Assembly (NCBI RefSeq): GCF_003334355.1
Contig: NZ_QOWP01000004.1
DNA length: 64,000 nucleotides
Direction: 5' to 3' (one strand)
Source of the DNA: Escherichia coli
GTDB taxonomy: Bacteria; Pseudomonadota; Gammaproteobacteria; Enterobacterales; Enterobacteriaceae
Shown: piece by piece, positions 1-64,000 of the stretch
Position numbering within the stretch: the stretch's first letter is position 1
How the letters are laid out: each line of letters opens with the position of its first letter
Notes under the pieces: generated by a model
The model's database searches: none
The model's input: the letters and a program-made list of their open reading frames with translations, nothing else
Told to the model about the DNA's origin: nothing
Translations under genes and position numbers: made by a program

Positions 1-125
1 TGCAGTTGCCATGTTTTACGGCAGTGAGAGCAGAGATAGCGCTGATGTCCGGCAGTGCTTTTGCCGTTACGCACCACCCCGTCAGTAGCTGAACAGGAGG
101 GACAGCTGATAGAAACAGAAGCCAC
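1..125 (-). CDS. insA: IS1 InsA (N-terminal part, truncated by window edge)
   Basis: GTG start at 125..123; minus-strand translation [41 protein letters not shown] matches InsA. Confidence 0.85.
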
Positions 126-180
126 TGGAGCACCTCAAAAACACCATCATACACTAAATCAGTAAGTTGGCAGCATCACC
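1..180 (-). mobile_element. IS1: IS1 insertion sequence, terminal ~180 bp (inverted repeat plus 5' part of insA); element continues beyond the window start
   Basis: Reverse complement of 1..180 reads GGTGATGCTGCCAACTTACTGAT... followed by the insA start, matching the IS1 left end as remembered; terminal repeat ends at 180. Confidence 0.85.
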
Positions 181-366
181 CGTTTTGTGAATAATGTTCA
201 CAATCCCTGCATTTTAAAATAATTTATAATGATGCAGCCCATAACATTAATCACGTGAATATAAAGATATTCCGTTAATAATTTTAGCTGCGGGTATTTA
301 TATCATAATAAATAAAGCCAATGGCAGAATATCTACCACTGGCTTTGTTTAAGAGTGGAAACCGAA

Positions 367-2313
367 TTAATTAGCAGAATCCGTATTATCTTTTTGGGGC
401 TTTGCCGCTTTTTTCACTCGTTTATTGGGTGCTTTTTTAACTGACTCCCCACCCGGTGCCACAATTCCTCTGAACTGCCTGACCGGAGTGCTACGCGCCT
501 GATCAATCAGTTGGTAAAGCGTCCCCACCAGCGGCTGCATAAAGTCCTGATAGCGACACTGCTTTTCGCTGATTTGCGTCAGCACCGATTCCCAGTGCGC
601 GGTCATGTCCGGTCGCGTAGCCATTTCTGGCAGCGAATGGAATAACGCTTTTCCGGCGTCGGTGGAGTGGATATAGCGCCCTTTTTTGGTGAGGAAACCA
701 CGCTTGAACAACAGTTCAATAATCCCGGCACGCGTTGCTTCTGTCCCCAGACCATCGGTCGCACGAAGGATCTTTTTCAGATCTTTGTCCTGCACAAAGC
801 GCGCGATCCCGGTCATCGCCGAAAGCAGTGTTGCATCGGTAAAATGGCGCGGCGGCTGGGTTTGCCGCTCTACCACTTCACCTTTTTCACACAGCAACTC
901 ATCGCCTTTCGCCACCACAGGCAGTGGCGTGCCGTCGTTTTCTTCATCGCGCTCTTTGCTGCCTAACAGCGTGCGCCAGCCTGCTTCAGCAAGAAAACGC
1001 GCTTTAGCGACAAATTTGCCTTTGGCAATGTCCAGTTCGATAACACACTTGCGGAACACCGCATCCGGGCAGAATTGCATCAGATACTGACGGGCAATCA
1101 GGTTATAGACCTTCGCTTCGTTCTCCGTCAGGTTGATCGCAGAACTCCGTGCGGTCGGAATGATGGCGTGGTGCGCATCGACCTTTTTGTCATCCCAACA
1201 GCGGTTGCGTATATCTGGATCTACCACTGGCTGCGGCAACAGATCCGGTGCATGAACACTGATGGCATTCATCACCGCGTGGCGTCCGGCAAAATGTTCT
1301 TCTGGCAAATAGCGACAATCAGAACGCGGATAAGTGATTAGCTTGTGCGTTTCGTACAGTTTCTGGCAGATATCAAGCACGTTCTGCGCGCTCAGACCAA
1401 AGCGTTTTGCCGCTTCAATCTGCAACGCCGAAAGCGAAAACGGCAGCGGCGCGGATTCTGATTCCCGTTTATCGTTATAGCTGGTGACAATAGCCGGTTG
1501 ACCACTAATGCGGTTAACCACATGCTCCGCCAGTGGACGATGTAACAAGCGCCCTTCTTCATCCTGGTACGGTTCACACGCTTCGCTCGGTTGCCAGATA
1601 GCGGTAAACCGCTCATCGGCAGGTGTCACGATATGCGCTTTGACTTCAAAGAAGTCTTTCGCCACGAAGTTTTCAATCTCTTCATCGCGGCGCACCACCA
1701 GCCCGAGCACGGGTGTCTGCACGCGCCCCACGGAAAGCACGCCCTGATAACCAGCATTGCGACCGAGAATGGTGTAAGCACGGGTCATATTGATGCCGTA
1801 CAGCCAGTCGGCACGCGCTCGCGCCAGCGCAGAAACGCACAGCGGTACAAACTCACTGTTGGAACGAAGACGGTCGATCGCCCGCTCAACCGCCTGCGGG
1901 TTCAGGTCGTTTATCAAGCAACGCTGCACCTGCTGGCGCTTTTCCGGTGCCAGTTGCAGATAGTCCAGCACTTCATCCACCAGCAATTGCCCTTCACGAT
2001 CCGGGTCCCCGGCGTGAACGATTTCGCTGGCTTCATGCAGGAACCGTTTGATGACGTTAAGTTGTTTGGTCACGGAGGGTCGGGGCAGTAATTGCCACTT
2101 TTCCGGGACAATCGGCAAATCCGCAAGATTCCAGCGCGCATAGCGGCTGTCGTAGGCGTCTGGCTGCGCCTGCTCAAGCAGGTGACCGATACACCAGGTC
2201 ACCACCTGACCATTACCGCACTCGATAAAGCCATCGCCTTTCCGGTGCGGTTTGGGCAGGACATCAGCAATGGCGCGCGCCAGACTCGGTTTTTCGGCAA
2301 TAAACAACCGCAT
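367..2313 (-). CDS. topB: DNA topoisomerase III
   Basis: ORF 367..2370; conserved N-terminus [19 protein letters not shown] begins at ATG 2313; [11 protein letters not shown] active-site Tyr region present. Gives 648 aa from this start; reference length not verified. Confidence 0.93.
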
Positions 2314-2317
2314 TGAA

Positions 2318-3361
2318 TTAACGAATCTCAACCATGGCACGACCGCCGCGCGCTGGCACCAGTTCGCCAATTGCCGTCAGTTCAATGCCAAACTCGGCGG
2401 CTGTAGCTTTGACCTCATTTTCTGCTTCCGGCATGACCGCCAGCAGCAAACCGCCAGAAGTTTGCGGATCGCACAGCAGATCGCGCACTTCACGCGGCAT
2501 TTCACCCATCAGATGACCGTAGCTGGCAAAGTTACGTTCAGTGCCGCCAGGTACTGCGCCCAACTTAATGTACTCTTCAACACCGGGGAGTTTCGGGATC
2601 GCTTCATAGTCGACGCGTGCCTGCACACCAGCCCCCTGACACATTTCGCTCAAGTGGCCCAGCAGACCAAAGCCCGTAACGTCGGTCATCGCTTTTACGC
2701 CTTCGATGTTGGCAAAGGACGCGCCTGCGATGTTCATCCGGCACATCACTTCCGTCGCCAGTCCCTGATGTTCTGGTTTCAACAGTGATTTTTTCTCAGC
2801 CGTGGTAAGAACGCCGATCCCCAGCGGTTTCGTCAGGAACAGTTTGCATCCGGCTTGTGCGGTACTGTTTTTCTTCACCCGCTCGGTCGGTACGATCCCC
2901 GTTACCGCCAGACCAAAAATCGGCTCCGGCGCATCGATGGAGTGACCGCCAGCCAGCGCAATACCCGCCTGACGACATGCATAGCGTCCACCTTCGGTCA
3001 CTTCGCGGGCAATTTCCGGGGAAAGTTTGTTAATCGGCCAGCCGAGGATCGCAATCGCCATAATCGGTTTGCCCCCCATCGCGAAGATATCGCTGATGGC
3101 GTTAGTCGCCGCAATGCGGCCAAAATCGAAAGGATTATCAACGATCGGCATAAAGAAGTCGGTGGTACTGATAACGCTGGTGCCATTGCCCAGATCGTAC
3201 ACCGCCGCATCGTCGCGGGTTTCATTACCCACAAGCAAATTCGGATCAACAAACTTCGCCTGCTCACTGTGCAGGATGGTTTCCAACACTTTTGGGGAAA
3301 TTTTACAGCCGCAACCAGCTCCGTGGCTGTATTGGGTCAAACGAATCGAGTTCTCGCTCAT
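2318..3361 (-). CDS. selD: Selenide, water dikinase (selenophosphate synthetase)
   Basis: [24 protein letters not shown]-terminus, 347 aa from second ATG; stop lies 4 nt from the topB start (operon arrangement). Confidence 0.95.
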
Positions 3362-3477
3362 GGACATCTCCTGTCAATGCAATCCGGGTATGGTAACCCT
3401 CATTCCGTGAAGTGATAAGTGAGAGTGTCTGAATTCCTGCGCCTTTGCTCACAATCCAGACAGTTTCGCGACAATTA

Positions 3478-4029
3478 TCAGAAATAAGTTACAAACGGCG
3501 TCGGGTCCGGGACGTTAATCGACGTAGATGCTTTCAGCTGCGGCGTACCGAGGTAGAGAAAACCGACAATTTTATCCTGCTCACGGCAACCGAATGCTTC
3601 ACGCACTACCGGACTTTCAGTTAATGCGCCACTGCGCCAGATGCCGCCAAACCCCTGGGCAACTGCTGCCATTTGCATCGCCATGACCGCGCATCCGGCA
3701 GACATTTCCTGTTCCCAGCGCGGGACTTTATGATTCTCTTCGCATTTCGCCACCACCGTGATGATGAGCGGTGCGCGGAACGGCGCATTACGGGCTTTGT
3801 CGATAGCTTTGTCATCACTACCGGCAGCAATCGCCCCCTGTTCCAGTACGGCGCTGAAACGCTCGCGCCCTTCCCCTTCAATCACAAAAAAATGCCACGG
3901 TTGCATGGACTTATGGTCCGGCGCACGCATACCCGCACGCAGGATGTTTTGCAGTTGTTCACCCGTTGGCGCGGGTTCAGCCAAGCGGGAGGCGCTACGG
4001 CGATTGATCAATAGTTCGAGTGCATCCAT
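3478..4029 (-). CDS. ydjA: Nitroreductase-family protein YdjA
   Basis: 183 aa ORF matching YdjA length and sequence. Confidence 0.92.
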
Positions 4030-4189
4030 TTGATTAACTCCTGTCGTGATATTTATTCACAAAATTAACACGAGAGTGGATTTTGTTACAGCACAGTCCG
4101 CAATTCCTGCTGACAAGTACCGGTTGGGTCATTACGATAACCACATCTATTGCGCCTGTGACAGGTGTGACCTTAAGTTGGGAGAATAC

Positions 4190-6046
4190 ATGCGAACCCT
4201 TTGGCGATTTATTGCCGGATTTTTTAAATGGACGTGGCGTCTGCTGAATTTCGTCCGTGAAATGGTACTTAACCTGTTCTTTATTTTCCTCGTACTGGTT
4301 GGTGTGGGGATTTGGATGCAGGTCAGTGGTGGTGATTCGAAAGAAACGGCCAGTCGTGGCGCACTGCTGCTGGACATTTCTGGTGTGATCGTCGATAAAC
4401 CCGACAGTTCTCAGCGGTTTAGTAAATTAAGCCGCCAGCTGCTTGGTGCCAGTTCCGATCGTCTGCAGGAAAACTCACTGTTTGATATCGTCAACACTAT
4501 TCGCCAGGCGAAGGACGACCGCAATATCACCGGTATTGTGATGGATCTGAAAAACTTCGCAGGCGGCGACCAACCGTCTATGCAGTACATCGGCAAAGCT
4601 CTGAAAGAGTTTCGTGACAGCGGGAAACCGGTTTATGCCGTTGGCGAGAACTACAGCCAGGGGCAATATTATCTCGCCAGTTTCGCCAATAAAATTTGGC
4701 TGTCTCCGCAAGGCGTGGTTGATCTGCACGGCTTTGCCACCAACGGTCTGTACTACAAATCGTTGCTGGATAAGCTGAAAGTTTCCACCCATGTGTTCCG
4801 CGTGGGTACGTATAAATCTGCCGTTGAACCGTTTATTCGTGATGATATGTCACCGGCAGCCCGCGAAGCTGACAGCCGCTGGATTGGTGAGCTGTGGCAA
4901 AACTATCTGAATACTGTTGCCGCTAACCGGCAGATCCCTGCTGAGCAGGTATTCCCTGGCGCGCAAGGGTTGCTTGAGGGTTTAACCAAAACCGGTGGCG
5001 ATACCGCGAAATATGCACTGGAAAACAAGCTGGTCGATGCACTGGCATCGAGTGCGGAAATCGAAAAAGCACTGACCAAAGAATTCGGCTGGAGTAAGAC
5101 TGATAAAAATTATCGCGCCATCAGTTATTACGATTACGCATTGAAAACGCCGGCAGATACCGGTGACAGCATCGGTGTCGTCTTTGCTAATGGCGCAATT
5201 ATGGATGGCGAGGAAACTCAGGGGAATGTTGGCGGTGATACCACTGCGGCACAAATCCGCGACGCTCGCCTTGACCCGAAAGTGAAAGCGATTGTCCTGC
5301 GTGTTAATAGCCCAGGCGGCAGCGTTACCGCGTCTGAAGTGATTCGCGCTGAACTGGCAGCAGCCCGGGCAGCGGGTAAGCCTGTGGTTGTATCGATGGG
5401 CGGCATGGCGGCATCTGGTGGTTACTGGATTTCCACGCCAGCTAATTACATTGTGGCTAACCCCAGCACCCTGACCGGTTCTATCGGTATCTTCGGCGTG
5501 ATCACCACCGTAGAAAATAGTCTGGATTCGATTGGTGTTCATACCGATGGTGTCTCAACTTCACCGCTGGCAGATGTTTCTATCACCAGGGCACTGCCGC
5601 CGGAAGCACAGCAGATGATGCAGTTAAGCATTGAGAATGGCTATAAACGCTTTATCACGCTGGTTGCTGATGCGCGTCATTCGACGCCGGAGCAGATTGA
5701 TAAAATCGCCCAGGGCCACGTCTGGACCGGTCAGGATGCAAAAGCTAACGGGCTGGTCGATAGCCTCGGGGATTTCGATGATGCAGTTGCCAAAGCAGCA
5801 GAGCTGGCAAAAGTGAAACAGTGGCATCTGGAATACTACGTTGATGAACCGACCTTCTTCGACAAAGTGATGGACAACATGTCTGGTTCTGTCCGGGCAA
5901 TGTTGCCAGATGCGTTCCAGGCCATGTTACCTGCACCGCTGGCCTCGGTAGCCTCTACTGTTAAAAGTGAAAGCGACAAGCTGGCCGCGTTTAACGACCC
6001 ACAAAACCGTTATGCGTTTTGCCTGACCTGCGCCAACGTGCGTTAA
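4190..6046 (+). CDS. sppA: Signal peptide peptidase A (protease IV)
   Basis: ORF 4046..6046; ATG at 4190 preceded by GGAG gives the 618 aa SppA beginning [14 protein letters not shown]. Confidence 0.93.
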
Positions 6047-6212
6047 GTCTTGTACTGAGTGGCCGACAGATCGTCGGCCACATTATTTTTTACGTCGACG
6101 AATCCTCTTCCCGCTGTCTCGCCCCATATTTCCTTATCCGCATAGTATCAGGTGCGCTCCTCCTGCCTCACGTATATACTTTTGCTCTTTCGATATCATT
6201 CATATCAATATC

Positions 6213-7229
6213 ATGCAAAAGAAATCAATTTACGTCGCCTACACGGGCGGGACCATCGGGATGCAGCGTTCCGAGCAGGGTTATATTCCGGTGTCAGGTC
6301 ATCTACAACGCCAACTGGCGCTGATGCCGGAATTCCATCGCCCGGAGATGCCAGATTTCACCATTCATGAATATATGCCGCTGATGGATTCTTCTGATAT
6401 GACGCCAGAAGACTGGCAGCATATTGCTGAAGATATTAAAGCGCACTATGACGACTATGATGGTTTTGTCATTCTGCACGGCACCGACACGATGGCGTAT
6501 ACCGCCTCTGCGCTGTCGTTCATGCTCGAAAATCTCGGTAAACCGGTCATTGTGACAGGGTCACAAATCCCGCTGGCTGAGTTACGCTCTGACGGACAAA
6601 TTAATCTGCTGAATGCGTTGTACGTTGCGGCGAATTATCCGATCAACGAAGTAACGCTCTTTTTTAATAATCGACTGTATCGCGGCAACCGCACCACCAA
6701 AGCCCATGCCGATGGTTTTGATGCGTTTGCCTCTCCAAACCTTCCTCCGTTACTGGAAGCAGGTATCCATATACGTCGTTTGAATACGCCACCCGCCCCG
6801 CACGGTGAAGGGGAATTGATCGTTCATCCAATCACGCCACAACCAATTGGCGTAGTGACGATTTATCCGGGGATTTCTGCTGACGTCGTGCGCAATTTTC
6901 TGCGCCAACCGGTGAAAGCATTGATTCTGCGCTCATATGGCGTGGGTAATGCGCCACAAAACAAAGCCTTCCTGCAGGAATTACAAGAAGCCAGCGATCG
7001 CGGTATTGTGGTGGTCAACCTGACACAATGTATGTCCGGTAAAGTGAACATGGGTGGTTATGCCACCGGTAACGCCCTCGCCCATGCCGGCGTTATTGGC
7101 GGTGCAGATATGACTGTAGAAGCCACGCTAACCAAACTGCATTACCTGCTGAGCCAGGAACTGGATACTGAAACCATTCGCAAGGCCATGAGCCAAAACC
7201 TGCGCGGCGAACTGACGCCGGATGATTAA
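6213..7229 (+). CDS. ansA: Cytoplasmic L-asparaginase I
   Basis: 338 aa; TGGTIGM threonine motif near the N-terminus. Confidence 0.95.
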   Translation: MQKKSIYVAYTGGTIGMQRSEQGYIPVSGHLQRQLALMPEFHRPEMPDFTIHEYMPLMDSSDMTPEDWQHIAEDIKAHYDDYDGFVILHGTDTMAYTASALSFMLENLGKPVIVTGSQIPLAELRSDGQINLLNALYVAANYPINEVTLFFNNRLYRGNRTTKAHADGFDAFASPNLPPLLEAGIHIRRLNTPPAPHGEGELIVHPITPQPIGVVTIYPGISADVVRNFLRQPVKALILRSYGVGNAPQNKAFLQELQEASDRGIVVVNLTQCMSGKVNMGGYATGNALAHAGVIGGADMTVEATLTKLHYLLSQELDTETIRKAMSQNLRGELTPDD

Positions 7230-7239
7230 GGAGACTGCA

Positions 7240-7881
7240 ATGCCCCCTCGCGCCCTGTTACTGGTCGATTTACAAAATGATTTCTGTGCTGGTGGCGCGC
7301 TCGCCGTGCCGGAAGGTGACAGTACGGTGGATGTCGCTAACCGCCTGATTGACTGGTGCCAGTCGCGCGGTGAAGCGGTTATCGCCAGTCAGGACTGGCA
7401 CCCGGCGAATCACGGCAGTTTTGCCAGTCAGCACGGTGTCGAGCCTTATACGCCAGGCCAACTCGACGGTTTGCCACAAACCTTCTGGCCAGATCACTGT
7501 GTGCAGAACAGTGAAGGCGCACAATTACATCCGTTACTGAACCAAAAAGCGATCGCAGCGGTGTTCCATAAAGGCGAAAATCCTTTAGTTGACAGTTACA
7601 GTGCCTTTTTTGATAACGGCCGTCGGCAGAAAACCTCGCTCGATGACTGGTTGCGCGATCATGAAATCGATGAATTGATCGTTATGGGCCTGGCTACTGA
7701 CTATTGCGTGAAGTTTACCGTGCTGGACGCGTTACAGTTAGGTTATAAGGTGAACGTGATTACCGATGGTTGTCGTGGCGTGAATATCCAGCCCCAGGAC
7801 AGTGCGCACGCGTTTATGGAGATGTCAGCAGCTGGGGCAACGCTATATACGCTGGCAGACTGGGAAGAGACGCAGGGGTAA
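7240..7881 (+). CDS. pncA: Nicotinamidase / pyrazinamidase
   Basis: ORF 7222..7881; ATG 7240 gives 213 aa MPPRALLLVDLQNDFC; isochorismatase-fold motifs including catalytic Cys (TDYCV). Confidence 0.93.
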   Translation: MPPRALLLVDLQNDFCAGGALAVPEGDSTVDVANRLIDWCQSRGEAVIASQDWHPANHGSFASQHGVEPYTPGQLDGLPQTFWPDHCVQNSEGAQLHPLLNQKAIAAVFHKGENPLVDSYSAFFDNGRRQKTSLDDWLRDHEIDELIVMGLATDYCVKFTVLDALQLGYKVNVITDGCRGVNIQPQDSAHAFMEMSAAGATLYTLADWEETQG

Positions 7882-7890
7882 TTTTACGCT

Positions 7891-7921
7891 GGCCTACAAT
7901 TCTGTACTGGCATTGTAGGCC
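7891..7921. terminator. Inverted repeat between convergent pncA and ydjE (possible bidirectional terminator)
   Basis: ggcctacaat ... attgtaggcc 10-bp inverted repeat followed by A/T-rich tract. Confidence 0.5.
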
Positions 7922-7973
7922 AAATAAAACACGTCAGTGGTACATCTGGCAATTGATGCCATCAACGAAAGAT

Positions 7974-9332
7974 TTAATTCACCTCAGAAATCTCTTCCAA
8001 CGACACCTTCCGCGTTTCGATGCCAAAAATGGAGAGAACCAGCGCACAGAGCAATAACATGACACCAAGCACCATAAACACCGTGATCGACCCATAATGT
8101 GTTAATAATGCCGCAACGCCATAGGGCGTGAAAACTGCGACGACCCGTCCGACGGCATTAACGAAACCCGAACCGCGCAGGCGTAAATGCGTTGGCCAAA
8201 GCTCCGGGATATAAACCGCCGACGCGAAGCAAACATACATGTATAAAAAGAAGATCATCACCAGACCATAGATTAAAATCGCCCACTCTGTAGTCTGAAT
8301 TGAATAGATATAGCCTAACACGGCAATAATAATAAGTAAGGCGGAGCCAAATAATCGACGAGGAAAATGATCAATAATTAATGCCGCAATAAATATTCCT
8401 ACCGGAGCGCCAATCATAATAACAGCGGTCATTAATATTGATTTATCGACATCAATGCCGGAGTTAACAAATATGGTCGGTATCCATACGGTGATGGTAT
8501 AAAGCGAAATGTTCATTGCAATTAAAACAGTAATCGCGACTAATGTACGTCGTAACATTTCCCCTTTAAACAGGAGCCAGAAGGTACCCTTGATTACCTT
8601 AACCTTGCTGTTGCTCTGGTTCAAAGTAAGCTGGGGTAAACGAATACTCTTCTCTCTTTCAATTTGCTGCTCTACTTCACGAAGTTGGCTTTCTGCACCG
8701 GCGATTTGCCCTTTCCCTGCCAGCCATCGTGGCGACTCAATAAAGTATTTACCTGAGAGAAGCCAGGCTAACAGTATGCCAATACCCCCCAACAGAAACA
8801 TTATCCGCCAACTAAAAAAAGCGATAACCACCACGCCTATCGCCGCAGATAGCATGGGCGACCAGTTACCAACAAATGAGAGCCGCGCGGACCATTTTCC
8901 ACGCACCGTCGCGGGGATAAACTCCGTAAATGAGGCATAGCCAACCATAATCAGCGCCCCCATTCCTGTTCCCATGAGGAAGCGAAAGAAAATGAGCCAG
9001 TACATATCAGGGACAAAAGCGGCCCCTGTTGCAGCAATTCCGACGATGAGAAGATTTATGCGAAACGCCCTGCGCCGCCCAAAGTAGTCACCAATAAACC
9101 CACCAGTAAGTGAGCCGATGAAATAACCAAACATTAATGCCGAGGTAAAGGCGGCATTGAGGAAATTATTTGACCATCCATTGCTTACCAGCTTTGCTAA
9201 GACGACATTACCTGAGTAACTCAAAAACCCCGTTAATAACAGACTAAAGCTTATTATACCAAATATACGATAATGAAACCGGGCCAAAGGCAAGCGGTCC
9301 AGTCTTGCGCCAATTTGATCATATTGTTCCAT
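7974..9332 (-). CDS. ydjE: MFS-family transporter YdjE
   Basis: ORF 7974..9437 (TTG-initiated in the track); internal ATG at 9332 gives 452 aa MEQYDQIGARLDRL; multiple predicted TM segments. Confidence 0.9.
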   Translation of the reverse strand: MEQYDQIGARLDRLPLARFHYRIFGIISFSLLLTGFLSYSGNVVLAKLVSNGWSNNFLNAAFTSALMFGYFIGSLTGGFIGDYFGRRRAFRINLLIVGIAATGAAFVPDMYWLIFFRFLMGTGMGALIMVGYASFTEFIPATVRGKWSARLSFVGNWSPMLSAAIGVVVIAFFSWRIMFLLGGIGILLAWLLSGKYFIESPRWLAGKGQIAGAESQLREVEQQIEREKSIRLPQLTLNQSNSKVKVIKGTFWLLFKGEMLRRTLVAITVLIAMNISLYTITVWIPTIFVNSGIDVDKSILMTAVIMIGAPVGIFIAALIIDHFPRRLFGSALLIIIAVLGYIYSIQTTEWAILIYGLVMIFFLYMYVCFASAVYIPELWPTHLRLRGSGFVNAVGRVVAVFTPYGVAALLTHYGSITVFMVLGVMLLLCALVLSIFGIETRKVSLEEISEVN

Positions 9333-9449
9333 TGGGTGCCTCGGATTTGCTAAAAAAGGTAGCAATTGCGGCAAATTCACTTGCCGCATCTTTATCATCA
9401 TTTTATTTCCAGGCGCAGGAACAAATAATATTGACAACGTGTGCTTAAA

Positions 9450-10208
9450 TTACCACACCAGCTGGATATTATTGTCTTTGCAAAATGCTATCCACTCTGC
9501 ACCCGGTGATTTATCAGTTATTATGTAATTAATATGACTAAAGTCAGCTAACTGGACAAAAGCTTTACGATCAAACTTAGAGTGATCAACCAATAACACA
9601 ACTTCTGTCGCCTGACGGATCATTGTCTTTTTGATTTCAGCTTCCGCTTCATTAGAGTCCAGCGCGCCGCTGTTAATATCAAGACCTTTACAACTCATTA
9701 CCATGATATCGACATGGTAGCGGCTGATGATCTCTTTAGTAATTCTTCCTTGCAGGGAAAGTGTATTTTTGTTTAGTTCCCCACCCGTTGAAACGACTTT
9801 AATTTCTGACTGAGCCAGAACATGAATCGCTTCCGCCGAGTTGGTTAGCAACGTCAGGTCACTACGGTCCTGTAACAATTTGAGCAATTCCATTACGGTA
9901 CTACTGGAATCGGCTGCCATGGTGGTTTTATTGTCGATAAAGGGTAGTGCCTTGCGTGCAATAAGCTGCTTCTCTTCATAAAACGATGAAGCGCGCTTAT
10001 AAAAATGGATATTCTCCGTCAACATCGCTGTATTTAAAACAGCACCACCATAGGTTCTGGTCAAAAAGCCTTCATCTTCCAGCTTCTCAAGATCGCGGCG
10101 AATGGTTTCTTCGGTTACCTGAAAAATCCCACTCAAATTTGAGACTGTCACCTTTTTATCGTTGGCAACCATTTGCTTAATTGCCTGAATCCTGTCTTTT
10201 GCCGCCAC
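9450..10208 (-). CDS. ydjF: DeoR-family transcriptional regulator YdjF
   Basis: 252 aa; N-terminal helix-turn-helix and C-terminal sugar-phosphate sensor typical of DeoR regulators. Confidence 0.92.
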   Translation of the reverse strand: MAAKDRIQAIKQMVANDKKVTVSNLSGIFQVTEETIRRDLEKLEDEGFLTRTYGGAVLNTAMLTENIHFYKRASSFYEEKQLIARKALPFIDNKTTMAADSSSTVMELLKLLQDRSDLTLLTNSAEAIHVLAQSEIKVVSTGGELNKNTLSLQGRITKEIISRYHVDIMVMSCKGLDINSGALDSNEAEAEIKKTMIRQATEVVLLVDHSKFDRKAFVQLADFSHINYIITDKSPGAEWIAFCKDNNIQLVW

Positions 10209-10344
10209 GATTACACCCCTGTATCTTTTTACATCACATTAGCGCGATTATCGCATAACCGATGTTTACTTTCAAAATAACCTGTTTGAATCACAGATTT
10301 TCATCACAGTTTTCACAGAAACAGAGGTGAATCGTGTTGAGTAT

Positions 10345-11325
10345 TTAACGCTCCAGGGCCTCTGCCATTTCCCTCATCAATGTTGCGTCTGCATCCGATA
10401 AGTTGATAATCAGTGCCGCGACATTTTCGCGTACCTGTTCCGGTGCAGTAGCCCCACTAAGAATGGAGATTAAATCACTCTGTTTTAATATCCACGCCAG
10501 TGCCAGAGTGGGAATTGTGCACTGATAACGAGCACAAAGTGGCTGCCACTGTTCAAGCATATCAATCACTTTCAGCATGTTTTCACGCTGGAACCAGACT
10601 TTATTTGCCCGAGCGCCGCCCGGAACGTAATCACGAGTGATGGTGCCGGTCAACAATCCCTGCTCTAGCGGGGAATAAACCTGAACCACAATGCCATTAT
10701 CACGACATAGCGGCAGCAGTTCGTTTTCCATTGCCCGGTCGAGGATACTGTATTTCGCCTGAATAATATCCAGTTCACCATATTGCAGATACTCGCGGAT
10801 ATGGTCAGCATCGACGTTAGCAGCGCCTATCGCGCGAATTTTCCCTTCGGCTTTTAACTCATTAAGCACTGCGACAGTTTCAGCTATCGGCGTAAAAAAT
10901 GGCGGCACCGACTGCCAGTGCGTCATGTAGATATCGATGTAATCAATACCCAGACGTTGCAAGCTGGCTTCTACCTCTTCGCGGATAGATTCCGGGGAAA
11001 GGTTTTTATACAACTGCCGATCGCCAACTTTGTTGAATAAACTTCCTTTTCGTTCCCAGACAATGCCGCATTTGGTTTCTACTACAACCTGTTCACGGGG
11101 CAGTTTTTTTAACGCCTGACCGACGATAACTTCACTATTGCCAAAGTTATATCCTGGCGCAGTATCAATCAGATTAATGCCACAACGATGGGCTTCAAGA
11201 ATCGTATCAATACATATTTGCCGATCGAGATCGCCATTCCATGCAGGACCGCCGCCAATGGCCCATGTCCCCAACCCCATTCGCGAAAGCGTAATATCCG
11301 TTGTGCCTAAAGGTATCTTTTTCAT
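10345..11325 (-). CDS. ydjG: Aldo-keto reductase YdjG
   Basis: 326 aa aldo-keto reductase ORF. Confidence 0.92.
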   Translation of the reverse strand: MKKIPLGTTDITLSRMGLGTWAIGGGPAWNGDLDRQICIDTILEAHRCGINLIDTAPGYNFGNSEVIVGQALKKLPREQVVVETKCGIVWERKGSLFNKVGDRQLYKNLSPESIREEVEASLQRLGIDYIDIYMTHWQSVPPFFTPIAETVAVLNELKAEGKIRAIGAANVDADHIREYLQYGELDIIQAKYSILDRAMENELLPLCRDNGIVVQVYSPLEQGLLTGTITRDYVPGGARANKVWFQRENMLKVIDMLEQWQPLCARYQCTIPTLALAWILKQSDLISILSGATAPEQVRENVAALIINLSDADATLMREMAEALER

Positions 11326-11334
11326 TTGCCTTCA

Positions 11335-22261: not shown

Positions 22262-24196
22262 ATGAATATATTCGATCACTATCGCCAGCGATATGAAGCT
22301 GCCAAGGACGAAGAGTTCACACTGCAGGAGTTTCTTACCACTTGTCGGCAAGATCGCAGTGCTTATGCCAACGCGGCTGAGCGGCTATTGATGGCTATCG
22401 GTGAGCCTGTCATGGTCGATACAGCCCAGGAACCCAGACTTTCTCGACTCTTTTCTAACCGGGTCATTGCACGTTATCCGGCGTTTGAAGAGTTTTACGG
22501 CATGGAAGACGCGATTGAACAGATTGTCTCTTATCTGAAACACGCGGCTCAGGGGCTGGAAGAGAAGAAACAAATCCTGTATCTGCTGGGGCCTGTGGGT
22601 GGGGGTAAATCATCGCTTGCTGAGCGACTGAAATCATTAATGCAGCTCGTACCGATTTATGTATTGAGCGCGAACGGTGAGCGTAGCCCGGTCAACGATC
22701 ATCCGTTCTGTCTTTTCAATCCGCAGGAAGATGCGCAGATTCTGGAAAAAGAGTATGGCATTCCTCGCCGTTATCTCGGCACCATCATGTCGCCGTGGGC
22801 GGCAAAACGCCTGCATGAATTTGGTGGCGATATCACTAAGTTCCGGGTAGTGAAGGTCTGGCCGTCAATTCTGCAACAAATTGCTATCGCCAAAACGGAA
22901 CCCGGCGATGAGAACAACCAGGACATCTCCGCGCTGGTTGGGAAAGTCGATATTCGTAAACTCGAACACTACGCGCAGAATGACCCGGACGCCTACGGCT
23001 ATTCCGGTGCGCTGTGCCGCGCCAATCAGGGGATCATGGAATTCGTTGAGATGTTTAAAGCACCGATTAAAGTGCTGCATCCCTTGTTAACCGCCACTCA
23101 GGAAGGTAACTACAACGGGACGGAAGGTATCTCCGCCCTGCCGTTCAACGGGATTATTCTCGCACACTCGAACGAGTCCGAATGGGTCACTTTCCGTAAT
23201 AACAAAAACAACGAAGCCTTCCTCGATCGTGTTTACATCGTGAAGGTGCCGTATTGCTTGCGCATTTCCGAAGAGATCAAAATCTACGAGAAATTGCTTA
23301 ATCACAGTGAATTGACTCACGCCCCATGCGCCCCTGGCACGCTCGAAACACTGTCACGTTTTTCCATTCTTTCGCGCCTGAAAGAGCCAGAAAACTCCAG
23401 CATTTATTCAAAGATGCGGGTTTATGATGGCGAAAGTCTGAAAGACACCGATCCCAAAGCCAAGTCGTATCAGGAATATCGTGACTACGCCGGTGTCGAT
23501 GAAGGGATGAACGGTCTGTCGACGCGTTTTGCGTTTAAGATCCTCTCCCGCGTGTTCAACTTCGATCATGTAGAAGTGGCAGCAAACCCGGTCCATCTGT
23601 TCTACGTCCTGGAACAGCAGATTGAGCGCGAGCAGTTCCCACAAGAGCAGGCAGAACGCTATCTGGAGTTCCTGAAAGGTTATCTGATCCCGAAATATGC
23701 CGAGTTTATCGGCAAAGAGATCCAGACGGCCTACCTTGAATCCTATTCCGAATATGGGCAAAACATTTTCGACCGTTATGTTACCTACGCGGATTTCTGG
23801 ATTCAGGATCAGGAGTATCGCGATCCGGATACCGGGCAGCTGTTTGACCGCGAGTCTCTTAACGCCGAGCTGGAGAAAATCGAGAAACCGGCGGGGATCA
23901 GTAATCCAAAAGATTTCCGCAACGAGATTGTTAACTTCGTACTGCGCGCCAGAGCGAATAACAGCGGACGCAATCCGAACTGGACCAGCTATGAAAAACT
24001 GCGCACGGTCATCGAGAAGAAAATGTTCTCCAATACCGAGGAGCTGTTGCCGGTTATCTCGTTTAACGCCAAAACGTCAACCGACGAGCAGAAGAAACAC
24101 GACGACTTTGTCGACCGTATGATGGAAAAAGGCTACACCCGTAAACAGGTGCGTTTACTGTGCGAATGGTATTTGCGCGTACGTAAATCGTCTTAA
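22262..24196 (+). CDS. yeaG: PrkA-family serine protein kinase YeaG
   Basis: 644 aa; Walker A GPVGGGKSS. Confidence 0.93.
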   Translation: MNIFDHYRQRYEAAKDEEFTLQEFLTTCRQDRSAYANAAERLLMAIGEPVMVDTAQEPRLSRLFSNRVIARYPAFEEFYGMEDAIEQIVSYLKHAAQGLEEKKQILYLLGPVGGGKSSLAERLKSLMQLVPIYVLSANGERSPVNDHPFCLFNPQEDAQILEKEYGIPRRYLGTIMSPWAAKRLHEFGGDITKFRVVKVWPSILQQIAIAKTEPGDENNQDISALVGKVDIRKLEHYAQNDPDAYGYSGALCRANQGIMEFVEMFKAPIKVLHPLLTATQEGNYNGTEGISALPFNGIILAHSNESEWVTFRNNKNNEAFLDRVYIVKVPYCLRISEEIKIYEKLLNHSELTHAPCAPGTLETLSRFSILSRLKEPENSSIYSKMRVYDGESLKDTDPKAKSYQEYRDYAGVDEGMNGLSTRFAFKILSRVFNFDHVEVAANPVHLFYVLEQQIEREQFPQEQAERYLEFLKGYLIPKYAEFIGKEIQTAYLESYSEYGQNIFDRYVTYADFWIQDQEYRDPDTGQLFDRESLNAELEKIEKPAGISNPKDFRNEIVNFVLRARANNSGRNPNWTSYEKLRTVIEKKMFSNTEELLPVISFNAKTSTDEQKKHDDFVDRMMEKGYTRKQVRLLCEWYLRVRKSS

Positions 24197-24296
24197 CAAC
24201 CCTGGCCCGGTACACATGTTACCGGGCCTACAACGACAGCGAACCGTGGGCCTGAGAAGCGGCAACACAGGCGTAGCATACAGTTGGCAAATGTAG

Positions 24297-25592
<1,296 letters not shown>

Positions 25593-25738
25593 AACTATCA
25601 GCCAGGTCATTATCGCCTGGCTGATTTTTAGCTTACTGTAAATTATCTCATTTATTACATACATTAGCTTACAATCGCTTTAAATATGACAGCATAACCT
25701 TTACATAATTTAGTTCCAGAAAACAATCATTCGGAAAA

Positions 25739-27214
25739 ATGATTCAGTCAACACGTATTTCCATGGGGTTATTCTTTAAATATTTTTTATCGTTAACGAA
25801 AATTGATCTTGGTCAAAACTATATATCTCTGCCATCAATAAAATCCAGCACTCACATTGCTCTCCTTTTTATGGTTTCTATGGGTACACAAAAATTAAAA
25901 GCTCAAAGCTTTTTTATTTTCAGTTTATTGCTGACGTTAATTTTATTTTGCATTACTACCTTATATAACGAAAACACAAATGTAAAACTCATCCCACAGA
26001 TGAATTACCTGATGGTTGTTGTGGCTTTGTTTTTCCTTAACGCCGTCATTTTTCTTTTCATGTTAATGAAATATTTCACTAACAAACAAATTTTACCAAC
26101 ACTCATTTTAAGCCTTGCATTTTTAAGTGGCCTTATCTATTTAGTTGAAACCATTGTAATTATCCATAAACCAATTAACGGCAGTACACTGATCCAGACA
26201 AAGTCGAATGATGTTTCTATTTTCTATATTTTCCGCCAACTCAGTTTTATTTGTTTAACCTCGCTGGCACTCTTTTGTTATGGAAAAGACAACATCCTTG
26301 ACAACAATAAGAAAAAAACGGGAATCCTGTTGCTGGCGCTGATTCCTTTTTTAGTTTTTCCCCTTCTGGCACACAATCTGAGCAGTTATAACGCTGACTA
26401 TTCTTTGTATGTCGTCGACTACTGTCCTGACAACCATACTGCGACCTGGGGAATCAACTATACAAAAATATTGGTTTGTCTGTGGGCATTTTTACTGTTC
26501 TTTATTATCATGCGTACACGATTAGCCAGCGAACTATGGCCATTAATAGCATTATTATGTCTGGCATCGCTATGCTGCAACTTACTTCTACTGACTCTGG
26601 ATGAGTATAATTACACCATCTGGTACATCAGTCGCGGGATTGAAGTCTCCAGTAAACTGTTTGTTGTGTCTTTTCTGATTTATAACATTTTTCAGGAACT
26701 GCAACTCTCCAGCAAACTGGCAGTTCATGATGTGCTGACCAATATTTATAATCGGCGCTACTTTTTCAACAGCGTAGAGTCATTATTGTCGCGACCTGTT
26801 GTTAAGGACTTCTGTGTCATGCTGGTTGATATTAATCAGTTCAAACGCATCAATGCCCAATGGGGACATCGTGTGGGTGATAAAGTGCTGGTTTCAATTG
26901 TCGATATTATCCAGCAAAGCATCCGCCCCGATGATATTTTAGCGCGACTGGAGGGTGAGGTGTTTGGCTTGCTATTTACCGAACTCAATAGTGCCCAGGC
27001 AAAAATCATTGCGGAACGTATGCGTAAAAATGTCGAACTCCTGACCGGCTTTAGTAACAGATATGATGTTCCTGAACAAATGACCATCAGTATTGGCACG
27101 GTTTTTTCAACGGGTGACACGCGTAATATCTCGCTTGTCATGACGGAAGCAGATAAAGCCTTACGCGAAGCGAAAAGCGAGGGGGGCAACAAAGTGATTA
27201 TTCATCATATTTAA
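25739..27214 (+). CDS. dgcI: GGDEF-domain membrane protein with degenerate active-site motif (EGEVF)
   Basis: 491 aa; N-terminal multi-TM domain; C-terminal GGDEF fold with DVLTNIYNRRYF but RLEGEVFGLLF in place of GGDEF. Confidence 0.9.
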   Translation: MIQSTRISMGLFFKYFLSLTKIDLGQNYISLPSIKSSTHIALLFMVSMGTQKLKAQSFFIFSLLLTLILFCITTLYNENTNVKLIPQMNYLMVVVALFFLNAVIFLFMLMKYFTNKQILPTLILSLAFLSGLIYLVETIVIIHKPINGSTLIQTKSNDVSIFYIFRQLSFICLTSLALFCYGKDNILDNNKKKTGILLLALIPFLVFPLLAHNLSSYNADYSLYVVDYCPDNHTATWGINYTKILVCLWAFLLFFIIMRTRLASELWPLIALLCLASLCCNLLLLTLDEYNYTIWYISRGIEVSSKLFVVSFLIYNIFQELQLSSKLAVHDVLTNIYNRRYFFNSVESLLSRPVVKDFCVMLVDINQFKRINAQWGHRVGDKVLVSIVDIIQQSIRPDDILARLEGEVFGLLFTELNSAQAKIIAERMRKNVELLTGFSNRYDVPEQMTISIGTVFSTGDTRNISLVMTEADKALREAKSEGGNKVIIHHI

Positions 27215-27394
27215 GTGCAAAAATATTCAGAGCCATGCTTTTTGCGTGGCTTTTGCATACAATTTATTACTATTACCCCTAAATTTCCCCTCCCCAGCGG
27301 CGCAGAGATGAGTATAATTAGCGCCCCTGTGCCAGGCCGCAATCGAACTTTATCTGGTTTTCTCGTTTCACTAACCGAAGGAGTGCCATTTATC

Positions 27395-28885
27395 ATGAAA
27401 TTGCACCATAGAATGCTCCGGCATTTTATCGCCGCAAGTGTCATTGTGCTGACATCTTCCTTCCTTATTTTTGAACTTGTCGCCAGCGACAGAGCAATGA
27501 GTGCCTATCTGCGCTATATCGTGCAGAAAGCAGACTCCTCCTTTCTTTATGATAAGTATCAGAATCAGAGTATTGCCGCGCATGTGATGCGCGCTCTCGC
27601 TGCTGAGCAGTCGGAAGTGTCGCCAGAACAGCGGCGCGCCATCTGCGAGGCTTTTGAGTCTGCCAATAATACCCATGGCTTAAACCTGACTGCCCATAAA
27701 TAACCGGGCTTACGCGGCACACTACAAACCGCATCCACTGACTGCGACACAATTGTGGAAGCTGCAGCACTATTACCCGCTTTTGATCAGGCAGTGGAAG
27801 GCAACCGCCACCAGGATGATTACGGTTCAGGTCTTGGGATGGCCGAAGAGAAATTTCACTATTATCTCGATCTCAATGACCGCTATGTCTATTTTTATGA
27901 GCCGGTTAATGTTGAATACTTTGCGATGAATAACTGGTCCTTCCTGCAGTCAGGAAGTATTGGCATCGATCGCAAAGATATTGAAAAGGTATTTACCGGG
28001 CGTACCGTATTGTCGAGCATTTACCAGGATCAGCGTACTAAACAGAACGTGATGAGTTTGCTGACGCCGGTATATGTCGCAGGGCAGCTAAAAGGGATTG
28101 TGCTGCTGGATATTAACAAAAACAATTTGCGGAATATCTTTTACACTCATGACCGCCCTCTCCTCTGGCGTTTTCTCAATGTCACGCTAACCGATACCGA
28201 TTCGGGGCGCGACATTATCATCAACCAGAGCGAAGATAATCTGTTCCAGTATGTCAGTTACGTCCATGACTTACCGGGCGGCATTCGTGTCTCGTTATCC
28301 ATTGATATTCTTTACTTTATCACGTCTTCGTGGAAAAGCGTTCTGTTCTGGATTTTGACGGCGTTAATTTTGCTGAATATGGTGCGGATGCACTTCCGTT
28401 TATACCAAAATGTGTCGCGAGAAAATATTAGTGATGCGATGACTGGACTGTATAATCGCAAAATTTTAACCCCTGAACTGGAGCAGCGGTTGCAGAAACT
28501 GGTGCAAGCCGGTTCTTCGGTGATGTTTATTGCAATTGACATGGACAAGTTAAAGCAAATAAATGACACCCTCGGTCATCAGGAGGGGGATTTAGCGATT
28601 ACGTTATTAGCTCAGGCGATTAAACAATCGATTCGTAAAAGTGATTATGCCATCCGACTCGGTGGCGATGAATTCTGCATCATTCTTGTCGATTCGACGC
28701 CGCAAATTGCAGCACAACTGCCTGAACGTATCGAAAAACGTCTGCAACATATCGCGCCGCAGAAAGAGATTGGCTTCTCTTCCGGTATTTACGCGATGAA
28801 AGAAAACGATACGTTACATGATGCGTATAAAGCTTCCGATGAGCGTTTATATGTCAATAAGCAGAACAAAAACAGCCGTTCATGA
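27395..28885 (+). pseudogene. dgcJ: Diguanylate cyclase yeaJ/dgcJ interrupted by an in-frame TAA at 27701..27703
   Basis: ORFs 27215..27703 and 27755..28885 share one frame separated only by the TAA; ATG 27395 (RBS aaggag) to 28885 is 497 codons, matching the 496 aa K-12 protein with one stop; intact GGDEF (RLGGDEF) lies downstream. Confidence 0.8.
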
Positions 28886-28927
28886 TAACCTTCTGTGGTT
28901 GTTTGCTTGTAATCTCAGGAGCGTGAA

Positions 28928-29431
28928 ATGACTGAAATGGCTAAAGGAAGCGTGACGCATCAGCGGTTAATCGCTTTATTATCACAAGAAGGTGCTAACT
29001 TCCGCGTCGTTACCCATGAAGCGGTAGGTAAATGTGAAGCGGTGTCAGAAATTCGTGGCACCGCTTTAGGCCAGGGAGCTAAGGCACTGGTATGTAAAGT
29101 CAAAGGCAATGGCGTAAATCAACATGTTCTGGCGATCCTCGCAGCCGATCAACAGGCCGATCTGAGCCAACTCGCCAGCCATATAGGCGGATTACGCGCT
29201 TCGTTGGCCAGCCCGGCGGAAGTCGATGAACTCACAGGCTGTGTCTTCGGCGCGATCCCCCCTTTCAGCTTCCATCCAAAACTCAAACTGGTTGCCGACC
29301 CTCTACTCTTCGAACGATTTGATGAAATCGCCTTCAATGCAGGTATGCTGGATAAATCCGTTATTTTGAAAACCGCGGATTATTTGCGCATTGCGCAACC
29401 AGAACTGGTCAATTTCCGCCGCACTGCGTAA
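28928..29431 (+). CDS. yeaK: YbaK/ProX-family aminoacyl-tRNA deacylase-like protein YeaK
   Basis: 167 aa ORF matching YeaK. Confidence 0.9.
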   Translation: MTEMAKGSVTHQRLIALLSQEGANFRVVTHEAVGKCEAVSEIRGTALGQGAKALVCKVKGNGVNQHVLAILAADQQADLSQLASHIGGLRASLASPAEVDELTGCVFGAIPPFSFHPKLKLVADPLLFERFDEIAFNAGMLDKSVILKTADYLRIAQPELVNFRRTA

Positions 29432-29536
29432 CTAGCCTGTCCGTTCAATAAGCAGAACGGACAAAACCAGCACAACAGCAATGGCAAAAAACGATGACGT
29501 GATAATCAGTGTCTCGACGAACATTTGATCGTTCAT
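29432..29536 (-). CDS. yoaI: Small membrane protein YoaI (34 aa)
   Basis: Minus-strand ATG at 29536; translation [34 protein letters not shown]; below the ORF-track size cutoff. Confidence 0.7.
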
Positions 29537-29705
29537 AGCATGCCCCCGGGAGATAGCTGTTTTCACGTTATTGTTAGCGTGCACAAATGGCAGTTTGATG
29601 ACAGTTCGCCTGATTTTTTATGCAAAAAACGTAAAGATTTTCTACTTCCTTCCTGCAGCAAGCGTAAAGTAAGCAGGCTTATTATTTTTTGGCAAGGAAA
29701 CCACG

Positions 29706-30152
29706 ATGTTTGATGTCACTTTGCTGATCCTGCTCGGGTTAGCTGCGCTGGGCTTTATCAGTCATAACACCACTGTCGCCGTTTCAATTCTGGTGTTGAT
29801 CATTGTCCGCGTCACACCGTTAAGCACCTTTTTCCCGTGGATTGAAAAACAGGGGCTAAGTATCGGGATAATCATTCTGACGATTGGCGTTATGGCCCCC
29901 ATCGCCAGCGGGACGCTACCGCCCTCAACCTTGATTCACTCGTTTCTGAACTGGAAATCGCTGGTGGCAATTGCAGTAGGCGTTATTGTCTCCTGGCTGG
30001 GTGGGCGCGGCGTGACGTTAATGGGCAGCCAGCCGCAACTGGTTGCTGGGCTGCTGGTGGGCACTGTTTTAGGCGTAGCGCTGTTTCGCGGCGTACCGGT
30101 TGGCCCGCTTATTGCCGCGGGTCTGGTTTCGCTGATTGTGGGGAAACAGTAG
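29706..30152 (+). CDS. yeaL: UPF0756 inner-membrane protein YeaL
   Basis: 148 aa hydrophobic ORF. Confidence 0.9.
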
Positions 30153-30930
30153 TTAATCCCGCAATATATCGGCCTGGCGTTTGCCCCAGGCCTTTCTTAA
30201 ACATAGTAATAAAGGCCGTTGTTGAATCATACCCCAGCGTATGAGCAACTTTCTGTACAGTATCGCCTTTCACTAATCCCTGAAGCGCCATAATCAGCTG
30301 TAACTGCTGTCGCCACTGGCGAAAACTCAACCCCGTCTCTTTTACTATCAGTCGGGCAAGATTGCGTTCACTCATCGCAAAAAAGCCAGCCCATTGCCCC
30401 AATGACCCCCACTCGACGGGCTCTTTCGCCATCATCTCCACCATCGCGCGGATTTTAGGATGAGAAGAAACGGGTAGGTGCAGCTGTTGTTGTGGCTGCT
30501 GAGGGAGTTCATCAAACAGGACATGAATTAATCTGCGGGTCATCGGCTCAGCACGCTGAGTCGTCGTCCTGTTTGCCAGAGTTAAAATTAATTCCCGGCA
30601 TAAGGGCGATATTTTCAATGTGCAACAGGTTGTCGGCATTGTCACTGCGCTGGGTTCGATAAACAGAAAACAGAGTTCAGCGTTAGCTGTCACTTGATTG
30701 CTATGTTCCACCCCGCCCGGTATCCAAACCGCATATTGTGGCGGCACCATCCACAAAGCATTTTCCACCGTACAGGTAATTGCACCATGTAATGCCAGTA
30801 TCAGCTGTCCTTTGCGGTGCTGATGTACAGGACTGGTTAACTCATCCGTTCCGGCGTGAATACAAAATGCGACCGCGGCTTCATGGTGTCGGTCGGGTTC
30901 ATAGCCATTGAGATTCAACCTGTGCATCAT
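30109..30930 (-). CDS. yeaM: AraC-family transcriptional regulator YeaM (NimR)
   Basis: 273 aa; cupin-like N-terminus and C-terminal AraC helix-turn-helix; divergent from yeaN. Confidence 0.9.
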
Positions 30931-31026
30931 TTTGTCCGAATTTAGCGATAATTTGTCATTTTAGCTTGATTCAACATAACTATAAAAACGGTAAGGTACA
31001 GCCTCGTTTGTAACAATGAGAAGCAT

Positions 31027-32208
31027 ATGACCTGTTCAACTTCATTAAGCGGCAAAAACAGGATTGTCCTTATCGCTGGCATTCTGATGATTGCCACAAC
31101 ATTACGCGTCACCTTTACCGGCGCAGCACCGTTACTGGATACGATTCGTTCCGCTTACTCGCTGACGACAGCGCAAACCGGCTTATTGACCACCCTGCCA
31201 TTATTGGCCTTTGCGCTAATCTCACCTTTGGCCGCCCCGGTAGCGCGACGTTTTGGTATGGAACGTAGCCTGTTTGCCGCGTTACTTTTGATCTGTGCTG
31301 GTATCGCAATTCGCTCTCTCCCTTCGCCTTACTTATTATTTGGCGGTACAGCGGTCATTGGCGGTGGGATTGCATTAGGCAATGTCTTACTGCCAGGATT
31401 AATTAAACGCGATTTCCCTCATTCCGTCGCCAGACTTACCGGCGCATATTCCCTGACAATGGGAGCTGCGGCGGCACTTGGATCGGCTATGGTCGTGCCG
31501 CTGGCTTTGAACGGTTTTGGCTGGCAAGGCGCGTTGCTCATGCTGATGTGTTTTCCTCTGCTGGCTCTTTTTTTATGGCTGCCACAGTGGCGAAGCCAAC
31601 AACATGCAAATTTGAGTACCTCGCGCGCCTTACATACTCGGGGTATCTGGCGTTCGCCGCTTGCCTGGCAGGTCACATTGTTTCTTGGGATCAACTCACT
31701 GGTCTATTACGTGATTATTGGCTGGCTTCCGGCGATCCTCATCAGTCACGGCTATAGCGAAGCACAGGCGGGTTCACTGCATGGTTTGCTGCAACTAGCC
31801 ACAGCAGCTCCCGGTTTGCTGATCCCTCTTTTCTTACATCATGTGAAAGATCAGCGTGGTATTGCAGCGTTCGTTGCCTTGATGTGCGCAGTGGGCGCTG
31901 TTGGGCTCTGCTTTATGCCAGCGCACGCGATCACCTGGACTCTGCTTTTCGGCTTTGGTTCCGGCGCAACAATGATACTGGGGTTGACGTTCATTGGTCT
32001 TCGGGCAAGTTCTGCGCATCAGGCGGCGGCACTCTCGGGGATGGCACAATCCGTCGGGTATTTGTTGGCAGCCTGTGGGCCGCCGCTGATGGGTAAAATA
32101 CACGATGCTAACGGTAACTGGTCTGTACCACTTATGGGTGTTGCCATACTTTCACTACTGATGGCGATTTTCGGACTTTGCGCCGGGAGAGACAAAGAAA
32201 TTCGCTAA
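31027..32208 (+). CDS. yeaN: MFS transporter YeaN (NimT)
   Basis: 393 aa ORF with 12-TM MFS architecture. Confidence 0.9.
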   Translation: MTCSTSLSGKNRIVLIAGILMIATTLRVTFTGAAPLLDTIRSAYSLTTAQTGLLTTLPLLAFALISPLAAPVARRFGMERSLFAALLLICAGIAIRSLPSPYLLFGGTAVIGGGIALGNVLLPGLIKRDFPHSVARLTGAYSLTMGAAAALGSAMVVPLALNGFGWQGALLMLMCFPLLALFLWLPQWRSQQHANLSTSRALHTRGIWRSPLAWQVTLFLGINSLVYYVIIGWLPAILISHGYSEAQAGSLHGLLQLATAAPGLLIPLFLHHVKDQRGIAAFVALMCAVGAVGLCFMPAHAITWTLLFGFGSGATMILGLTFIGLRASSAHQAAALSGMAQSVGYLLAACGPPLMGKIHDANGNWSVPLMGVAILSLLMAIFGLCAGRDKEIR

Positions 32209-32262
32209 TATCCGGTGCTATAGTGACGTAACAAATCATGCGTGAAAGGGAGAACAAACACG

Positions 32263-32610
32263 ATGAATATTCAGTGCAAACGCGTTTATGATCCGGCTGA
32301 ACAGAGCGATGGTTATCGCATACTGGTCGACCGCCTCTGGCCGCGCGGTATCAAAAAAACCGATTTAGCCCTTGATGAGTGGGATAAAGAAATCACGCCG
32401 TCAACGGAACTGCGCAAAGCCTTTCACGGCGAAGTCGTCGATTTTGCAACCTTTCGCGAGCAATATCTTGCAGAACTGGCGCAACACGAGCAAGAAGGAA
32501 AGCGGCTGGCGGACATCGCCAAAAAACAGCCGCTGACCCTGCTCTACTCAGCAAAAAACACCACGCAGAACCATGCGCTGGTGCTGGCCGACTGGCTACG
32601 TAGCTTGTGA
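32263..32610 (+). CDS. yeaO: DUF488-family protein YeaO
   Basis: ORF 32242..32610; ATG 32263 with upstream aggga gives 115 aa MNIQCKRVYDPAEQSDG. Confidence 0.88.
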   Translation: MNIQCKRVYDPAEQSDGYRILVDRLWPRGIKKTDLALDEWDKEITPSTELRKAFHGEVVDFATFREQYLAELAQHEQEGKRLADIAKKQPLTLLYSAKNTTQNHALVLADWLRSL

Positions 32611-32631
32611 TTTTAGTACAGCATCCGGCGG

Positions 32632-32886
32632 TTATTTTTCACCAGCCGGATGGTCACGCCGCCACAATGCCCATTCATCAATCGTTTCACCGCCCGGTAA
32701 TTTGCAATTGTTGCTGACCCCTTGCGCTGTCTGCACTGGAATGAGCGTCCCGCCCTTCTGCTGGCAATAGACCGACGCCGGATTTGCCATACCAATCTGC
32801 GGCGGTTTAGGTGCTTCTGGCTGAGAAGGGGTTGAACAACCAGCCAGGACCAGCAAGCAAGGCAGAACAAAACTGATAATTTTCAT
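32632..32886 (-). CDS. yoaF: DUF333 lipoprotein YoaF
   Basis: 84 aa; lipoprotein signal with lipobox LAGCS. Confidence 0.88.
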   Translation of the reverse strand: MKIISFVLPCLLVLAGCSTPSQPEAPKPPQIGMANPASVYCQQKGGTLIPVQTAQGVSNNCKLPGGETIDEWALWRRDHPAGEK

Positions 32887-33068
32887 TTATTGATCTCACA
32901 TATTTATCCAAGATTAGAGTATCGCGGTATCGTTTTGTTTTGCAGCACTATTTTTATTACATTCACTCAAAACATATTACGTCTTGTTTCATCTTTGTTG
33001 ATGATGTTTTATCATGCCTGCAAAGATTAAATAATCAGCATTTACCCGCCGTATCCTGGAGTTGTTCC

Positions 33069-34093
33069 GTGTCAGATCAGATTATCGCCCGCGTCTCGCA
33101 ATCCCTTGCCAAAGAACAGTCACTGGAAAGTCTGGTCCGACAGCTTCTGGAGATGCTGGAAATGGTCACTGATATGGAATCAACCTACCTGACCAAAGTG
33201 GATGTCGAAGCGCGCCTGCAGCATATTATGTTTGCCCGTAACAGCCAGAAAATGCACATCCCGGAGAATTTTACCGTCTCGTGGGATTACTCGTTATGCA
33301 AACGCGCCATTGATGAAAACTGCTTTTTCAGCGATGAAGTCCCCGACCGTTGGGGTGACTGTATTGCGGCACGCAATCTTGGCATCACCACATTTCTGAG
33401 CACGCCAATTCACTTACCGGATGGATCATTCTATGGCACGCTTTGCGCCGCCAGCAGTGAGAAGCGCCAGTGGAGTGAACGCGCGGAACAGGTTTTACAG
33501 TTATTCGCCGGACTGATTGCACAATATATTCAAAAAGAGGCACTGGTTGAACAGCTGCGCGAAGCCAATGCTGCGCTGATTGCGCAATCGTATACCGACT
33601 CGTTAACCGGCTACCGAATCGGCGGGCGATTTTTGAAAATCTGACGACACTGTTTTCCCTCGCCCGGCATCTTAACCATAAGATAATGATCGCGTTTATC
33701 GATCTGGATAACTTCAAATTAATCAATGATCGTTTTGGTCATAATAGTGGCGATCTGTTTCTCATTCAGGTTGGCGAGCGCCTTAATACGCTCCAGCAAA
33801 ATGGCGAAGTTATTGGTCGTCTCGGCGGTGATGAGTTTTTAGTTGTTTCACTAAACAACGAGAATGCGGATATTTCGTCGCTGCGAGAACGCATTCAGCA
33901 GCAAATACGTGGAGAATATCACTTAGGTGATGTTGATTTGTATTATCCCGGTGCCAGTCTTGGCATAGTAGAAGTCGATCCTGAAACAACCGATGCAGAC
34001 AGTGCCCTGCATGCTGCCGATATTGCGATGTATCAGGAGAAAAAACACAAACAGAAAACACCTTTTGTCGCGCATCCAGCGCTACATTCCTGA
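33069..34093 (+). pseudogene. dgcP: GAF-GGDEF diguanylate cyclase yeaP/dgcP disrupted by a 1-nt deletion (-1 frameshift) near 33611..33613
   Basis: ORF 32940..33644 (GAF part, GTG start 33069) and ORF 33686..34093 (GGDEF part with RLGGDEF) are in different frames; adding one nt to ggctaccg (giving ggcTTAccg) restores SLTGLPNRRAIFENL and a 341 aa product. Confidence 0.8.
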
Positions 34094-34125
34094 GGCGTAT
34101 TCACATCCTTTTGATTGGTGATAAC

Positions 34126-45324: not shown

Positions 45325-45528
45325 TTCTTCACCTCTAAAATGCGTGTTCGTCGTCATCGCAACCCCAAATGATATACATGCTGTTAACATAATATTAACT
45401 CATCATACCAGCTTGATAATTACCCAACGAAAAGGTTGCGAAGCGCGTCACTATTTATTTTTATCTTTACCGTAAGAATGCAGAAACAGCGGACCAGCCG
45501 CTGTTTCTTTTTCTTTAAAAACAAGCAA

Positions 45529-46110
45529 TTATTCAGTTACAACTGTTTGTACTCTCGCGGGACCGGGATTATACCAGCCCCATCCGCCGTAGCCATAGGG
45601 CCAGCCACGACCGCCATAAAACCATGGATCAATCGGCTGAGGCGGCATAATCACCTGCTGGGTTAAATGCCAACGTTTGTAACCCGTTACTTGCATCACC
45701 ATAAATTTATAGGGCGTATTGCCGATTTTGCCGTCAACCGCACCAGTGATTGGCCCGACTACCGTAACCAGTTGTCCACGGAAATCCACCGGGTCCAGAA
45801 AACCGTTCACATCGGCATAAATGCGACCGCGAGAAGGTTCTCCCAGCGTCGGTCTGGCTCCGCTGTCCAGCGGTACGGTAGCAATTTCCAGGCGGGTTTT
45901 CCCTTGCTGGTTTTGTACCGCAACCACTTTGCCACCAAAGCGTGCCTCCTGACCAACGTACAGCTGCGGCGCACTCATCACCCGAACTAAATCTTGTTGC
46001 GGCGTGGGACTGCTGCCTTTAATGGCGTCCGGCACAGTGACACAACCGCTCAGCATTAGCGCAAACGTACCTGCCAGTATGCCTTTGATAACATTCTTTT
46101 GAACCGCCAT
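45529..46110 (-). CDS. yeaY: Slp-family outer-membrane lipoprotein YeaY
   Basis: 193 aa; lipobox LSGC. Confidence 0.9.
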
Positions 46111-46149
46111 GGTGCGACTCCTTTTTTTCTCAGGGCATACTCTTAAGAT

Positions 46150-46845
46150 TCATTCTTTGCCCGGAAGTTTCTTCCATGCGACGTTGTTACGTAAATAAAC
46201 CGGTTCGGCATGTTCCACCGCCACCGTTTTACCCTCGGCAAACATCTGACACGCAATCGGCAGCATATCTTCAGCAGCAGGCAGTAACACTTCGCCATCG
46301 CGCAAAACCAGCCCGCTCTCTTTACCGAGATCCGGCCAAGCTTGCCAGCCCGTCCCTACCGTCACCCATTCGCCGGAAAGCTGTTGCATTCGTTCATGGA
46401 CGATTTCGGGTTTGAGTACGGCTTCGGTTTCTTCACCGTGCCAGATACCGTTTTCATCACGCTGATATTCGGCCCAGTAAACTTCGCCCATTCGCGCGTC
46501 AATGGCTGCCAGCACGCGGGTTGCGCCGTTTTTGCGCCACGCCCCTTGCGCCATCGTCATTAGCGTGGAGACGCCAATCATCGGTAATTCCGCGCCAAGC
46601 GCCAGCCCTTGCGCGATGCCAATACCAATGCGCACGCCAGTAAAGCTACCGGGGCCGCGCCCGTAAGCCAGAGCGTTAATATCAGTCAGGGAAGTTCCGC
46701 TGGTGGTCAGGATATCCTGCACCATCGGTAAGATTCGTTGAGTATGTTCACGAGGGCAAAGCTCAAAATGAGCGTTGACAGTACCGTCGTTCCACAGGGC
46801 GACAGAGCAGGCCTCTGTCGCGGTATCGATAGCCAGAATTCGCAT
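46150..46845 (-). CDS. tsaB: tRNA threonylcarbamoyladenosine biosynthesis protein TsaB
   Basis: 231 aa [17 protein letters not shown]. Confidence 0.93.
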
Positions 46846-46902
46846 GGGTCTTCGTGCTTAGATCAATAAAAAGGCGCGCATCATACCATACTCCGTAACA
46901 AA

Positions 46903-48813
46903 TTACCTGGAGGATGGTATCGCAAGGAAACGAACCGCACGGGCAATGTCACGGGTGCGTGGCGCGGGCGGCAGACTGGCGAGAAACGTCGCGCCGTAAG
47001 GACGCATCACCAGCCGATTGTCACAAATCACCAGCACGCCACGATCGTCGGCGTCGCGAATCAGTCGCCCTACCCCCTGTTTGAGAGTAATGACGGCATC
47101 TGGTAGTTGCACTTCATCGAACGGGTCGCCACCGCGCAAACGACAATCTTCCATGCGCGCTTTTAACAGTGGATCATCCGGCGAGGTAAACGGCAATTTG
47201 TCGATAATTACCAATGACAATGTATCGCCACGCACGTCCACCCCTTCCCAGAAACTACTGGTTGCCACAAGAAGCGCATTACCGGCACTGACAAACTGCT
47301 GCAACAGTTGGCCTTTACTGGTTTCCCCCTGCAACAAAACGGGAAGCGTCATGGTAGCGCGGAACTGCTCGGCCAGATCGCGCATCATGGCGTGCGAGGT
47401 ACAAAGCATAAAACAACGACCGTTGTTAGCTTCGATGATCGGTCGCAGCATTGCCGCTAACTGGCGAGCAGAACCTGGCTGGTTGGTTTGCGGCAGATTG
47501 CGCGGCACACAGAGTAACGCCTGGCGGCTGTAATCAAACGGGCTTGGCAATAGCAACGACTCCGCCTGTTCTATCCCAAGCCGCGAGGTGAAATGATGCA
47601 GATCGTCGTTCACCGACAGCGTTGCTGAGGTGAAGATCCAGCTACCGGGCTTTTGCGCCATTAACTCTTTGAATTTATCCGCCACGCTGAGCGGCGTGAG
47701 AGCCAGAGTAAAATGGCGCGAAGTGCATTCGTACCAGTAGCTGTAGCCCGGCTGATTGATCTCTTTTAGCCGCTTCAGCCGTGTGCGATACAACGTGGCG
47801 CGCTCAAATGCCGCATCCAGCAAGGCGGAACGCCCCAGTGACAGTTTTGCCACGTCATAACAAAGTTCCAGGGTGTCATCGAGCAGTAAAAATGCCCGCT
47901 GAATTTGCGGATTAGCTAACAGCTCACGCAGGTTACCGCGATAACCTGGCTCACCGAGTTGCAGACGAAAATCCTGCGCACTCTGGGCAAGACGATCAGC
48001 GCACTTTTGTAACTGCTGGGTGTCTTTTAATTCGGTGCGGTAGGCGATGGTGATGTCTTTTGCCAGGTCGAGCAGTTGTCGACTGGAGAGTGACTGACCA
48101 AAATACTGGCTGGCAATGTCCGGTAGCTGGTGGGCTTCGTCGAAGATCATGACGTCCGCTTCCGGGATCAGTTCGCCAAATCCACTCTCTTTAACCACCA
48201 TATCCGCCAGAAAGAGATGATGGTTTACCACCACCACATCGGCGTCCATCGCTTTTTTACGTGCTTTGACCACAAAGCAATCTTTATACATCGGGCAGTC
48301 GCTGCCAAGACAGTTGTCGTTGGTGCTGGTGACCAGCGGCCACGCCTGTGAATCTTCCGCCACGCTGACGCAGGTGCTGATATCACCATCGACTGTTTGA
48401 TTAGACCAGGAGCGCAGCAGGATCACATCGCTTAAGATTTGTACCGGCAGATCGCCCCCCGCCAGCGCCTGCTGTTCGAGACGTTCGAGGCAGAGGTAGT
48501 TTGAGCGCCCTTTCAGCAGCGCCACGTTGCCCGTATATTTCAATGCCTTTGAGACTGTTGGCAAATCGCGGCTGTAGAGCTGATCCTGCAACGCTTTTGA
48601 GCCGGTCGAGATAATGACTTTCTTTTTCGCCCGCAGCGCAGGAGCCAGGTAAGCGTAGGTTTTGCCCGTACCGGTTCCTGCTTCCACCACCAGCGGCTGG
48701 CCTTTTTCTATCGCCTGGGTGACGGCTACCGCCATCTGTCGCTGTGGTTCTCGCGGCTTAAAGCCTGGTATCGCTTTCGCCAGCTGACCGTCTGGTGCAA
48801 AATCGTCCGTCAC
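46903..48813 (-). CDS. yoaA: DinG-family ATP-dependent helicase YoaA
   Basis: 636 aa; Walker A AGTGTGKT and DEAH-like box FDEAH. Confidence 0.93.
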   Translation of the reverse strand: MTDDFAPDGQLAKAIPGFKPREPQRQMAVAVTQAIEKGQPLVVEAGTGTGKTYAYLAPALRAKKKVIISTGSKALQDQLYSRDLPTVSKALKYTGNVALLKGRSNYLCLERLEQQALAGGDLPVQILSDVILLRSWSNQTVDGDISTCVSVAEDSQAWPLVTSTNDNCLGSDCPMYKDCFVVKARKKAMDADVVVVNHHLFLADMVVKESGFGELIPEADVMIFDEAHQLPDIASQYFGQSLSSRQLLDLAKDITIAYRTELKDTQQLQKCADRLAQSAQDFRLQLGEPGYRGNLRELLANPQIQRAFLLLDDTLELCYDVAKLSLGRSALLDAAFERATLYRTRLKRLKEINQPGYSYWYECTSRHFTLALTPLSVADKFKELMAQKPGSWIFTSATLSVNDDLHHFTSRLGIEQAESLLLPSPFDYSRQALLCVPRNLPQTNQPGSARQLAAMLRPIIEANNGRCFMLCTSHAMMRDLAEQFRATMTLPVLLQGETSKGQLLQQFVSAGNALLVATSSFWEGVDVRGDTLSLVIIDKLPFTSPDDPLLKARMEDCRLRGGDPFDEVQLPDAVITLKQGVGRLIRDADDRGVLVICDNRLVMRPYGATFLASLPPAPRTRDIARAVRFLAIPSSR

Positions 48814-48944
48814 ACTACCCCCTGTTGATTTGAACAGGGATTATGTCAGGATGAGGGCGCTTTCGCCAGTTGAAGTGGTGACGGCGACCTCACATTGTGG
48901 CAGTCTTTGCAGCACGAAAATGGAAGTATAATGAGGACAAAATG

Positions 48945-49289
48945 ATGACTATCGTTCGTATCGATGCTGAAGCCCGCTGGTCTGATGTAGTAATCCACAA
49001 CAACACGCTCTACTACACTGGTGTACCGGAAAACCTCGACGCCGATGCCTTTGAGCAAACCGCCAACACGCTGGCACAGATTGACGCCGTGCTGGAAAAA
49101 CAGGGCAGCAATAAATCGAGCATTCTGGATGCCACCATTTTCCTGGCCGATAAAAACGACTTCGCGGCGATGAATAAAGCGTGGGATGCCTGGGTTGTGG
49201 CGGGTCATGCGCCGGTGCGCTGCACGGTGCAAGCGGGACTGATGAACCCGAAGTATAAAGTTGAAATTAAGATTGTGGCTGCGGTGTAA
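48945..49289 (+). CDS. yoaB: RidA/YjgF-family protein YoaB
   Basis: ORF 48897..49289; ATG 48945 gives 114 aa MTIVRIDAEARW. Confidence 0.88.
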   Translation: MTIVRIDAEARWSDVVIHNNTLYYTGVPENLDADAFEQTANTLAQIDAVLEKQGSNKSSILDATIFLADKNDFAAMNKAWDAWVVAGHAPVRCTVQAGLMNPKYKVEIKIVAAV

Positions 49290-49710
49290 GCTTTATCGAA
49301 GCAAAATAAGTCAGACGATAATTTATCGATAATACTGGTCGGTTTTACATAAATCGACCAGAGATTAAGATATTACTGTTGATGCTCCTGCTAATTCATT
49401 ATTTATTTTTATAATTTCAATTTTAGCTATAAAGCTAACTATATAAATAAACATAACCATGCCGTTGTGTTCGCCCTTCGATTAGCACCTCTGGTTTTCT
49501 TTCTTAGCTGAACAATCTGGTTATAGCGTGCGGACTGACCGTTAATTTTCTCCATCTTACTGGATAACACACCATGAGCTGCTACCTTTAAAACACCTGA
49601 ATGTCAACAGGTTAACTCGTGCCATATCGTTATAATCCCTTTGATATTAGATGCAAATTAAGGTCATATATAGCCTTATCGATAACATGGTTAATTTTAA
49701 GGATAAGAAT

Positions 49711-50010
49711 ATGCCTGCTGTAATAGATAAAGCCCTGGATTTCATTGGTGCCATGGATGTATCAGCGCCAACACCAAGTTCGATGAATGAAAGCACAGCG
49801 AAGGGAATCTTTAAATATTTAAAAGAACTGGGAGTACCCGCGAGTGCCGCTGATATTACGGCGCGAGCTGACCAGGAAGGCTGGAACCCTGGGTTCACGG
49901 AAAAAATGGTTGGATGGGCAAAAAAAATGGAGTCTGGTGAACGCACTGTAATTAAAAATCCTGAATACTTTTCAACATATATGCAGGAAGAACTAAAAGC
50001 ACTGGTCTGA
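49711..50010 (+). CDS. yoaC: DUF1889 protein YoaC
   Basis: ORF 49651..50010; ATG 49711 with aagga RBS gives 99 aa MPAVIDKALDF. Confidence 0.85.
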   Translation: MPAVIDKALDFIGAMDVSAPTPSSMNESTAKGIFKYLKELGVPASAADITARADQEGWNPGFTEKMVGWAKKMESGERTVIKNPEYFSTYMQEELKALV

Positions 50011-50037
50011 GTTTAATTTATATCAGCATAAATGGGT

Positions 50038-50076
50038 CAGGACGCTTTTAATCACATATAAAAAGCGTCCTTTTTC
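50038..50076 (+). terminator. Rho-independent terminator after yoaC
   Basis: aggacgctttt ... aaaagcgtcct inverted repeat followed by TTTTTCT. Confidence 0.7.
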
Positions 50077-50129
50077 TCACAATCAAATAATCATCGGATT
50101 CTATAACGAAATCGATACGGATTAGTGTG

Positions 50130-50309
50130 TTACTCGTCTTCATCCTCAAAACGCGCCACGATTCGCTCGCCGGAGTGGTTGGCACGCAGCTCTTCTGCCA
50201 CCAGCGCGATTGCCTGGCCGCTGCTCATCCCTTGTGCCATCAGTTCCTGGATCCGCTCGACAGCTTTTTGCTGCTGTTCATGGGTGAGTGAAGGTAAACC
50301 TGCAAACAT
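50130..50309 (-). CDS. yoaH: UPF0181 small protein YoaH (59 aa)
   Basis: Minus-strand ATG 50309; C-terminus ...RFEDEDE then TAA at 50132..50130; the ORF track lists only the opposite-strand shadow ORF. Confidence 0.75.
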
Positions 50310-50382
50310 TGTTAACTCCTGCTAAATTGTTGGCGCTAATTATTTCATGCTACCCGGCACATAGCCAGTAGAGTCAGGACTG

Positions 50383-51744
50383 ATGAAGACGTTATCTCCC
50401 GCTGTGATTACTTTACCCTGGCGTCAGGACGCCGCTGAATTTTATTTCTCCCGCTTAAGCCACCTGCCGTGGGCGATGCTTTTACACTCCGGCTATGCCG
50501 ATCATCCGTATAGCCGCTTTGATATTGTGGTCGCCGATCCGATTTGCACTTTAACCACTTTCGGTAAAGAAACCGTTGTTAGTGAAAGCGAAAAACGCAC
50601 AACGACCACTGATGACCCGCTACAGGTGCTCCAGCAGGTGCTGGATCGCGCAGACATTCGCCCAACGCATAACGAAGATTTGCCATTTCAGGGCGGCGCA
50701 CTGGGGTTGTTTGGCTACGATCTGGGCCGCCGTTTTGAGTCACTGCCAGAAATTGCGGAACAAGATATCGTTCTGCCGGATATGGCAGTGGGTATCTACG
50801 ATTGGGCGCTCATTGTCGACCACCAGCGTCATACAGTTTCTTTGCTGAGTCATAATGATGTCAATGCCCGTCGGGCCTGGCTGGAAAGCCAGCAATTCTC
50901 GCCGCAGGAAGATTTCACGCTCACTTCCGACTGGCAATCCAATATGACCCGCGAGCAGTACGGCGAAAAATTTCGCCAGGTACAGGAATATCTGCACAGC
51001 GGTGATTGCTATCAGGTGAATCTCGCCCAGCGTTTTCATGCGACCTATTCTGGCGATGAATGGCAGGCATTCCTTCAGCTTAATCAGGCCAACCGCGCGC
51101 CATTTAGCGCTTTTTTACGTCTTGAACAGGGTGCAATTTTAAGCCTTTCGCCAGAGCGGTTTATTCTTTGTGATAATAGTGAAATCCAGACCCGCCCGAT
51201 TAAAGGCACGCTACCACGCCTGCCCGATCCTCAGGAAGATAGCAAACAAGCAGAAAAACTGGCGAACTCAGCGAAAGATCGTGCCGAAAATCTGATGATT
51301 GTCGATTTAATGCGTAATGATATCGGTCGTGTTGCCGTAGCCGGTTCGGTAAAAGTACCAGAGCTGTTCGTGGTGGAACCCTTCCCTGCCGTGCATCATC
51401 TGGTCAGCACTATAACGGCGCGACTACCAGAACAGTTACACGCCAGCGATCTGCTGCGCGCAGCTTTTCCTGGTGGCTCAATAACCGGGGCTCCGAAAGT
51501 ACGGGCTATGGAAATTATCGACGAACTGGAACCGCAGCGACGTAATGCCTGGTGCGGCAGCATTGGCTATTTGAGCTTTTGCGGCAACATGGATACCAGC
51601 ATTACTATCCGCACGCTGACTGCCATTAACGGACAAATATACTGCTCTGCGGGCGGTGGAATTGTCGCCGATAGCCAGGAAGAAGCGGAATATCAGGAAA
51701 CTTTTGATAAAGTTAATAAGATATTACGCCAACTGGAGAAGTAA
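50383..51744 (+). CDS. pabB: Aminodeoxychorismate synthase component I
   Basis: 453 aa; chorismate-binding family with PIKGT motif. Confidence 0.95.
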   Translation: MKTLSPAVITLPWRQDAAEFYFSRLSHLPWAMLLHSGYADHPYSRFDIVVADPICTLTTFGKETVVSESEKRTTTTDDPLQVLQQVLDRADIRPTHNEDLPFQGGALGLFGYDLGRRFESLPEIAEQDIVLPDMAVGIYDWALIVDHQRHTVSLLSHNDVNARRAWLESQQFSPQEDFTLTSDWQSNMTREQYGEKFRQVQEYLHSGDCYQVNLAQRFHATYSGDEWQAFLQLNQANRAPFSAFLRLEQGAILSLSPERFILCDNSEIQTRPIKGTLPRLPDPQEDSKQAEKLANSAKDRAENLMIVDLMRNDIGRVAVAGSVKVPELFVVEPFPAVHHLVSTITARLPEQLHASDLLRAAFPGGSITGAPKVRAMEIIDELEPQRRNAWCGSIGYLSFCGNMDTSITIRTLTAINGQIYCSAGGGIVADSQEEAEYQETFDKVNKILRQLEK

Positions 51745-51747
51745 GAC

Positions 51748-52326
51748 GTGGAATACCGTAGCCTGACGCTTGATGATTTTTTATCTCGCTTTCAACTTTT
51801 GCGCCCGCAAATTAACCGGGAAACCCTAAATCATCGTCAGGCTGCCGTGTTAATCCCCATCGTCCGTCGACCGCAACCGGGGTTGTTGCTGACTCAGCGT
51901 TCAATTCATCTGCGTAAACACGCTGGACAAGTGGCATTCCCTGGAGGTGCAGTCGATGACACGGACGCATCAGTTATCGCCGCCGCGCTGCGCGAAGCTG
52001 AAGAAGAGGTCGCTATACCGCCTTCCGCCGTTGAAGTTATCGGCGTGCTGCCGCCCGTCGATAGCGTAACTGGCTATCAGGTAACCCCAGTGGTCGGCAT
52101 TATCCCGCCCGATCTGCCGTATCGCGCCAGTGAAGATGAAGTCTCGGCGATGTTTGAAATGCCGCTCGCCCAGGCATTACATCTGGGTCGTTATCACCCT
52201 TTAGATATCTACCGCCGTGGCGATTCACATCGGGTATGGCTGTCCTGGTACGAACAGTATTTTGTATGGGGAATGACCGCAGGCATAATTCGTGAGCTGG
52301 CGCTGCAAATTGGTGTGAAACCCTGA
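51748..52326 (+). CDS. nudL: Nudix hydrolase NudL (CoA pyrophosphohydrolase-type)
   Basis: 192 aa; Nudix box [25 protein letters not shown]. Confidence 0.93.
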
Positions 52327-52509
52327 CTATACTTATCTTTACATCTACAAAACACTACTTGAGACAATCATCGCAATATTAGTTAAATCGCGGTTTTTGA
52401 TTAGTTTAATTCATGTGAATAGTTAAGCCAGTCGCCGCGTTCCCTCTTACACTATGCGCTGTTATTAGTTCGTTACTGGAAGTCCAGTCACCTTGTCAGG
52501 AGTATTATC

Positions 52510-53874
52510 GTGATTAGTCTATTCGACATGTTTAAGGTGGGGATTGGTCCCTCATCTTCCCATACCGTAGGGCCTATGAAGGCGGGTAAACAGTTCGTCG
52601 ATGATCTGGTCGAAAAAGGCTTACTGGATAGCGTTACTCGCGTTGCCGTGGACGTTTATGGTTCACTGTCGCTGACGGGTAAAGGCCACCACACCGATAT
52701 CGCCATTATTATGGGTCTTGCAGGTAACGAACCTGCCACCGTGGATATCGACAGTATTCCCGGTTTTATTCGCGACGTAGAAGAGCGCGAACGTCTGCTG
52801 CTAGCACAGGGACGGCATGAAGTGGATTTCCCGCGCGACAACGGGATGCGTTTTCATAACGGCAACCTGCCGCTGCATGAAAACGGTATGCAAATCCACG
52901 CCTATAACGGCGATGAAGTCGTCTACAGCAAAACTTATTATTCCATCGGCGGTGGTTTTATCGTCGATGAAGAACACTTTGGTCAGGATGCTGCCAACGA
53001 AGTGAGCGTGCCGTATCCGTTCAAATCTGCCACCGAACTGCTCGCGTACTGTAATGAAACCGGCTATTCGCTGTCTGGTCTCGCTATGCAGAACGAACTG
53101 GCGCTGCACAGCAAGAAAGAGATCGACGAGTATTTCGCGCATGTCTGGCAAACCATGCAGGCATGTATCGATCGCGGGATGAACACCGAAGGTGTACTGC
53201 CAGGCCCGCTGCGCGTGCCACGTCGTGCGTCTGCCCTGCGCCGGATGTTAGTTTCCAGCGATAAACTGTCTAACGATCCGATGAATGTCATTGACTGGGT
53301 AAACATGTTTGCGCTGGCAGTTAACGAAGAAAACGCCGCCGGTGGTCGTGTGGTAACTGCGCCAACCAACGGTGCCTGCGGTATCGTTCCGGCAGTGCTG
53401 GCTTACTATGACCACTTTATTGAATCGGTCAGCCCGGACATCTATACCCGTTACTTTATGGTAGCGGGCGCGATTGGTGCATTGTATAAAATGAACGCCT
53501 CTATTTCCGGTGCGGAAGTTGGTTGCCAGGGCGAAGTGGGTGTTGCCTGTTCAATGGCTGCTGCGGGTCTTGCAGAACTGCTGGGCGGTAGCCCGGAACA
53601 GGTTTGCGTGGCGGCGGAAATTGGCATGGAACACAACCTTGGTTTAACCTGCGACCCGGTTGCAGGGCAGGTTCAGGTGCCGTGCATTGAGCGTAATGCC
53701 ATTGCCTCTGTGAAGGCGATTAACGCCGCACGGATGGCTCTGCGCCGCACCAGTGCACCGCGCGTCTCGCTGGATAAGGTCATCGAAACGATGTACGAAA
53801 CCGGTAAGGACATGAACGCCAAATACCGCGAAACCTCACGCGGTGGTCTGGCAATCAAAGTCCAGTGTGACTAA
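52510..53874 (+). CDS. sdaA: L-serine dehydratase 1
   Basis: 454 aa [23 protein letters not shown]. Confidence 0.95.
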
Positions 53875-53884
53875 TACTTCTTAC

Positions 53885-53915
53885 TCGCCCATCTGCAACG
53901 GATGGGCGAATTTAT
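53885..53915 (+). terminator. Putative terminator hairpin after sdaA
   Basis: tcgcccatc-tgcaacg-gatgggcga 9-bp stem followed by ATTTAT. Confidence 0.55.
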
Positions 53916-54004
53916 ACCCGCTTTCTCGTCTGCTGTAATATTCCCCACTACACTTCCACTGTTGCGTCAGGCGTTTGTCGCCATACGCTTACAGGGTGGC
54001 CCGC

Positions 54005-55603
54005 ATGCAAAAAGCACAACGGATCATTAAAACCTATCGCCGTAATCGAATGATTGTTTGTACGATTTGCGCACTCGTTACGCTCGCTTCGACCCTGAGC
54101 GTGCGATTTATTTCACAGCGTAACTTAAATCAACAACGGGTAGTACAATTCGCCAATCACGCTGTAGAGGAATTAGATAAAGTACTGCTTCCCCTACAGG
54201 CAGGTAGCGAAGTCTTGCTTCCGCTGATTGGTCTGCCCTGCTCTGTCGCCCATTTGCCATTACGTAAACAGGCGGCAAAACTCCAAACTGTGCGATCCAT
54301 TGGCCTGGTGCAAGACGGCACACTTTATTGCTCCAGCATTTTTGGTTATCGCAATGTGCCCGTCGTGGACATTCTGGCTGAACTTCCTGCACCGCAACCA
54401 CTTTTACGCCTGACGATCGACCGTGCCCTGATTAAAGGCAGTCCGGTTTTGATTCAATGGACGCCTGCAGCGGGCAGTAGCAATGCTGGGGTCATGGAGA
54501 TGATTAACATCGACTTACTGACGGCAATGCTCCTTGAGCCACAACTGCCGCAAATCAGTAGCGCCAGCCTGACGGTGGACAAACGGCATTTGCTCTATGG
54601 TAATGGGCTGGTAGATTCCCTTCCGCAACCTGAAGACAATGAAAACTATCAGGTTTCTTCGCAACGCTTTCCTTTTACCATTAACGTTAATGGTCCGGGG
54701 GCTACGGCGCTGGCATGGCACTATCTTCCAACACAATTACCGCTGGCGGTGCTGCTAAGTTTACTGGTGGGCTACATCGCCTGGCTGGCGACCGCTTACC
54801 GGATGAGCTTTTCCCGCGAAATCAATCTGGGCCTAGCGCAACATGAGTTCGAATTGTTCTGTCAGCCTTTGCTTAATGCGCGCAGCCAGCAATGTATTGG
54901 TGTAGAGATTTTGCTGCGCTGGAACAATCCGCGTCAGGGCTGGATTTCACCGGATGTGTTTATTCCTATCGCGGAAGAACATCATTTAATTGTGCCACTG
55001 ACCCGCTATGTGATGGCAGAAACCATTCGTCAGCGCCATGTTTTCCCGATGAGTAGTCAGTTTCATGTTGGCATTAACGTCGCACCCAGCCATTTTCGCC
55101 GTGGTGTGCTGATAAAAGATCTCAATCAGTACTGGTTTAGCGCTCACCCGATTCAGCAACTGATCCTCGAAATCACCGAACGCGATGCCTTACTGGATGT
55201 TGATTATCGGATTGCCCGCGAGCTACATCGTAAAAACGTCAAACTGGCGATTGATGACTTCGGCACCGGCAACAGTTCATTTTCCTGGCTTGAAACATTA
55301 CGTCCTGACGTGCTGAAAATTGATAAGTCATTTACCGCAGCTATAGGTTCTGACGCGGTTAACTCGACGGTGACCGATATCATCATCGCGCTGGGGCAAA
55401 GACTGAATATTGAACTGGTGGCGGAGGGCGTGGAAACGCAAGAACAGGCGAAGTATTTGCGCCGTCATGGCGTGCATATTTTGCAAGGGTATTTGTACGC
55501 ACAGCCGATGCCGCTACGTGATTTTCCCAAATGGCTGGCGGGCAGCCAACCGCCGCCCGCCCGGCATAATGGACATATCACGCCCATTATGCCGTTACGT
55601 TAA
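54005..55603 (+). CDS. pdeD: EAL-domain c-di-GMP phosphodiesterase with N-terminal membrane/periplasmic sensor
   Basis: ORF 53975..55603; ATG 54005 gives 532 aa; EAL-type motif region CQPLLN...GVEILLRW. Confidence 0.9.
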   Translation: MQKAQRIIKTYRRNRMIVCTICALVTLASTLSVRFISQRNLNQQRVVQFANHAVEELDKVLLPLQAGSEVLLPLIGLPCSVAHLPLRKQAAKLQTVRSIGLVQDGTLYCSSIFGYRNVPVVDILAELPAPQPLLRLTIDRALIKGSPVLIQWTPAAGSSNAGVMEMINIDLLTAMLLEPQLPQISSASLTVDKRHLLYGNGLVDSLPQPEDNENYQVSSQRFPFTINVNGPGATALAWHYLPTQLPLAVLLSLLVGYIAWLATAYRMSFSREINLGLAQHEFELFCQPLLNARSQQCIGVEILLRWNNPRQGWISPDVFIPIAEEHHLIVPLTRYVMAETIRQRHVFPMSSQFHVGINVAPSHFRRGVLIKDLNQYWFSAHPIQQLILEITERDALLDVDYRIARELHRKNVKLAIDDFGTGNSSFSWLETLRPDVLKIDKSFTAAIGSDAVNSTVTDIIIALGQRLNIELVAEGVETQEQAKYLRRHGVHILQGYLYAQPMPLRDFPKWLAGSQPPPARHNGHITPIMPLR

Positions 55604-55606
55604 TGC

Positions 55607-57163
55607 TTACTCATCTTCATCGTGCGCCGGTTGCTCTTTAACAATGCGAACCAGATCAACACGATAATCATTGGCTTCAATGATGGTGATATGCAGTGGC
55701 CCTACATCAATCACATCGCCCACACGGGGAATGTGACCATTTGCCGAGATCACGAGGCCCGCGACCGTCGCGATATCATCGTCATCGGCAAGGTGCTCAA
55801 CATCAAGCGCCTGCTGCAAGGCATGCAAATCTGTACCGCCTTTTACCAGCCAGCCGTCACCATCAGTAATGATTTCCGGCGTTTCGTCAGCGTCCGGGAA
55901 TTCACCCGCAATGGCTTCCAGCACATCCAGCGGCGTGACCAGACCTTGTACCACACCAAACTCGTTGGTCACGATAACAAAGCTCCCGCGAGCACGACGC
56001 AGCACGCCCAACAGGTTGATCGGATCGAGGGTTTCCGGGACGATAATCGCCGGAGACGCCGAAGCAATCGCCGCCACATCAACGCCCTCTTCCAGCGCCA
56101 CCAGCAGTTCTTTAGCACGTACAATACCGATGATTTCATCCAGTTCACCGCGACATACCGGGAACAGACTGTGCGGTGAAGAGAGCAGTTGCTCGCGGAT
56201 TTCATCGACCCCGAGATTAGCGTCAACCCAGCTTATTTCACCGCGCGGCGTCATGATCCCGCGCAGAGAACGCGACGCCAGCGTCAGTACGCCGTTAATC
56301 ATGTAACGTTCTTCTTCGGCAAATGCACCTTCCGGGATCGGCATCGGCATCGGGTTATCGGCATCGTGCTGAACATTGGCCTGACGTTTCCCGCCCATCA
56401 AACGCAGGATGGCATCGGCAGTACGCGCTCGCAGCGGCAAAGTCGACTGGTGGCGAATAAAGTTGCGACGCGCAATCTGGTTAAACACTTCGATGATGAT
56501 CGAGAAGCCAATCGCGGCATACAGGTAACCTTTCGGAATGTGGAAACCGAAACCTTCTGCCACCAGACTCAGACCAATCATTAACAGGAAGCTCAGACAG
56601 AGCACCACCACCGTGGGGTGCTGGTTAACGAATCGCGTCAGCGGTTTGGATGCCAGCAACATAACCGCCATCGCAATCACTACCGCCGCCATCATCACCG
56701 GCAGATGGTTAACCATCCCTACTGCAGTAATTACCGCATCCAACGAGAAGACGGCGTCAAGGATGACAATCTGTGTGACGACCACCCAGAAACTGGCGTA
56801 GCCTTTACCGTGGCCGGAATCATGATCGCGGTTTTCCAGCCGTTCATGCAGTTCGGTTGTTGCTTTGAACAGCAAGAATATCCCCCCGAACAACATAATC
56901 AGGTCGCGTCCGGAGAAGGAGAAATCCATGACGGTAAATAGCGGTTTGGTCAGCGTGACCATCCATGAAATCAGCGACAGCAGCCCCAGACGCATAATCA
57001 GCGCCAGTGATAACCCCAGCAAACGCGCTTTATCGCGTTGTTTTGGCGGCAGTTTGTCAGCAAGAATGGCGATGAAGACCAGGTTATCGATACCCAGCAC
57101 AATTTCGAGAACAACAAGCGTGAGTAGCCCCGCCCAAATTGAGGGGTCCATTAAGAATTCCAT
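55607..57163 (-). CDS. yoaE: TerC-family membrane protein with CBS/CorC domains YoaE
   Basis: 518 aa; N-terminal TM domain plus C-terminal CBS pair. Confidence 0.92.
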
Positions 57164-57625
57164 GACAAGCTCCTGCTTAAGGAATAGCTATTCGACGCCA
57201 GAAATAATGCAGGCGTAACGACAAAATGCAAACGAAAGGTGCGGCATAGAGTGCCAGAAAGGCAGGCGTTAAAAGGCCTGATGCTGAAATGACGTCGGTG
57301 ACGATCCATACTGCGGGCTACTGCCCTATACTCCATGGTTGTTAAACGGGAGTTAAACATATCAGAGACGCCTCTGATTTGGCAAAGATTTACCTTCCTT
57401 TGCAAACGAATGTGACAAGGATATTTTACCTTTCGAAATTTCTGCTAATCGAAAGTTAAATTACGGATCTTCATCACATAAAATAATTTTTTCGATATCT
57501 AAAATAAATCGCGAAACGCAGGGGTTTTTGGTTGTAGCCCTTATCTGAATCGATTCGATTGTGGACGACGATTCAAAAATACATCTGGCACGTTGAGGTG
57601 TTAACGATAATAAAGGAGGTAGCAA

Positions 57626-64000: not shown

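Follow-up and report, generated by a model that had tools for sequence, protein, structure and literature searches.

The window, by which we mean the whole 64-kb stretch of Escherichia coli DNA analysed here, starts inside an ordinary IS1 end, belonging to a mobile element that is common in E. coli. We consider it highly probable that this end is part of a complete IS1 that settled beside topB by ordinary transposition, most probably together with a deletion of the type carried by strain PSS-12. At this position the IS1 copy is rare and lineage-specific. The junction presents no new element type or mechanism; beyond bookkeeping its significance is small, and it adds no mechanism to what is known of IS1.

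The reverse complement of window positions 1-180 aligns with nucleotides 1-180 of IS1A from MG1655, with 179 of the 180 bases identical. The sole mismatch, C to T at nucleotide 127 of the element, falls on the third position of insA codon 24 and changes ACC to ACT, both of which encode threonine. The original prediction, which described an IS1 left end in reverse complement with its terminal repeat, 41 insA codons and one synonymous difference, therefore holds base for base. The 23-bp left terminal inverted repeat (IRL) has one match in the 64 kb without mismatches, and still only one when three mismatches are allowed; it was recovered in none of 100 shuffles. As a terminal repeat at the boundary of an IS1-family element should, it ends where homology to empty-site relatives begins. 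An insA gene with an N-terminal zinc finger about 55 nt from IRL is also present. Its GTG start codon corresponds to nucleotide 56 of the element, and the reading frame leaves the window edge after 41 codons, which translate to residues 1-41 of MG1655 InsA. Against the NCBIfam model of the IS1/IS1595 zinc-binding domain (NF050000), this fragment scores 43.5 bits, above the cut-off of 28. The window copy has the identical IRL, insA start and first 41 codons of the 768-bp IS1 (IS1A/IS1R type) of E. coli and Shigella, and differs from MG1655 IS1A in its chromosomal position and in the one synonymous change within the visible part. A promoter-like site in IRL lies where we take the known insA promoter of IS1 to be (Table 1).

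Table 1 Features around the IS1 end, and IS1 events in the neighbouring accessory module of other strains. Positions are those of the window unless another sequence is named.
Feature	Position	Strand	Remarks
IS1 left end, IS1A-like, 180 nt	1..180	-	Element runs on to the left of position 1
insA, 5' part, 41 codons + 2 nt, N-terminal zinc-finger region	1..125	-	GTG start at 125
Promoter-like site in IRL, CTGCCA-16-TATGAT	146..173	-	Reads into insA; consensus scan, 9/12 matches
IS1 left terminal inverted repeat IRL, GGTGATGCTGCCAACTTACTGAT, 23 bp	158..180	-	Exact match
Putative hybrid promoter-like site, -35 TTGGCA (167-172, IRL), 17-nt spacer, -10 AATAAT (190-195, flank)	167..195	+	Consensus scan, 10/12 matches
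First 9 bp of chromosomal flank, CGTTTTGTG	181..189	.	One duplication copy if the insertion is simple
7-5-7 palindrome, TTGTGAA-TAATG-TTCACAA	185..203	.	4 bp from IS end, in AT-rich spacer
topB intrinsic terminator-like hairpin	314..346	-	15-pair stem, then T-rich tail
topB, DNA topoisomerase III, 648 aa	367..2313	-	ORF list; RefSeq annotation of identical PSS-12 and E41 DNA
Hsp70/J-domain module region	E41, locus L004, 4305-7945		Left of window position 1
IS1 junction in NH-21	window-equivalent 210		2,733-bp deletion; IS1 variant, 95.7% identity
IS1 junction in MLI023K1, MLI023K2 and PRO_A-1412	window-equivalent 341 (L005 6181)		In topB terminator stem; 701-bp deletion
IS1 in FAM21845	Hsp70 gene		Simple insertion; 9-bp duplication
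IS1 in 873.10 and PRO_A-1462	Hsp70 gene, other positions		Inferred from BLAST match spans
IS1 in HUM3355 and UPEC_U013	J-domain gene		Simple insertions

Alignment of the window with PSS-12 and with the empty-site genomes KL53 and E41 places the boundary between IS and chromosome at 180/181. The empty-site sequence runs ...ATATATATT up to this point and continues as CGTTTTGTGAATAATGTTCACAA... beyond it. The predicted placement of the terminus just downstream of topB is confirmed, as the topB stop codon is followed by 186 bp, including the undamaged terminator-like hairpin, before the IS end is reached. The topB gene itself is uninterrupted, runs in the same direction as insA, and encodes a protein 97% identical to K-12 TopB except in its C-terminal tail. 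Relatives that lack the insertion have an accessory Hsp70-family gene here, and the insertion point falls 55 bp upstream of its start codon. The spacer has a G+C content of 31%, compared with 49% for the window, which agrees with the well-established bias of IS1 toward AT-rich targets.

When all 5,426 complete RefSeq E. coli genomes were searched by megablast with window 1-700, the junction appeared as one uninterrupted match of 100% identity in a single genome, that of PSS-12 (NZ_AP027697.1), a strain from human faeces in Ecuador. Here RefSeq already annotates it as 'IS1-like element IS1A family transposase'. The exact 41-nt junction, AGTAAGTTGGCAGCATCACCCGTTTTGTGAATAATGTTCAC, has no match among the GTDB representative genomes. 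MG1655 carries gdhA-ynjI-topB without IS1, and the window regains homology to K-12 no earlier than position 452, within the 3' end of topB, so that K-12 lacks the target sequence as well as an IS1 at this site. The expectation of a strain-specific IS1 absent from MG1655 is thereby borne out. The accompanying guess of an E. coli B lineage is contradicted by REL606, which likewise has gdhA-ynjI-topB and neither an IS1 here nor the target sequence. Commensal, animal and environmental strains (PSS-12, E41, OW1E2 and MLI023K1) are the nearest relatives. Within this clade the IS1 load varies widely: the places matching window 1-700, which are mostly IS1 copies and in one case the topB flank itself, number 1 in OW1E2, 21 in PSS-12 and at least 40 in E41. 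Found in one complete genome out of 5,426, the junction is usable as a lineage marker.

In PSS-12, both ends of the element are visible. It is a full-length IS1 of 768 bp that aligns with IS1A over its entire length at 99.1% identity (7 substitutions), and it is 100% identical to window 1-180 at the same junction. The IS1 family is characterized by a length of about 768 bp, by insB' expressed through a -1 programmed frameshift and by a matching right inverted repeat. The PSS-12 copy ends in IRR, GGTAATGACTCCAACTTATTGAT, and is annotated with the insA/insB' programmed frameshift transposase. A simple IS1 insertion is flanked by a target-site duplication of 9 bp, occasionally 8-14 bp. Of the two structures that the original prediction proposed to look for, PSS-12, the genome in which we looked, thus has the other IS1 end and lacks the 9-bp duplication, its flanks reading GTTACTGGC and CGTTTTGTG.

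Relative to E41, PSS-12 is missing 2,364 bp (L004 5637-8000). The missing segment comprises a 55-bp leader, the whole 566-aa Hsp70-family gene and the first 612 bp of the J-domain/SEL1-repeat gene, which encodes 647 aa and overlaps the Hsp70-family gene. The lack of a duplication is what a deletion derivative is expected to show and is therefore no argument against the identity of the IS1; together with the deletion it indicates that a description as a simple insertion is probably incomplete. Where an IS lacks its target duplication, an adjacent deletion or IS-IS recombination is often the cause (PMC11708052). PSS-12 fits this description in that a single IS1, with no duplication, joins sequences that an empty-site relative has 2,364 bp apart, and the same pattern is seen at this locus in NH-21 and MLI023K1.

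We propose that IS1 arrived by ordinary transposition into the AT-rich spacer between topB and the accessory Hsp70/J-domain operon. The window would begin 180 nt inside this complete element, with IRL facing the 3' end of topB and the transposase genes parallel to topB. The element would subsequently have lost, or would never have had, the structure of a simple insertion, most probably as in PSS-12; the event as a whole was probably an insertion combined with an IS1-associated deletion. The deletion may have arisen through IS1-mediated adjacent deletion, that is, intramolecular replicative transposition with one end fixed, or through recombination of IS1 copies in direct repeat. The end product seen in PSS-12 fits both routes and by itself can tell neither which of them acted nor which junction is older. 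With PSS-12 serving as proxy, we regard it as fairly likely that the window strain shares the same far end, in which case it would read IS1 nt 181-768 and then ...CCAGTGGAGACAAGTTACTGGC, within the J-domain gene. The outcome would be an accessory operon that is lost or disconnected, with topB and its terminator untouched. The PSS-12 configuration removes the Hsp70/J-domain operon as a unit. A simple insertion, too, would part the operon from any promoter in 181-313, since the insertion point lies between this spacer and the Hsp70 start.

The window and PSS-12 are 99.97% identical, with 19 SNPs over 64 kb, and PSS-12 has an IS5 of about 1.2 kb between yeaH and cdgI (at window ~25,710-25,713, with a 4-bp overlap representing the duplication) that the window lacks. 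The window is thus not PSS-12 itself but represents another strain of that clade. In the 25.5 kb compared (window 181-25,700), three private SNPs each were counted for the window, PSS-12 and empty-site E41, and none is shared pairwise. This star gives no independent sister grouping, so SNP placement of the window with PSS-12 rather than with E41 is uninformative and the IS1 junction is the only link between them. A strain that is distinct from PSS-12 and, across these 25.5 kb, no closer to it than to E41 could instead carry a simple IS1 insertion with a CGTTTTGTG duplication and an intact operon, PSS-12 being a later deletion derivative. In that strain IS1 and CGTTTTGTG would be followed by AATATATAT... 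and the Hsp70 gene; such a state would show IS1 followed by ...ATATATATTCGTTTTGTG, with both the 9-bp duplication and the Hsp70 gene intact. Adjacent deletions begin from an existing IS with one end fixed, and the right junction shared by the two strains could be that end. Furthermore, FAM21845 and HUM3355 each have a simple IS1 insertion with a 9-bp duplication in this module. However, none of the 5,426 complete genomes contains a precursor, which would be either junction with a target duplication; either junction is found only in PSS-12, and this sole carrier has the deletion. We consider a simple insertion in the window strain possible and rather unlikely.

A common origin of the junction also has to be weighed against independent IS1 hits at the same nucleotide in the two strains, with a hot spot created by the palindrome next to the junction or by AT-rich bent DNA. 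The star-like SNP phylogeny would accommodate this, IS1 junctions cluster nearby (NH-21 and MLI023K1), and the two module genes contain at least five simple insertions. Yet all of these other events are at different nucleotides, and 180/181 is never reused. The first 180 nt of the element are identical in the window and PSS-12, including the T at nt 127, a variant absent from the IS1 of MLI023K1. Identity by descent is far more parsimonious, and we judge independent hits to be very improbable. It is still harder to credit that the junction is an assembly artefact, for instance the end of a draft contig at a collapsed IS1 repeat. The window does start inside a multicopy repeat and has no perfect match among complete RefSeq genomes, but the same junction is found in the independent, complete circular assembly of PSS-12, and it coincides exactly with the final base of IRL, where genuine transposition must place it.

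The palindrome that the original prediction placed directly against the IS end is real. KL53 and E41, both with an empty site, carry it unchanged, as do FAM21845 and HUM3355, in which no IS occupies the junction site; K-12, REL606 and the B2-type UPEC_U013 lack it. Its presence in genomes without an IS at the site identifies it as native target DNA, neither a product nor a part of IS1, and the earlier description is refined accordingly. Inverted repeats of this kind are not rare: the window contains 74 with perfect 7-bp arms and loops of 3-8 nt, and about 0.9% of window positions have a 7-bp-arm inverted repeat starting within 10 bp. As a DNA hairpin, the palindrome has an energy of -5.1 kcal/mol. 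We compared it with a CRP site (TGTGA-N6-TCACA) and found TGTGA at 186-190 and TCACA at 198-202, 7 nt apart instead of the canonical 6. A conserved operator for the Hsp70 operon was considered too, but the palindrome is not kept upstream of the same gene in UPEC_U013. It has no above-threshold match to a known RNA in Rfam. CRP spacing, Rfam and the comparison with UPEC_U013 thus yielded no evidence that the palindrome has a function or guides IS1.

The best Rfam match was a sub-threshold one to His_leader at 239-351 on the plus strand, with 25.5 bits (E = 0.064) where the gathering score is 49. This match covers the AT-rich spacer and the topB terminator and is almost certainly due to chance, driven by the terminator hairpin.

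The operon next to the insertion belongs to a variable accessory module. Genes for an Hsp70-family protein and a J-domain/SEL1-TPR protein are located between gdhA and topB in 369 of the 5,426 complete E. coli genomes. The Hsp70 protein gives a DnaK/HscA-like score that is far below equivalog cut-offs, and its partner carries SEL1/TPR repeats. The pair was also considered as a known anti-phage system, for which PADLOC returned marginal, partial hits of 17 and 26 bits. The 3.9-kb module has received at least eight independent IS1 events in different strains (loci L001, L005, L006, L007, L011 and L012; E41-equivalent 5296-8161). These include at least five simple insertions and three deletion junctions (2,364, 2,733 and 701 bp); the 9-bp duplication was verified in FAM21845, HUM3355 and UPEC_U013. 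All IS1 events found at the locus are co-oriented with the window IS1. We do not interpret this as an orientation bias, as it is an ascertainment artefact of joining BLAST pieces on one strand only.

With a median of 10 places per genome that match IS1, a rough estimate predicts about three IS1 carriers in 370 genomes, compared with at least ten seen. The excess is modest, as for an AT-rich, dispensable accessory locus. A more far-reaching reading is that the Hsp70/J-domain operon, perhaps because it is costly, toxic or of a conflict/defence type, is under recurrent selection for inactivation with IS1 as the usual agent. We think this improbable; if it were true, the window IS1 would be one of many parallel knock-outs and not a neutral insertion. 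For annotators, the gdhA-topB interval is variable and IS1-prone, and its accessory operon is often broken or deleted.

The IS1 end may also contribute to a promoter. A consensus scan detected a putative hybrid site, a pattern match with its -35-like hexamer in IRL and its -10-like hexamer in the flank, that points outward and antisense to topB; the same scan found no such site in the empty-site sequence. Fusion promoters formed by IS1 are on record (Prentki et al. 1986, listed in PMC9330008). The site in the window resembles them in combining an outward -35-like hexamer in the IS1 end with a -10-like hexamer in the flank, 17 nt apart. In contrast to them, it aims into the 3' end of a convergent gene, topB, and not toward a silent gene.

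Two further observations concern the 3' end of topB. In MLI023K1, MLI023K2 and PRO_A-1412, the IS1 in the terminator stem is a different copy, without the T at nt 127, and could alter topB 3'-end formation in these strains. The variable segment reaches into topB itself, with its boundary at about 452, and the last ~28 residues of TopB differ by locus type, giving proteins of 648 aa or 653 aa.

Follow-up and report, generated by a model that had tools for sequence, protein, structure and literature searches.

Does the chromosomal region that carries cdgI (yeaI), dgcJ (yeaJ) and dgcP (yeaP) record a Shigella-like loss of c-di-GMP synthesis, or the ordinary gene decay of a single strain? The original prediction favored the former, since three clustered GGDEF genes appeared degenerate or inactivated while the phosphodiesterase gene pdeD remained full length. 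The 64-kb window (the whole stretch of DNA analyzed) is a part of the E. coli chromosome corresponding to 1.845–1.909 Mb of the K-12 map. Across the 17 kb compared, it was 100% identical to the draft genome of ECOR-04, one of the strains in the ECOR reference collection. Contig LYBG01000719.1 of GCA_002190165.1, position 1 of which is window position 90, and the Logan assembly SRR10357312 both contained the dgcJ and dgcP lesions together, and their 17 kb matched the window with 100% identity. GCA_002190165.1 falls under LYBG00000000, which is ECOR04 (PMC13293308). According to the titles of recent papers, ECOR-04 serves as a host for phages, and a Hachiman defense system originates from it.

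Of 65 K-12 genes that were compared with their counterparts in the window, 63 were intact, dgcJ and dgcP being the only disrupted ones (Table 1). No IS-interrupted genes were found in the 64-kb window, the sole IS being an IS1 end. The widespread pseudogenes and IS disruption of a Shigella-like chromosome were therefore missing from the window, and this, together with the match to an ECOR strain, speaks against the proposed Shigella-like host adaptation. Truncation of topB by IS1 was considered as a third lesion and rejected, since the 648-aa variant allele is intact and is likewise annotated in PSS-12. Two elements alone, the cspA thermoregulator and sroD, were recognized in an Rfam scan of the window, and neither belongs to the region of interest. 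The degenerate CdgI and the phosphodiesterases encoded within the window remain intact.

Table 1. Coordinates of the analyzed features (positions in the 64-kb window)
Feature	Position	Strand	Basis or remark
IS1 copy, end	1..180	-	Adjoins topB; strain marker common to PSS-12; coincides with the ECOR-04 draft contig end
topB, variant but intact allele, 648 aa	367-2313	-	Annotated intact in PSS-12
cdgI (yeaI), intact, 491 aa, MASE4 + degenerate GGDEF	25739..27214	+	ORF; Pfam; K-12 comparison
dgcJ (yeaJ) pseudogene, full 1491-nt gene with one nonsense codon	27395..28885	+	K-12 comparison
Premature TAA (Y103*) in the periplasmic GAPES1 sensor domain of dgcJ	27701..27703	+	K-12 and AR_0369 have TAC
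Residual dgcJ ORF, 376 aa, GTG start	27755..28885	+	Pfam GAPES1 92-274/274, GGDEF 3-160/161
dgcP (yeaP) pseudogene, 1025 nt (1026 nt in K-12)	33069..34093	+	K-12 comparison
DgcP N-terminal fragment, 191 aa, GAF + out-of-frame YRIGGRFLKI (10 residues)	33069..33644	+	Pfam GAF
1-bp deletion GGG>GG (K-12 nt 541) in dgcP, in LTGLPNRR at the start of GGDEF	33609..33610	+	K-12 comparison
DgcP C-terminal ORF, 135 aa, incomplete GGDEF	33686..34093	+	Pfam GGDEF 35-160/161
pdeD (yoaD), intact EAL protein, 532 aa	54005..55603	+	K-12 comparison

The gene predicted to be an eroded dgcI is cdgI, the name dgcI belonging to yliF. The EGEVF motif at the A-site was indeed present (residues 405–409, nt 26951–26965), and it is the same in K-12: the two proteins have equal lengths, carry EGEVF at the same position and differ solely by P24L. 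The MASE4 domain (model positions 5–237 of 239) and the full GGDEF fold (1–161 of 161) were recognized by Pfam, and an RPDD I-site of the RxxD type was located five residues upstream of EGEVF. The K-12 gene is annotated as encoding the "putative c-di-GMP binding protein CdgI," and c-di-GMP binding was demonstrated for the K-12 protein (PMC5635695). Cimdins et al. (PMC5635171), citing Povolotsky & Hengge 2016, reportedly give YeaI/CdgI as conserved in 61 of the 61 genomes compared. Since both the motif and the length match K-12, cdgI is not eroded in this strain, and EGEVF is its normal degenerate, putatively c-di-GMP-binding state, which does not make it a pseudogene. The proposed three-gene cluster is thus reduced to two lesions, in dgcJ and dgcP, and the proximity of the three GGDEF genes reflects the ancestral E. 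coli gene order.

The predicted nonsense codon in dgcJ is real. The gene differed from its K-12 counterpart by 8 nt without indels, and its translation contained a single internal stop at codon 103, where a single C>A change at position 27703 turned the Tyr codon TAC, present in K-12 and in the closest relative AR_0369, into TAA. The allele distribution was assessed by 40-mer searches against 5,426 complete genomes. The mutant 40-mer centered on the SNP was found in none of them, while the wild-type 40-mer, used as a positive control, had matches in 4,104. Y103* was found only in the ECOR-04-type datasets (GCA_002190165.1 and SRR10357312). Matches to a "102-aa DgcJ" were considered as a sign of a widespread nonsense allele, and this was rejected: the sequences in question (L011–L019) are partial genes, each cut by a contig end shortly ahead of the SNP, the mutant 40-mer is absent from them, and fragments of other arbitrary lengths had similar contig counts. 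Independent dgcJ lesions do occur elsewhere, namely, an extra C after nt 277 (L021), E88* (L027), and an IS insertion (L022).

Because of the stop, there is no uninterrupted 496-codon ORF for the membrane cyclase DgcJ with TM1 and the whole GAPES1 domain. In the 376-aa ORF downstream of it, GAPES1 is preserved over its C-terminal two thirds, followed by TM2 and by an entire GGDEF domain that has the RKSD I-site and the GGDEF A-site (motif RLGGDEF). This ORF would be translatable solely via re-initiation, and no clear Shine-Dalgarno sequence was seen by eye before either GTG 27755 or ATG 27839. Full-length DgcJ is presumably not made, and its activity is probably lost or strongly reduced, because the remaining product would be devoid of TM1 and of one third of the sensor, and no clear ribosome-binding site was seen. 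Nevertheless, dgcJ may not be null, since c-di-GMP is still produced in Shigella from pseudogenes whose nonsense codons lie upstream of GGDEF.

The frameshift in dgcP was also verified. The reading frame changes after ...DSLTG (residue 181) and ends at a TGA codon (33642–33644), so that GAF and GGDEF no longer occur in one 341-aa cytoplasmic cyclase. The downstream 135-aa ORF lacks the first 34 positions of the GGDEF model, including the LTGLPNRR motif, and no clear Shine-Dalgarno sequence was seen by eye upstream of it. Full-length DgcP is probably not made, and its activity is likely lost, because a complete GGDEF domain is present in neither fragment. The 40-mer with the deletion had matches in 7 of the 5,426 complete genomes; these seven were assembled independently and are exactly the nearest relatives. 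In AR_0369 and PSS-12, which carry the identical allele, it was annotated as "frameshifted" by PGAP, i.e., this allele is already flagged in RefSeq annotations; dgcJ was annotated as intact in both of these genomes, the two dgcP-deleted relatives whose annotation was read. The exact 191-aa N-terminal product was found in 351 contigs, AR_0369 and PSS-12 among them, compared to 967 contigs for the 135-aa C-terminal ORF, and isolates of the clone with the deletion come from human and pig sources as well as from surface water. Other DgcP N-terminal fragments had different frameshift points (P0032, P0037, P0039, and P0044).

As for c-di-GMP degradation, pdeD is full length, as predicted; the encoded CSS-EAL phosphodiesterase had no amino acid differences from K-12 over 532 aa. 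This intactness is uninformative, because a protein 100% identical to that of K-12 represents the default state, and the overall pool of c-di-GMP in K-12 is drained by PdeH, not PdeD (PMC5635695). Among the knockouts of all 29 GGDEF/EAL genes in K-12, only those of dgcE, dgcM, dgcC, pdeH, and pdeR altered matrix production, and cellular c-di-GMP was unchanged upon knockout of dgcE, dgcM, dgcC, or pdeR (PMC5635695). With two catalytic cyclase genes disrupted, the proposed bias toward lower c-di-GMP is reasonable in direction, but in view of the K-12 knockout data, a noticeable drop of the pool due to the loss of DgcJ and DgcP is not expected with PdeH present. During growth of K-12, DgcP is reportedly one of the cyclases with stronger expression (PMC5635695), and its loss could therefore matter under some conditions. 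The transfer of K-12 phenotypes to ECOR-04 may fail; a literature search for biofilm or c-di-GMP phenotypes of ECOR-04 returned nothing relevant.

Lesions of this kind are known from other E. coli. In natural isolates, genes of c-di-GMP turnover are often predicted to have lost their function, and strain-specific pseudogenes were described among the GGDEF/EAL genes (Cimdins et al. 2017; PMC5635171). As in the strain analyzed here, stops and frameshifts in those isolates affect single cyclase or phosphodiesterase genes of otherwise normal commensals and pathogens. Povolotsky & Hengge (2016, J Bacteriol 198:111) is reportedly a further source on GGDEF/EAL pseudogenes in E. coli. Neither dgcJ Y103* nor the dgcP nt-541 deletion was found in the literature searched. 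The 5' deletion of dgcF in K-12 is likewise a loss of one accessory cyclase in one lineage without obvious consequence, although it concerns another gene and another type of lesion (PMC5635695). In S. flexneri (Ojha et al. 2024, PMC11327459), cyclase genes also carry nonsense mutations or frameshifts upstream of an intact GGDEF domain, and dgcJ is defective as well. However, most GGDEF genes of S. flexneri are hit genome-wide, compared to 2 of the 65 genes in our 64-kb window; dgcP is intact there and frameshifted here, cdgI is absent there and intact here, and the S. flexneri dgcJ has a deletion removing the GGDEF domain, whereas the nonsense allele of ECOR-04 retains it (PMC11327459). The breakage of dgcJ and dgcP is an already-known kind of strain-level decay and not evidence of Shigella-like c-di-GMP loss.

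Taken together, the two independent point lesions probably represent the ordinary decay of genes in a single strain, a commensal E. coli with the ECOR-04 haplotype. Two accessory diguanylate cyclase genes, lying 4 kb apart by ancestral gene order, would have been struck independently and at different times. The loss of 1 bp from a run of three G would first have split dgcP between the GAF sensor and the GGDEF catalytic domain and would then have been inherited by a small clone, and later a C>A transversion would have created the ochre stop at dgcJ codon 103 in the ECOR-04 line only. The cdgI and pdeD genes are in their normal states, outside any erosion. The occurrence of the dgcP allele in 7 of 5,426 genomes versus 0 of 5,426 for the dgcJ allele indicates separate events of different age, and the independent lesions in other strains indicate that both genes decay repeatedly.

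An origin of both lesions in sequencing or assembly errors, which the original prediction had named as a possibility, is extremely improbable: the dgcP deletion does lie in a short homopolymer, but seven complete genomes that stem from different projects share it, dgcJ was altered by a substitution rather than by a homopolymer indel, and both alleles recur in independent short-read assemblies 100% identical to the window. It is rather unlikely, but conceivable, that the dgcJ nonsense mutation arose during the long storage and passage of ECOR-04 and not in a wild host. Its absence from all 5,426 complete genomes, the seven nearest relatives among them, would agree with such an origin, as would the fact that every dataset in which it was found matches the ECOR-04 draft with full identity. 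On the other hand, at least two assemblies of separate production (GCA_002190165.1 and SRR10357312) have the allele, and a storage-born mutation must therefore be older than the distribution of the stock; the sequence itself does not separate a storage origin from a wild one. In Shigella, dgcE, dgcQ, and dgcN have nonsense codons before GGDEF, and c-di-GMP is still made from internal starts (PMC11327459). By analogy, truncated active cyclases could be produced here, in which case the genes would not be truly inactivated. This seems quite unlikely, even though the 376-aa ORF after the dgcJ stop preserves the catalytic domain with both its A-site and I-site, because no clear Shine-Dalgarno sequence was seen at either candidate dgcJ start, and TM1 would be missing from the product along with GAPES1 model positions 1–91 of 274. 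For dgcP, activity from the downstream ORF is unlikely given its truncated GGDEF domain.

A further explanation is adaptive loss, i.e., selection for a lower local c-di-GMP output, either in culture or in the gut, acting, for example, through more motility or less matrix and repeatedly favoring cyclase knock-outs; both lesions would then have been selected rather than neutral. Besides the independent dgcJ and dgcP lesions in other lineages and the wide sampling of the dgcP-deleted clone, this would account for the private frameshift in dgcE of the sister genome AR_0369 (1 of 5,426 complete genomes). Because this allele is confined to AR_0369, the idea that the master cyclase gene dgcE is eroding throughout the clade was rejected. 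The length-weighted chance of two random hits in exactly dgcJ and dgcP was ~1e-3, a post hoc estimate; the fact that both disrupted genes among the 65 encode cyclases hints at more than random neutral decay. Yet relaxed selection predicts recurrent lesions too, and K-12 knockouts of dgcJ and dgcP have no matrix phenotype (PMC5635695), so adaptive loss is a poorly probable explanation. The proposal that positive selection in this commensal clone preferentially targets cyclase genes for loss, based on three independent hits in a small clade (dgcP shared, dgcJ hit only in ECOR-04, and dgcE only in AR_0369), is very doubtful. If true, it would mean that gut commensals, and not Shigella alone, can adapt by trimming their local c-di-GMP sources step by step.

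With ordinary strain-level decay as the preferred explanation, the significance of the finding beyond strain bookkeeping is slight, and no new question is opened. Those who use ECOR-04 in biofilm, motility, or c-di-GMP studies work with a strain that probably lacks full-length DgcJ and DgcP. For E. coli as a whole, the two lesions are two more examples of a known pattern, the repeated decay of accessory GGDEF genes.

From topB to yebO, the window was collinear with K-12 MG1655 (~1.845–1.909 Mb on its map), and nearly every complete E. coli genome (5,425 of 5,426) matched the 10 kb surrounding the finding. Comparison of 65 K-12 genes with the window identified dgcJ and dgcP as the only disrupted ones, the remaining 63 being intact. 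Three other candidate lesions were rejected: topB is an intact variant allele, the ydjK alignment merely ends two bases early, and yebO runs past the window end. Two Rfam matches at gathering score, the sRNA sroD and a cspA-type thermoregulator upstream of cspC, are expected K-12 features.

Features of the window and their state relative to K-12
Feature	Position	Strand	State
IS1 end	1–180		window begins within the IS1 copy
topB	367–2313	minus	variant 3' end, 648 aa
cdgI (yeaI)	25739–27214		intact 491-aa ORF
dgcJ (yeaJ)	27395–28885		8 nt differences from K-12, no indels
dgcP (yeaP)	33069–34093		one G missing from a GGG run (GG at 33609–33610)
yeaV	38601–40211	plus	full-length 536-aa ORF
sroD	43595–43680	minus	
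cspA-type thermoregulator	62729–63189	minus	
pdeD (yoaD)	54005–55603		full length, no amino acid differences from K-12

The predicted nonsense codon in dgcJ was confirmed as a C>A substitution at 27703 relative to K-12, which converts the Tyr103 codon TAC to TAA within the periplasmic GAPES1 domain. Downstream of the stop, a 376-aa ORF beginning with GTG at 27755 covers GAPES1 model positions 92–274 of 274 and the complete GGDEF domain and lacks TM1; no clear Shine-Dalgarno sequence was seen upstream of it on reading the sequence. We infer that DgcJ activity is probably lost or strongly reduced. The frameshift in dgcP was likewise borne out: relative to K-12, the G deletion shifts the frame after DSLTG, within the conserved LTGLPNRR motif that opens the GGDEF domain, and a stop follows ten codons further. 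The N-terminal fragment retains GAF only, and a 135-aa downstream ORF corresponds to GGDEF model positions 35–160 of 161. Judged from the sequence, DgcP activity would be lost.

The lesions were searched for using 40-mers centred on the variant, so that each 28-base megablast seed included it, and the fragment products were looked up by exact sequence in public datasets. The dgcP deletion was present in seven of 5,426 complete genomes (AR_0369, MLI023K1, MLI023K2, OW1E2, E41, PSS-12, and PRO_A-1412), which are exactly the nearest relatives of the window, and the gene is already labelled "frameshifted" by PGAP in AR_0369 and PSS-12. The exact 191-aa DgcP fragment occurred on 351 contigs. We conclude that the deletion was inherited within, and marks, a small but widely sampled clone. 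The mutant dgcJ 40-mer was found in none of the 5,426 complete genomes, versus 4,104 for the wild-type control, and PGAP annotates dgcJ as intact in AR_0369 and PSS-12. AR_0369 differs from the window at just four sites in 10 kb, one of which is the dgcJ nonsense mutation. Most other "102-aa" dgcJ matches (loci L011–L019) proved to be genes cut by contig ends and lacking the mutation.

Both lesions occurred together on 17 kb 100% identical to the window in the draft GCA_002190165.1 (contig LYBG01000719.1) and the Logan assembly SRR10357312, that is, in at least two datasets among the matches listed, besides three further similar places. The same dgcJ allele in both rules out an assembly error, and the dgcP deletion, carried by seven complete genomes, is no such error either. 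LYBG00000000 is ECOR04 (PMC13293308). Position 1 of LYBG01000719.1 corresponds to window position 90, within the IS1 end, as would be expected if a short-read assembly of this same strain had broken there. The IS1 junction coincides with this contig end and is common to PSS-12, where, after the same IS1, a disrupted TPR-protein gene stands instead of ynjI (locus L030 3182–5225); it is absent from AR_0369 and OW1E2. We conclude that the window haplotype is ECOR-04 or an indistinguishable clone, and that the dgcJ nonsense mutation arose later than the dgcP deletion and is private to the ECOR-04 line.

Other differences were found among these very close relatives. In AR_0369, ydjE carries an IS1 insertion with a 9-bp target duplication (locus L006 23768–25903; window ~8420–8428), and window ydjE is intact. 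A 225-bp segment at the yeaV 5' end (38505–38728) is missing from K-12 and AR_0369; the K-12 yeaV annotation begins at an internal start (481 aa), and PGAP describes the AR_0369 copy as "missing N-terminus." The truncated version of this BCCT transporter gene therefore looks to be the one in the K-12 reference. The window and AR_0369 diverge by 0.05% over 8420–38504 (15 SNPs in 30 kb) but by 0.34% over 38729–64000 (85 SNPs in 25 kb), an increase that suggests a recombination breakpoint near 38.5–38.7 kb, at the yeaV boundary.

The third gene of the proposed cluster, termed dgcI in the original prediction, is annotated in K-12 as cdgI, "putative c-di-GMP binding protein," and in current nomenclature dgcI is a separate gene, yliF (PMC5635695). 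The EGEVF motif of cdgI, taken as erosion, is at the same position in K-12, P24L being the only protein difference. By Pfam, the product has MASE4 and a full-length GGDEF fold, and an RPDD I-site lies five residues upstream of EGEVF. For CdgI, Sarenko et al. 2017 (PMC5635695) report c-di-GMP binding together with an intact I-site and a degenerate A-site. In PSS-12, but not in the window, an IS5 lies between yeaH and cdgI, ~175 bp upstream of the latter (locus L002 2783–3763); this insertion could alter expression of the normally silent cdgI.

Of the three clustered GGDEF genes, therefore, only two carry lesions, dgcJ and dgcP. Between dgcJ, which follows cdgI, and dgcP lie seven unrelated genes (yeaK, yoaI, yeaL, nimR, nimT, yeaO, and yoaF). 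Since the order is identical in K-12, the proximity is ancestral and not peculiar to this strain. Post hoc length-weighted probabilities of two random hits were ~1e-3 for exactly dgcJ and dgcP and ~1e-2 for any of four GGDEF/EAL genes. Independent dgcJ lesions occur elsewhere, namely +1C after nt 277 (locus L021), E88* (L027), and an IS insertion (L022). DgcP N-terminal fragments with other frameshift points were also found (protein entries P0032, P0037, P0039, and P0044), and the 135-aa C-terminal ORF is on 967 contigs, far above the share of this clone. In the sister genome AR_0369, a private 1-bp deletion in dgcE (locus L031 11644–14960; record 3806643–3809959) cuts the protein short at residue 839, between its GGDEF domain and its degenerate EAL domain; among the 5,426 complete genomes the deletion occurred in this one alone, and it also occurred in one SRA run. 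In natural E. coli, genes for c-di-GMP turnover are often predicted to have lost their function (PMC5635171); the dgcJ, dgcP, and dgcE lesions fit this pattern and do not separate relaxed from positive selection.

A bias of the strain toward low c-di-GMP was an overreach. Of all 29 knockouts tested in K-12, the only ones to affect macrocolony matrix or csgB expression were dgcE, dgcM, dgcC, pdeH, and pdeR; under standard conditions, the remaining cyclases and phosphodiesterases "did not contribute" (Sarenko et al., PMC5635695). The pool is drained mainly by PdeH; cellular c-di-GMP was unchanged even in dgcE, dgcM, dgcC, and pdeR knockouts, and in a pdeH mutant background, removing several individual cyclases lowered it by 20%–50% (PMC5635695). 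From these data, the expected effect would be loss of poorly defined local DgcJ and DgcP outputs rather than a global drop. The pdeD gene is full length, as predicted, but has no bearing on this question. Shigella makes a poor comparison: in Shigella flexneri, lesions affect most GGDEF genes, dgcP has stayed intact, no cdgI is present, and the GGDEF domain of dgcJ is lost (PMC11327459), whereas in the window 63 of the 65 genes, including cdgI, are intact, dgcP is disrupted, and the GGDEF-coding part of dgcJ is retained. The sequence observations of the original prediction thus stood, apart from the gene name and the counting of cdgI as eroded, while the interpretation went too far. The dgcJ and dgcP lesions are a known kind of event, strain- and clone-specific pseudogenes in accessory GGDEF genes, and for one of the two, dgcP, the RefSeq annotations of relatives already carry a flag.

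What the first reader, a model, noticed from the sequence alone, without database searches (positions are those of the whole stretch)
26900..27000. dgcI carries a degenerate GGDEF motif (EGEVF)
The C-terminal domain of the 491 aa product keeps the GGDEF fold (DVLTNIYNRRYF, DINQFKRINAQWGH) but the catalytic signature reads ARLEGEVFGLLF. Loss of the Gly-Gly/Asp-Glu core predicts a non-catalytic, possibly receptor-type domain. The gene is also markedly AT-rich compared with its neighbours.
Basis: partly seen in the sequence, partly recalled or inferred. Interest (0 to 1): 0.35.

Follow-up and report, generated by a model that had tools for sequence, protein, structure and literature searches.

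The report
Known degenerate GGDEF protein CdgI (YeaI)
The gene is E. coli cdgI (yeaI), not dgcI: a membrane protein whose cyclase motif is known to have decayed to EGEVF while its c-di-GMP-binding site survives, so the finding is real but already in the literature.

Summary
The sequence facts hold. ORF 25739-27214 (+) encodes 491 aa with a MASE4 membrane domain and a full-length GGDEF domain. The active-site motif reads EGEVF (nt 26951-26965). The gene is the most AT-rich of 48 ORFs in the window.

The gene label is wrong. RefSeq calls it cdgI (old name yeaI); dgcI is yliF. The degenerate A-site, the intact RxxD I-site and c-di-GMP binding by purified CdgI are published (Sarenko 2017). This is therefore already known.

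What I add:
- A third catalytic lesion: the phosphate-binding Arg of the GRN motif is Gly483.
- The I-site residues R396/D399 sit exactly 5 residues upstream of the A-site.
- The gene is a positional orthologue (yeaH-X-dgcJ) of a canonical GGEEF/GRN protein in three Citrobacter species.
- In Escherichia the A-site drifts (EGEVF, EGEEF, DGEVF, EGDVF, EGNVF, EGKRF), yet the domain stays under purifying selection (dN/dS about 0.07-0.10).
- AT-richness is ancestral. About two thirds of it comes from amino-acid composition. It is unrelated to the motif loss.

Side findings: the first 44-47 annotated codons look non-coding, and the neighbouring dgcJ carries a nonsense codon seen in none of 5,396 complete E. 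coli genomes.

The parts
25739..27214 (+). cdgI (yeaI) ORF as annotated in RefSeq, 491 aa plus stop
   Evidence: 100% identical to cdgI of strain 214-4 (WP_000616417.1). At least 80% of the gene is present in 5409 of 5426 complete E. coli genomes.
25871..25882 (+). Probable true start region: ATG for M45 at 25871 and ATG for M48 at 25880
   Evidence: Orthologues outside E. coli start here, giving 445-448 aa. The ATG at 25880 is invariant across six aligned orthologue upstream regions. Codons 1-47 carry 0 synonymous and 6 nonsynonymous polymorphisms, against 29 and 4 in the rest (Fisher p=6e-5). O157:H7 has ATT at codon 1. AF2 pLDDT is below 50 for residues 1-50.
26000..26695 (+). MASE4 integral-membrane sensor domain (aa 88-319)
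   Evidence: Pfam PF17158, E=1.5e-48. AF2 gives a bundle of long helices. GC of aa 1-320, which contains MASE4, is 35.1%.
26720..27193 (+). GGDEF domain (aa 328-485); fold retained, A-site degenerate
   Evidence: Pfam PF00990, E=1.3e-44, full model length. TIGR00254 is above its cut-off. Foldseek target-normalised TM is 0.82-0.88 to isolated GGDEF domains.
26924..26935 (+). I-site RxxD = R396-P-D-D399, five residues upstream of the A-site
   Evidence: R396 and D399 are invariant in 19 MASE4-GGDEF homologues. c-di-GMP binding by purified CdgI is reported in PMC5635695. One exception is HPDD in Escherichia sp. MOD1-EC7003.
26951..26965 (+). Degenerate A-site E405-G-E-V-F409, in place of GG[D/E]EF
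   Evidence: The peptide RPDDILARLEGEVF is identical in K-12, O157:H7, 16843, N47 and LF82. The 66-nt segment around it is 100% identical in 3545 of 5412 genomes, and the only variant I read (LF82, one mismatch) is synonymous.
27185..27187 (+). Gly483 at the position of the phosphate-binding Arg of the GRN motif (PleD R446)
   Evidence: The alignment shows GGN in every degenerate-clade member and GRN in every canonical homologue, and against the active cyclase 6zxm. The role of PleD R446 is taken from PMC7288161.
26828..26881 (+). Retained substrate-site residues: D364 (PleD D327, metal), N372 (PleD N335) and D381 (PleD D344, guanine). K479 (PleD K442) lies at 27173-27175.
   Evidence: Invariant in all 19 aligned homologues. 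Residue roles are from PMC7288161. The mapping is by motif alignment.
25597..25634 (+). Terminator-like hairpin plus T-run after yeaH; it separates cdgI from the yeaGH unit
   Evidence: 11-bp stem. The hairpin is conserved in orthologous loci.
25700..25727 (+). Promoter-like site TTTACA-16-AACAAT just upstream of the annotated ATG
   Evidence: Consensus scan only; the region has no more such sites than shuffles. TTTACA and ACAAT are conserved in the upstream alignment. Binding of RstA and SrsR to this intergenic region is reported (PMC6824119; PMC9181523).

Best explanation
This is cdgI (yeaI) of E. coli. It encodes an inner-membrane protein with an N-terminal MASE4 sensor domain and a C-terminal GGDEF domain. 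The domain has lost the chemistry of a diguanylate cyclase but keeps the allosteric c-di-GMP-binding I-site.

Most likely mechanism: CdgI does not make c-di-GMP. It binds c-di-GMP at R396/D399, probably with R427, and acts as a c-di-GMP-responsive receptor or regulator. The most plausible route is heteromeric GGDEF-GGDEF contacts with other GGDEF proteins, under the control of the MASE4 domain.

Shown here or in the literature:
- the domain architecture
- the A-site lesions G->E405, E->V408 and R->G483
- the intact I-site
- purifying selection on the domain
- c-di-GMP binding, and strong two-hybrid contacts with other GGDEF domains (literature)

Inferred:
- the complete lack of catalysis
- that the heteromeric contacts are the output
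- that c-di-GMP modulates those contacts

Evolution: the gene is the positional orthologue of a canonical-looking GGEEF cyclase still found in some Citrobacter species. Catalysis was abandoned before the Escherichia species diverged.
For: Identity:
- 100% identity to RefSeq cdgI, with yeaG-yeaH-cdgI-dgcJ-yeaK synteny.

Architecture:
- MASE4 plus GGDEF by Pfam.
- GGDEF fold in the model.

Lesions:
- EGEVF.
- GGN instead of GRN, which removes the PleD R446 equivalent.

Relaxed constraint confined to catalytic positions:
- The A-site reads EGEVF, EGEEF, DGEVF, EGDVF, EGNVF or EGKRF in the Escherichia-side clade.
- It reads GGEEF in syntenic Citrobacter orthologues and in all more distant MASE4 homologues.

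Continued function:
- dN/dS of the GGDEF part is 0.07-0.10 for E. coli against E. albertii and a cryptic clade. The GGEEF-bearing pair gives a similar 0.11.
- At least 80% of the gene is present in 5409 of 5426 complete genomes.

I-site:
- RPDD with 5-residue spacing. R396 and D399 are invariant in 19 homologues.

Literature:
- Purified CdgI binds c-di-GMP. GGDEF(CdgI) makes multiple strong heteromeric contacts. The protein is not expressed under standard conditions and is toxic when overexpressed (PMC5635695).
- It is called 'catalytically non-functional' (PMC10459773).
- The yeaI biofilm defect in M9-glycerol is not rescued by the cyclase WspR (PMC3484386).
Against: - Papers citing Sanchez-Torres 2011 state that yeaI raises cellular c-di-GMP in BW25113 and list it among 'verified' cyclases (PMC3484386; PMC6824119). 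I could not read the primary paper.
- In CFT073 the yeaI biofilm defect in no-salt LB was rescued by WspR. That fits a c-di-GMP-supplying role, although it also fits a c-di-GMP-dependent receptor.
- The metal-, guanine- and phosphate-binding residues D364, N372, D381 and K479 remain invariant. Nucleotide binding at the A-site is therefore not excluded.
- One close relative (Escherichia sp. MOD1-EC7003) has HPDD instead of RPDD, so I-site binding is not indispensable in every lineage.
- The output pathway is unknown, and the two-hybrid contacts were measured with overexpressed domains.
Confidence: 0.8

Rival explanations
1. CdgI is still a weak or conditional diguanylate cyclase. The EGEVF site retains enough chemistry, with E407 as metal ligand, to make c-di-GMP when the MASE4 domain is activated.
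For: - Citing papers say yeaI raises c-di-GMP in BW25113 and call it a verified DGC.
- WspR rescues the CFT073 yeaI biofilm defect in no-salt LB.
- D364, N372, D381, E407 and K479 are retained.
- RefSeq still names the product 'sensor domain-containing diguanylate cyclase'.
Against: - Three lesions hit catalytic positions together: G->E at motif position 1, E->V at position 4, and loss of the phosphate-binding Arg (G483).
- Motif positions 1, 3 and 4 vary among orthologues, including N, K and R. That is not what a conserved active site does.
- WspR does not rescue in M9-glycerol.
- The specialist literature classes it as inactive.
- The in vivo c-di-GMP effects can be indirect, through binding or buffering or through partner cyclases.
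Confidence: 0.08
2. The degenerate A-site has become a GTP (or other nucleotide) sensor, as in the GGDEF domain of Caulobacter PdeA. In this reading CdgI reports both GTP and c-di-GMP to its partners.
For: - The guanine-binding N372/D381, the metal ligand D364 and the phosphate ligand K479 are invariant even in the degenerate clade.
- Review PMC7288161 notes degenerate GGDEF domains that act as GTP-binding sensors.
Against: - The degenerate clade is shallow (64-99% identity), so invariance carries limited weight.
- The phosphate-binding Arg is lost, and an acidic residue sits at motif position 1 next to the phosphates.
- I found no nucleotide-binding data at the A-site in the papers read.
- CdgI has no attached enzymatic domain to regulate.
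Confidence: 0.08
3. cdgI is a silent, decaying remnant (functional pseudogene) or a recently acquired AT-rich foreign gene kept off by xenogeneic silencing. The motif loss would then be simple decay.
For: - Lowest GC of 48 ORFs, and the most negative synonymous GC deviation in the window.
- No expression under standard laboratory conditions.
- Deleted in S. flexneri 2457T.
- Occasional IS1 disruption.
- dN is 5-10 times that of yeaH and about 2-9 times that of dgcJ in the comparisons with E. albertii and the cryptic-clade strain.
Against: - dN/dS is 0.07-0.10, not near 1.
- At least 80% of the gene is present in 5409 of 5426 genomes.
- The gene has the same syntenic position and the same low GC (35.6-39.3%) in E. 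albertii, E. whittamii, cryptic clades and three Citrobacter species. It is therefore old and vertically kept.
- About two thirds of the GC deficit follows from the amino-acid composition of the membrane domain.
- Deletion phenotypes and regulators (RstA, SrsR) are reported.
Confidence: 0.03

Closest known systems
CdgI / YeaI of E. coli K-12 (b1785)
   Same: It is the same gene. It differs from a K-12-derived strain at 13 nucleotides (99.1% identity) and 2 amino acids, and the I-site/A-site peptide RPDDILARLEGEVF is identical. The neighbours are the same: yeaG, yeaH, dgcJ, yeaK.
   Different: Nothing relevant. This strain has L24 where K-12 has P24, in the doubtful N-terminal extension.
DgcT (YcdT) and DgcX, the active MASE4-GGDEF cyclases of E. 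coli
   Same: They share the MASE4 plus GGDEF architecture and are the closest E. coli paralogues according to PMC5635695 and PMC10459773. Homologues at 38-46% identity align over the full length.
   Different: All those homologues carry GGEEF and GRN. CdgI has EGEVF and GGN.
Syntenic MASE4-GGDEF protein of Citrobacter sp. R56, Awk 4 and NCU1
   Same: It is the positional orthologue between yeaH and dgcJ (synteny shown for the Awk 4-type protein and a related metagenomic contig; the R56 and NCU1 flanks were not examined). Identity is 57-63%, and the AT-richness is similar at 37-38% GC.
   Different: It keeps GGEEF, GRN and ALYEAK, so it looks like an active cyclase. Its activity was not tested.
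Degenerate GGDEF c-di-GMP receptors that use the I-site (for example PelD of P. aeruginosa and PopA of C. crescentus)
   Same: The logic is the same: the GGDEF fold is kept, the A-site is lost, RxxD is kept, and c-di-GMP is bound as a ligand. The knowledge of these receptors is my own recollection and was not tested here.
   Different: The N-terminal modules and the outputs differ. No direct homology beyond the GGDEF domain was examined, and CdgI's output is unknown.
   Same: It is also a membrane GGDEF protein of E. coli.
   Different: It is a different gene at a different locus, with an intact GGDEF motif (table in PMC3484386; naming in PMC5635695).

Membership tests
GGDEF domain family (Pfam PF00990 / TIGR00254) | Profile match above the curated threshold over the whole domain | tested here: met
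   PF00990 E=1.3e-44, model positions 1-161 of 161. TIGR00254 scores 123.1 bits against a cut-off of 37.4.
GGDEF domain family (Pfam PF00990 / TIGR00254) | GGDEF alpha/beta fold | tested here: met
   AF2 block-mean pLDDT is mostly 83-94 for aa 330-491. Foldseek to isolated GGDEF domains (5euh, 3ign, 4wxw, 4zvg) gives TMt 0.82-0.88 and rmsd 2.1-3.2 A.
Active diguanylate cyclases (EC 2.7.7.65) | A-site motif GG[D/E]EF | tested here: not met
   EGEVF at aa 405-409. Positions 1 and 4 are substituted.
Active diguanylate cyclases (EC 2.7.7.65) | Phosphate-binding Lys and Arg (PleD K442, R446) | tested here: not met
   K479 is present, but the Arg position is Gly483, giving GGN instead of GRN. Residue roles are from PMC7288161.
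Active diguanylate cyclases (EC 2.7.7.65) | Metal-binding Asp and guanine-binding Asn/Asp (PleD D327, N335, D344) | tested here: met
   D364, N372 and D381 are invariant in the alignment.
Active diguanylate cyclases (EC 2.7.7.65) | Synthesis of c-di-GMP from GTP | not testable with these tools
   Only indirect in vivo claims are cited. The primary paper is not held.
I-site (RxxD) c-di-GMP-binding GGDEF domains | RxxD exactly five residues upstream of the A-site motif | tested here: met
   R396-P-D-D399, then ILARL, then EGEVF. R396 and D399 are invariant in 19 homologues.
I-site (RxxD) c-di-GMP-binding GGDEF domains | Additional Arg contributing to the site (PleD R390) | tested here: inconclusive
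   R427 in AERMR aligns by motif with PleD AERIR. The PleD numbering is from my own knowledge. R427 is conserved in the degenerate clade but is K in some GGEEF homologues.
I-site (RxxD) c-di-GMP-binding GGDEF domains | Physical binding of c-di-GMP | not testable with these tools
   Reported for purified CdgI in PMC5635695, Fig. S4B.
MASE4 membrane sensor domain (PF17158) | Profile match | tested here: met
   E=1.5e-48, aa 88-319, model positions 5-237 of 239.
CdgI/YeaI orthologous group | Sequence identity to annotated cdgI, and position between yeaH and dgcJ | tested here: met
   100% nucleotide identity to cdgI of strain 214-4, with the same gene order.
   RefSeq names this gene cdgI in all listed full-length hits. 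dgcI is the former yliF.

The most novel reading that the evidence does not exclude
CdgI is a c-di-GMP-gated 'poison subunit'. When the MASE4 domain and the I-site are occupied, its catalytically dead GGDEF domain heterodimerises with specific active cyclases, possibly the adjacent DgcJ. This blocks or redirects their output and gives local feedback control. The remnant A-site may still bind GTP. The Escherichia lineage would then have converted an ancestral cyclase, still GGEEF in some Citrobacter, into a regulator of cyclases.
Probability: 0.25. Interest if true: 0.45.

Novelty: already known. Interest (0 to 1): 0.12.

Why it matters
The finding itself matters little. The degenerate EGEVF motif, the intact I-site and c-di-GMP binding of YeaI/CdgI are established, and they are the reason the protein was renamed CdgI rather than Dgc-something.

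The analysis has three practical uses:
- It corrects the gene label. It also shows that the automatic RefSeq product name ('sensor domain-containing diguanylate cyclase') and several papers still overstate the enzymatic role.
- It gives a clean natural experiment. A syntenic GGEEF orthologue in Citrobacter can be compared with drifting A-sites in Escherichia, to ask how a cyclase becomes a receptor.
- It suggests the annotated start codon is about 44-47 codons too far upstream. That would affect expression constructs and promoter studies of cdgI.

Tried and rejected
Papers that are not held:
- Sanchez-Torres 2011 (PMC3158426), the Hengge 2015 nomenclature paper (PMC4686207) and Povolotsky & Hengge 2015 (PMC4686209).
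- The claim that YeaI raises c-di-GMP therefore rests on citing papers only.

Searches that gave little:
- A full-text search for 'EGEVF' inside words returned only unrelated hits among the 15 listed.
- One paper reading failed on a five-word term. One script failed on file naming.
- NCBIfam has no CdgI-specific model. Only the generic GGDEF domain passes its cut-off.

Ideas rejected:
- Recent horizontal transfer as the cause of the AT-richness. The orthologues in E. albertii, E. whittamii, cryptic clades and Citrobacter sit in the same place with the same 35.6-39.3% GC. Most of the deficit follows from amino-acid composition.
- Pseudogene decay, because dN/dS is 0.07-0.10.

Limits of what was done:
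- dS is saturated for comparisons beyond about 77% identity (nan). Only the closer pairs were used.
- The genome-contig scan used two restrictive peptide patterns. Absence from other genera, such as Salmonella or E. fergusonii, is suggestive and not proven.
- The taxa of metagenomic orthologues L004 (77% identity) and L006 (64%) were not identified.

Full report
**1. The observation**

The ORF at 25739-27214 (+) encodes 491 aa. All three quoted peptides are present. The motif EGEVF occupies aa 405-409, nt 26951-26965, inside the stated coordinates.

Pfam finds two domains:
- MASE4 at aa 88-319, E=1.5e-48.
- A complete GGDEF domain at aa 328-485, E=1.3e-44, covering the full model length.

In NCBIfam only the generic GGDEF domain model passes its cut-off. 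An AlphaFold2 model built on 19 homologues has block-mean pLDDT mostly 83-94 in the GGDEF part. It superposes on isolated GGDEF crystal structures with target-normalised TM-scores of 0.82-0.88. The statement 'fold kept, signature changed' is therefore correct.

The gene is also the most AT-rich of 48 long ORFs in the window: 38.3% GC against a mean of 50.3% (sd 3.7).

**2. Identity**

The window is E. coli. The gene is 100% identical to cdgI of strain 214-4, and at least 80% of it is present in 5409 of 5426 complete E. coli genomes. In all listed full-length hits it is annotated cdgI. The neighbours are yeaG, yeaH, dgcJ and yeaK.

dgcI is the former yliF and cdgI is the former yeaI (PMC5635695). 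yliF has an intact GGDEF motif (table in PMC3484386).

**3. What is already published**

Sarenko et al. 2017 report the following:
- The purified protein binds c-di-GMP.
- Its GGDEF domain makes several strong heteromeric contacts with other GGDEF domains.
- It is not expressed under standard conditions.
- It is toxic when overexpressed.

PMC10459773 calls it catalytically non-functional.

Other papers count it as an active cyclase, citing Sanchez-Torres 2011 for raised c-di-GMP in vivo. I could not read that primary paper. In CFT073 the yeaI biofilm defect is rescued by the cyclase WspR in one medium but not in another. Binding of RstA and SrsR to the upstream region is reported.

The finding is thus already known. 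What remains open is the absence, in what I could read, of an in vitro cyclase assay.

**4. Anatomy beyond the motif**

The I-site RPDD (R396, D399; nt 26924-26935) lies exactly five residues upstream of EGEVF. Both residues are invariant in 19 MASE4-GGDEF homologues.

I mapped residues onto PleD, taking the roles from review PMC7288161. Retained:
- the metal ligand D364 (PleD D327)
- the guanine binders N372 and D381 (PleD N335 and D344)
- the phosphate-binding K479 (PleD K442)

Lost:
- the phosphate-binding Arg (PleD R446), which is Gly483. The sequence reads GGN instead of GRN.

This lesion is visible against the active cyclase 6zxm. It is present in every member of the degenerate clade and in none of the canonical homologues. 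Three catalytic positions are therefore hit: motif position 1 (G to E), motif position 4 (E to V), and the Arg.

**5. Evolution**

Related proteins sit in the same place, between yeaH and dgcJ, in the following:

| Source | A-site |
|---|---|
| E. albertii | EGNVF |
| Cryptic-clade strain | EGEEF |
| E. whittamii | EGEVF |
| Escherichia sp. E1V33 | EGEVF |
| 'E. coli' E69 | DGEVF |
| SCPM-O-B-8794 | EGDVF |
| Metagenomic contig, 77% identity | EGEVF |
| Metagenomic contig, 64% identity | EGKRF |

Synteny was read directly for E. albertii, the cryptic-clade strain and the two metagenomic contigs. The flanks of the genome-scan loci were not examined.

Citrobacter sp. Awk 4 has a syntenic orthologue (57% identity) that reads GGEEF and GRN, as does a related metagenomic contig at 62%. 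Citrobacter sp. R56 and NCU1 carry the same GGEEF/GRN protein at 59-63% identity, but I did not check their flanks. All more distant MASE4 homologues are also canonical.

The loss therefore predates the divergence of the Escherichia species. Since then the A-site positions 1, 3 and 4 have drifted, while G406 and F409 and the I-site have stayed.

The domain is nevertheless constrained:
- dN/dS of the GGDEF part is 0.07-0.10 for E. coli against E. albertii and the cryptic clade.
- The GGEEF-bearing pair gives about the same, 0.11.
- The protein still evolves 5-10 times faster than YeaH.

Within E. coli the peptide RPDDILARLEGEVF is identical in K-12, O157:H7, two divergent clinical strains and LF82. 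The LF82 variant, the only non-identical one I read, is synonymous.

One exception to I-site conservation is HPDD in Escherichia sp. MOD1-EC7003.

**6. AT-richness**

GC expected from the amino-acid composition alone, using the window's codon usage, is 42.7% against a window mean of 50.8%. About two thirds of the deficit therefore comes from the Ile/Leu/Phe/Asn/Lys-rich membrane domain. The remaining -4.4 points is synonymous and is the most negative value in the window.

All orthologues, including the GGEEF ones, have 35.6-39.3% GC. Two paralogous MASE4-GGDEF genes also lie below their flanks.

The AT-richness is thus an old trait of the gene. It is not a sign of recent transfer, and it is unrelated to the degenerate motif.

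**7. Mechanism and rivals**

Best supported (confidence 0.8): a non-catalytic, c-di-GMP-binding membrane receptor or regulator. Its output probably runs through heteromeric GGDEF contacts.

Rivals:
- Residual cyclase activity (0.08). The three lesions and the drifting A-site argue against it.
- GTP sensing at the remnant A-site (0.08). This is not exclusive of the main explanation.
- Decay or a foreign silent gene (0.03). dN/dS, synteny and prevalence argue against it.

**8. Side observations**

- **Annotated start codon.** The first 47 annotated codons carry 0 synonymous and 6 nonsynonymous polymorphisms, against 29 and 4 in the rest (p=6e-5). O157:H7 has ATT at codon 1. Orthologues start at M45 or M48, and the ATG at 25880 is invariant. 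The model is disordered for residues 1-50. The true protein is therefore probably 444-447 aa.
- **Nonsense codon in dgcJ.** dgcJ (27395-28885) has TAA at codon 103 (27701-27703), where strain 214-4 has TAC. None of 5,396 complete genomes is identical over the 61 nt around it.

**9. Verdict**

The finding is already known and of low interest.

Noticed in passing
window 27395-28885 (+), stop at 27701-27703: The neighbouring cyclase gene dgcJ has an in-frame TAA at codon 103, where strain 214-4 has TAC (Tyr). It splits the 496-aa protein into a 102-aa N-terminal piece and a possible restart at 27755 that still contains GGDEF. None of 5,396 complete E. coli genomes is identical over the 61 nt around it. 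It is either a strain-private nonsense mutation or a sequence error. Shigella DGC genes with similar early stops are reported to still make c-di-GMP from internal starts (PMC11327459).
   Followed up: partly
window 25739-25879: The first 44-47 codons of the annotated 491-aa cdgI ORF do not behave like coding sequence. They carry 0 synonymous and 6 nonsynonymous polymorphisms, against 29 and 4 in the rest (p=6e-5). O157:H7 has ATT at codon 1. Orthologues start at M45 or M48. AF2 pLDDT is below 50 for residues 1-50. The real start is probably at 25871 or 25880.
   Followed up: partly
window about 25800-25850 (annotated codons 22-35) and 25700-25738: Several sequence blocks are conserved across Escherichia and partly in Citrobacter-like upstream regions: ATTGATC..GTCAAAA, CATCAATAAAATC, TTTACA, and ACAATCATTCGGAAAAA. 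They may be promoter, operator or 5' UTR elements. RstA and SrsR are reported to bind this intergenic region.
   Followed up: no
L016 2501-3841 (Escherichia sp. MOD1-EC7003): A 98%-identical orthologue has HPDD instead of RPDD at the I-site, and ALCEAK instead of ALREAK. It is a natural I-site variant.
   Followed up: no
L015 325-2577 (E. coli strain ET791): An IS1 element is inserted in cdgI just after the A-site region, splitting the gene into two annotated pseudogene fragments. Published K-12 sublines carry an IS1 in dgcJ, and a spontaneous cdgI-dgcJ' deletion has been reported (PMC8117528). The locus seems prone to IS1 events.
   Followed up: no
window 25739-27214 compared with L008 and L002: In the comparison with the cryptic-clade strain (L008), synonymous divergence of cdgI (dS 0.86) is about twice that of the flanking yeaH and dgcJ (0.45-0.48). 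Against E. albertii (L002) the values are similar (0.99 against 0.78 and 1.11). Possible causes are recombination, a higher mutation rate in AT-rich DNA, or weak codon selection.
   Followed up: no
L028 3001-4332: A 38%-identical MASE4-GGDEF paralogue (GGEEF) from an E. coli assembly has only 29% GC and lies next to phage tail-fibre genes. This is consistent with the published prophage-borne DgcX.
   Followed up: no
window 7974-14187 (-): A run of six minus-strand ORFs has GC of 42-48%, with synonymous GC 2.6-4.3 points below the expectation from their amino-acid composition. After cdgI this is the second most deviant stretch of the window.
   Followed up: no

Follow-up and report, generated by a model that had tools for sequence, protein, structure and literature searches.

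A lineage-private ochre codon very probably makes the diguanylate cyclase gene dgcJ a pseudogene in an Escherichia coli strain

The locus at 27395-28885 of the window (the whole 64,000-nt stretch of Escherichia coli contig NZ_QOWP01000004.1, assembly GCF_003334355.1, that was analysed here) raises the question of whether two adjacent open reading frames represent two genes, one gene read across an internal stop codon, one gene inactivated by mutation, or an error in the assembly. The list of ORFs shows that 27215..27703 and 27755..28885 share a frame and are separated solely by the TAA at 27701..27703, as had been pointed out in a first reading made from the sequence alone (the sequence-only reading), in which the pair was interpreted as dgcJ (yeaJ) split by a nonsense codon. 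The GTG at 27215 is the first start past the cdgI stop and merely the mechanical start of the upstream ORF, the frame of interest beginning at ATG 27395, which is the annotated dgcJ start in BL21(DE3), MLI023K1, PSS-12 and K-12 MG1655. The features of the region are as follows:

27378..27383, + strand: Shine-Dalgarno sequence AAGGAG of dgcJ, 11 nt 5' of ATG 27395, read directly
27395..28885, + strand: dgcJ (yeaJ) frame, 1491 nt (496 codons plus stop), broken at codon 103 and very probably now a pseudogene
27395..27700, + strand: residual N-terminal ORF, 102 codons, covering a short cytoplasmic tail, the first transmembrane segment (TM1) and ~72 N-terminal residues of the periplasmic GAPES1 domain
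27701..27703, + strand: premature ochre stop TAA (Tyr103, TAC to TAA), followed by a C (TAAC)
27755..28885, + strand: downstream in-frame ORF, GTG start, 376 codons, covering the rest of GAPES1, the second transmembrane segment (TM2) and the GGDEF domain; probably untranslated
28928..29431, + strand: yeaK (mischarged aminoacyl-tRNA deacylase), intact as judged from synteny and an identical protein, 42 nt 3' of dgcJ

The identity of the gene was confirmed by both sequence and position. The window shared 1490 of 1491 nt with the intact dgcJ CDS of BL21(DE3) (WP_000766131.1) and 1483 of 1491 nt with b1786 of MG1655, and the gene order yeaH-cdgI-dgcJ-yeaK-yoaI-yeaL was the same in the window, BL21, MLI023K1, PSS-12 and MG1655, so that cdgI-dgcJ-yeaK synteny and near-identity to an annotated dgcJ together mark the locus as its ortholog. 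Read through the TAA from ATG 27395, the frame comprises 496 sense codons plus the stop codon at 28883-28885, in agreement with the annotated CDSs and with the DgcJ length given in the sequence-only reading, and the ribosome-binding site proposed for this ATG was borne out by the AAGGAG motif and an anti-SD duplex of -8.3 kcal/mol, a value beyond the 1st percentile of random window positions. Pfam analysis, run on BL21 DgcJ, which is the same as the window frame except at codon 103, gave matches to GAPES1 (residues 31-304, E 8e-151) and GGDEF (residues 346-494, E 8e-40), and hydropathy placed TM1 at residues ~11-30 and TM2 at ~305-335. The window frame has this architecture of TM1, periplasmic GAPES1, TM2 and GGDEF with an intact GGDEF motif, and the single uninterrupted ORF expected for a full-length enzyme is missing, an in-frame TAA standing at codon 103.

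The sole difference from BL21(DE3) dgcJ is a C to A transversion that affects the last base of codon 103 (27703) and creates the stop. Since 1490 of 1491 bases are those of an intact gene and the single difference makes a stop codon, the interruption is not due to chance. Alignment to the MG1655 gene, the check proposed in the sequence-only reading, identified the original codon as TAC (Tyr), and a stop shared with the K-12 gene, which would have contradicted that reading, was thus not found; the eight positions at which MG1655 and the window differ in dgcJ are made up of the stop at Y103, six synonymous changes and A372S. Codon 103 was also TAC in BL21(DE3), MLI023K1, PSS-12 and six divergent lineages chosen to span the diversity of the species, so that the stop occurs where relatives and the species at large carry a sense codon, as expected for a nonsense pseudogene. 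Sequence comparison thus makes it very probable that a recent, genuine and lineage-private nonsense mutation (27703 C to A, Tyr103 to TAA, hereafter Y103*) turned dgcJ into a pseudogene.

At the protein level, translation from ATG 27395 would end after 102 residues, leaving TM1 and roughly the first quarter of the periplasmic, dCache-like GAPES1 sensor, whereas the remaining sensor sequence, TM2 and the catalytic GGDEF domain are all encoded 3' of the stop. The truncation after about 102 residues of the N-terminal sensor region anticipated from the sequence was found to be exactly 102 residues, falling within GAPES1 (31-304), and the motifs DAMTGLYNRK and RLGGDEF were both located in the downstream ORF, as had been stated for the GGDEF domain.

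Retention of some function by dgcJ, either by restart at GTG 27755 or ATG 27839 giving a truncated GGDEF protein or by low-level read-through of the UAA, is improbable. The 376-codon downstream ORF, with its GGDEF motif, shows no damage, and a precedent exists in Shigella flexneri, in which dgcJ itself was lost through a truncating deletion rather than a nonsense mutation, while four other diguanylate cyclase (DGC) genes carry nonsense mutations and three of these (dgcE, dgcQ and dgcN, mutated upstream of GGDEF) raise c-di-GMP when expressed and yield several bands (PMC11327459). The S. flexneri genes dgcE, dgcQ, dgcN and dgcM resemble the present case in having a stop in the sensor region and an undamaged GGDEF part downstream, but they differ in that a Met codon for restart follows the stop after only a few codons (stop 56 and Met 59; stop 177 and Met 180) and in that product and c-di-GMP were obtained on over-expression from a strong plasmid promoter (PMC11327459). 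No in-frame start follows the stop this closely here: the nearest, GTG 27755, lies 51 nt (17 codons) past the stop, has no SD and gives an anti-SD value of +0.4 kcal/mol, compared with -8.3 kcal/mol at the true start, and the best in-frame starts before TM2 reach only -4.1 (ATG 27839) and -4.2 kcal/mol where random positions average -1.7. A protein restarted downstream of the stop would be missing TM1, leaving its sensor remnant unable to reach the periplasm, and even point mutations at the periplasmic ligand site are enough to phenocopy the knockout (PMC8669472). Restart at GTG 27755, which the sequence-only reading had left open, thus stays reasonable in principle because of the Shigella precedent, but the adjacent start codon of that precedent is missing, and the distance of 51 nt, the missing SD and the loss of TM1 from the product argue against this particular site.

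UAA is recognised by both release factors and is the least leaky of the stop codons, and the window contains no tRNA genes at all and hence no local suppressor tRNA, all of which argues against residual function by read-through. On the other side, 101 of 161 Salmonella pseudogenes were found to be translated at a low level, and C, the base that follows the TAA here (TAA-C), was the commonest base beside Salmonella read-through stops, but read-through in that study concerned mostly UAG, not UAA (PMC9122581).

The distribution of Y103* was examined with short probes in complete E. coli genomes. A 41-nt TAA probe centred on the mutant base, designed so that megablast seeding is impossible unless the A is present, gave no match in 5,426 complete genomes, whereas the same probe with the wild-type C (TAC), used as a positive control, matched 4,104 genomes. 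Codon 104 of dgcJ (27704-27706) is itself polymorphic, being CCG in most genomes, CCT (synonymous) in, for example, 14EC020 and CAG (P104Q) in, for example, ESC53083 and 18AR0845, which is why the wild-type probe matched just 4,104 of the 5,426; the genomes that it missed vary close by, in codon 104 or at 27694. TAA probes built on the codon-104 and 27694 backgrounds also gave no match in the 5,426 complete genomes, and 83-nt and 301-nt probes found no 100% match in ~5,400 genomes, the best matches always having one mismatch. By strict probes on three local backgrounds, none of the 5,426 complete E. coli genomes has Y103*, which was seen only in this window and in SRR10357312-like contigs of the Logan assemblies. 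A common TAC/TAT polymorphism at codon 103, considered as a cause of contig breaks at nt 308, was rejected, as a TAT probe matched no genome.

The absence of the allele from the 5,426 complete genomes would also be expected if the A at 27703 had arisen as a consensus error in sequencing or assembly and dgcJ were in reality intact in the strain, an explanation that is very unlikely in view of the read-based assemblies. Because Logan contigs are assembled from raw reads, they show, if indirectly, that the reads carry the A at 27703: contig SRR10357312_50 (99.7 kb) encodes a 102-aa product and a stop followed by a 376-aa ORF, and the SRR10357312 contig matches the window without a single difference in compared spans of 6.3 kb and 21,131 bp. 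The identical sequence includes the TAA and four of the six other SNPs that set the window apart from its nearest complete genomes, the remaining two lying outside the span. Recovery of the same base in this separate de Bruijn-graph assembly, in a setting of 21 kb of identity, makes an assembly error unlikely, with the proviso that the window may derive from run SRR10357312, in which case both assemblies would represent one sampling of the organism. About 3-4 more long Logan contigs carry a similar pair of 102-aa and 376-aa genes. The change itself is a base substitution outside any homopolymer (CATAAATA[C>A]CCGGG), which is not typical of consensus errors, and the surroundings show no indel noise, with 15 SNPs and no indels between the window and PSS-12 over 47 kb apart from an IS5 in PSS-12. 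Among the 51 annotated genes compared (window 3478-52326), dgcJ alone has an internal stop specific to the window, the other genes checked being intact or like those of the relatives, and the window assembly is otherwise clean.

The number of collection blocks listing the 102-aa product (72) was also considered as proof of spread of the allele and was rejected, since 9 of 10 places listed were contig ends at nt 306-308 and an arbitrary 95-aa truncation, taken as a control, was listed in 46 blocks; only long contigs holding both ORFs are counted here.

That the TAA is a conserved programmed recoding site, of the selenocysteine type or with regulated read-through, has a negligible probability, as nothing beyond the two ORFs sharing a frame speaks for it, whereas the conserved stop to be expected of such a site (UGA with a SECIS element, or a conserved leaky context) is replaced by a private UAA, neither UGA (Sec) nor UAG (Pyl), at a codon that is TAC in every other genome examined, and dgcJ is annotated as a single uninterrupted CDS in all references. 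Programmed frameshifting was likewise rejected, the downstream ORF being in frame 0.

With Y103* taken as a genuine nonsense mutation, the expected phenotype can be derived from the published genetics of DgcJ. DgcJ is the single DGC of twelve that is specifically needed for infection by phage N4; it binds NfrB, a glycosyltransferase whose MshEN domain binds c-di-GMP and which makes the NGR glycan that serves as the first receptor of N4, and a catalytically dead DgcJ fails to complement, with DgcQ acting as a partial backup (PMC8669469, PMC8669472). The requirement for dgcJ was found independently in Tn-seq and CRISPRi screens for N4 (PMC7553319), and deletion of the gene gives N4 resistance (PMC8669472, PMC8669469, PMC7553319). 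Mutation of the periplasmic ligand-site residues Y210, D212 or D239 phenocopies the knockout, and a dgcJ::IS1 insertion accounts for the N4 resistance of MG1655 CGSC 7740 (PMC8669472). The effect of a dgcJ null on N4 depends on the background, with a severe plating defect in W3110, an intermediate one in MG1655 and an EOP of 0.8 in BW25113 (PMC8669472, PMC8669469, PMC7553319). On these grounds, Y103* would remove the DgcJ-specific local c-di-GMP input to NfrB, little or no NGR surface glycan would then be made, and partial to strong resistance to N4-like phages would be expected, with DgcQ left as a backup. The GAPES1 domains of Salmonella YeaJ and of its EHEC homologue bind AI-2, which stimulates c-di-GMP synthesis (PMC9637222), and by homology AI-2-responsive c-di-GMP synthesis may be lost as well. 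Most likely, Y103* would deprive phage N4 of the signal on which its infection depends.

The mutants in which these effects were described, namely dgcJ::IS1 in K-12 MG1655 CGSC 7740 and deletion and transposon mutants (PMC8669472, PMC8669469, PMC7553319), are likewise hit upstream of GGDEF, and the same outcome (no NfrB activation, no NGR glycan and less N4 infection) would be expected here. They differ in being IS insertions or engineered deletions with an established phenotype, whereas the present lesion is a single-base ochre mutation in a non-K-12 lineage with a predicted one. Premature stops and IS insertions in dgcJ have already been noted in natural and laboratory strains (PMC8669472), and the following natural lesions were recorded in the present analysis:

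Complete genomes: IS1, IS5 and IS903B insertions in dgcJ
OY754357.1: IS903B at nt 319-328
SRR7299277: E88* (GAG>TAG)
ERZ28575897: L96* (TTA>TGA)
SRR19552939: L96* (TTA>TAA)
SRR21483009: +C frameshift at nt 277
SRR33769xxx runs and SRR32375302: +A frameshift at nt 232, among many split genes, which may be a long-read error

These lesions are, like Y103*, independent knockouts that map to the first ~110 codons of an identical or near-identical allele, but their positions and mutation types differ and none of them is Y103*. An apparent dgcJ lesion in L019 was rejected, being a scaffold gap (run of N) and no mutation. Y103* is therefore a new allele of a type of event that, together with the consequences of dgcJ loss, has already been described, which makes it a useful annotation note rather than a discovery.

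It is conceivable, though doubtful, that Y103* is an adaptive loss of the DgcJ-NfrB-NGR-glycan pathway selected by N4-like phages in a naturally circulating commensal clone (about four sequencing runs) and not a neutral lesion. It would then belong to a recurrent series of independent knockouts (E88*, L96* twice, frameshifts and the IS1, IS5 and IS903B insertions), with dgcJ as a habitual target of phage-driven loss. Nothing was found in a search of the literature on run SRR10357312 for whether the strain was natural or phage-selected. In itself, Y103* is an ordinary, strain-private gene knockout. In terms of annotation, the two ORFs belong merged as one dgcJ pseudogene with an internal stop and not as two genes. 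The strain is predicted to have lost the one DGC with a specific role in turning on the N4 receptor glycan, a DGC that in related enterobacteria also responds to AI-2. This information is relevant to the prediction of phage host range and to the choice of N4-like phages for therapy.

Downstream of dgcJ, the 1.18 kb of mRNA that would now be untranslated may permit Rho-dependent termination and thereby lower the expression of yeaK. The untranslated part includes a C-rich, G-poor stretch (~28104-28230) with a C/G ratio of 2.3, at the 99th percentile of the window. No terminator-like site was detected between dgcJ and yeaK, and the promoter/terminator scan of 27100-29600 gave counts no higher than those of shuffled sequences and is hence uninformative about a yeaK promoter of its own or a dgcJ terminator.

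The best complete-genome matches over 25 kb were MLI023K1, PSS-12, OW1E2, E41 and HS. The window belongs to a phylogroup-A-like lineage near PSS-12, MLI023K1 and HS and is not K-12, its dgcJ differing from that of MG1655 at the eight positions given above. Besides Y103*, six SNPs distinguish the window from both nearest complete genomes (6376, 14274, 19793, 31953, 34837 and 37963), of which ansA T55M, ydjK A437V and yeaD T197N are nonsynonymous and those in nimT, yoaG and dmlA synonymous; the four at 19793, 31953, 34837 and 37963 fall within the Logan SRR10357312 contig and are common to it.

A second diguanylate cyclase gene, dgcP (33069-34093, + strand), is, like dgcJ, inactivated in this strain, in this case by a 1-nt deletion near 33608 in a GGG run at codon 181, the resulting frameshift giving a 191-aa GAF ORF and a 135-aa GGDEF ORF. 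The deletion is common to MLI023K1 and PSS-12, in which the gene is annotated as 'frameshifted', whereas Y103* is private, and because it is shared with the nearest complete genomes the loss of dgcP is considered older and lineage-wide. Taken together, the two lesions show a stepwise erosion of the c-di-GMP network of the lineage.

Other differences among the close relatives were also apparent. In MLI023K1, ydjH (- strand, 11964 in the window) carries E107* and is annotated as a pseudogene, the codon being intact in the window and in PSS-12, and this is another private nonsense mutation in the same clade. The region yeaX-rnd (41614-42991) shows ~40 SNPs relative to MLI023K1 and not relative to PSS-12, and looks like a recombination tract. 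Lastly, in the yeaQ-yoaG intergenic region (34708), a poly-T run is one T longer in the window than in MLI023K1 and equal to that of PSS-12, this being the only indel in the ~50 kb compared.

Follow-up and report, generated by a model that had tools for sequence, protein, structure and literature searches.

Why do the coding sequences of yeaL and nimR, which run towards each other in Escherichia coli, share their last 44 bp, and does this overlap reflect an error in one of the stop codons, a regulatory coupling of the two genes or the drift of a stop codon into a neighbouring gene? The question was addressed in a stretch of 64,000 nucleotides from contig NZ_QOWP01000004.1 (assembly GCF_003334355.1), referred to as the window, to which all positions apply unless K-12 coordinates are named. 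In a preliminary description of this DNA, the overlap was taken to leave no room for separate terminators and to imply transcriptional interference or antisense coupling, unless one of the stops was mis-assigned. The gene names, the coordinates and the 44-bp overlap of the 3' ends given there agree with the list of open reading frames and with the RefSeq records of E. coli ATCC 8739 and K-12 MG1655. The overlap as such is already known, as it is present in the reference annotation and the pair figures in a published catalogue of transcription units that overlap.

Two coding sequences with a shared end

The junction comprises the following features, as given by the list of open reading frames and RefSeq:

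29706..30152, plus strand: yeaL coding sequence, 148 aa, DUF441 inner-membrane protein, stop TAG at 30150-30152
30109..30930, minus strand: nimR (old name yeaM) coding sequence, 273 aa, stop TAA read from TTA at 30109-30111
30109..30152, both strands: stretch shared by yeaL and nimR, 44 bp

The genes lie on opposite strands and meet with their 3' ends, yeaL ending at 30152 on the plus strand and nimR at 30109 on the minus strand. Read on the plus strand, the shared stretch begins with two bases that complete the YeaL L135 codon and goes on with codons 136-148 and the TAG; on the minus strand, two bases completing the NimR T260 codon are followed by codons 261-273 and the TAA. From the coordinates of both stops, yeaL codon positions 1, 2 and 3 stand opposite nimR positions 1, 3 and 2. 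In prokaryotes, no phase is commoner than this one (123:132) among convergent overlaps of at least 5 nt, of which it accounts for 49% (Lillo and Krakauer 2007; PMC2174442). The 3' end of yeaL reads ...CTG ATT GTG GGG AAA CAG TAG. Across the coding open reading frames of the window, the antisense frame of this phase meets a stop every ~19 codons, and the probability that at least 14 codons stay open in a convergent gene in this phase is ~0.47. The overlap's length is not beyond chance.

The identical 44-bp overlap of yeaL and nimR is found in the RefSeq annotation of E. coli ATCC 8739 and of K-12 MG1655 (K-12 coordinates: yeaL 1874352..1874798; nimR complement 1874755..1875576). Positions 29600-31000 of the window are 100% identical to ATCC 8739 over the stretch tested. 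Of 5,426 complete E. coli genomes, 5,408 contain a 56-nt stretch spanning the overlap with at least 95% identity, and 3,426 carry it unchanged. Among the matches listed, both genes are annotated across this stretch in every full-length match, and the single partial match, in strain H82, carries nimR only.

Both open reading frames are genuine protein-coding genes, as indicated by their domain matches, by the RefSeq annotation and by the experimental study of NimR (PMC5934670). In YeaL, the Pfam domain DUF441 extends over residues 7-145 of 148 (E = 3e-44) and covers the entire model (1-139/139). Its last transmembrane segment is strongly conserved and is part of the domain, and the length of the yeaL open reading frame and the position of its stop are unchanged in 82 of 82 loci. 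The part of YeaL encoded inside the overlap thus belongs partly to a conserved domain. NimR combines the C-terminal double helix-turn-helix and the N-terminal cupin-type domain of AraC/XylS-family regulators, with Pfam matches to HTH_18 (residues 180-255, E = 2.5e-18), HTH_AraC (224-256), AraC_binding (22-142) and Cupin_2 (30-91). It was described as a 273-aa single-target regulator with a regulon of nimR and nimT (PMC5934670), and its RefSeq product name designates it as a repressor of its own operon. The region coding for the DNA-binding domain stops short of yeaL:

30166..30393, minus strand: coding region of the NimR HTH_18 DNA-binding domain (residues 180-255), ending 14 nt outside the overlap

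The NimR domain ends 17-18 residues ahead of the stop codon. Nearly all NCBIfam matches of the AraC family in NimR end at residues 252-258, and two weak ones (Rsp and Ada) extend to 262-264. An AlphaFold2 model for which 28 orthologues were used (mean pLDDT 85.6) has its last helix at residues 252-260 and a pLDDT below 50 for residues 263-273. The part of NimR inside the overlap is a tail outside the Pfam helix-turn-helix domain, which according to this model would consist of two residues of the last helix and a disordered stretch. Just outside the overlap, the two reference strains differ at NimR residue 258, the surrounding sequence being IAGLTT in ATCC 8739 and IARLTT in K-12; this difference appears to be another sign of a relaxed C-terminus.

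A mis-assigned stop, which the preliminary description had allowed for, is excluded by these data, given that domain homology fixes both reading frames to or near their stops and that the curated records agree. The description had further held that 3' end mapping in which one gene terminates upstream of the overlap would reveal a mis-called stop. This mixes transcript 3' ends with stop codons, as a transcript ending upstream would be a non-stop mRNA.

The nimR stop codon in related genomes

Related loci were collected by scanning one genome per species with YeaL as query, which yielded 80 loci within the Enterobacteriaceae. In 46 of these 80 genomes nimR is convergent, collinear, in the register of E. 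coli and essentially without a spacer. The stop positions were tabulated in 47 rows, in which the reference loci of ATCC 8739 and K-12 are included. The overlap amounts to 17 bp in 28 of these collinear rows, to 44 bp in 15, to 20 bp in three and to -4 in one. The 17-bp form occurs in Klebsiella, Enterobacter, Raoultella, Kluyvera, Leclercia, Lelliottia and others, the 44-bp form in the two E. coli reference loci and many Citrobacter, and the 20-bp form in the Citrobacter amalonaticus group. Loci in other registers, from Salmonella subspecies, Trabulsiella, Cedecea and Buttiauxella, have overlaps of 21, 6, 0, -1 and -5 bp. The DNA is collinear between the loci; the nimR stop alone shifts and the yeaL stop is constant.

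A nimR stop in this phase needs TTA, CTA or TCA over yeaL codon positions 2 and 3 and position 1 of the next codon. The position of the nimR stop varies by lineage because it depends only on which yeaL codons spell TAA or TGA in antisense. Most genera have TTT or CTT followed by ATT GGG in yeaL (Phe/Leu144-Ile145), which creates the TTA read as TAA in nimR, 17 bp into yeaL. The codon patterns that give the 17-bp stop in most genera can be written as xTT or xTC followed by ATx, that is, Phe, Leu or Ile and then Ile145. In E. coli, yeaL reads ATT GTG (Ile144-Val145) at this place, and the resulting TTG is the antisense of CAA, the codon of Gln265 in NimR. Translation of E. coli NimR continues past Q265 for 9 codons up to the TTA contributed by CTT-ATT of yeaL (L135-I136). 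Two features describe this difference:

30136..30138, minus strand: NimR codon Q265 (CAA; TTG on the plus strand), site of a TAA or TGA stop in 28 of 47 collinear loci
30112..30138, minus strand: 9-residue NimR extension QSAKPDPRQ (residues 265-273), present in E. coli and some Citrobacter, absent from most orthologues

The change can be traced to a single position. The base in question is the G at 30138, with which yeaL codon V145 (GTG) begins; an A in its place, giving an Ile or Met codon, restores the nimR stop. The Citrobacter freundii group shares with E. coli a Val codon (GTN) at position 145, where most genera have Ile (ATT or ATC). In C. amalonaticus, a synonymous change of CTG to CTT at Leu143 of yeaL places the nimR stop at 20 bp. 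Conservative (Ile/Val) or silent changes in yeaL thus lengthen or shorten NimR, and a NimR length of 264 in one species and 273 residues in another is not to be mistaken for a frameshift.

By parsimony over the genera, rather than from a reconstructed tree, the 17-bp overlap would be ancestral and the 44-bp overlap derived. Val145 may instead go back to the ancestor of the Escherichia-Citrobacter-Salmonella group and have reverted in places. Within Escherichia and Citrobacter, the 17-bp overlap is present in the 'E. coli' E69 lineage and in C. youngae ATCC 29220; a search for this allele of the strain E69 type among complete E. coli genomes found none closer than 92.5%.

Column entropies, computed over the collinear loci for each codon position, indicate which of the two proteins shapes the sequence. 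Downstream of the yeaL stop the values at nimR positions 1, 2 and 3 are 0.46, 0.29 and 1.24, which is the periodicity of nimR. Within the 27-nt extension, yeaL positions 1, 2 and 3 have entropies of 0.40, 0.00 and 1.31, the periodicity of yeaL, so that the most variable sites of the extension are those at which yeaL position 3 coincides with nimR position 2. In the 17-nt core of the overlap, the yeaL wobble entropy is 0.60, at 5 sites only, versus 1.1-1.3 elsewhere; this low value could reflect some dual constraint, including that on the nimR stop. The alignment of NimR orthologues is conserved through GQTPGRY and ragged thereafter, and within the 44-bp group the NimR tail varies at most positions with the YeaL sequence unchanged there. 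The NimR extension changes as fast as the synonymous sites of yeaL and is predicted to be disordered; it is without detectable constraint. Such a pattern appears to be the signature of a neutral read-on as opposed to a selected dual-coding segment. For annotators this means that no function should be read into the C-terminal tail of NimR, which is unconserved.

Transcript ends around the overlap

Two elements near the junction are candidates for ending the transcripts:

30171..30201, plus strand: hairpin GGCCTGG-CGTTTGCC-CCAGGCC (30171-30192) followed by TTTCTTAAA, inside nimR, 19 nt past the yeaL stop
29975..30108, minus strand: C-rich, G-poor untranslated RNA past the nimR stop, antisense of the yeaL 3' half, candidate Rho loading region

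The hairpin at 30171-30192 has 7 pairs (6 of them G-C), an 8-nt loop and the tail TTTCTTAA, which is the stem-loop and U-tract arrangement of an intrinsic terminator. Its folding energy is -12.7 to -14.1 kcal/mol, and 30171-30201 on the plus strand is the sole terminator-like site on either strand within 29300-31300. The preliminary description had argued that there is no room for separate terminators. Convergent genes, however, have their terminators within the coding sequence of the partner, as a rho-independent terminator is predicted for at least one gene in 21 of 58 convergent overlaps of E. coli (PMC2174442), and here a terminator-like hairpin with a T-tract stands 19 nt past the yeaL stop. 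The hairpin is the antisense of the nimR codons for the end of the conserved AraC-type domain (motif KGLGQTPGR): the Lys-Lys codons give rise to the T-tract, and the Gly-Leu-Gly and Pro-Gly-Arg codons to the two arms. The likely role of this hairpin and T-tract, judged from sequence features, is that of a yeaL terminator which is partly a by-product of the protein motif. Like the rho-independent terminators described within convergent neighbours (PMC2174442), it has a GC-rich stem and a T-rich tail and lies wholly in codons of the partner gene. It differs from them in that it is largely dictated by the KGLGQTPGR motif, and its existence may be partly incidental.

Stems of 7-9 pairs are present in nearly all Escherichia and Citrobacter loci, the exceptions being two Citrobacter loci (L012 and L015), and the stem is weaker and often broken in other genera. 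Over 41 distinct sequences, 77.7% of the stem cells pair, two pairs are broken in about half of the sequences, and the one compensatory pair is confounded by phylogeny. When nimR was recoded synonymously in 5,000 trials, the energy of the native hairpin was reached in 4.4%. It is possible that the codon choice of nimR is mildly biased towards the hairpin and that the embedded terminator is under some selection, in which case that part of the overlap would not be purely passive. A bidirectional terminator was considered and rejected: the minus-strand tail, GATATATT, is without a U-tract, and the hairpin lies inside translated nimR. In a search of 29000-31500 for structured RNAs in Rfam, only two sub-threshold matches were obtained (JUMPstart, E = 0.21; permuted tmRNA, E = 0.89), both taken as chance.

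For nimR, standard and relaxed scans of the minus strand from its stop to yoaI revealed no hairpin with a U-tract. The RNA downstream of nimR contains 38-41% C and 20-27% G in 78-nt windows starting at 30108-30030, that is, over the first ~130 nt. Since this C-rich and G-poor composition fits a Rho loading site, termination of nimR is most likely Rho-dependent.

The preliminary description was right in that the transcripts must be antisense to each other. Both stop codons have to be transcribed for the proteins to be made, so the full-length mRNAs of yeaL and nimR must both span the shared stretch, with complementarity over 44 nt or more; should the hairpin be the yeaL terminator, this would extend to ~90 nt or more (window ~30109 to ~30200). 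In 58 RNA-seq samples of MG1655 analysed with ExcludonFinder, 165 convergent pairs had overlapping transcription in at least half of the samples, and yeaL-nimR is listed as one of them (PMC12288877). This listing is not evidence of regulation, because its criterion is overlap of coverage, which results from any overlap of coding sequences. The pair resembles the excludons of the MG1655 core set of ExcludonFinder in being listed as convergent and in having transcripts that must overlap. It differs from classical excludons, which are long overlaps of untranslated regions, in that the overlap of yeaL and nimR is one of coding sequences forced by geometry. The outcome that defines an excludon is mutually exclusive expression by interference or RNase III, and the relation of yeaL and nimR is known here from geometry and coverage. 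Regulatory coupling by interference or antisense control is not needed to explain the overlap.

The literature searched contained no expression experiment on reciprocal regulation of yeaL and nimR. Likewise, no 3' end of either gene was seen in the supplements of Adams et al. (2021; PMC7815308), searched by gene names and K-12 positions 18743xx-18748xx, or in those of TERMITe (PMC12207403); these tables may be incomplete, and the two genes are weakly expressed. Supplementary file 2 of Adams et al. (PMC7815308) does contain a plus-strand position labelled 'antisense yoaI' at window ~29579 (K-12 1874225), between yeaK and yeaL, which may be the 3' end of a yeaK read-through upstream of yeaL. Other regulatory inputs around yeaL are on record. 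A PhoB ChIP-seq site lies in the divergent intergenic region of yoaI and yeaL (window ~29537..29705; K-12 1874218), and yoaI is strongly activated by PhoB; in the same data set, the RNA level of yeaL was low, with 36 versus 67 normalised counts and no significant change (PMC10294691). The yeaL mRNA has also been reported to be a target repressed by the sRNA UhpU (PMC12704781).

Origin of the overlap and neighbouring junctions

Loss or disruption of a stop codon is the standard origin of convergent overlaps (Palleja et al. 2008; PMC2478687). We consider it very probable that the tail-to-tail overlap of yeaL and nimR is real, joins two genuine genes and arose passively, by drift of the nimR stop codon. 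One base change, from Ile to Val at yeaL codon 145, would have removed an older nimR stop, whereupon the reading of nimR would have run 9 codons further into the antisense of yeaL to give the 44 bp. The yeaL transcript would end at the hairpin and T-tract at 30171-30201 inside nimR. The nimR transcript lacks an intrinsic terminator; Rho probably stops it within the C-rich RNA antisense to yeaL, and head-on encounters of polymerases may help. The complementarity of the two mRNAs would then be a by-product.

In all essential respects the locus agrees with convergent overlaps ascribed to stop shifts (PMC2174442; PMC2478687). As in these, two established genes share their 3' ends in the phase (123:132), a point change removed a stop, the extension is unconserved, the overlaps of orthologues are shorter or missing, and a terminator-like element of one gene, here yeaL, is embedded in the coding sequence of the partner nimR. 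Orthologues with an upstream stop in the same register were found (28 of 47 at the position of Q265), and the extension is free of purifying selection in nimR, as seen from the entropies, the ragged alignment and the pLDDT below 50. What is particular to yeaL and nimR is that the causal base (first position of yeaL codon 145) and several independent stops can be read from relatives. The importance of the case is slight, since accounts of stop codons that move into a convergent neighbour go back to the early 2000s; the two surveys of such overlaps (Lillo and Krakauer 2007, PMC2174442; Palleja et al. 2008, PMC2478687) refer to work by Rogozin et al. (2002) and Fukuda et al. (2003). Its value lies in teaching, as the exact base that shifted the nimR stop is legible from related genomes.

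Errors are a frequent source of such annotations: 124 of 178 long convergent overlaps (>60 bp) proved to be 3'-end extensions caused by them (PMC2478687). A frameshift, a sequencing error or an over-extended reading frame could in the same way have produced a mis-called stop in two truly separate genes, and the unconserved last residues of NimR would fit such an artefact. This is nevertheless hardly credible here. The identity of the 56-nt stretch in 3,426 complete E. coli genomes excludes a sequencing error, the domain matches anchor the frames to within 3 (YeaL) and 17-18 (NimR) residues of the stops with no earlier in-frame stop, the orthologues of most other genera also overlap, by 17 bp, and 44 bp is below the 60-bp threshold flagged in the cited study. 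The near fixation of the 44-bp form in E. coli and its presence in many Citrobacter might instead suggest that the NimR tail or the longer overlap is functional, through protein stability, partner binding or genome compaction. But any neutral variant that is old enough is expected to become fixed within one species. Selected dual coding is highly unlikely in view of a tail that differs at most positions within the 44-bp group with YeaL unchanged, has its most variable sites at second codon positions of nimR, is predicted to be disordered and lies outside all AraC-family profiles, barring one or two residues in the two weak matches.

More weight has to be given to the idea that yeaL and nimR form a functional excludon, in which the overlap is kept since polymerase collision or RNase III cleavage of the duplex makes expression of the two genes mutually exclusive. 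Overlapping transcription is logically required at this locus and is listed in the convergent core excludome of MG1655 (PMC12288877), the convergent arrangement without spacer is kept across many genera, and head-on collisions at convergent genes have been studied (preprint 10.1101/2022.10.23.513370). The length of the overlap, however, is not conserved, and species without nimR have an unrelated permease gene overlapping yeaL or have yeaO next to it, which speaks against a specific partnership. Low yeaL RNA in one data set, together with the reported repression by NimR of its own operon, would leave small scope for strong interference, and the literature searched held no link of YeaL to nitroimidazole resistance. 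A functional excludon is thus unlikely but conceivable. It is quite unlikely that two such properties are combined, with the hairpin as a selected dual-purpose sequence serving both the protein motif and yeaL termination, and with yeaL and nimR as a true excludon by way of the forced duplex of at least 44 nt. If this were so, derepression of nimR, for example under nitroimidazole stress, would lower YeaL, or the reverse. Passive drift of the nimR stop remains our preferred explanation.

Junctions of similar compactness were observed nearby. The genes yeaK (plus strand, ending at 29431) and yoaI (minus strand, ending at 29432) are convergent with zero bases between their stops (window 28928..29536), and yeaO and yoaF are convergent with a spacer of ~21 nt. 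Both pairs are also in the core list of ExcludonFinder (PMC12288877). Three successive convergent junctions thus occur almost without spacer in a 6-kb stretch.

Several relatives have lost, altered or replaced nimR. The gene is absent from E. albertii (L008 1725..2616), E. whittamii and some further Escherichia spp. (L005-L007); in E. albertii nimR-nimT is missing and yeaO follows directly after yeaL. Escherichia sp. MOD1-EC7003 (L003 2473..2616) retains a nimR remnant, in which the first ~40 codons are fused to the last ~24. In Citrobacter koseri (L034 ~3450..4173), the nimR homologue matches over residues 17-176 only (55% identity) and has its C-terminal region displaced by 3 nt relative to the other loci; this homologue may be a pseudogene or a rearranged copy. 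In Phytobacter ursingii (L041 3430..4122, minus strand), nimR is absent and an unrelated convergent gene shares 18 bp with the 3' end of yeaL, in a phase other than that of nimR. The gene encodes a 230-aa amino-acid ABC transporter permease (TIGR01726 above cut-off), and Kosakonia loci look similar. The permease overlap in Phytobacter indicates that the 3' end of yeaL has repeatedly been overlapped by different neighbours.

Follow-up and report, generated by a model that had tools for sequence, protein, structure and literature searches.

In a stretch of 64,000 nucleotides of an Escherichia coli contig (hereafter the window), the gene for the diguanylate cyclase DgcP is split between two open reading frames, which raises the question of whether the enzyme has genuinely been lost, whether some part of it may still be active, or whether the split merely reflects an error in the assembly. 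A preliminary description had assigned the locus to dgcP (yeaP), and the assignment holds. Aligned with K-12 MG1655 b1794 (1026 nt, 341 aa), the window gene shows one SNP and a one-nucleotide deletion over 1026 nt, such that 1024 of the 1026 nucleotides are common to both, and near-identity extends along the full length of the gene. The gene order yeaO-yoaF-dgcP-yoaK-yoaJ-yeaQ is also kept in K-12, in HS, and in the relatives of the window. As judged by identity and synteny, the locus is the orthologue of dgcP. In a collection search, 5,408 complete E. coli genomes had an annotated dgcP matching the region at 99.9-100% identity, so that the split is no chance pattern. Two of the approximately 5,420 dgcP matches lie on records labelled plasmid, not chromosome.

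The two reading frames run as they were first reported, which both the list of open reading frames and the translation confirm (Table 1). The first one (32940..33644), ending in YTDSLTGYRIGGRFLKI and a stop codon, includes the GTG that RefSeq annotates as the start of dgcP, at 33069. This start is preceded by a GGAG that probably serves as a working ribosome-binding site, and the 5' fragment should still be translated. Its native part comprises the GAF domain (17-155), the linker, and the first seven residues of the GGDEF domain. The product of the second one reads MIAFIDLDNFK...RLGGDEF...HPALHS.

Table 1. Features of the dgcP locus and its downstream neighbours, in window positions
Feature	Position	Strand	Remarks
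GGAG, Shine-Dalgarno-like	33058..33061	+	7 nt 5' of the GTG start; read from the sequence
dgcP (yeaP, b1794 orthologue), pseudogene	33069..34093	+	1025 nt; intact gene 1026 nt
5' fragment ORF	33069..33644	+	191 codons: 181 native residues plus out-of-frame tail YRIGGRFLKI; translation
Lesion	33609..33610	+	GG remains of ancestral GGG (gene nt 541-543, codon 181, Gly of DSLTG-LPNRR)
Premature TGA stop, shifted frame	33642..33644	+	translation
3' fragment ORF	33686..34093	+	135 aa, DgcP Met207-Ser341, other frame; ORF list
yoaK	34126..34224		
yoaJ	34227..34301		

Concerning the lesion itself, when the window is aligned to the undamaged dgcP of E. coli HS and to two other genomes carrying the split gene (AR_0369 and PSS-12), a single gap falls in ACC-GGG-CTA, the window reading ACC-GG-CTA. 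Whichever of the three G's is removed from the HS gene, the window gene results exactly, with zero other differences, and since the rest of dgcP is unchanged relative to the HS allele, the deletion event is recent. A single indel relative to the intact orthologues is thus what brings the premature stop into frame. The preliminary description had correctly recognised a single-nucleotide deletion that shifts the frame inside the DSLTGLPNRR motif, as borne out by alignment with intact alleles, and had predicted that its repair would give a product of 341 aa, the length of K-12 DgcP. The alignment with MG1655 b1794 that it proposed as a check was run: one base put back at the site does yield a 341-aa product, whose sole difference from K-12 DgcP is H63Y. 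It was mistaken about the base, which it took to be a T in a TT dinucleotide, whereas the ancestral sequence is ACC GGG CTA CCG and it is a G of the G3 run that was lost. The T insertion that it suggested (GGC TTA CCG) gives the right amino acids with the wrong nucleotide, the true ancestral reading being GGG CTA CCG.

The position of the break relative to the domains also has to be revised, as it had been thought to separate GAF from GGDEF. In the intact protein, Pfam places GGDEF (PF00990) at 175-330 (model positions 2-160), downstream of GAF, and solved GGDEF domains align from DgcP residues ~175-177 on. The lesion, at codon 181, falls about seven residues inside GGDEF, and it is consequently the catalytic domain itself that is broken. 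No single frame holds a complete GGDEF domain: reading is thrown out of frame at codon 181, and all that the 3' ORF retains is model positions 35-160 of 161, the first 34 being missing. The active-site motif GG[D/E]EF is present, as RLGGDEF, only in the detached 3' ORF, while of the N-terminal DxLTGLxNRR segment only DSLTG remains encoded, followed by YRIGGRFLKI and a stop. Moreover, no ATG, GTG or TTG occurs in the frame of the 3' ORF between the preceding stop and 33686, and no clear Shine-Dalgarno sequence lies 5' of Met207 (upstream sequence CATAAGATA).

The most probable course of events is that one G was lost from GGG at codon 181 and that the resulting allele was passed on by descent. 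Translation from the GTG start would leave the native frame after ...DSLTG, add ten wrong residues and terminate at 33642-33644, and the 5' product would be a GAF-domain stub without catalytic domain. The remainder of GGDEF, being in another frame, would be translatable only from Met207, and such a product would lack the beginning of the catalytic domain and, with it, the asparagine of LPNRR that is predicted to contact the GTP base. On the basis of GGDEF alignments, this residue, DgcP Asn184, is presumably the nucleobase-contacting asparagine. A GGDEF crystal structure shows a hydrogen bond to the nucleobase from the asparagine that precedes the specificity residue by nine positions (Asn339 and Ser348 in GacA; PMC6456294). 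Neither fragment would be expected to form an active site, which would leave the strain and its clade without the contribution of DgcP to c-di-GMP synthesis. Given a break about seven residues into GGDEF, and a 3' ORF that covers 35-160 only and has no good ribosome-binding site, we infer from the sequence that loss of cyclase activity is the best reading.

The distribution of the allele bears directly on whether the missing base is real. A 71-nt probe centred on the site has a 100% match in 7 of 5,418 complete E. coli genomes (AR_0369, MLI023K1, MLI023K2, OW1E2, E41, PSS-12, and PRO_A-1412-6M-A_ESBL), and the remaining 5,411 all show at least one gap or mismatch to it. These carriers were deposited by different submitters and include isolates from human faeces in Ecuador, from Swiss river water (an isolate published in 2014), from other human sources and from a pig; OW1E2 is a CTX-M-55 river isolate, and AR_0369, an AR_-numbered isolate, comes with no source on record. 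The PGAP label 'dgcP, frameshifted' is found on the same interval in the three carrier records that were inspected for it (AR_0369, PSS-12 and OW1E2), the other four (MLI023K1, MLI023K2, E41, PRO_A-1412-6M-A_ESBL) being counted by allele only. When genomes are ranked by their match to 24 kb of flanking sequence, the first six places are taken by six of the seven carriers; AR_0369 stands lower solely on account of a deletion at yeaV and of greater divergence in the segment downstream of it. In the 7.15 kb surrounding dgcP, 2-4 SNPs separate the window from each of the carriers that were compared (AR_0369, PSS-12 and OW1E2), against 23 for HS and 38 for NH-21, the nearest genomes with an intact allele. 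On the evidence of these comparisons, one origin followed by inheritance accounts for the distribution of the allele and base-calling error does not, and the strain of the window is the eighth member of a dgcP-frameshift clade.

A sequencing error had initially been left open, that is, a strain that truly has GGG and one G dropped in base-calling or polishing. The site is indeed a short homopolymer (G3), the window sequence was assessed without reads, and a systematic error common to related assemblies is formally possible. However, the lesion is reproduced identically in independent assemblies, the seven other complete genomes coming from several laboratories and all sharing nearly the same haplotype background as the window, while at this position no base has dropped out in the 5,411 others. 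A run of three bases is, besides, not a typical site of homopolymer error. Comparison with PSS-12 across the 64 kb gives 19 substitutions and 0 indels, which indicates that the assembly of the window is not indel-prone. We consequently regard an artefact as very unlikely indeed. The preliminary description had held that the same split gene in other strains would count against its proposal; such strains exist, and they dispose of the artefact reading while confirming the frameshift itself.

Comparison of the window with its relatives also revealed several differences in the flanking sequences. Positions 1-180 of the window lie inside an IS1 element (99.4% identity to the IS1 copy of NH-21), an IS1A transposase gene lies at the equivalent site of PSS-12, adjoining topB, and window positions 1-10000 are found at 100% in one piece in PSS-12 only. 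PSS-12 carries an IS5 between yeaH and cdgI (23045-24025 of the compared segment), and OW1E2 an IS421 that splits yeaR (25192-26529 of the compared segment). AR_0369 is devoid of ~224-225 bp at the dmlA-yeaV junction and the start of yeaV (window 38505-38728), with yeaV annotated as partial, and past this deletion, up to window position 54375, its identity to the window goes from 99.95% to 99.48%, which suggests that the segment downstream of the deletion has been recombined. Finally, two RNA elements match Rfam models at gathering threshold, the sRNA SroD between rnd and fadD (43595-43680, minus strand) and a cspA-type thermoregulator 5' UTR upstream of a cold-shock-family gene near yobF (62729-63189, minus strand), both expected for this chromosomal region.

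If the deletion is real, the cyclase might nonetheless survive in part, with ribosomes reinitiating at Met207, 41 nt beyond the premature stop, and translating the 3' ORF into a stand-alone, Shigella-like enzyme. The RLGGDEF motif is kept in this ORF, and pseudogenes of diguanylate cyclases (DGCs) in S. flexneri still raise c-di-GMP via internal starts, so that a 'pseudogene' is not automatically null (PMC11327459). In the window, however, the break lies inside the GGDEF domain and not ahead of it, and even the longest 3' product would be without model positions 1-34, including DxLTGLxNRR with its base-contacting asparagine. The lack of an in-frame start upstream of Met207 and of a clear Shine-Dalgarno sequence also speaks against such a product, as does the absence of the GAF domain and linker: GGDEF enzymes normally dimerise via their N-terminal domains and catalysis needs the dimer, so that the usual aid to dimerisation would be missing. 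An active 3' fragment of Shigella type appears to be ruled out by the domain mapping, and we consider residual cyclase activity very improbable. Full-length DgcP might alternatively be restored by programmed recoding, either a -1 ribosomal frameshift or transcriptional slippage, in favour of which there is nothing more than the existence of two overlapping frames. The stretch from the lesion to the premature stop contains no slippery heptamer of the form X XXY YYZ, and a slip downstream of the lesion would still leave wrong residues in place of LPNRR. Slippage is not favoured by a G run of two bases, and the two-frame arrangement is not conserved, being found in 7 of 5,418 genomes while the other 5,411 encode DgcP in one frame. 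In the absence of a slippery heptamer, recoding was rejected, and we give it a practically negligible likelihood.

The 5' fragment deserves separate consideration, as the GAF-only stub of 181 native residues could have a function of its own, for instance as a ligand buffer or a dominant-negative partner. Its promoter region, Shine-Dalgarno sequence, start codon, full GAF domain and linker are intact, and the clade that carries it is geographically widespread; the stub may be made and could retain ligand-binding or interaction functions, a point against a complete null. On the other side, there is no sign of selection on the allele, which is rare (7 of 5,418 genomes) and, in the carriers compared, sits on near-identical haplotypes only. 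An aberrant tail of ten residues and the loss of a partner domain would often destabilise such fragments, and dgcP has been destroyed in other ways in other strains (by IS1, as in 2017.17.01CC), which fits plain dispensability. A function proper to the stub seems to us improbable. A genuine, recent and clonally inherited loss-of-function allele of dgcP is, with high probability, the best explanation of what the alignments and domain mapping reveal at this locus.

The window contains a second interrupted diguanylate cyclase gene, dgcJ (27395..28885, plus strand), located 6 kb from dgcP. Its codon 103 has changed from TAC (Tyr) to TAA (27701-27703) by a C to A substitution at 27703, and the next in-frame start, a GTG at 27755, would give a 376-aa product without the N-terminal membrane segment. 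A search of 5,405 complete E. coli genomes, the other carriers of the dgcP frameshift among them, did not find the Tyr103 stop in any, and it is either private to the strain of the window or a substitution error. Of the 19 differences from PSS-12, approximately 8-11 occur in the window alone; the dgcJ stop is the only disruptive one among these, and the set gives no indication of a mutator or of noise in the assembly. Two other genes, cdgI and pdeD, appear intact in the window. The mutated dgcJ site (27701-27710) and the intact form of the dgcP lesion site share the 10-mer TAACCGGGCT, which could have pointed to a shared mutational context. With up to one mismatch, this 10-mer has 4 occurrences against 3.08 expected, and 38 of 100 shuffles reach 4; with a count at chance level and flanks that cannot be aligned, we attribute the resemblance to coincidence. 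Either a lineage that sheds cyclases stepwise under selection for low c-di-GMP (dgcP in the ancestor, dgcJ privately) or a regulatory GAF stub would give the dgcP lesion a wider meaning, and we view this as unlikely; two lesions noticed post hoc in one strain lend the stepwise loss weak support.

As for the cellular consequences, YeaP is among the cyclases with verified activity in a study of strain CFT073, where a yeaP deletion mutant forms less biofilm in minimal medium with glycerol, a defect that a heterologous cyclase complements (PMC3484386). DgcP belongs to those DGCs that K-12 expresses more strongly throughout growth (PMC5635695), and the S. flexneri DgcP raises c-di-GMP slowly (PMC11327459). 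Based on these published activities, expression data and deletion effects, the phenotype to be expected from loss of dgcP would be a modest, condition-dependent reduction in c-di-GMP-dependent traits. Concerning the downstream genes, a pattern scan found no terminator-like site on the plus strand between dgcP and yoaK, and a weak promoter-like site at 34100-34127; with roughly 480 nt of mRNA left untranslated from the premature stop to yoaK, polarity of the dgcP lesion on yoaK and yoaJ is possible but unproven.

The allele is already known, in that public RefSeq records label it as a frameshifted pseudogene. We found no published discussion of it in the literature covered, to which the Povolotsky & Hengge comparative survey of E. 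coli GGDEF/EAL genes did not belong. Frameshift loss of single GGDEF/EAL genes is familiar in E. coli and Shigella lineages (PMC11327459), and the present case is of modest importance and raises no new mechanistic question. It nevertheless provides a clean marker of an E. coli clade that is small and widely distributed and counts ESBL-producing isolates among its members. Strains of this clade are predicted to be without one of the diguanylate cyclases that are more strongly expressed. The allele also adds one more natural knock-out to the variation of the E. coli c-di-GMP network, and represents a case where the annotation 'frameshifted' reflects biology and not assembly error.

When set against known systems, the locus corresponds to that of K-12 DgcP (YeaP, b1794), a GAF-GGDEF diguanylate cyclase that lies in the same synteny (yoaF-dgcP-yoaK-yoaJ-yeaQ). 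It differs from it by the absence of one G at nt 541-543, by which GGDEF is no longer encodable in frame. The identical one-G deletion is shared with AR_0369, PSS-12, OW1E2, MLI023K1, MLI023K2, E41 and PRO_A-1412-6M-A_ESBL. None of the genomes searched matches the window exactly; the closest record is PSS-12, at the 19 substitutions per 64 kb given above, and the window is distinguished from its relatives by having neither the IS5 of PSS-12 nor the IS421 of OW1E2, and by its private dgcJ stop codon. The IS1-disrupted dgcP alleles (2017.17.01CC, NZ_OY757949.1, Z503) are 99.9% identical to the window outside the insertion and represent independent knock-outs, in which an insertion sequence lies within the GGDEF-coding part, whereas the window has a point deletion. 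In the 2017.17.01CC record, the IS1 insertion occupies 1165-1923 of the compared segment. The degenerate dgcE, dgcQ and dgcN of Shigella resemble the dgcP of the window as GGDEF genes of the E. coli/Shigella species complex that carry inactivating point lesions of natural origin. In these DGC pseudogenes of S. flexneri, the stop lies ahead of an intact GGDEF domain and internal starts give rise to active products (PMC11327459), while in the dgcP of the window the cut falls behind the seventh residue of GGDEF, and translation could first restart at Met207, 32 residues into the domain.

Follow-up and report, generated by a model that had tools for sequence, protein, structure and literature searches.

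Between the stop codon of yoaB and the start codon of yoaC the Escherichia coli chromosome carries a long AT-rich spacer which is without annotation in RefSeq, both in K-12 MG1655 and in the other E. coli records listed there. The question which this locus raises is what such a stretch consists of: an initial annotation, made from the sequence, had wavered between an H-NS-bound regulatory region, a leader, and an unannotated small RNA. We followed up this question within a window of 64,000 nucleotides of an E. coli chromosome, and by the window we mean the whole of this stretch. The spacer is an ordinary composite intergenic region and no single element.

An 840-bp insertion between yoaB and yoaH

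The gap between the two genes measures 421 bp (49290–49710), as the stop codon of yoaB ends at 49289 and the ATG of yoaC stands at 49711. Its GC content of 34.0% compares with 49.2% for the window and falls among the lowest 1.2% of all 421-bp windows. The AT-rich spacer of about 420 bp described by the initial annotation is thus borne out with exact coordinates. Other stretches of the window also drop below 38% GC when measured over 421 bp, namely 25360–26520, 60520–61260 and 63120–63980, and the first of them reaches 30% and is thereby poorer in GC than the yoaB–yoaC spacer. The order of the genes at the locus is as follows:

46903–48813, minus strand: yoaA
48945–49289, plus strand: yoaB
49711–50010, plus strand: yoaC, a DUF1889 protein of 99 amino acids in the RefSeq annotation, whose control region is the right part of the spacer
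50130–50309, minus strand: yoaH
after yoaH, plus strand: pabB

The spacer is found in 5412 of 5426 complete E. coli genomes, and near as well as distant searches place it at a median of one position per genome. The initial annotation had called it non-coding and had seen only reading frames of fewer than 10 codons. The minus strand refutes the second statement: two of its start-to-stop reading frames have 31 and 43 codons, and one stretch runs for 54 codons without a stop. These reading frames are conserved neither between E. coli strains nor across Escherichia species and therefore the label non-coding still holds. In the same way the promoter-like hexamers that had been pointed out are indeed present, with two exact copies of TATAAT (49410 and 49631) and one exact TTGACA on the minus strand (49602), but they are not more frequent than chance would have it. 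With up to one mismatch allowed, 15 TATAAT-like hexamers compare with 14.4 in shuffles of the same AT-rich sequence and 4 TTGACA-like hexamers with 5.3, and a two-hexamer consensus promoter scan returned 2 sites, fewer than the 3.6 of the shuffles. A consensus terminator scan of the region yielded no site.

When the locus is compared with that of related genera, the stop codons of yoaB and yoaH are only 0–11 bp apart in Salmonella enterica (L024), Enterobacter (L025), Klebsiella (L027), and a fourth outgroup (L032). In contrast, yoaC and its flanking non-coding DNA are present at this locus in every Escherichia examined, that is in E. coli, E. albertii, E. whittamii, and further lineages. As the two genes abut in the four outgroup loci, we conclude that the DNA between them is an insertion which is seen only in the Escherichia examined. 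It comprises the spacer, yoaC, and the terminator region between yoaC and yoaH:

49290–50129, without strand: insertion block of 840 bp with 37.5% GC, flanked by the stop codons of yoaB and yoaH, which converge on it
50039–50071, both directions: bidirectional terminator hairpin (inverted repeat) for yoaC on the plus strand and yoaH on the minus strand, at the right end of the insertion

The arrival of this low-GC DNA would have placed yoaC between the convergent yoaB and yoaH. Concerning its source, homologues of yoaC are found in Buttiauxella, Citrobacter, and Lelliottia in unrelated contexts, and similarity at the DNA level begins only at 49685. Distant searches of plasmids and phages revealed no relative of the spacer on true plasmids or phages, the only matches being mislabelled E. 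coli chromosomes. In Citrobacter fimbrial genes adjoin yoaC. We also considered a link between yoaC and fimbrial genes, and rejected it, as the genes of Citrobacter and the rare fimbrial operons of E. coli share only family-level similarity of 23–28% and are arranged differently.

Near the right end of the insertion published Term-seq data place RNA 3′ ends at 50075/50076 on the plus strand and at 50035 on the minus strand (Adams et al. 2021, PMC7815308). The minus-strand end, that of the yoaH terminator, has a very high score in these data. In addition, a Rho-dependent termination region is listed at 49975 on the minus strand, antisense within yoaC; transcription running on past yoaH thus appears to be ended by Rho inside yoaC. 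Where E. coli has a terminator region of 119 bp only, the loci L005 and L006 hold ∼429 extra bp between yoaC and yoaH, and some non-coli Escherichia lineages carry there a gene for a pentapeptide-repeat protein of 150 amino acids (L030, 3678–4130, minus strand) with sub-threshold matches to the Alr5209, HetL, and Qnr-type families.

On the other side of yoaB, the divergent yoaA/yoaB promoter region contains a LexA-type box of the form CTGT-N8-ACAG at 48822–48837 (CTGTTGATTTGAACAG). The intergenic region which holds this box in E. coli is extended by ∼347 bp in the lineage of Escherichia strain SCPM-O-B-8794 (L008, 2735–3204).

The yoaC promoter, its leader, and their regulators

The transcription start site of yoaC has been mapped to position 1892041 of NC_000913.2 in M9 glucose medium with 21 reads, which corresponds to 49595 in the window, and that of yoaB to 48914 with 448 reads (Kim et al. 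2012, PMC3415461, Table S1). The start sites used here come from this single dataset with low counts (21 reads for yoaC and 12 for the antisense start treated below), and the conversion of the coordinates was checked against the printed upstream sequences. Among the rows listed in the supplements of Cappable-seq and SMRT-Cappable-seq there is no entry for these genes or coordinates. Around the mapped start we distinguish the following features:

49566–49594, plus strand: yoaC core promoter with the extended −10 element TGC-TACCTT at 49580–49588, read from the sequence
49595–49710, plus strand: yoaC 5′ leader of 116 nt, beginning at the mapped start site
49601–49611, plus strand: leader block ATGTCAAYAGG, invariant in the Escherichia alignment
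49631–49636, plus strand: perfect TATAAT, unchanged in every lineage except one, 36 nt downstream of the mapped start
49637–49645, plus strand: leader block CCCTTTGAT, invariant in the Escherichia alignment
49699–49703, plus strand: Shine-Dalgarno sequence AAGGA of yoaC

The promoter of the mapped start has a poor −35 element and was not called by the consensus scan. Within the core promoter the sequence TGCTACCTT is conserved in all Escherichia species examined with the exception of L004. The mapped start leaves the conserved TATAAT at 49631 unexplained unless there is a second promoter, and judged by its sequence this hexamer may be such a promoter with a start near 49643. Transcription of yoaC would therefore begin at 49595 and perhaps also downstream of this TATAAT, and the leader ends in a standard ribosome-binding site.

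Two further in-frame ATG codons precede the annotated one, at 49651 (the start of an old annotation of 119 amino acids) and at 49687. Both were rejected as start of yoaC, as E. albertii has a deletion of one nucleotide and L008 an ACG codon, and the annotated ATG at 49711 is thus the start of the gene. Buttiauxella, Citrobacter, and Lelliottia also conserve the 26 nt in front of it (49685–49710, GGTTAATTTTAAGGAnAAGAAT), which can be read there as an in-frame extension MVNFKDK. This conservation across genera is that of the ribosome-binding region.

Between Escherichia species the leader is 84–95% identical, and the third codon positions of yoaB, yoaC, and yoaH are ∼67–80% identical (four lineages). 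Promoter and leader together (49566–49710) are about as conserved as coding DNA. Such a degree of conservation could be explained if the leader were a structured cis-regulatory RNA in which the Shine-Dalgarno sequence and the AUG are paired with CCUUA (49674–49678) and a CAUAU block, forming a translational switch that opens upon a signal, a change of temperature, or the binding of a trans-acting RNA. The 26 nt in front of the AUG, kept even in the three other genera, would fit this explanation, and folding of the alignment in fact predicts that helices cover both the Shine-Dalgarno sequence and the AUG, and that a second helix joins two invariant blocks. However, shuffled sequences fold just as well as the leader (z = +0.2), and since none of the predicted pairs varies, the alignment fold gives no evidence of covariation. 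Rfam has no match to the leader, and there is no premature 3′ end in it among the Term-seq rows listed. What is known of riboswitches and attenuators, an excess of folding, covariation, an Rfam hit, or a 3′ end inside the leader among the rows listed, is not seen here. In addition, the conservation fits promoter or operator DNA equally well if the TATAAT at 49631 is a promoter. We therefore regard a structured leader as an unlikely explanation and take the right part of the spacer as promoter and leader of yoaC.

The regulation of this promoter has been approached by genome-wide binding studies. YhaJ ChIP-seq peaks lie upstream of yoaC in both EHEC and UPEC, and yoaC is named among the known YhaJ-regulated genes (Connolly et al. 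2019, PMC6765310). In this respect yoaC resembles the other promoters of the YhaJ regulon, for example, yqjF, ybiJ, yhaK, and yhhW. According to ChIP-exo data a second LysR-type factor, YeiE, binds upstream of the RNA polymerase site of yoaC and activates the gene (Gao et al. 2018). Two further features have to be considered here:

49320–49329, minus strand: H-NS high-affinity nucleation motif TCGATAAATT, perfect match found by sequence scan
49417–49432, minus strand: LysR-type box TTATAGATAAAATTGA in K-12, CFT073, and EHEC, predicted as YhaJ box in SI Tables S3 and S4 of PMC6765310

When placed via the coordinates of CFT073, the centres of the UPEC peaks (2045445 and 2045463) correspond to 49351 and 49369 of the window and thus to the boundary between the hairpin of the yoaB 3′ UTR and the AT-rich filler (both described below). 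The predicted box is a weak match to the consensus TCA-N7-TGA and carries one substitution in the strain of the window, at 49426. A perfect TCA-N7-TGA is absent from the spacer, and boxes with one mismatch are found only at 49565 and 49588, away from the peak. The peak centre lies ∼230–290 bp upstream of either candidate yoaC start, a distance which is far for a classical LysR-type activator with its usual position at −65. In the position of the peak and in the lack of a perfect box yoaC differs from the promoters of the YhaJ regulon.

Concerning H-NS, the identity of the nucleation motif was taken from PMC7145609. The match to TCGATAAATT is the only one without mismatch in the 64-kb window. 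The spacer thus shows two properties of H-NS targets: it is an AT-rich insertion relative to the four outgroup loci and it contains a high-affinity nucleation motif. Horizontally acquired AT-rich DNA that is silenced by H-NS and counter-silenced by a specific regulator is a known class. Like members of this class the insert is poor in GC, contains a nucleation motif without mismatch, and has stray promoters in either direction. In contrast to typical members it has only 840 bp with one small gene. Binding of H-NS to the spacer is plausible on these grounds. H-NS would then coat the inserted AT-rich DNA and keep both yoaC and the stray antisense promoter low, and YhaJ together with YeiE would relieve or override this silencing. 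A more far-reaching model would combine both aspects: the leader would be a translational control element that has not been described before and YhaJ would relieve H-NS silencing over a long range, bound ∼250 bp upstream at the nucleation motif. To this combination we give a rather low probability.

The end of the yoaB message and an antisense start

The left part of the spacer belongs to yoaB and contains three features:

49290–49365, plus strand: yoaB 3′ UTR of 76 nt, ending at a 3′ end mapped by Term-seq
49335–49361, plus strand: stem–loop closing the yoaB message, an inverted repeat with a stem of 11 bp and a loop of 5 nt
49322–49361, minus strand: weak antisense promoter with start site at 49322 and the −10 element TATTAT, read from the sequence as the reverse complement of 49329–49334

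A plus-strand RNA 3′ end at 1893787 of U00096.3, which is 49365 in the window, is contained in the lists of two growth conditions and is classed there as orphan (Adams et al. 2021, PMC7815308, supplementary file 1). It is so classed only because it is located more than 50 nt past the stop codon of yoaB. The UTR folds with −21.4 kcal/mol and is thereby considerably more stable than shuffled sequence (z = −4.6). Its stem–loop, with a folding energy of −14.4 kcal/mol, is kept in every Escherichia species examined, and is weakened to a stem of 6 bp with −6.1 kcal/mol in L008. In the seven Escherichia sequences 98% of the stem positions are paired, and compensatory changes occur in two of seven pairs; as only seven sequences were compared the statistics are modest, and 17–19 of 500 shuffles scored as high. 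Downstream of the stem the mapped 3′ end follows after 4 nt. The published mapping of this end and the compensatory changes show that it is the stem–loop which determines where the yoaB message ends.

Directly behind the stem stands AGAUUAAGAU, which contains no U-tract as an intrinsic terminator would have, and the terminator scan was silent at this site. The stem–loop would accordingly set the end of the message in one of two ways, by itself terminating transcription as a non-canonical terminator or by protecting the 3′ end from further exonuclease trimming after termination downstream. Hairpins which stop the 3′ trimming of Rho-terminated RNAs are discussed in PMC7815308. The yoaB stem–loop resembles these end-defining structures, since it is stable, has compensatory changes, and has the mapped 3′ end 4 nt downstream. 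It differs from the processed Rho-terminated messages in that the nearby listed Rho region is on the other strand.

On the minus strand a transcription start site with 12 reads has been mapped to 1891768 of NC_000913.2, corresponding to 49322, and was assigned to yoaA with a UTR of 509 nt (Kim et al. 2012, PMC3415461, Table S1). The transcript is directed into the 3′ UTR of yoaB and into yoaB itself. The start overlaps the H-NS motif and is covered by the YhaJ peak. Thus, the region around the boundary of UTR and filler gathers the peak centre of YhaJ, the predicted LysR-type box, the H-NS motif, and the antisense start.

One might suppose that a functional antisense RNA runs from 49322 through yoaB towards yoaA and regulates one of these two genes under the control of YhaJ. 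Its start site has a well-placed −10 element, TATTAT, and the peak of YhaJ (centre 49351–49369) is located over this promoter and not over the core promoter of yoaC. On the contrary, the 12 reads of the antisense start are few compared with the 448 of yoaB, and AT-rich DNA gives rise to stray promoters at about this rate. Of the five other Escherichia lineages compared, only L004 retains the −10 element. From 1893787 to 1894457 the listed Term-seq rows give no 3′ end on the minus strand; this range stops short of yoaB and is uninformative on an antisense product. Altogether we consider a functional antisense RNA to be improbable, and we read the start at 49322 as a stray promoter in AT-rich DNA. 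It is similar to the pervasive antisense starts in AT-rich intergenic DNA in its low count, in its good −10 and poor −35 elements, and in being kept only in E. coli and its close relative L004. Unlike these it coincides with the ChIP peak of a transcription factor, which leaves room for a regulated role.

This weak antisense start is the only additional transcript signal in the spacer. An unannotated small RNA, one of the possibilities of the initial annotation, is not supported: the sole plus-strand 3′ end listed in the spacer is that of yoaB, the leader shows no excess of folding, and Rfam searches gave no match, with only chance-level hits (E of at least 2.5) to the spacer at a permissive threshold. 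A 3′ end of its own, which a small RNA would have, does not occur between 49365 and 50035 among the Term-seq rows listed. A regulatory region or leader, proposed as well, is supported by the yoaC start at 49595, the ChIP data for YhaJ and YeiE, and the conservation of the promoter and leader block. That the left 76 nt are the 3′ UTR of yoaB and that the spacer is part of an insertion seen only in the Escherichia examined had escaped notice.

The variable filler and the composite spacer

The left and right parts of the spacer are separated by a segment of another character:

49366–49565, without strand: AT-rich filler, fast-evolving and varying in content by lineage

Between Escherichia species the filler is ∼50–66% identical with many gaps. 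Within E. coli the identity amounts to 90–99% and the filler is more polymorphic than its flanks. It has a length of ∼200–240 bp in nearly all E. coli, is replaced by a different filler in E. albertii (L007), and is reduced to ∼11 bp in Escherichia sp. MOD1-EC7003 (L004); two E. coli genomes have a similarly short spacer. A comparison of strains for insertions and deletions, which had been proposed as a check, thus reveals that the filler has been deleted, replaced, or split in other lineages. A distant search of E. coli genomes detected no paralogue of it.

Several of these variants deserve mention. In about 10 complete E. coli genomes a spacer of the L004 type is split by an IS1 and a seven-gene chaperone–usher fimbrial operon. 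An example is E. coli LHM10-1 (L035, NZ_CP037903.1, 2119–10527). The usher gene of the operon is frameshifted. The split leaves a piece of 95 nt next to yoaB and a piece of 164 nt next to yoaC. In E. coli D72 (L003, 4081–4848) an IS1A follows position 49369, and 49370–49797 are lost including the start of yoaC. Furthermore, strain PT62 carries mcr-1 between yoaB and yoaC, inserted by means of Tn6330 together with an IS1 (PMC9045152).

The short spacer of MOD1-EC7003 (L004, 3730–4000) is only 53–77% identical to that of E. coli, while the third codon positions of the flanking genes are ∼92% identical. Its leader allele, with 77% identity over 49595–49672, is more diverged than the leader of E. 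albertii. A regulatory allele that diverged long ago, or else a recombination event, would explain this. In an assembly labelled E. coli (2020CK-00188, L034, 1–2036) a spacer of this type with 261 bp is found, with a gene of the SMI1/KNR4 family replacing yoaA before yoaB and a hypothetical gene in the place of yoaH after yoaC.

Given the two minus-strand reading frames of 31 and 43 codons, it could be argued that the spacer is a decayed gene or a gene for a small protein, for example, the reading frame of 43 codons at 49439–49570. The 43-residue product has a faint match to the YciY family (17 bits, E = 0.005) that stays below the cutoff of 30 bits. The reading frame is truncated in CFT073, has scattered replacements between strains, and is absent in other Escherichia species; the region is rich in insertions and deletions, and there is no match on plasmids or phages. 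We thus consider a coding origin of the spacer to be very improbable. That the spacer derives from a mobile element, as its scar or as a miniature copy bounded by the two identical 10-nt palindromes TTATCGATAA (49323 and 49676, 343 bp apart), at a locus which attracts IS1 and Tn6330 insertions, is hardly credible: every genome has just a single copy, distant searching uncovered no paralogue, other Escherichia species have kept neither palindrome, and true plasmids and phages hold no match. The multiple copies that characterize REP/BIME elements or MITEs are likewise not seen, with a median of one place per genome. A shared operator formed by the two palindromes was rejected for the same lack of conservation in other Escherichia species.

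Thus, we suggest with considerable confidence that the spacer is composed of the 3′ UTR of yoaB, an AT-rich filler, and the promoter and leader of yoaC, and that it lies with its regulator sites within an insertion of 840 bp. Its features have already been published in genome-wide studies of K-12 and of pathogenic strains, yet they are absent from the RefSeq annotation. The annotation would gain the yoaB 3′ UTR together with the hairpin that sets its end, the promoter and leader of yoaC, and the binding sites of the regulators. A sensitivity phenotype towards boric acid has been reported for yoaC, and knowledge of its control region may therefore help those who study this gene. Beyond this, the locus illustrates on a small scale the precise insertion of a gene with foreign composition at the junction of two convergent genes that abut. 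The inserted gene later came under resident LysR-type regulators, and the leftover filler is still prone to insertions, among them IS elements, a resistance transposon, and a fimbrial operon.
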